A DNA stretch of 64,000 bases. Source: Octopus vulgaris (lineage: Eukaryota). The stretch is from contig OX597828.1 in NCBI GenBank assembly GCA_951406725.2, positions 37,138,001 through 37,202,000 on the forward strand, read 5' to 3'. Under the pieces are notes generated by a model that was given only the letters and a program-made list of their open reading frames with translations, did not search any database and was not told the origin of the DNA. Positions 1 to 64,000 of the stretch are shown here, in pieces; within the stretch, counting starts at the first letter, position 1, and each line of letters begins with the position of its first letter. A program made the translations under genes and the position numbers.

Positions 1-338
1 CAACACACGACTTCACATAAAAAATCTTGCACAACAAATATTTAAACGTATATATATATATATTTACATGCATACATTCATACACACATATATATATATA
101 CACATACATAATACATACATACATACATGCATACATATATATTACAGAACCGCTCAAAACTAGACACTAATATCTAAGCACTATCTAAGCTTACTAACAT
201 TAGCAATGAAAACAAACAACCAATATGATTGTAATTTCTACAACCAAGCATAGCAAATATGTATTCCCATCATCACTTGCTAAACGGATATCATTATTGT
301 TTTGACAATCAATAGTAAGCAGCACAGCAAGATAAATG

Positions 339-424
<86 letters not shown>

Positions 425-579
425 TAACATATTCTTATTTTTCTATATTTTTATCATCTATGTCTTAATATAAATATGTTGTTATTTGTATCGAATAATA
501 TCTCATGTCATACTTCTGAATTATGAATTTTCTTGATTGAATGTTTAAGACAAGTATCTGAAAAATTTATCTTTTACTA

Positions 580-622
<43 letters not shown>

Positions 623-687
623 GGTCCCGGGTTGAGTCGGGGTTAACCACAGTAAATAAGGTACTCAATACATAGCAGAGTAAATTA

Positions 688-813
688 ATTTATTTTATAG
701 AAGGAGCTTCTACAGGACTAGAACTGTTTCATTCAAAAGAAATCATCAGGAAGCTTCCTGATGATTTCTTTTGAATGAAACAGTTCTAGTCCTGTAGAAG
801 CTCCTTTTATAAA

Positions 814-819
<6 letters not shown>
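688..819. repeat. 132-bp loopless palindrome (66-bp arms, 1 mismatch) centred on AAGCTT
   Basis: Base-by-base pairing of 688-753 with 754-819; only 700/807 mismatch. The unit (about 620-819) is flanked by (TA)n on both sides. Confidence 0.95.
752..802 (+). ncRNA. Type I hammerhead ribozyme-like motif (mirrored on the minus strand at 705-755)
   Basis: Stem I agcttc/gaagct, core CTGATGA (758-764), short stem II ttc/gaa, GAAA (777-780), stem III acag/ctgt, cleavage triplet GTA (794-796). Confidence 0.7.
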
Positions 820-852
<33 letters not shown>

Positions 853-854
<2 letters not shown>

Positions 855-2119
855 GGCTTCTCCAGAACGTTCGTACCGATTTTTAAAGGAAAAAAAGGTC
901 AATAAATACCTGCCCATTCAACCAAATATGCACCATTTTGTTGCACAATGCGTCTCTATCTTTCCTTCAACTTGAAAATACCCTCTTCCCAGAATTGAGG
1001 TGGTTTTATGGCAAAGAATTCATCAAGGTATCTTTTTACATCATCCAAGTAATTGACATTTTTACTATTAAGACTATTCTGCAGAGACCTGAATAAGTGG
1101 AAATCCTAAGGAATAATATCTGGTGAATATGAAGGGTGTGGAAACACATCCCAGCCGAGCTGCGGCAATTTTTGTCTGATTCCCAAAGAAACGTGCGGTC
1201 TTGCATTATCATGATGGAAAACAACACCCTTTCTGTTGGCCAATTCTGGACGTTTCTCTTGAATTGCTGCTTTTAACTCATCCAGTTGTGTGCAGTATTT
1301 CTCAGAATTAATTGTCTGGTTACTTTGGAGAAGCTCATAGTACAGAATTATTTTCCAATCCCACCAGAAACAAAGCAAGACATTTTTAAGGTGAATACCC
1401 GCTTTTGGGGTGGGTAAGGATGGCTCATGTCGCTTACTCCAGGATCGCTTTCTCTGAAGATTTTCGTAGATAATCCATTTCTCTTCACCTGTCACAGTTT
1501 CCTTTAAAAAAGGCACGTTTTCATTCCGTTTTAAAGCGAATCACAGATGGAAATGCGATCCAAAAGATTCTTCTCACTCATGTGGTACCCAAATATCGTA
1601 GCGATTTGTGTACCCAATCTTTACTAGGTGCTCATGAACGACGGGTTTTTGATAGGTTGAGGCTTCCTGCCAATTCTCGGGTTGTGCAATGTGGGTTATT
1701 CTCAATTAATGACTTGATTTGGTCATCATCTGTTGTGGACGGTCTGCCTAGTCGCTCTTTATCAATAAGGCTACAATCTCCAGCTCGGAACCTTACGAAC
1801 TACTTCCGTACAGTTCTTTCGGATAAAGAAACATCACCATAAATTGCGCGTATTTCTTTCGTTGTTTGTGCGGCATTTTCCCCTTTACGGAAAAAGAAAA
1901 GCATCAAGTGCCGAAAATGAACTTTCTTATCTTCCATTTTAAAGTGTTACAGAATTAACAGAGGTTATAGGAACATAAACCTTCTTCCACGAAAAGATAG
2001 CTTAAACTGTGCTCTAAATGGAGGTGAAGTCAAATCCTATTTTATGGACTCAACCATGTTCTAAAATAAGTCGAGAGTTAAGCCACTATAAATCAGCACG
2101 AACTTTCCGGACAGCCCAA
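853..2119 (-). mobile_element. Full-length mariner (DD34D) transposon, transposase disrupted
   Basis: TIRs like TTGGGCTGTCCGGAAAGTTCGTGCTGATTT with TA flanks. Protein start MEDKKVHFRHLMLFFFRKG; motifs WVPH, TGEEKW, HHDNARPH, PSYSPDI; stops and frameshifts. Confidence 0.95.
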
Positions 2120-2132
2120 TATATATATATAT

Positions 2133-2293
2133 GTCATTTAATAAACACAATGTATGTCTTATGTAATATTATTAGTTTCATGTGCTGAGAGCTTGTCGGA
2201 CAGTACTTTTTAACTCGTCTGGCACGCTTGCGGCTCATGAAACCAATAGTAACACATAAAAATATATAGGTATATATTGTGTTTATTAAATAA
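2133..2293. repeat. Imperfect inverted repeat (about 55-bp arms), MITE/fold-back remnant between TA tracts
   Basis: tttaataaacacaat...gtttcatg pairs with catgaaac...attgtgtttattaaa. Confidence 0.6.
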
Positions 2294-2351
2294 CATTTAT
2301 TCCCCATCAGGTAGAGTACTTTCCTTGTTGATCTTACTATCACAGAACATC

Positions 2352-2427
<76 letters not shown>

Positions 2428-2444
2428 TATAAATAAATAAATAA

Positions 2445-2482
<38 letters not shown>

Positions 2483-3251
2483 CTACACTCATGCATACAT
2501 GTGTTTACCAAATTCCTAGCGTATACGTTACTAATATTTTGTTGCTGTTTCTAGGGGGTGAAGTAACTACGTAAAGGCTACCTCACTTGCTCGGATCAAA
2601 ATCACTCGGGACCCCATGTGTTCTAGTTTAGTCTTGTTGCCTTCACAATGTATTATTTAAGTTATAAAAGAACATTTATACTAAAGAAGACATAAATCTA
2701 CGATCATCGATTATCCATATAAAATAGCGGACAATAAAACAATGATGAATTGGTTTGGACATGACATATGGAAACTATTTCAGGAGAAATTGGAACAATA
2801 TATTAACTCTCAACTTAGGGCATAGCATTTCTCGGCGATATCTGATCAATTCTGATTGGTCTTCCTTCCCAACCCATTATCCAATTGGCAATGCAGCACT
2901 GTGAAATTCACAAGCGGAAGTCAGATGTACTTTTTTTTAATAGCTTAGTAAGTGCAGTAAAAAGAATAGAGTGGTTGCTGGGGAAAAGTAGGTAATGCAT
3001 AGTGAAAATGCGCTCAATCACAACAGCGTAGTACTGTGAGCAAATGTCATCTATAACGGCCTAGTATTGACCAATGAAATTTTGTAGAAGGCAACCGTTT
3101 CGTTGTTTGTCTCGAGGAAGTTTCCTGTTTTGATAAAGGCGTGCAACACCATAGCCTGGCCCTCATAAGCATACAAGGAGGTACAACACGGATTCTATGT
3201 GATAATTTCTAAATATGTTAACTTCACAGACGCATGTATCCATATATATAT

Positions 3252-3444
3252 AGGGAGAGTTTACGCAAAAAACAAAAGACGAAGACAGGTGGTGTACAAA
3301 ACAAAGAGATGTATTAGTATAACGCTCAGGAATATAAAGTCTCTTACGTTTCGAGCCTACGCTCTTCTACAGAAAGGGACACAGAAAAAACAAGGAGAGA
3401 AACAAGGAGAGAAAAAATGGAAAGAAAAAAAGGAGAGAAAGTCT
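3252..3444 (-). mobile_element. Hammerhead-bearing mini-element (family H1) flanked by TA runs
   Basis: Minus strand cttt-CTGTAGA-agagcgtaggctc-GAAA-cgTA-agag (3341-3376); 3' tail cctgagcgttatactaatacatc...ctcccta shared with the 37630-37852 copy. Confidence 0.7.
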
Positions 3445-3660
3445 ATATATATATATATATATATACATATATACATAGATACACATATAGCTGAATTATA
3501 AAATGATTAAGGTGGCTAGACGTAATTTAAAACCAAAAAGGAAATATTCAACCGTTCAAATATATATTTATATATGTATACATACATGCATACATACATA
3601 CATACATACATACATACATACATACATACATACATACATACATACATACATACATACATA

Positions 3661-3887
3661 CAGAGCAGGCTAAAGATAACCCGACAGTAAATCAAAATTC
3701 TATAAATACTTAATATTCAATTTTATTTATTCATTCCAATTATTGAAGGCAGTGAGTTAAGATTCAGTGTTTTTCTTTTTCAACATTTGTCTATTTATTA
3801 GCGAACTTTCATGTAAAATAATTTTTTATTTTAATCTTGGAATTAAATGGTTTTAATTTACTGCCAGGAGACTTTTGGACAACCCTA
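3661..3887. mobile_element. Tc1/mariner-type MITE, degenerate
   Basis: Ends cagagcaggctaaagataacccgacagtaaa / tttactgccaggagacttttggacaacccta, TA flanks; same TIR family as 26239-26468. Confidence 0.7.
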
Positions 3888-3936
3888 TATATATGTGTGT
3901 GTGTGTATATATGTGTATATATACACATACATACAT

Positions 3937-3983
<47 letters not shown>

Positions 3984-3998
3984 TACAGAGCAGATAAT

Positions 3999-4547
3999 TG
4001 ACGAGAAGATATTTGCGAAGACATTATTGACTCTATTATTATCTAGTGTAACAATTCAAAAATAATAATAGCAGAATCAATAACATAGGCGATTGCAGGC
4101 CTAAAAAAACACATTAAATAGCTGAAAGATTAAAATAAATCAAAGGACATGCTAAGTATGTCTACCTGCTGGAAATAACAGTCAAAACTCTGATTTAAAT
4201 CGCCAAAATACACTGATAACTACAGAAATCAACCGTCCGAAGGCAAACAGGCCAAGACAATTTCTCAGCATACATTCAACTATTTAGACTCACGTGGCAT
4301 AATAGCCTCACCTCCCTCAGCACGTGTTACCATGATGGAGAGCCCCAACATGTCGCGTTGAATCCTCGCAGCAACTAATACGTTTTGCGCCGAATCCCGG
4401 CAGCCACCAGTGTGAAAATAATTTCAATAAGGAGCAAGTAATTCACGAGAAAATATTTGTGAAGATATCATTGACTCTATAATTATCTAGTGTAACAATT
4501 TAAAAAATGATAATAACAGAATCAATAATATAGGCGATTACAGGCCC
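3999..4547 (+). repeat. About 100-bp diverged direct repeat (3999-4102 and 4444-4547)
   Basis: acgagaagatatttgcgaag...ataggcgattgcaggcc recurs as acgagaaaatatttgtgaag...ataggcgattacaggcc. Confidence 0.85.
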
Positions 4548-4649
4548 ACCCTAAAGCATTAATATATGGAGATGTCTAGTTCATGCTACATATAACACCA
4601 ATGGTTTTTCTAAACTGTTACGTTACACATACAAATATATATACAATTT

Positions 4650-4845
4650 TTAAAAAATGAGAAAAAAGACAAGAAACAAAACAACAACGCGAGTACGTGG
4701 TGCATGCAAAGTATTAATAAGTTGCTTATGGAGGGAAAGAAAGGGTGTGTGGCTTACGTTTCGAGCAAAGCTCTTCTTCAGAAACGAGAAGACTGGAAGA
4801 CGGAGGAAAAAAGTCGCCAAGAATCCACATGTCGTTATATTTTGG
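4650..4845 (-). mobile_element. Hammerhead-bearing mini-element (H1-related)
   Basis: Minus strand CTGAAGA-agagctttgctc-GAAA-cgTA at 4751-4785; adjoins (AATAT)n/(TA)n. Confidence 0.65.
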
Positions 4846-4909
4846 AATATAATATAATATAATATAATATAATATAATATAATATAATATAATATAATAT
4901 AATATAATA

Positions 4910-4958
<49 letters not shown>

Positions 4959-5112
4959 GCATTCATACACACGTGCATGTGCATTTTAGGTATTACGCTA
5001 TACAGAATTATTTATATTGAGAACGGTTCTCGTCTTGTGTATCAAAGCTTTTGGTTATTTTAATACTGTTTGTGTGTGTACGTTCGTGACTGAATATAAG
5101 CATATATCTATA

Positions 5113-5171
<59 letters not shown>

Positions 5172-5501
5172 TTATACAAACACATGATATACACAGAATA
5201 TTTTTGAAATATATACATAAAAATGCTCGGAATATATACCACACGCACACACATGCACACACACACACAATTACGCCATGGGTTGCTTAAAATAAAGACC
5301 TTAAATGGTTAACACTATGCCGCAACATGTTTAATAAAAACAGTGAGTCCAACATAAGGCGTTTTGTTTCGTTCGAAATAACATATTTTTCACTTTGCTT
5401 AGTCCAGGTCATATGTTATTAGGCAGAACTATGATCAATGACATTCTAGTCTCGATCAACGCGTCCTACCCATGGGCAGTTTTTTTTTATCATCTATCGC
5501 T

Positions 5502-5820
5502 TACTTGTTTCTGTCATTGCTTTGTGGCCATGCTGGGGCACCGGTTTGAAGGGTTTTAGTCGGATTGTTCGACTCCAAGTCTTATGTCTAGTACTTATTC
5601 TATCGTTTTTCTTATGGTGAACAGCTAAATTACGTGGACGTAAAGCAGCTAACACCCGCTATCATGTTGATCAAGGAGACAAACACAGATATACATATAC
5701 ACACACATTTCTATATACAAGGCATTGGCCAAATTAGGGTCTATAGTTGAAGGCACTTGCGCAAGGTACCTCTCATTGGAACTGAACCCGAAACTACATC
5801 GTTGGAAAGCTATGCGCTTA
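5502..5820 (-). mobile_element. Degenerate SINE family A
   Basis: Recognisable tail (ttacttgtttctgtcattg...gccatgctggggcacc) and body similar to 6195-6599. Confidence 0.7.
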
Positions 5821-5976
5821 AGAATTGAGAGTTTTAAAATCAAAGCCGTGCCTGCACTAAACTTCAAGCAGTCCTTGATCCAGCAGATTTCTGATCAAAA
5901 GGCGTTCCAGCCAAGCTCTATTCATAGTATTCTTTTGGTCAGAATTGCTAGTCTTTAATATAAAAATATCCTAAGC

Positions 5977-6185
5977 TGGTGAGCTGGCAGAGTCGATAGC
6001 ACGCTGGGCAAGATGCTCGGCGGTATTTCGTCCGTCTTTACGCTCTGAGTTCAAATTCAGCTGTGATTGACTTTGCTTTTCCTTCCTTCGAGGTCGATCA
6101 AATATGTACCAGCTGTGTACTGAGGATGAATGCAGCCGATTTACCCTTCCCCCGAAATGGCTGGCCTTGAGCCAAAATTTAAAAT
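5977..6185 (+). mobile_element. SINE family B monomer
   Basis: ggtgagctggcagagtcgatagcacgctgggc head, B-box-like gagttcaaatt, central gactttgcttttccttccttcgaggtcgat domain. Confidence 0.8.
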
Positions 6186-6194
6186 ATCGGTATA

Positions 6195-6599
6195 GGCGTA
6201 GGAGTGGCTGTGTGGTTAGTAGCTTGCTTACAAACTACATGGTTCCGGGTTCATCCCCACTGCGTGGCACCTTGGGTTAGTGTCTTCTACTATAGCCTCG
6301 GGCTGCCTAAAGCCTTGTGAGTGGATTTGGTAGGGCGGAAACTGAAAGAAGCCCGTCATATATATGTATATATATATTTGTACATGTGTGTATATGTTTG
6401 TGTATCTGTGTTTATCCTCCCCAACATCGCTTGACAACCGATGCTTGTGTGTTTACGTCCCCGTAACTTATCGGTTCGGCAAAACAGACTGATAGAATAA
6501 GTACTAGGCTTACAAAGAATAAGTCCTGGAGTCGATTTGCTCGACGAAAGGTGGTGCTCCAGCATGGTCACAGTCAAATGACTGAAACAAGTAAAAGAG
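6195..6599 (+). mobile_element. SINE family A, full length (tRNA-derived head, LINE-derived tail)
   Basis: A-box tggctgtgtgg, B-box ggttcatccc, internal TA/TG microsatellite, tail ggtgctccagcatggtcacagtcaaatgactgaaacaagtaaaagag; many copies in the window. Confidence 0.9.
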
Positions 6600-6794
6600 G
6601 TATTAAAATATCCTGTTGGTTCCATATCATTACAAAAGTGATTAAAGTGACAGGGGTTTGGTTGCTATTTCTAGCAACACCCACGCAAGGACATCCTCTA
6701 CACAGATGAATGTGTGTTTCTAAACTTATGTCTGTGTTTGAATGTAATTATTGCGTTATATCTGTCTGTTTGAGTTAGACTGTTGTGAGCATAG

Positions 6795-7333
6795 GAGCAC
6801 TCTATCGGTTACGATGTCGAGGGTCCCAGCTTGCCCGTGAAATTAACGTGCAAGTGGCTGAGCACTCCACAGACACGTGCATACTTAATTTAGTTCCGAG
6901 GGAAACGCGTCGAGCTGGCAGAAACGTTTGCACGCCGGGCGAAACGCGTAGCCGTATTTCGTCTGCCGCTACGTTCTGAGTTCAAATACTGCCGAGGTCG
7001 ACTTTGCGTTTCATTCTTTCGGGGTCGATTAAATAAGTACCAGTTACGCACTGGGGTCGATGTAATCGACTTAATCCCTTTGACTGTCCTTGTTTGTCCC
7101 CCTCTAAGTTTAGCCCCTTGATGGGCAGTAAAGAAATAAGAAGCTTAGATCTGAGGGAGATTCAGTGTGACAAGGCTGACCCTTTGAAATACAGGTAGTA
7201 CCTCATTTTTTCCCGCTGAGGTGACTGGAGCAACATGAAATAAAGTGTCTTGCTCAAGGACACAACGCATCACCGGGAATTGAACTCACGACCTTACGCC
7301 GAATGCCCTAACCACTAAGCCACGCATCTTCAC
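6795..7333 (-). mobile_element. SINE family D interrupted by a family B insertion
   Basis: Halves 6795-6903 and 7145-7333 match 26576-26890 in reverse. Confidence 0.85.
6906..7142 (+). mobile_element. SINE family B nested in the family D SINE
   Basis: gagctggcagaaacgtttgcacgccgggcgaaa head; flanked by an imperfect 14-bp TSD ttagttccgaggga / ttagatctgaggga. Confidence 0.88.
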
Positions 7334-7912
7334 TTGTGATCATATATATTTATACTGATGTTATTTGTTATACGGAAGAGAAATGAAAAAAAAAAAGGTA
7401 TTTATTCAATTACCTCTGCCATCGTTCTCACCGCAGTCTATTATTTACATTAACACGCTCTTAATTAAAAACGAACAGGTGTTCGGTATTCCGTGTAGGG
7501 GTAGGTGTATATGTAATAACAGCTACACTTCCTTCATCTCATACACGCACACAGAACAGAAGAAATTAAGCTTTGATATATAGTAACACATACCGAAGTA
7601 AACATATACAGCAGTGACATATCCTTGGGAAAAAAAAAATCGATACTAACTATTTTATCATTGCTGTAGTGAAGCTATCAGATACACATAAATGTATCCG
7701 ATGTGCTATACGCAGAATAACATATACAATTATGTAATAAGTTATACCTAGGTGTGTATGTGTGTGTGTGTTTGTGTATATATGTGTATTGACTGTGCGG
7801 ATGTTTTCGCATGCATGCACAAATACTTTACGCTCACGTAAGTATACGTTTGTATAAGGCATATATTGTAGCATATTGTTTTACATGATTCATATATACG
7901 TGCGTGTATAGA

Positions 7913-7958
<46 letters not shown>

Positions 7959-7994
7959 TACACACATACATACATAGATACATACATACATACA

Positions 7995-8072
<78 letters not shown>

Positions 8073-8349
8073 ATATACTCACACATGCACTTGTATTTAC
8101 GCAGGCATGCATCAGTGTTTGAATAAATGCATATATAGATAAATTTATATGTGTGGGTGTATATACGTATCTGAGGGTGAGTAGGTGTGTGTGTTTATGT
8201 GCGTATGTATATAACGTTAGAAGGCAACAGCACAATAAAAGTGATTATATTTTACGCCTATACAATTATATTTCATGTACTTCTTCCATAATTCCTTTTG
8301 AAGAACGTATATCTGTCTATCTGTCTGTCTGCCCTTAACATCTTGACTG

Positions 8350-8425
<76 letters not shown>

Positions 8426-8612
8426 CCTCCCAGTTTCACTCTCTATATTTCCTGTGACCTTCCTGTCGGGTATCCGGCTAACAAGAAAGCCACTGGTTGA
8501 GACCGGGTCTGTGATTAACGTCACCGTCGTTCCGGAAATCCAGAAATTCCAATGGTGGGTGTCGTATGTAATAATTAATCAAAATAAGAGAACTATTAAA
8601 AAAATGGTGGAA

Positions 8613-9003
8613 GAGTGGCTGTGTGGTAAGTAGCTTGCTTACCAACCACATGGTTCCGGAGTCAGTCTCACTGGGTGGCACCGTGAGCAAGTGTCTTCTA
8701 CTATAGCCTTGGGGCGATAAAGCCTTGTGGGTGGATTTGGTAGACGGAAACTGAAGAAACCTGTCATGCTCACACACACACACACATGTATGTATTTGTG
8801 TGCCTTTGTTTTCCCCACCATCGCTTGACAGCAAATGTTGGCACGTTTACGTCCCCCGTAACATAGCGATTTGACAAAAGTGACCGATATAATGAGTACT
8901 AGGCATACAAATAATAAGTCCTGTGGTCAGTTTCTTCGACTAAAGGCGGTGCTCCAGAATGGCTGCAGTCAAATGACTGAAATAATTAAAAGAAATAAAA
9001 GAA
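8613..9003 (+). mobile_element. SINE family A
   Basis: Collinear with 6195-6599. Confidence 0.9.
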
Positions 9004-9102
9004 ATTCCATTTGTTGATAGCCGCTTCATAGTCTGTATGCAGTTACATATATACTGTATATATATATATATAGGAAAAAAGCAACAAGAATGGATCAATA
9101 TA

Positions 9103-9187
9103 TCGGTACAATTCTTTCGTACGAGGACATCTTTAATAAAGCTATAAAAATTGCAGTAAATATAGGTGGCTCGTACTCATCAGCCGA
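9103..9187 (-). ncRNA. Type I hammerhead ribozyme-like motif with 7-bp stem II and 44-nt loop II
   Basis: Minus strand tcgg-CTGATGA-gtacgag-(44 nt)-ctcgtac-GAAA-gaattg-TA-ccga; lies within a TA-flanked element at 9072-9827. Confidence 0.72.
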
Positions 9188-9825
9188 AAAAAACATCCGA
9201 GATTCCCAAACATCAAAGGGGTAATGTTACACTCGTGAAACATCATGGAAAATTCTATAAAAATGAGAATTTAGATAACATATTGGTTTCTAAGAGTTCA
9301 ATTAGTATTACACAGTCATATATCAGGTTATTAAAAAGTTTTTTCAAAACATCTTAGTTTTCCAGAAAATGAAGATAAAAGTGAGGGTGTGAGTTTATCC
9401 GTATTGAAGAAAGTTTCATTACTGGAGATCCGATGAGAGGTATCGAACTTACAGAATATGTACTTGTCCATATATAGTTCATAGTAAATTGTTAATCAAG
9501 CTATGTGAAGAAATTTTGGATACAATCGTGCGAAATTTCTGAAAACTGCTGTATTATAATCCGAAGAATAAGCGTAGCGACAGCCTTATAGTGGTGACGA
9601 ACAGGCTGCTATCGAAATCTACAAGAATCACAGAGCTAAAGGAAGAAAGTTGAATTTGACCAACTACTGCTATTAATTGCTATATAAAGAGGAAATGGGA
9701 AGATGAAAAGGAGGGTCAAAAGTTGTTACTATAAGAAAACATCTTAGCGTATTTGGTGCATCCAAGTTAAGTACCATATTCATGTGAATTCATTAGAACT
9801 CACTTGAATCTCAATTGCTTAAACC

Positions 9826-9885
<60 letters not shown>

Positions 9886-9890
<5 letters not shown>

Positions 9891-10290
9891 GCTCGGGCGA
9901 AGCTAAATTTGGCAGTTTGGATAAAACGAAAATAAAACGAAATTATCTTAAAAATCAAAAGAATTTCAACAAGATTATAGCTGGGAGCTAACAGTCTACT
10001 CAAAGTAGCTGTCCTCATCTGCAACTTCGACCTCAAGTAGGCTCCTCAACCATTCCTTGGGAAGATGTTCGAACGTGGGTACCAGCTCGGATTTGGTGTT
10101 GCATGCAAAGCAGTTGTTTTCTTTCTTAACCGTGTACGACACGTAGTAACCCTTGAGATTACAATCGGGAGAATTAAAAGGGTCAGAAATTGGGGACCAC
10201 TTCAGACTGTTTCCGGAAATGTGGCAAAGAACATGTTATCACATACATGGCCTCCAATCAGCAATCCTCTCCATCTCTATCAGCTCCATA
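9886..10290 (-). mobile_element. Tc1/maT-like transposase C-terminal remnant
   Basis: Minus strand translates PNF*PFNSPDCNLKGYYV, resembling the WPPNSPDLNPLDY motif; end ta|tagggtg is Tc1-TIR-like. Confidence 0.6.
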
Positions 10291-10392
10291 TACTCGTATG
10301 AATTAAGCCTAAGGTCATGTTCAAAGAGTTTTCTTTAACCTAAGACAGTATTAACTAAAGTCGAAAGCTGAATTTTGTTTGAGAAAGTCTTT

Positions 10393-10744
10393 TCTTTTAT
10401 TCCTTTATTCTTTTATTTGCTTCAGTCATTTGACTGCGGCCATGCTAGAGCACCGCTTTTTTAGTCGAACAAATCGACCCCGGAACTTATTCTTTGTAAG
10501 TCCAGTACTTATACTATCAGTCTCTTTTGATGCTGGGGGTACAAACACAGACAGACAAACACAAACGCACATACACACACATACATATATACATACGACG
10601 AGCTTCTTTCAGTTTTCGTCTATCAAATCCACTCACAAGGCTTTGGTCGGCCCGAGGCTATAGTAGAAGACACTTATCCAAATTGCCACTCAGTGGGACT
10701 GAATCTGTAACCATGTGGTTGGTAAACAAGCTACTCCTGCGCCT
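10393..10744 (-). mobile_element. SINE family A
   Basis: Reverse complement of 6195-6599 with an internal deletion. Confidence 0.88.
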
Positions 10745-11281
10745 ATTTACACATTTGAGAATGCTTCTACAATAACTCCTAAATGTATGCGCAAACGCAC
10801 TGAAAGAGACACACGCAATAAAACCTTGAGAAAGAGATACCCTCAGTAGACCTATTGGCGTAGATTCAAAAGGACTGATGAACCATATCTTTTACAAAGT
10901 GTATTTAATACCGAAAAGAAAATATAGCAATATCTATGTAAATATGTATGTATACACATACGTATATGCAAATATACGTATGTTTGTATATATACATATA
11001 TATGTATCTGTATATATGTATACGAAACGGCTGTAATCATAGGGAAGTCATGGAAAAATACATCTATATTCACCTCTAATACCACCTGACTATGGTTTCT
11101 CTCTCTCCCTCTCACTCCCTCTCTCTCACTCACCCCTCTCTCTCCCTCTCACTCACTCTCTCCCATCCCTCACTCTCTCTATTTCTCTCTCTCTCTCTAT
11201 ATATATATATACATATGTATATATGTATATATATACGCAAATGTTTTTATAGGCATGTAAATACACACATGCACAGATGCA

Positions 11282-11384
<103 letters not shown>

Positions 11385-11773
11385 GTATGTATGTTTGCGT
11401 GTGTGGGGGTGTTTGTTTATATGTATGTCTATATACATATACGTATACATACATAAATACAAGAACTCATATGTATACATTCACTCAAACGGACACAGAC
11501 ACAGACACAGACATAGACACTCACACACACACACATACACACACACATACACACATAAGCTATGTAATGAAAAACAAATTTTTATCGATTCTCTTTGGAA
11601 GATCTAATATATTAAATCTTCCTTTTATTCAACTTTGTACAACAACAACAACAACAACTACAAGTTAAAGTCACGTCGTAGCAGGAACCACACAAGCACA
11701 CCGACAATATTGATCCATTGTAAACGCATTTCATGCTTAGATAAATGTAAAGTAGCCAGATTTCCTTCGTCTC

Positions 11774-12032
11774 GTTGTTGTTGTTGCTGTTACTCTTGTT
11801 GTTGTTGTTGTTCTTCTTCTTGTTCTTGTTCTTCTTTTTCTTCTTCTTCTTCTTCTTCTTCTTCTTCTTCTTCTTCTTCTTCTTCTTCTTCTTCTTCTTC
11901 TTCTTCTTCTTCTTCTTCTTCTTCTTCTTCTTCTTCTTCTTCTTCTTCTTTTCTTCTTCTTCTTCTTTTCTTCTTCCTCTTCCTCTTCTTTTCTTCTTCT
12001 TCTTCTTCTTCTTCTTCTTCTTCTTCTTCTTC
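11774..12032 (+). repeat. (TTG)n/(TTC)n microsatellite
   Basis: Direct reading. Confidence 0.95.
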
Positions 12033-12139
12033 TATACGTTAAGCGTTCTCCTTGCAATTCTGATGCAACATTAAAACTATTTAAAACTAATTTCTCCGTA
12101 AAGCAATCACCGTGCATATTGTTATTTTAGAACTGGATG

Positions 12140-12186
<47 letters not shown>

Positions 12187-12348
12187 GTACACATACACAC
12201 CCACACAACACACACACACACACACATTAGACGTACGTATAAGAACATTTATATAATATATATATACACATATGGGGGAGCGAGACAAAGTTAACAAGAA
12301 AGTAAAGAGGGAGAGAGGGAGGAAGAGAGAAAAAGAAAGAAAGAGAAT

Positions 12349-12401
<53 letters not shown>

Positions 12402-12716
12402 GGGATAAATAAAGAGTTGGAAATATAAAAAGGATAGAATATTGGCTGCTCAATTCTACAGATGGACAAGATAGGTAAATATAATCCAATCAGATATTCG
12501 GTGTCTCAACAGATTGCCTTGCCAGATGACTCTTTGATTAACCAGATATCTGGTTCACAGATGATAAACATAAAAGGAGAATCTACACAATATTGTGAAC
12601 GTATTTTCATCTCGAGATATTTTGTCTTAATGGTTATTAGTGTCAGACATACCACCGCGCCATGTTTCAAATCTATCACTTTTCACATTGCAGCTTACTT
12701 ACTTGGGTCAACGGTA

Positions 12717-12960
12717 AAGACCCGACCCCCTACAGTCATGAATGATCATGGGATTGCACCAAGAAAGTTCCCTTCCAAGGCACAAGTCTGGGCAAGGTTG
12801 TTTATGGAAGACCAGCAATCACCCATGCATACCAGCCTCCCGTCTCCACGTCACTGATGTTATCTAAGGGAAAAGCAAAGGTCGATACAGCTTGGCACCT
12901 GTGACGTCGCAACTCATTTCTTCAGCTGAGTCAACTGGAAGAACAGGAAATAAACAGTCT
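12717..12960 (-). mobile_element. SINE family E (central domain shared with family D, different tail)
   Basis: Minus strand ccagttgactcagctgaagaaatgagttgcgacgtcac...; central motif like family D ccagtacattcaactggcaaaaa. Confidence 0.65.
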
Positions 12961-13056
12961 TACTTATTTACCATCTTAAGCGCTTCGATCCTTATGGAGC
13001 AAGGACCATTGACGAATTTTTTCCTCTGTTCTTGTCTCCGGACTGTCTTTTCTGCT

Positions 13057-13132
13057 TCCTCGGTAGTATAGTGGTAAACTACCCTCGCCTATCACGCCGG
13101 AGAATGGGGTTCGGTCCCCCACCCCGCGGAGA
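13057..13132 (+). pseudogene. tRNA-Asp pseudogene / tRNA-Asp-derived head
   Basis: tcctcggtagtatagtggt...cgcctatcacgccggagaatggggttcggtcccc aligns by eye to eukaryotic tRNA-Asp(GTC); anticodon reads ATC and stems are degraded. Confidence 0.75.
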
Positions 13133-41700: not shown

Positions 41701-42400
41701 ATTGCCTTCCTTGCATGACAACAGCTTAACTAAACCTTGCTTCTGATTGTGGGAGCGGGTGGGTAGGTTGGTGGGTGGAATAAACAAGGGAGACGTAGTT
41801 AGGGTTGATTATATAAATAAGTACGGTGCTTGTGTTAAACAGAGTAAATCAGGTGATGTTGACTGGGAACAAAAGAATGTAGCGAATGTTTGGCTTTAAA
41901 CAACTGAATGATCGTCTGTACAAGGCTCAAGTGTTCTCTGTAATGGAGTCACAGCTCAATTCACACACTGGAATAATAACACTGCGATCACACATTTAAA
42001 CTTGATGGGAGAGAGTGGAAAAGTGAGCGAGAAAGTGAGTGATAGGATAAGAGGAAGAGGAAGAGATAAAGTTAGAGAGACGAAGAGAGAGACAGCGAGA
42101 GAGAGAGAGAGAGAGAGAGGGGGAGAGCGAGAGAGAGAGAACCATGTGCATAAAAGGAATGAAAGAAATGAAGAGCAGTTGTGTGACAGATATAGAAAGG
42201 GATAGAAAACGATTGCGCCTCTACCGTGTTAATCGATCTGCTGTAAATAGCAGACAAATCTTTGTTTCGTCTGTATCATAAAAACAAGAAAGAAAAGTGA
42301 AAGAGAATGTTGATGCTATTGATAAAAATGAAAAGAAATGGAGAAAGGAAAAAGAAACAGATTATCCACGGTTGGAATGTCTTTTCTTATAGACTGCAGG

Positions 42401-42724
42401 GGTGAAGACGCGTGGCTTCGTGGTTCAGGTATTTGATTCAGTATCTTAAGACTGTGAGTTCGAAAACCGGCAGTGTTGTGTCCTTGAGCAAAACACTTTA
42501 TTTCAAGTTGCTCCAGTCCGCTCAGTAGGCAAAAATGAATTGTACCTTTAATGCAAAAGGTCAACCATATCACATTCTATTCCATGCTGAATCTCCCCGA
42601 GAAATGCGTTAAGGATGCGCGTGTCTGTGGAGTACTCAACCACTTGTACATTAATTTCACGGACAGGCTGTTACGTTGATCGGATCAACTGGAACCCTCA
42701 TCATCGTAAGCGACGGAGAACCAG
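42401..42724 (+). mobile_element. SINE family D
   Basis: Collinear with 26576-26890. Confidence 0.85.
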
Positions 42725-44991
42725 TATAGTCTGCTGGATCAAGGCTGACAACAACAGCCTAAGCAACATCGCCAACAACAACAGCAACAACAACAACAAG
42801 AGCAACAATAACTATCCGGTGAGCAGATGCTATCTTTTTATTTTCCAATACTTTTTACTGCCTTTTCTGTTTCTCCAAAATCTACGCCGAACACTGCAAA
42901 CAACCGTTCCTTTCATTACATTTAGCTGTATTAATTCGCCTAGCAGTCACATGGTTTTTGGTTCAGTCCTATCAGTGTGGAATTTTGGGTGTCTTCGACT
43001 ACAGCTTCGAGGCTGAGCATTGCAGTCCGAGTGAATTTCGTAGAAATAAATTATTTCGAAGCCCGTCTGTTATGTCTGAAAAATGTAGACAAACCAAAAC
43101 TGTCTTGGAAATGAAAGTATACAGTACAACACCGACTATATACCTGGAAAGAACAATGGGTTAGTTATAACTGGAACATCGATCGGGCGGATCTGGAGTA
43201 AACTTTCATGGCGGCTGGTTTAGCACCTCAGTTTGGTCACTGTTTCATTAACGGTGTCGCATCCATGTGCAAGTGATCGGGCAATCATCGCTCTCTGGAT
43301 AACTTCCTGCCTTCTTCCAACCAACTTGAGAAGCCCCGCAAAGGACCATGTCGCTACCCTTTTCCTCTAATTGAACGAAGGGATTGAAAAGAAAAAAAAA
43401 ACTAGTTGTTGTTGCTATCGCTTCAATTTACTTCTGACCTCAAGACCTTTGCAATACAATAACAGATGATATGCTGTAACTTGACAGCCAATCGATTGCA
43501 TGTTATTGATTAAATGGAGATTTTTATGCCATACAAGTGAAGTTCTAAATTCATTCTCTGACAGTGTTTAAAAACACCCACAGACAATAGTAGAGATTAC
43601 ATATACATGCTTTTCATTAGAACAGATTTTGATTAGCGACGAAAAATTGAGAGAAAATTGCTCTTGGAATTGCTTTCTCTAAGAAAACATACATAAAACA
43701 AAAATGAAAAATTTCAATTTAGAAATGAAATGAGTCGTTAATGCAAATGACGATAAATTTATGAGACGTTTTAATCATAATAGTATATAATATCGCACCA
43801 CATAACGCAGTTAATTAGGTTATTAAACAACAATAGTTGTTAGAATATAAAAATTCAAACCGAAGATTATTTATAAGTTTAAAACAAAATTCACTTCTCT
43901 GTAAAAGAACTCCATTCGCCAGAATCATGACTGATAAAGTTTTTCCCCCCTGTTTGATTGCCAAATTATTTTTTGTGTAATTTAAAGTGATGTTTTATCT
44001 GAGTTTCTTTTCCGTGGTTTGTTCAGCCAATCCTAAGATCAATAACTTACGTAATAGTTTCCGTCTACAGCAAAATTCTGATAGCTTAAAGAAACTTAAA
44101 TGCAGTATATGTAATTAGAGTTGCGCATCCGTTTGTTGAGTTATTTTCTAGTCTAATAAATGGAAAGGAGAACTATGCTTATTAACACTTCTATCAAACT
44201 AAAATCACTACAAAGGATAGATTTAACACTGTGAGTCAACTAATGAGCTGTAAACTTAATAATATTACTTTGTAGCCAGCAAGGACCTCTCTTGTGAAAT
44301 TACTGGGTCATCGTTACATAATAAAGTAAAGAAAAACCGGACTACTTTCGCATGAAGAGATTGTACAGGTAGGTTTAATTACATGAGTAGTTTTTCACGC
44401 CGTTCTATAGAGAGACAGACTTGAAGTTTAACTAAGTGGTCTACTTGCATGGCGAGGTTAAATGTATATTTAATAAATGTCTACGCTGGAAATATATTTA
44501 CAAGATTTTTCATAAGTACGCTGTCTCACGACAGCGAATTTGTTGAACAATTACAGTGTCCGTTGTCCATTACATTGTTCATAAGTAGCTGTAACCAATG
44601 CTGTTTCTCTTTTGTTCCCCAGTCTCTCACTGGTTAGATCGTTTTAAATAAACAGTTCTGATGTACTTGTAAAAGACAAGCGAAACACTAATGGACGTAT
44701 ATCTATGCGATGCTACAAAGAACAAAACTGTAAAACAAAGGTGTGCCATAAGTATAATTAACCTACCGCTGAAAAACAAAAAAGAAATTGGAAAAAGAAC
44801 AGAATAAGAACAAACGATAAACAAATCTGTAGCTTGTTATGCCCTTTCTTATAATTAAAATGTCGCTTTGATCTTTCTTGCGCTCATAAATATACGCTCC
44901 TTGGCCTCACACAGATACAGAAATTATCAACAAAATTTCAATTAAGGTTATCAATAGTTGTATGGGTAATATAGAATTACAAAACCTCTAA

Positions 44992-45421
44992 GGCGGCAAG
45001 CTGGCAGAAACGTTAGCACGCCGGGCGAAATGCTTAGCGGTATTTCATCTGCCTTTACGTTCTGAGTTCAAATTCCGCCGAGGTCGACTTTGCCTTTCAT
45101 CCTTTCGGGGTCGATTAAATAAGTACCAGTTACGCACTGGGATCGATATAATCGACTTAATCCCTTTGTCTGTCCTTGTTTGTCTCCTCTATGTTTAACC
45201 CCTTGTGGGCAATAAAAAAAATAAGAAACGTTAGCACGCCGGGCTAAATGCTTAGCGGTATTTCGTCAGTCTTTATGTCCTGAGTTCATATTCCGCCGAG
45301 GTCGACTTTGTCTTTCATTCTTTCGGGGTCGATAAATGAAGTACTAATTGCGTACTGGGTCGATCTAATTGACTGGTCCTCTACCCCAAATTTTCGGGCC
45401 TTGTGCCTAGAGTAGAAAAGA
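44992..45421 (+). mobile_element. Dimeric SINE family B with 17-bp TSD
   Basis: TSD aattacaaaa(c/t)ctctaa at 44975-44991 and 45423-45439. Confidence 0.92.
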
Positions 45422-45742
45422 TAATTACAAAATCTCTAATAACAACCAAAACTCAATAAGAAACACACACCCCAACGCAATTTCAGAAAAAGCGACGAGA
45501 TACTCACTTAGTAGGAAATGTCTATTAAAATGAATAGCAGACTTGAACATCTGTAAAATCGATAGAACACTCAGTAAAAGCGTACACTGCTGTTAATAAA
45601 AGATATCTTAAAATAAAAACAAACACATACAGCATGTGAACACCTTTAGGTCAAGTAATCAGTACAACGTCATGTTGATTTTGTAAAACATTTTTTAAAA
45701 CAGTTTTTAAAAATACAGAGAAATAAGTAATACTACAACAAC

Positions 45743-46134
45743 GAGAGTGGCTGTGTGGTAAGAAGCTTTGCTTCTCAACCATGTGGTTCCAGGTTCAGAC
45801 CCATTGCGTGGCACCTTTGGCATGTGTCTTCTACTATAGCCTCGGGTCGACCAAAGCCTTGTGAGTGGATTTGGTAGATAGGAAACTGGAAGAAGCCTGT
45901 TGTATATATATATATATATATACATGTATATGTATTTGTGTGTCTGTGTTTGTTCCCTCGCCTTCGCTTAACAACCGATGTTGGTGTGTTTATGTCCCCG
46001 TAACTTAGCGGTTCGGCAAAGAGACTGACAGAATAAATATTAGGCTTACAAAGAATAAGTCCTGGAGCAGATTTCTTTGATTATGGGCGATGCTCCAGCA
46101 TGGCCGCAGTCAAATGACTGACACAGGTGAAAAA
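45743..46134 (+). mobile_element. SINE family A
   Basis: Collinear with 6195-6599. Confidence 0.9.
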
Positions 46135-46496
46135 CTATCTTGTCACAGATAAAGGCTTACAGCTACATCATTAGTCACTGTCAACTGTGTAGAACTGATC
46201 AAAGAACCAGATTCGGACACGCCTTGGCTACGTCTGTTGCATGAAAGAACAAAACATATCGTCCTCACTGCAGAAAAATATTCACTCGTTTCAATACATT
46301 ACTATACCCGTAGCCTGTAGAGCGGAAATGTACTCTGTCAGAATCTACAGCCAATATACGGGTATCAAGAAATTTATTACGAAAAAGAAAGCTAAAGTTT
46401 AAGCTGAAAATTGACATTTACAGCGATTCGAGCACCATCATCCCTTCGTAAGAAAGTTATAGTTTTATATAGGTTATATGGCTAGTGATGTATGGT

Positions 46497-46904
46497 CATG
46501 GCCGGATTAAGTCCCACAGAGGCCCTAAGCACTTAAAAGACTTTCGTGCCTCCATATATATATGTAATTCCAAGTATAAGCAATAAGCTATAAATTAAAT
46601 TTTAATTTTTTTAAAAATGAAATAAAACTAACAGTAAATTGGAAAATAATGTTTATTTTTGTATACTTCCATTTTATTTCTCCTACTTTTTTTTAATTGA
46701 AAAGCCTTCGATCAAATCCTCACTATGACACCATGTACACTTCGACATTATATTTCCAATCATATAAACCACTTAGAATGTTATTTTAGCAAGTTTAAAG
46801 AGATTTCTTTTGTGCCATAAACCATTTACCATTTTTGTGGTGCCTTTCCCTTTCCTTCATGCCCTAAGCACATGCTTATTTTGTTTAATCTTTAATCCAG
46901 TGCA
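46497..46904. mobile_element. Probable non-autonomous hAT-like element
   Basis: Ends catggccggattaa / ttaatccagtgcat; subterminal gccctaagcac twice; internal minus-strand EDLIEGFSIKK resembles a hAT C-terminus; a second fragment at about 48883-48920. Confidence 0.5.
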
Positions 46905-47337
46905 TATAGTGGTCGTTATCTTAAGCTGTACGCTTTATGGCCGGATACTGTTATTCGATTGGAAAAGAAATTACCACCATATGATATCGTAAGAACGGTA
47001 TTATTCCTGGTAAAAATCTACTATATTTTCTGTGTTGAATCTTTGTTGCTCTTGAAGCACACCCAATGTACATCTTCCCTATGTGACAGACGAGGTACTA
47101 CGATATCTAATATGAAAATAGAAAAAAAAAGCGAAAATATGTCAAGAAAAATGTCTTCTTTTTTCTTCTTCACTTTGAAATAGCACCGGTTACGTGTGTA
47201 CACGTGATCTGTGTTCACCCGAGAAAAGTGAAACTTCTGCACGATCTCGAAATGAAATTTGTTTTACAATGCAGGCCATTATACTCATGCTTAAATATTT
47301 ATATATCTATATATATGTATGTATATATTTATATATA

Positions 47338-47530
47338 GTGAGAATTTACAAAAGAACAAAGGTGGAAGGTGGGTGTGTAAACAGCAGGCAGATGTATTAG
47401 TTTAATGCTTGGGAAGTGAGAAAGTCTTTTACATTTCGAGCCTACGCTCTTCGACAGAAAGGAGCACAGAAATAAACAGGGAGAGAGAATAAAAATGGTT
47501 TAGTGGCTAGCGATCTATCTTGGCGAATGC

Positions 47531-47533
<3 letters not shown>
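47338..47533 (-). mobile_element. Hammerhead-bearing mini-element (H1) in (TA)n
   Basis: Minus strand cttt-CTGTCGA-agagcgtaggctc-GAAA-tgTA-aaag at 47426-47461. Confidence 0.72.
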
Positions 47534-47588
<55 letters not shown>

Positions 47589-47825
47589 AATTTCTACATA
47601 CAACTATAAACGGAAATACACGGAGAGAATCACACATACTCCTCACAAAATGTACACGCGCACCCTCCATTCACACACACACAGACACATATATATGTGT
47701 GTGTGTGTGTGTGTGGAGAAAGAGAATGAGAGAGAAAGACATATATTTGCACATACATACAGGTGCATATATATACGTGTGTATGTCTATATGTGTGTGT
47801 ATAAATATATATCTTTACATACATA

Positions 47826-47871
<46 letters not shown>

Positions 47872-49109
47872 CATGCACACACATGCCTTTACATGCTGAC
47901 TGATAAAAAGACTGTTAGATATATGAGAAACAGGCATACAGGAGATCAAACAGAAGTGTGTTGGAAATCATGCTTACGTGCAATATATCATTGATATCAT
48001 TTATGCAGTTGGTTTTACATTTATCTTGCAATCCTTTCGACGCATAGCATCCTATATACCAAACACAGAAGCCGTGAGAAGCATGGCGCGTGGGATTATC
48101 TTGGTGGGAAGGACATAGAGGGAAGTGTAGAGTTTTGTATTCTCCACAGTCGCACCCTTGAGTCATGGTAGCATGTTGTGTACTAATGCGTATGATGTAA
48201 GTATAATGGAGATTTCTTTTCATCAGGCAGCCATGACTATCTCAAGTATCGATCTGTTCTTCCATAAAGCCGGCGACGTTGTTCTTGTCTCATTAGCTTT
48301 TCCTTTCATCTGCGAAATAAGTGGAGAATGATAAATATTCTGATTATATTATGATTTAGAGATTATGTATGGAGATTAGATAATGCATCAACAAAGGCAT
48401 GAACACACACAGTCGGATACATACAGACCAACTCACACACACATACACACACACATACACACACACACATGCATACACACACACACACCCTCTTGCAGAC
48501 CCTCACATATGCATTGATGGATGGATTGGCACTATATTTGTGTGTGTTTCTGAACATAGAAAATATATGCATATGTGTGTGTGTATGCATATGCATGTAC
48601 ATATATATATGTGCATGGATGTAACTTTGTGTATATTTGTATGTATGTGTGTGAGAGAGAATCAGTGTGTGCTTGTGTGTCAAAGTCCTCGATGCCTTTC
48701 GGTTTCCCGTACTTATTTTGCATTTTACGTTCGGCGTTCAAATCCCAGGAACGGAAACATTAACTTACACCCTGCCAGGATAGAAAAAGAAAAAAATAAA
48801 TTCCAATATAAAGGAATTACTACGATAGATTTCATGTTTTATAAATATAAAGCAAGGCTTCATAAAGCAATCGAACGCTTTGTTTTAATCGAAAAGCCTT
48901 TGATTAAATCCTCACTGTCATTCTGTTATCGTCTACCTCTACACTAGTACCAAACTGTGAAGATACTAGTTACAAAGTTGTACGTTATGGAGATATAGAT
49001 ATTAGTCATTACTTATTGCTTTTACAGGTGCAAAAGGGTAGGTGTACTGCCACTAGACGAAAGATACTTAAGAAATTGTGTGTACATACCTATTTCACAA
49101 GCACAATAT

Positions 49110-49935
49110 GCATTGGGGTCAGATGGCTTCGTGGCCGCCCCTGACCTTTTCAGCTGTGTCATCGATATCTGATTACCAAGGTTGGGGTGCGACTTTCTGG
49201 CGTTACCTTCGGGAACCACAACCTTATCGACTTGGAGTATGCTGGCGATTCCACCCTATTCAGCAACTCGATCGACCAGCTCAGAGACGTGCTGACCATC
49301 TACCGAGGGGAATCATCAAAGCTTGCCCTTCAGGTGAGTTGGGTGAAGACCAGGCTGATACATGTCGGCGATGGCACTGACCCCTCCTGCGCTGGATCAA
49401 CGTCATGATGTTTTTCAGCTACCTGGGTTCCACTGTCACAAAAAATGGAGACCTGTCCCCGGATCAACCGCAGATGTGGCTTGTCCGCCAGGGTCATATA
49501 CTCCCCATGGAAGCTCTTTTGGCGTCACTGCTCTGTCTCCCGGACACGAAGCTCCGTATCTACGACGCGGCGGTCCACTCCCTTCTCTATAGAGCAGAAA
49601 CGTGACTCCTCGCGAAGTCCTTGGAAAAGTGGATCGACGACCTGAGGACCATCGAGAACATCAGATGGTATCATCATGTTTCCAGTGAAGATCTACGTGC
49701 GTGCATGCATTATCCCCCAATCTACTGCCTGGTACGGAGGTATTCTCTACCTTCTACCAGTCCATCTTATCAAAACCTTACACTCATTCGACGCTGCAGT
49801 TGCGGGTTGGAAGAGACTTCGTGGTAGATCCCTTGCCTGAAGACTGGACTTGATTAATTAAGATCTCCGGTCACCCCGAGGAAGGCAGAGGGGCTGGCGC
49901 TGGACCGCCAGTGATAATAGGGACACTCATGAGGC
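49110..49935 (+). mobile_element. RTE-clade LINE RT remnant
   Basis: LIDLEYAGDSTLF (YADD), LQVSWVKTR, FSYLGS, TKLRIYDAAVHSLLYRAET; frameshifted. Confidence 0.85.
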
Positions 49936-50242
49936 TGGTCGGCTCTACGCACAATGAAGTCGCCGAGAGCGCTAACCAGGGATAATTCCAGTTCCACTGA
50001 GCAAGAACATTTCAACATGAGTCTGCTCAGCATTTTATCTTTTACTTGTTTCATTTATTGAACTGCGGCCATACTGGGGCAACACCTTGAACGCATTAAC
50101 TCTGGTACGTATTCAATCGGTCTCTTTTGTTGAACAGCTAAGTCACAAGAACGTAAACAAATGTCAAGCGGTGCTTGAGGACAAACACAATCACAAAGAC
50201 ACCCACACTTATATGTATATATTTTTGTGAATGTGTGTAGGG

Positions 50243-50315
<73 letters not shown>

Positions 50316-50317
50316 GC

Positions 50318-50697
50318 GTGGCACTCCGTCAGTTACGACGACGAGAGTTCCATTTGACCCGATCAACGGAACAGCCTGATCGTGAAATTAACGAGCAAGT
50401 GGCTGAGCACTCCACAGACACGTGTACCCTTAACGTAGTTCTCGGGAAGGTTCAGCGTGACACAGAGTGTGACAAGGCTAGCCCTTTGAAATAGAGGTAC
50501 AACAGAAACAGGAAGAAAGAGTGAGAAAAGTTTCGATGAAAGTGTACAACAAGGTTCGTTACCACCCGCTGCCGGAGCCTCGTGGGGCTTTAGGTGTTTT
50601 CGCTCAATAAACGCACACAACGCTCGGTCTGGGAATCGAAACCGCGATCATACGACCGCGTGTTTGCTGCCCTAACTACTGGGCCATTGCGCCTCCA
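50318..50697 (-). mobile_element. SINE family C, full length
   Basis: Minus strand head ggaggcgcaatggcccagtagttagggcagc...ggtttcgattccc; tail shared with family D. Confidence 0.88.
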
Positions 50698-50729
50698 CAC
50701 ACACACACACACATACACACACACACATA

Positions 50730-52500
50730 CTAGCAGAGACACCCGGCTTTGCTCGGGATTAGAATGATATGATTTTTATTCTTTTACTTGTTTCAGTCAT
50801 ACACACTCATATACTCACAGACATATACACACTCATATAAAAATATGCCGTCGTCATCGCTATAGTATAAATGTCATTTAGTGTCTCGTTTGTATCGAAC
50901 GCACAAACACACACACACGCACAGACTCATACACACTCATATAAAATGTCCTGTACTATAGTTGACTATAGTTGACTGTTTATGAAATGTTTTATTGTTT
51001 ACACACTGAAAGACTCACACACATACACTCACAGACACATAGACACTCATATACAAAATGTGACACTCTCATCGAACGCGGAAACACACATACACCCACC
51101 AACCTACACACACCCACACACACTGACAGCCATATAGACATTCGTACACTCACACATACACACACACACACATACACACTCATATAGAAAATGTGACGTT
51201 GTCGTCGTCGTCTTCGTGGTCGTATAAAATGTCCTGAACTATATTTTTCCATAAGAAGATTATCTCAATAAAATGTTATATTGTTTTAATCGCTTATCGA
51301 ATTAGAAGCACATGGACGAACAGTAAATGCCACAATAATTATTATAGATAAATTTCTTAATATATATATATATACATACATAAAAGTACACATCAGGTTT
51401 GCAAAAGAAAAGGTGACCACGTACCTACGTTGTGGCTGATGTGATTATAACACCACGTTGTAAGCAATATTCCCTGCTTTTCTTTCTCGAGCGTTCAAAG
51501 AGGTTTGTTTTGCCTCCCACTCTTGTGTAGCCAACACACAATTGTCCGTGAAAAGACAGGATTCTTCCAAGAAAAGGCCAGCCATGGAGAGTATCTGACC
51601 TTGGTATTTATTAAGTCGGGAATTGCAGTCTTCTGAATGAAAATGAAAATATTGCTCCTGATGGGAGGAATTCTTGGAATGAAAACGTCATCACCTTTTC
51701 CACACTCAGAAAGAATGGTAGCCTCGATAACATGTGACATCATTTTCTTTACCACCAGTCTTGTCCCATTGCAAAGTCTTGGCGGTTCCAGATTTCGATG
51801 CAACATTACAGGAGTTCCAACTTTAAGTCGTAATATGTGGGGAGGTAGTCCGGGAGGCTCCAAGGAATTGAGAAATTCTGGAGGATAGTTCACCACTTCA
51901 TTTTGATCTGGAAATGTATCAAGAGACTTGTAAGTGTGAAGACTGCCAAGAAGAGAATGCATTAGCTGTTCGTTAAGTTTCTTAACAGCGACGTTTTTTG
52001 GAACCAATATTGATCTGTCACACAGCCAATTGTGGTTTTGGTAATTTTCTGCCAAGTTGGGAAACACTTTGTCTTTGAGGTCATCGAGAGAATGAACAAT
52101 AGTAGAAAATGGCCATACTTCCATTTCTCCTAGTGTCGAGAGGCATCATGTCATCGCCAAGTGTCAAAATGTCCTGTGCAAACATTGTGGACATTTGGTC
52201 GCCAAGTAGATGAGCTCTCATGTTAGTGGTAAAAGTCAGGATCGTAACATGACGTCACAGGGGAGAGGACTTCGAACAAGCTTGGACCTTATTTGCTCTA
52301 GTGCCTTTGGGAATGACAGGAAGGGTCTGCCTCAAATCACCCGACAACATTCTCCGATGTCTTTGAGGGATGTATCTAATGCTTCCAGAAGTCCCTTGTG
52401 AGCCATGGTGCACTCATACTAGACGTTCAGATGACACTTTCCAAGGACCTTCCCCTGGTCTGAGCTTTTGCAGATGTTGCATGAAGGCGTCTCTAATGCT
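50730..52500 (-). mobile_element. Helitron 3' portion with PIF1-type helicase pseudogene
   Basis: ECTMAHK, GDLRQTLPVIPKG, TNMR, RSILVPKN, EFLNSLEPPGLPPHILRLKVGTPVML, LCNGTRL, FIPRIP; terminus cccgagcaaagccggg hairpin followed by CTAG|T at 50733-50729. Confidence 0.92.
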
Positions 52501-52567
52501 ACTAAATTGAGAGGTAGCTTAAAAGTCGAGTGTGCTGTCCTGCTACCTGGCATTTTTTCCCATTACA

Positions 52568-52787
52568 GGGGTAGTTCTCGGGAAGATTTAGCATGACACA
52601 GAAAGTGACAACAGAAACAGGAAGAAAAAGCGAGAGAAATTTGTGTTCACTCACCCCCGCCGGAGCCTCGTGGAGCATTAGGTGTTTTCGCTCAATAAAC
52701 ACTAGCAATGTCCGGTCTGCGAGTCGAAATCGCGATGCTACGTCCGCGAGTCCGCTGCCCTAACCACTGGGCCCATTGCGGCTCCAC
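52568..52787 (-). mobile_element. SINE family C, partial
   Basis: Matches 50440-50697. Confidence 0.82.
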
Positions 52788-52801
52788 GTATATACATATA
52801 T

Positions 52802-53197
52802 ACTAGCTGTATAGCTGTTGCTCGGTTTTGTTTTTTAGTTGCGCTTAAAACAGCAGACTTTGATGTCGCCTTAACAAAGTTTTGACATAGTTTCAATCTT
52901 TTTCCAAAAGTTAAAAAAATTGCATTATGTAGCATGAACATTTTTCTGGTTGAAATACACGGAAAAATGGCGACACAGCAGTCAAAATATCGTAAAAATA
53001 TAGGAATTTTCATAGAAAAAAAGCAGCTTTTGTATGTAAATAATTTTTGGTCTTAACATGGTCCGATTCGAATTTTTTCTTCAACGGAATGAAGAGCAAG
53101 TCTTCTATCATACTGTCAACTTGCACCGCAGGGTCTCGGAGGAGATATTGTTAGTTGAAGGCTACGAAACCTGCCACACAAATACAGACAACTTCAG

Positions 53198-53210
<13 letters not shown>
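52802..53210 (-). mobile_element. Probable non-autonomous Helitron
   Basis: Minus strand ends ccgagcaacagctatacagCTAG|T (partial hairpin); starts in tatata-cagctgaagttgtctg. Confidence 0.55.
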
Positions 53211-53235
<25 letters not shown>

Positions 53236-53460
53236 GCATACATACACATGCGTACACATACATACGCATACAAACAAATCACATCGTACAAGCACACACT
53301 CGCGCGCGCGCGTACATACACAGACACACATATATGCGTGTGTGTGTGTTCGTATGATGTGATTTGTTTGTATGCGTATGTATGTGTATGCATGTGTATG
53401 TATGCGTATTATATGTTACATATGAATGCTAATGCATAAATATATCTTAATGTACACACG

Positions 53461-53605
53461 TTGAAATTTATAGCAAAAACAAAAGACGAAAACAGGTGTA
53501 TGAGCAACAAGCAAGTGAATTAGTTTGACGCTCGAGAAAATGAAAAAGTCTTTTACGTTTCGAGCCTACGCTCTTCAACAGACGAGCGTAGGCTCGAATC
53601 ATTTG
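53461..53605 (-). mobile_element. Hammerhead-bearing mini-element (H1) with terminal fold-back
   Basis: Minus strand CTGTTGA-agagcgtaggctc-GAAA-cgTA-aaagac; 53559-53573 pairs with 53584-53598. Confidence 0.75.
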
Positions 53606-53639
<34 letters not shown>

Positions 53640-53917
53640 CAATATGTTATTAGGAACATAAACATATATACCTCTCTCTCTCTTTCCCACTCTCTCTCTC
53701 TTTATTTCTCTCTCTCTCTCTCTCTCTCTATACATATACATATATATATATATTTATACACACAATCTGTGTGCAATTTGTAATAACATACACGCAGACA
53801 CTCATACAGACACACACCACATATACACATATATGAAATACAGCTAATTACATATACTATACACATACACGCACGCACATATATATAGACACAGAGTGAC
53901 ACACAATGTGTCCCTCC

Positions 53918-53948
<31 letters not shown>

Positions 53949-54577
53949 CACATATATACGTATATACATATATACGTATACACATATATACATATACACA
54001 CGTACGTCCATATACATGTGTGACTGAAATCTATTTATGCAAATATGAATATCCGTGAGTACCTTCTTGTTTAGCTATGTAAAATAATTCTTCGCATCCG
54101 GTCCTCCCTTCCCCTCCCTTCATGCATTTAGCATAATCACACTATCCCCGTATAGCCAAAACGACCAGTTGTCTGTCTTTGACAGCGAGTAGTAAGTAAT
54201 ATGTGAAGCTATGATAGAATTACAATATTGGCATATGTTGTTGTTGTTGTTGCTGGAGTTAGGCCAACATATATAAGGTTTACTTAAGAACAACTGTATG
54301 TACATATATATTTGGCCGCAGGCATGCCTCTGTGATTAAGAAGAACGGTTGACAACGAAGTGTTTACAAGTTCGATCATAAAAGGCAGTAGCTTTGCCAA
54401 GTTTATGGTTTTTAACATAGTTACCAGTTGACCAAAGCCTTTTAGCAAAGAACTTGTATGAGGCCACCCGTCTTATAAATAATACTTACATACATACATC
54501 AATACATACACATGTATACATACACACACACACTCGCACATATATACTTATGTATATATGTATCTGTGTGTATAAAC

Positions 54578-54616
<39 letters not shown>

Positions 54617-54674
54617 TCATACATAATAAATATACATACGTGTGTATATATATCTATCTATATCTATATCTATA

Positions 54675-54719
<45 letters not shown>

Positions 54720-54900
54720 GAGAAAAAAGCAACAAGAAAGGATTAGTTTTTCTTGTTGCTTTTTTCTCGTTTATAATCACCCCACATTATTGTATGGTTA
54801 ATACCATATAGTTTTCTGGTATATCTAAGTTAAGTACCGCATTCAAGTGAATTCAATAGAACTCACTTGAATCTTAATTATTTTTACTATATATATATAT

Positions 54901-55831
54901 ATGCGGGATATCTTCAGTGTGAACTCCACAAAGTCTGCATCGGTTGTCACATTTTATAGCATTTATTTCATCTCTACCCCTTTTGTGGATCAGGTACCTT
55001 AAAAGTGGGAGGTAGCAATCCGGTTATTGATCCATGATAAACTGCTTTGATGGTCGATGTTACTATCATCACGGAGCTTTCTACAGACAAGTCTATGCAT
55101 AGTCTTCTGCTCATACAGGCTCATCCTTTCATTTGATGATACGTTGTGGTAGAGTCGTGCGACTTCTTTGGGCATGTATTCTAGGTTATCAGACTAAGTC
55201 TTCCAAGTCTTATGATATTATCAGCCTCATGTATGCAAACTTGGTCAAGAGATGCATTTCGACACTTGGTGGTTAGAAGATGTTGCCGAAGGGATATGAT
55301 GCGATGCGACATTCAAAGGCATTCTGGATCGCTGTTAAGCTTCTGCCGCCTTGTGTTCGTTTTAGGTAGAAGCGGTCTGCGTCACTATATGTGGAAATTA
55401 TGCGTGCTTGTTAGTATTTTTCGGGTTTTCATATCAATGCCTCGGATCATTTCATATCAACGTCTCGGATCATTTCTATCTCCGTCTTTACTTTCCGTTA
55501 GTGGGGCGTACAGTAATTTGCTTGTTTGCATGCAGTAAGCATCATTTTATGACTGATGGCCTTCTGTAAACCAGTTATCATTTTCTCTGTCTTCAAAATC
55601 CATGATGGTACTTTCTTTGTTATATCGGTTTTTAGTTTTTGAATATCATTCATGTACTGTTTTACAGTAGTAGTCAGCGCATATAGACAGGCGTTAATCT
55701 GCCAGTATGTGGGTTCATCACACTATTGTAAATACTCATCACCAATTTCGTTAACAGCTTTTAATACCGTAATCTGGTGGTTTGTATTTACTTTGGTAGA
55801 GAATACTCTCTCCTCGAGAGAGTACTTCAAA

Positions 55832-55905
<74 letters not shown>

Positions 55906-56083
55906 TACTACTACTACTACATTATTTACATTATTTATATTATTTACATTCGACGAATATTTGTCCTCATCTTGTTTTGTGTCGAATGTAAATAATGTAA
56001 ATAATGTACATAATTCCTCATCTCTTAAATATAGAACTGTACTACTACAACAACAACTACTACTACTACTGCTGCAGCTGCTG

Positions 56084-56125
<42 letters not shown>

Positions 56126-64000: not shown

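What the first reader, a model, noticed from the sequence alone, without database searches (positions are those of the whole stretch)
688..819. Loopless 132-bp palindrome encoding a hammerhead on both strands
Seen: near-perfect palindrome whose right arm forms a complete type I hammerhead (6-bp stem I, CTGATGA, GAAA, 4-bp stem III, GTA site). The axis AAGCTT lies inside stem I, so either transcription direction yields a ribozyme or a 66-bp dsRNA hairpin. Inference: fold-back during reverse transcription primed at the self-complementary stem I (inverted PLE pseudo-LTR). It could be an ADAR or Dicer substrate, and forms a potential cruciform.
Basis: partly seen in the sequence, partly recalled or inferred. 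Interest (0 to 1): 0.7.

Follow-up and report, generated by a model that had tools for sequence, protein, structure and literature searches.

The report
Head-to-head Hydra-type Penelope stub with hammerheads
This 132-base DNA palindrome is real and is part of a 200-base head-to-head stub of an abundant repeat, likely the end of a Hydra-type Penelope-like jumping gene, whose two hammerhead motifs are predicted to be shut off by the hairpin and whose centre likely marks where the element's RNA begins; the layout is already known.

Summary
Observation confirmed: 688-819 has 66-bp arms, one mismatch and no loop, with a type I hammerhead motif on each strand. The whole insert is 620-819, between two (TA)n runs, with a 68-base tail on the left arm only. 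It belongs to a very abundant family (98-6,515 contigs per run) that forms head-to-head inversions in independent runs. Common variants in the motif fall only at free positions. The U·U pair at helix II is no sign of decay: 14 of 25 published Hydra-clade Penelope families have it. So this is likely a Hydra-type Penelope stub in a published layout; no ORF-bearing parent was found. A TATA motif at -29 in longer copies puts the axis at the predicted RNA start. I favour two cDNAs annealing through AGCT over fold-back (inferred). This locus itself could not be checked in reads. The scan has noted this kind of insert, and this model, on other DNA many times.

The parts
583..618 (.). (TA)18 target microsatellite, left
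   Evidence: sequence
620..687 (-). 68-base 'tail', present on the left arm only; ends in a predicted stem-loop with an AC-rich loop; likely runs to the outer of two reverse-transcription start sites (inferred)
   Evidence: family contigs cover 620-687 in 4 of 4 runs; analogy to PMC11167929
681..692 (.). AT-rich 12-base palindrome at the short end of the element; other family copies end in (TA)n at 684-691 or turn tail-to-tail here
   Evidence: loose ends at 684 and 688 in all runs
688..755 (-). left arm: copy of the element end, with hammerhead motif at 705-755
752..819 (+). right arm: second copy, ending at the short end and running into (TA)n
752..755 (.). AGCT shared by both arms: axis, start of stem I, and predicted transcription start (TATAAAT lies at -29 in longer family copies)
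   Evidence: loose-end consensus at 752/755/756; start site inferred
752..802 (+). type I hammerhead motif: stem I 752-757/797-802, core 758-764, U·U 765/776, helix II 766-768/773-775, GAAA 777-780, helix III 780-783/792-795 with a partly palindromic loop, predicted cut after GTA 794-796
   Evidence: Hydra-clade table
818..851 (.). (AT)17 target microsatellite, right
   Evidence: sequence

Best explanation
The palindrome is two copies of the end of an abundant repeat joined head to head inside a TA microsatellite; the repeat is likely the pseudo-LTR of a Hydra-type Penelope-like element, and the two arms were likely made as two separate reverse transcripts that annealed through the self-complementary AGCT at the RNA's predicted start. 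Shown: the geometry, the two unequal outer ends, the family's abundance, its repeated inversions, and conservation of the motif. Inferred steps: (1) the element's RNA starts at about A752, 29 bases behind a TATA motif, so it begins with stem I; (2) the GIY-YIG endonuclease nicks both strands of (TA)n; (3) reverse transcriptase starts on one strand at the outer site (620, with tail) and on the other at the inner site (688/819, without tail); (4) both copies run through the uncut hammerhead to the RNA's 5' end and finish in ...AGCT-3'; (5) the two ends pair over 4 bases (6 in a subfamily with native AAGCTT) and are filled in, leaving no loop. The stub has no promoter or ORF; read-through RNA is predicted to fold as a 66-bp hairpin, not as a ribozyme. 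Confidence is about 0.9 for Penelope-machinery origin and about 0.5 for the two-cDNA route.
For: Family: 1738, 1808, 943 and 98 contigs laid in 4 of 4 runs; 1641, 6515, 1694 and 899. Short end: 10-17 contigs per DNA run go into (TA)n at 688, the mirror of 819. Inversions: 23 of 24 distinct printed joints are head-to-head; 9 of 32 listed pieces cross the axis, and one (X1 record 5, 705-789, 1 gap) has >=31 letters on both sides for certain. Motif conservation: only three variants of >=3% lie in the 51-base motif (745, 738, 722 = N7, loop II, loop III), all among 13 free positions (hypergeometric p about 0.014, by hand). Clade: 14 of 25 Hydra families in File S2 of PMC8557442 have CTGANGAT...TGAA (U·U), 4 of 25 have ACAG/CTGT as helix III, and almost all Hydra families insert into (TA)n. 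Start site: TATAAAT begins at -29 in loose ends of X1 (7 contigs), X2 (7) and X10 (1); Hydra-2_Amil also has a TATA run about 30 bases before stem I (read by eye). Biochemistry: the Anolis Poseidon protein nicks and extends both strands, starts at two internal sites that define the tail, uses uncut RNA and is modelled as a dimer (PMC11167929).
Against: No ORF-bearing parent was found (no genome held; four collection scans gave 0), so the Hydra assignment rests on motif style and target. The transcription start is inferred from TATA spacing only, and the X3 loose ends show no TATA motif. The tail is 68 bases against the published 30-40. The arms share the same letters at the family's variable sites, which fits one template as well as two. 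Most other joints are not at +1. The monomer fold is marginal: probability of the exact fold 0.04, helix II 0.13-0.18; the common loop II variant is predicted to mispair GAAA. No Rfam hammerhead hit. No contig carries this locus's own left flank.
Confidence: 0.6

Rival explanations
1. Same element, but the second arm arose by fold-back (self-priming) of one cDNA or of an antisense template, with AGCT as the hairpin loop, and the endonuclease then cut the second arm at the AT-rich short end.
For: Self-priming is the published reading of palindromic inverted junctions (PMC3846280 Discussion), and tails were attributed to endonuclease resolution (PMC8557442). The arms are identical at the family's variable sites. 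Spacer-bearing palindromes exist in the family (760-747 with 17 letters between). Tail-to-tail joints at 684-687 suggest this site is cut.
Against: At most one base pair could prime the fold-back here, and the cDNA-sense end forms no terminal hairpin. The right arm ends exactly at a recurrent family end that abuts (TA)n. Both strands are extended from two start sites in vitro.
Confidence: 0.2
2. The parent is a non-coding, tandem non-LTR retrozyme mobilised in trans by a Penelope enzyme, not the end of an ORF-bearing element; the junction chemistry would be the same.
For: 6-bp helix I and short helix II are the canonical retrozyme build, and axolotl HHR_Amex2 has U·U at helix II (PMC7229834). 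Retrozymes derive from Penelope pLTRs (bioRxiv 10.64898/2026.07.22.740005). No start codon with an open frame lies in 620-755 (and the sequence).
Against: No head-to-tail tandem at this locus. The 4-bp helix III, U·U and (TA)n target match the Hydra table. Hydra elements carry the hammerhead near the 3' end, as here.
Confidence: 0.12
3. Assembly or amplification chimera: a single stub mirrored by a fold-back artefact.
For: No read or contig of this locus was available; at 489 no contig of the four runs carries the window's letter.
Against: The mirror stops at 688/819 and the flanks are unrelated. The arms differ at one site. Both outer ends are recurrent family ends. Similar inversions occur in runs from several studies, and at least four other inverted stubs lie in the window.
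Confidence: 0.05
4. The locus is a functional two-way ribozyme, or a selected dsRNA/microRNA source.
For: Both cores are intact. Rfam microRNA-precursor models score up to 54.9 bits. A guessed-RNA run holds family contigs.
Against: All the microRNA scores are below gathering and reflect the hairpin alone. The hairpin excludes the ribozyme fold. There is no promoter, the insert is young (1 difference in 66), and it sits among TA-targeting elements.
Confidence: 0.03

Closest known systems
Hydra clade of C-terminal EN+ Penelope-like elements (Craig et al. 2021, PMC8557442; passages, the Hydra section, and part 2 of 57 plus search hits in the supplement, which is cut as held)
   Same: Type I hammerhead with CTGANGAT...TGAA (U·U) and a 3-4 bp helix III near the 3' end; (TA)n target; inverted 5'-truncated copy (noted for Penelope-13_HM); tail at one end.
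   Different: No ORF here; 8-base loop III against 1-3 in their table; 68-base tail. Six short motif searches (five distinct motifs) gave 0 hits in the held supplement, and it differs from the Hydra-1_Obim hammerhead, so it is a different family.
Inverted pLTRs of Adineta vaga Penelope elements (Arkhipova et al. 2013, PMC3846280; passages and Discussion read)
   Same: Head-to-head inverted repeats with a palindrome at the junction, optional tail, TATA motif in the pLTR.
   Different: Their palindromes at the junction are 18-38 bp and are read as self-priming; TSDs are readable there, not in (TA)n.
Poseidon element PAc of Anolis (Frangieh et al. 2024, PMC11167929; parts 1-2 of 4 read)
   Same: Two internal start sites define the tail; AT-rich target; uncut hammerhead retained in the inserted DNA; AC-rich stem-loop near the outer end.
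   Different: The PAc ORF starts in helix II and copying starts within the AC-rich stem-loop; here the tail ends just past the predicted stem-loop, and no enzyme is known.
Animal non-LTR retrozymes, e.g. axolotl HHR_Amex2 (Cervera and de la Pena 2020, PMC7229834; passages and the mussel section read)
   Same: Type I hammerhead with 6-bp helix I; U·U at the base of helix II in Amex2 (22% cleavage as a monomer, much more efficient as a dimer).
   Different: Retrozymes are head-to-tail tandems that give RNA circles; this is a head-to-head pair of truncated ends.

Membership tests
EN+ Penelope-like elements (Hydra clade) | ORF with RT and C-terminal GIY-YIG endonuclease; Hydra motifs (RWK, DKT, no CCHH) | not testable with these tools
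   No ORF in the stub; no genome held; four collection scans gave 0.
EN+ Penelope-like elements (Hydra clade) | hammerhead motif in the pseudo-LTR near the 3' end | tested here: met
   Motif starts 68 and 136 bases from the two outer ends; U·U style shared with 14 of 25 Hydra families (my count from their table, not a criterion of the paper).
EN+ Penelope-like elements (Hydra clade) | inverted 5'-truncated copy adjoining the 5' end | tested here: met
   23 head-to-head joints among 24 distinct printed joints.
EN+ Penelope-like elements (Hydra clade) | tail on one end only (30-40 bp in print) | tested here: met
   One-sided extension 620-687; 68 bases, longer than published.
EN+ Penelope-like elements (Hydra clade) | insertion into (TA)n | tested here: met
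   583-618 and 818-851; other copies also end in (TA)n.
EN+ Penelope-like elements (Hydra clade) | target-site duplication | tested here: inconclusive
   Not readable inside a microsatellite; no empty site seen, and the tool skipped 572-630 and 804-930.
Type I hammerhead ribozyme | core CUGANGA, GAAA, NUH and three helices | tested here: met
   common variants only at N7, loop II and loop III.
Type I hammerhead ribozyme | G10.1-C11.1 pair and match to Rfam hammerhead models | tested here: not met
   U·U at 765/776; no Rfam hammerhead hit. U10.1-U11.1 is a reported natural variant and the best-tolerated mispair (PMC3088659, core-variation section).
Type I hammerhead ribozyme | self-cleavage | not testable with these tools
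   Predicted marginal as a monomer, possible as a dimer (helix III self-duplex -12.8 kcal/mol), excluded in read-through RNA.
Type I hammerhead ribozyme | loop I-loop II tertiary contact | not tested
   Stem I is open-ended and its upstream part is lost at this locus.
Non-LTR retrozyme | head-to-tail tandem of 150-450 bp hammerhead units | tested here: not met
   Not at this locus or elsewhere in the window; the rest of the genome could not be examined.
Non-LTR retrozyme | circular RNA product | not testable with these tools
   Only contigs were available.

The most novel reading that the evidence does not exclude
Inverted Penelope ends are built from two reverse transcripts, primed on opposite strands at the two tail-defining sites and joined at their 3' ends. 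In this family the RNA begins exactly at hammerhead stem I, whose first bases are self-complementary, so full run-off copies fuse into loopless palindromes. Such palindromes would then map the element's transcription start in DNA, and would overturn the published self-priming reading. I did not find this model in the passages read or in searches; earlier notes of this scan propose it on other DNA.
Probability: 0.4. Interest if true: 0.45.

Novelty: new member of a known kind. Interest (0 to 1): 0.22.

Why it matters
The single locus matters little: it is a young, gene-less and promoter-less stub among very many. The family is a usable test case for an open question named in print (PMC8557442): how Penelope-like elements make tandem and inverted insertions. 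Its common variants at N7, loop II, loop III and +61 would let anyone with the assembly tell two-template joining from fold-back by comparing arms. It also adds an apparently undescribed octopus family with a Hydra-type U·U hammerhead whose activity is untested.

Tried and rejected
Own genome: none held, so there is no copy number, junction census or parent element. Collection scans with short motifs: 0 in metagenome contigs, genome contigs and viral contigs. Rfam: 0 at gathering in the window; in 600-900 only sub-threshold hairpin matches and no hammerhead, so the microRNA reading is rejected. Sequencing runs: 24 listed, all contigs, best share 0.42, no RNA holder listed on record; no raw or long reads, so editing, small RNAs and expression were not examined. 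Locus test: inconclusive, because the tool skipped 572-630 and 804-930 and the left flank is itself a repeat with no contig matching the window's letter at 489. A perfect palindrome would also be broken at its axis in such contigs (inference). Summed contig depth was not used as a copy number. 'U·U means a decayed ribozyme': rejected, since no variant of >=3% appears at either U and it is common in Hydra families. 'Breakpoints cluster at stem I': not supported; the sample is the printed joints only (13; 15 of 20 plus table 5c; one same-strand joint dropped) and is biased by the tool's side-length limits. 'Arms start at the ribozyme cut': 1 of 46 arm ends by the raw tally lies within 2 bases of it; with its inserted letters read by eye, that joint (700-795) is symmetric at +44. 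MITE: rejected (unequal ends, no terminal inverted repeats at the insert's borders). L1-type twin priming (recalled): gives an inverted but not duplicated segment. Look-ups of earlier findings by sequence, relatives and neighbourhood gave nothing. The mariner protein search confirmed the neighbour but did not name the host. The paper search for octopus + Penelope + hammerhead listed 4 papers, none on this family by listing. The supplement of PMC8557442 is cut as held, and bioRxiv supplements are closed; either could contain this family.

Full report
Observation. It folds at -103.5 kcal/mol, z -24.6, and 0 of 200 shuffles do as well. Each arm holds a type I hammerhead motif (752-802 on +, 705-755 on -) with a 6-bp stem I, CTGATGA, GAAA, a 4-bp stem III and GTA. 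My descriptor found only these two in the window, and 3 of 200 shuffled windows had any hit. Helix II is weak: three pairs closed by U·U. No Rfam hammerhead model matched.

Anatomy. The insert is larger than the palindrome. It runs 620-819 between (TA)18 at 583-618 and (AT)17 at 818-851, and the left arm has 68 extra bases. To the right lies a mariner remnant (about 853-2118; PF01359 relatives). To the left lies another multi-copy repeat (430-565). The host is likely an octopus: 4571-4593 matches the Hydra-1_Obim hammerhead stem with 2 mismatches in 23, with 0 of 100 shuffles matching.

Family. No genome was held, and four collection scans found nothing. Public run contigs were informative. 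On 620-820, 1738, 1808, 943 and 98 contigs were laid in four runs; on 430-930, 1641, 6515, 1694 and 899. Copies recurrently end at 688 and go into (TA)n (10-17 contigs per DNA run), which is the mirror of 819. So the right arm ends at a fixed family end and the left arm carries the tail. Other copies turn tail-to-tail at 684-687. Of 24 distinct printed joints, 23 are head-to-head. Nine of 32 listed pieces cross the axis, and one does so with 31 or more letters on both sides for certain (X1, 705-789, one gap). The locus itself was not seen: the tool skipped the microsatellites, and at 489 no contig has the window's letter. An artefact is unlikely but not excluded.

The motif looks selected in the family. 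Only three variants of 3% or more lie in the 51 bases: N7 (30-79% of depth), the first loop II base (6-43%) and loop III (8-25%; it extends the loop's palindrome). All fall among 13 free positions (p about 0.014 by hand). U·U does not vary. It is reported as a natural variant and the best-tolerated mispair (PMC3088659), it occurs in an active axolotl retrozyme hammerhead (PMC7229834), and 14 of 25 Hydra-clade families show it in File S2 of PMC8557442; four of them or their relatives in that table (4 of 25) share the ACAG/CTGT helix III. Against activity: the exact fold has probability 0.04 in the monomer, and the loop II variant is predicted to mispair GAAA. Helix III can self-pair between two molecules (-12.8 kcal/mol), as in the dimer model of PMC4209133 (read, parts 1-2 of 4).

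At this locus the ribozyme is predicted off. In RNA across 620-853, in either direction, stem I pairs have probability about 1e-51. Only an RNA starting near the axis could fold, and the upstream sequence is gone. If transcribed, the locus gives a 66-bp hairpin. No data bore on editing, dicing or cruciform extrusion.

Why the axis is here. Longer copies continue upstream of 752 with TATAAAT starting at -29 (X1 7 contigs, X2 7, X10 1; X3 shows other, mixed sequence). By the usual TATA spacing (recalled: about -30) the RNA would start within a few bases of A752, so stem I is also the predicted 5' end. A cDNA that runs off there ends in AGCT, which pairs with itself; in the X10 variant the native sequence is AAGCTT. 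Two such cDNAs, primed on opposite strands at the two fixed ends, give exactly this insert. The Anolis Poseidon enzyme nicks and extends both strands, starts at two sites that define the tail, and uses uncut RNA (PMC11167929). Fold-back, the published reading (PMC3846280), remains possible, because a palindromic 4-base loop would also look loopless. It would have at most one base pair to prime from and needs a separate cut to explain the right end. The arms share all variable sites, so this locus cannot decide between them. Stem I is not the main breakpoint: 4 of 23 joints have an arm starting at +1/+2, 3 at +7, and most right-arm ends lie at +12 to +26 (a biased sample).

Comparison and verdict. 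It has the layout of an EN+ Penelope-like insertion (inverted 5'-truncated copy, one-sided tail, (TA)n target, hammerhead in the pseudo-LTR; PMC8557442), most like the Hydra clade. Membership proper needs the ORF, which could not be tested, and a retrozyme parent is possible. Its motifs were not in the held part of the Hydra supplement. At least four other inverted stubs lie in the same 64 kb. Earlier notes of this scan describe the same kind of insert, including a 132-base palindrome in a 201-base insert elsewhere in this genome, and the same two-primer and RNA-start reading; these are unchecked notes, not evidence. I had tested AGCT annealing before seeing them, while the lead to the Hydra clade came from them and was then checked in the paper. 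New member of a known kind; interest 0.22.

Noticed in passing
window 4566-4630 (+): Truncated, decayed end of a Hydra-1_Obim-like element: helix II of its hammerhead onward (2 mismatches in 23); points to an Octopus host.
   Followed up: partly
window 4762-4781 (-), 37730-37760 (+), 53550-53585 (-): Three minimal hammerhead-like motifs (…GAAACGTA); 37730 and 53550 share helix II, and 53559-53598 has an inverted duplicate of helix II.
   Followed up: no
window 14020-14062: 43-base head-to-head palindrome with GAAACGTA starting each arm and a 3-base centre; likely another Penelope stub joined just before the GAAA box.
   Followed up: no
window 27601-27723 and 55921-56014: Two inverted stubs of one repeat family with different junction points; family recalled as an octopus Penelope end, untested.
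   Followed up: no
window 54713-54775: 63-base inverted repeat next to a TA run; unassigned.
   Followed up: no
window 853-2118 (-): Decayed mariner transposon in the same TA run; best relatives 77% identical over 143 aa.
   Followed up: partly
window 430-565: Multi-copy repeat; one 643-base contig holds it twice in inverted orientation, like a small DNA transposon.
   Followed up: no
window 22297-22671, 26234-26473, 2127-2300: Short elements with terminal inverted repeats between TA runs, MITE-like.
   Followed up: no
window 51495-52145 (-) and 19164-19541 (+): Open frames that look like a Helitron/PIF1 helicase fragment and a LINE 3' end (names recalled, not searched).
   Followed up: no
run X1 contig, joint 700-795 on the window: One family palindrome is symmetric at +44, within 2 bases of the predicted ribozyme cut; a single contig of depth 21.
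   Followed up: partly
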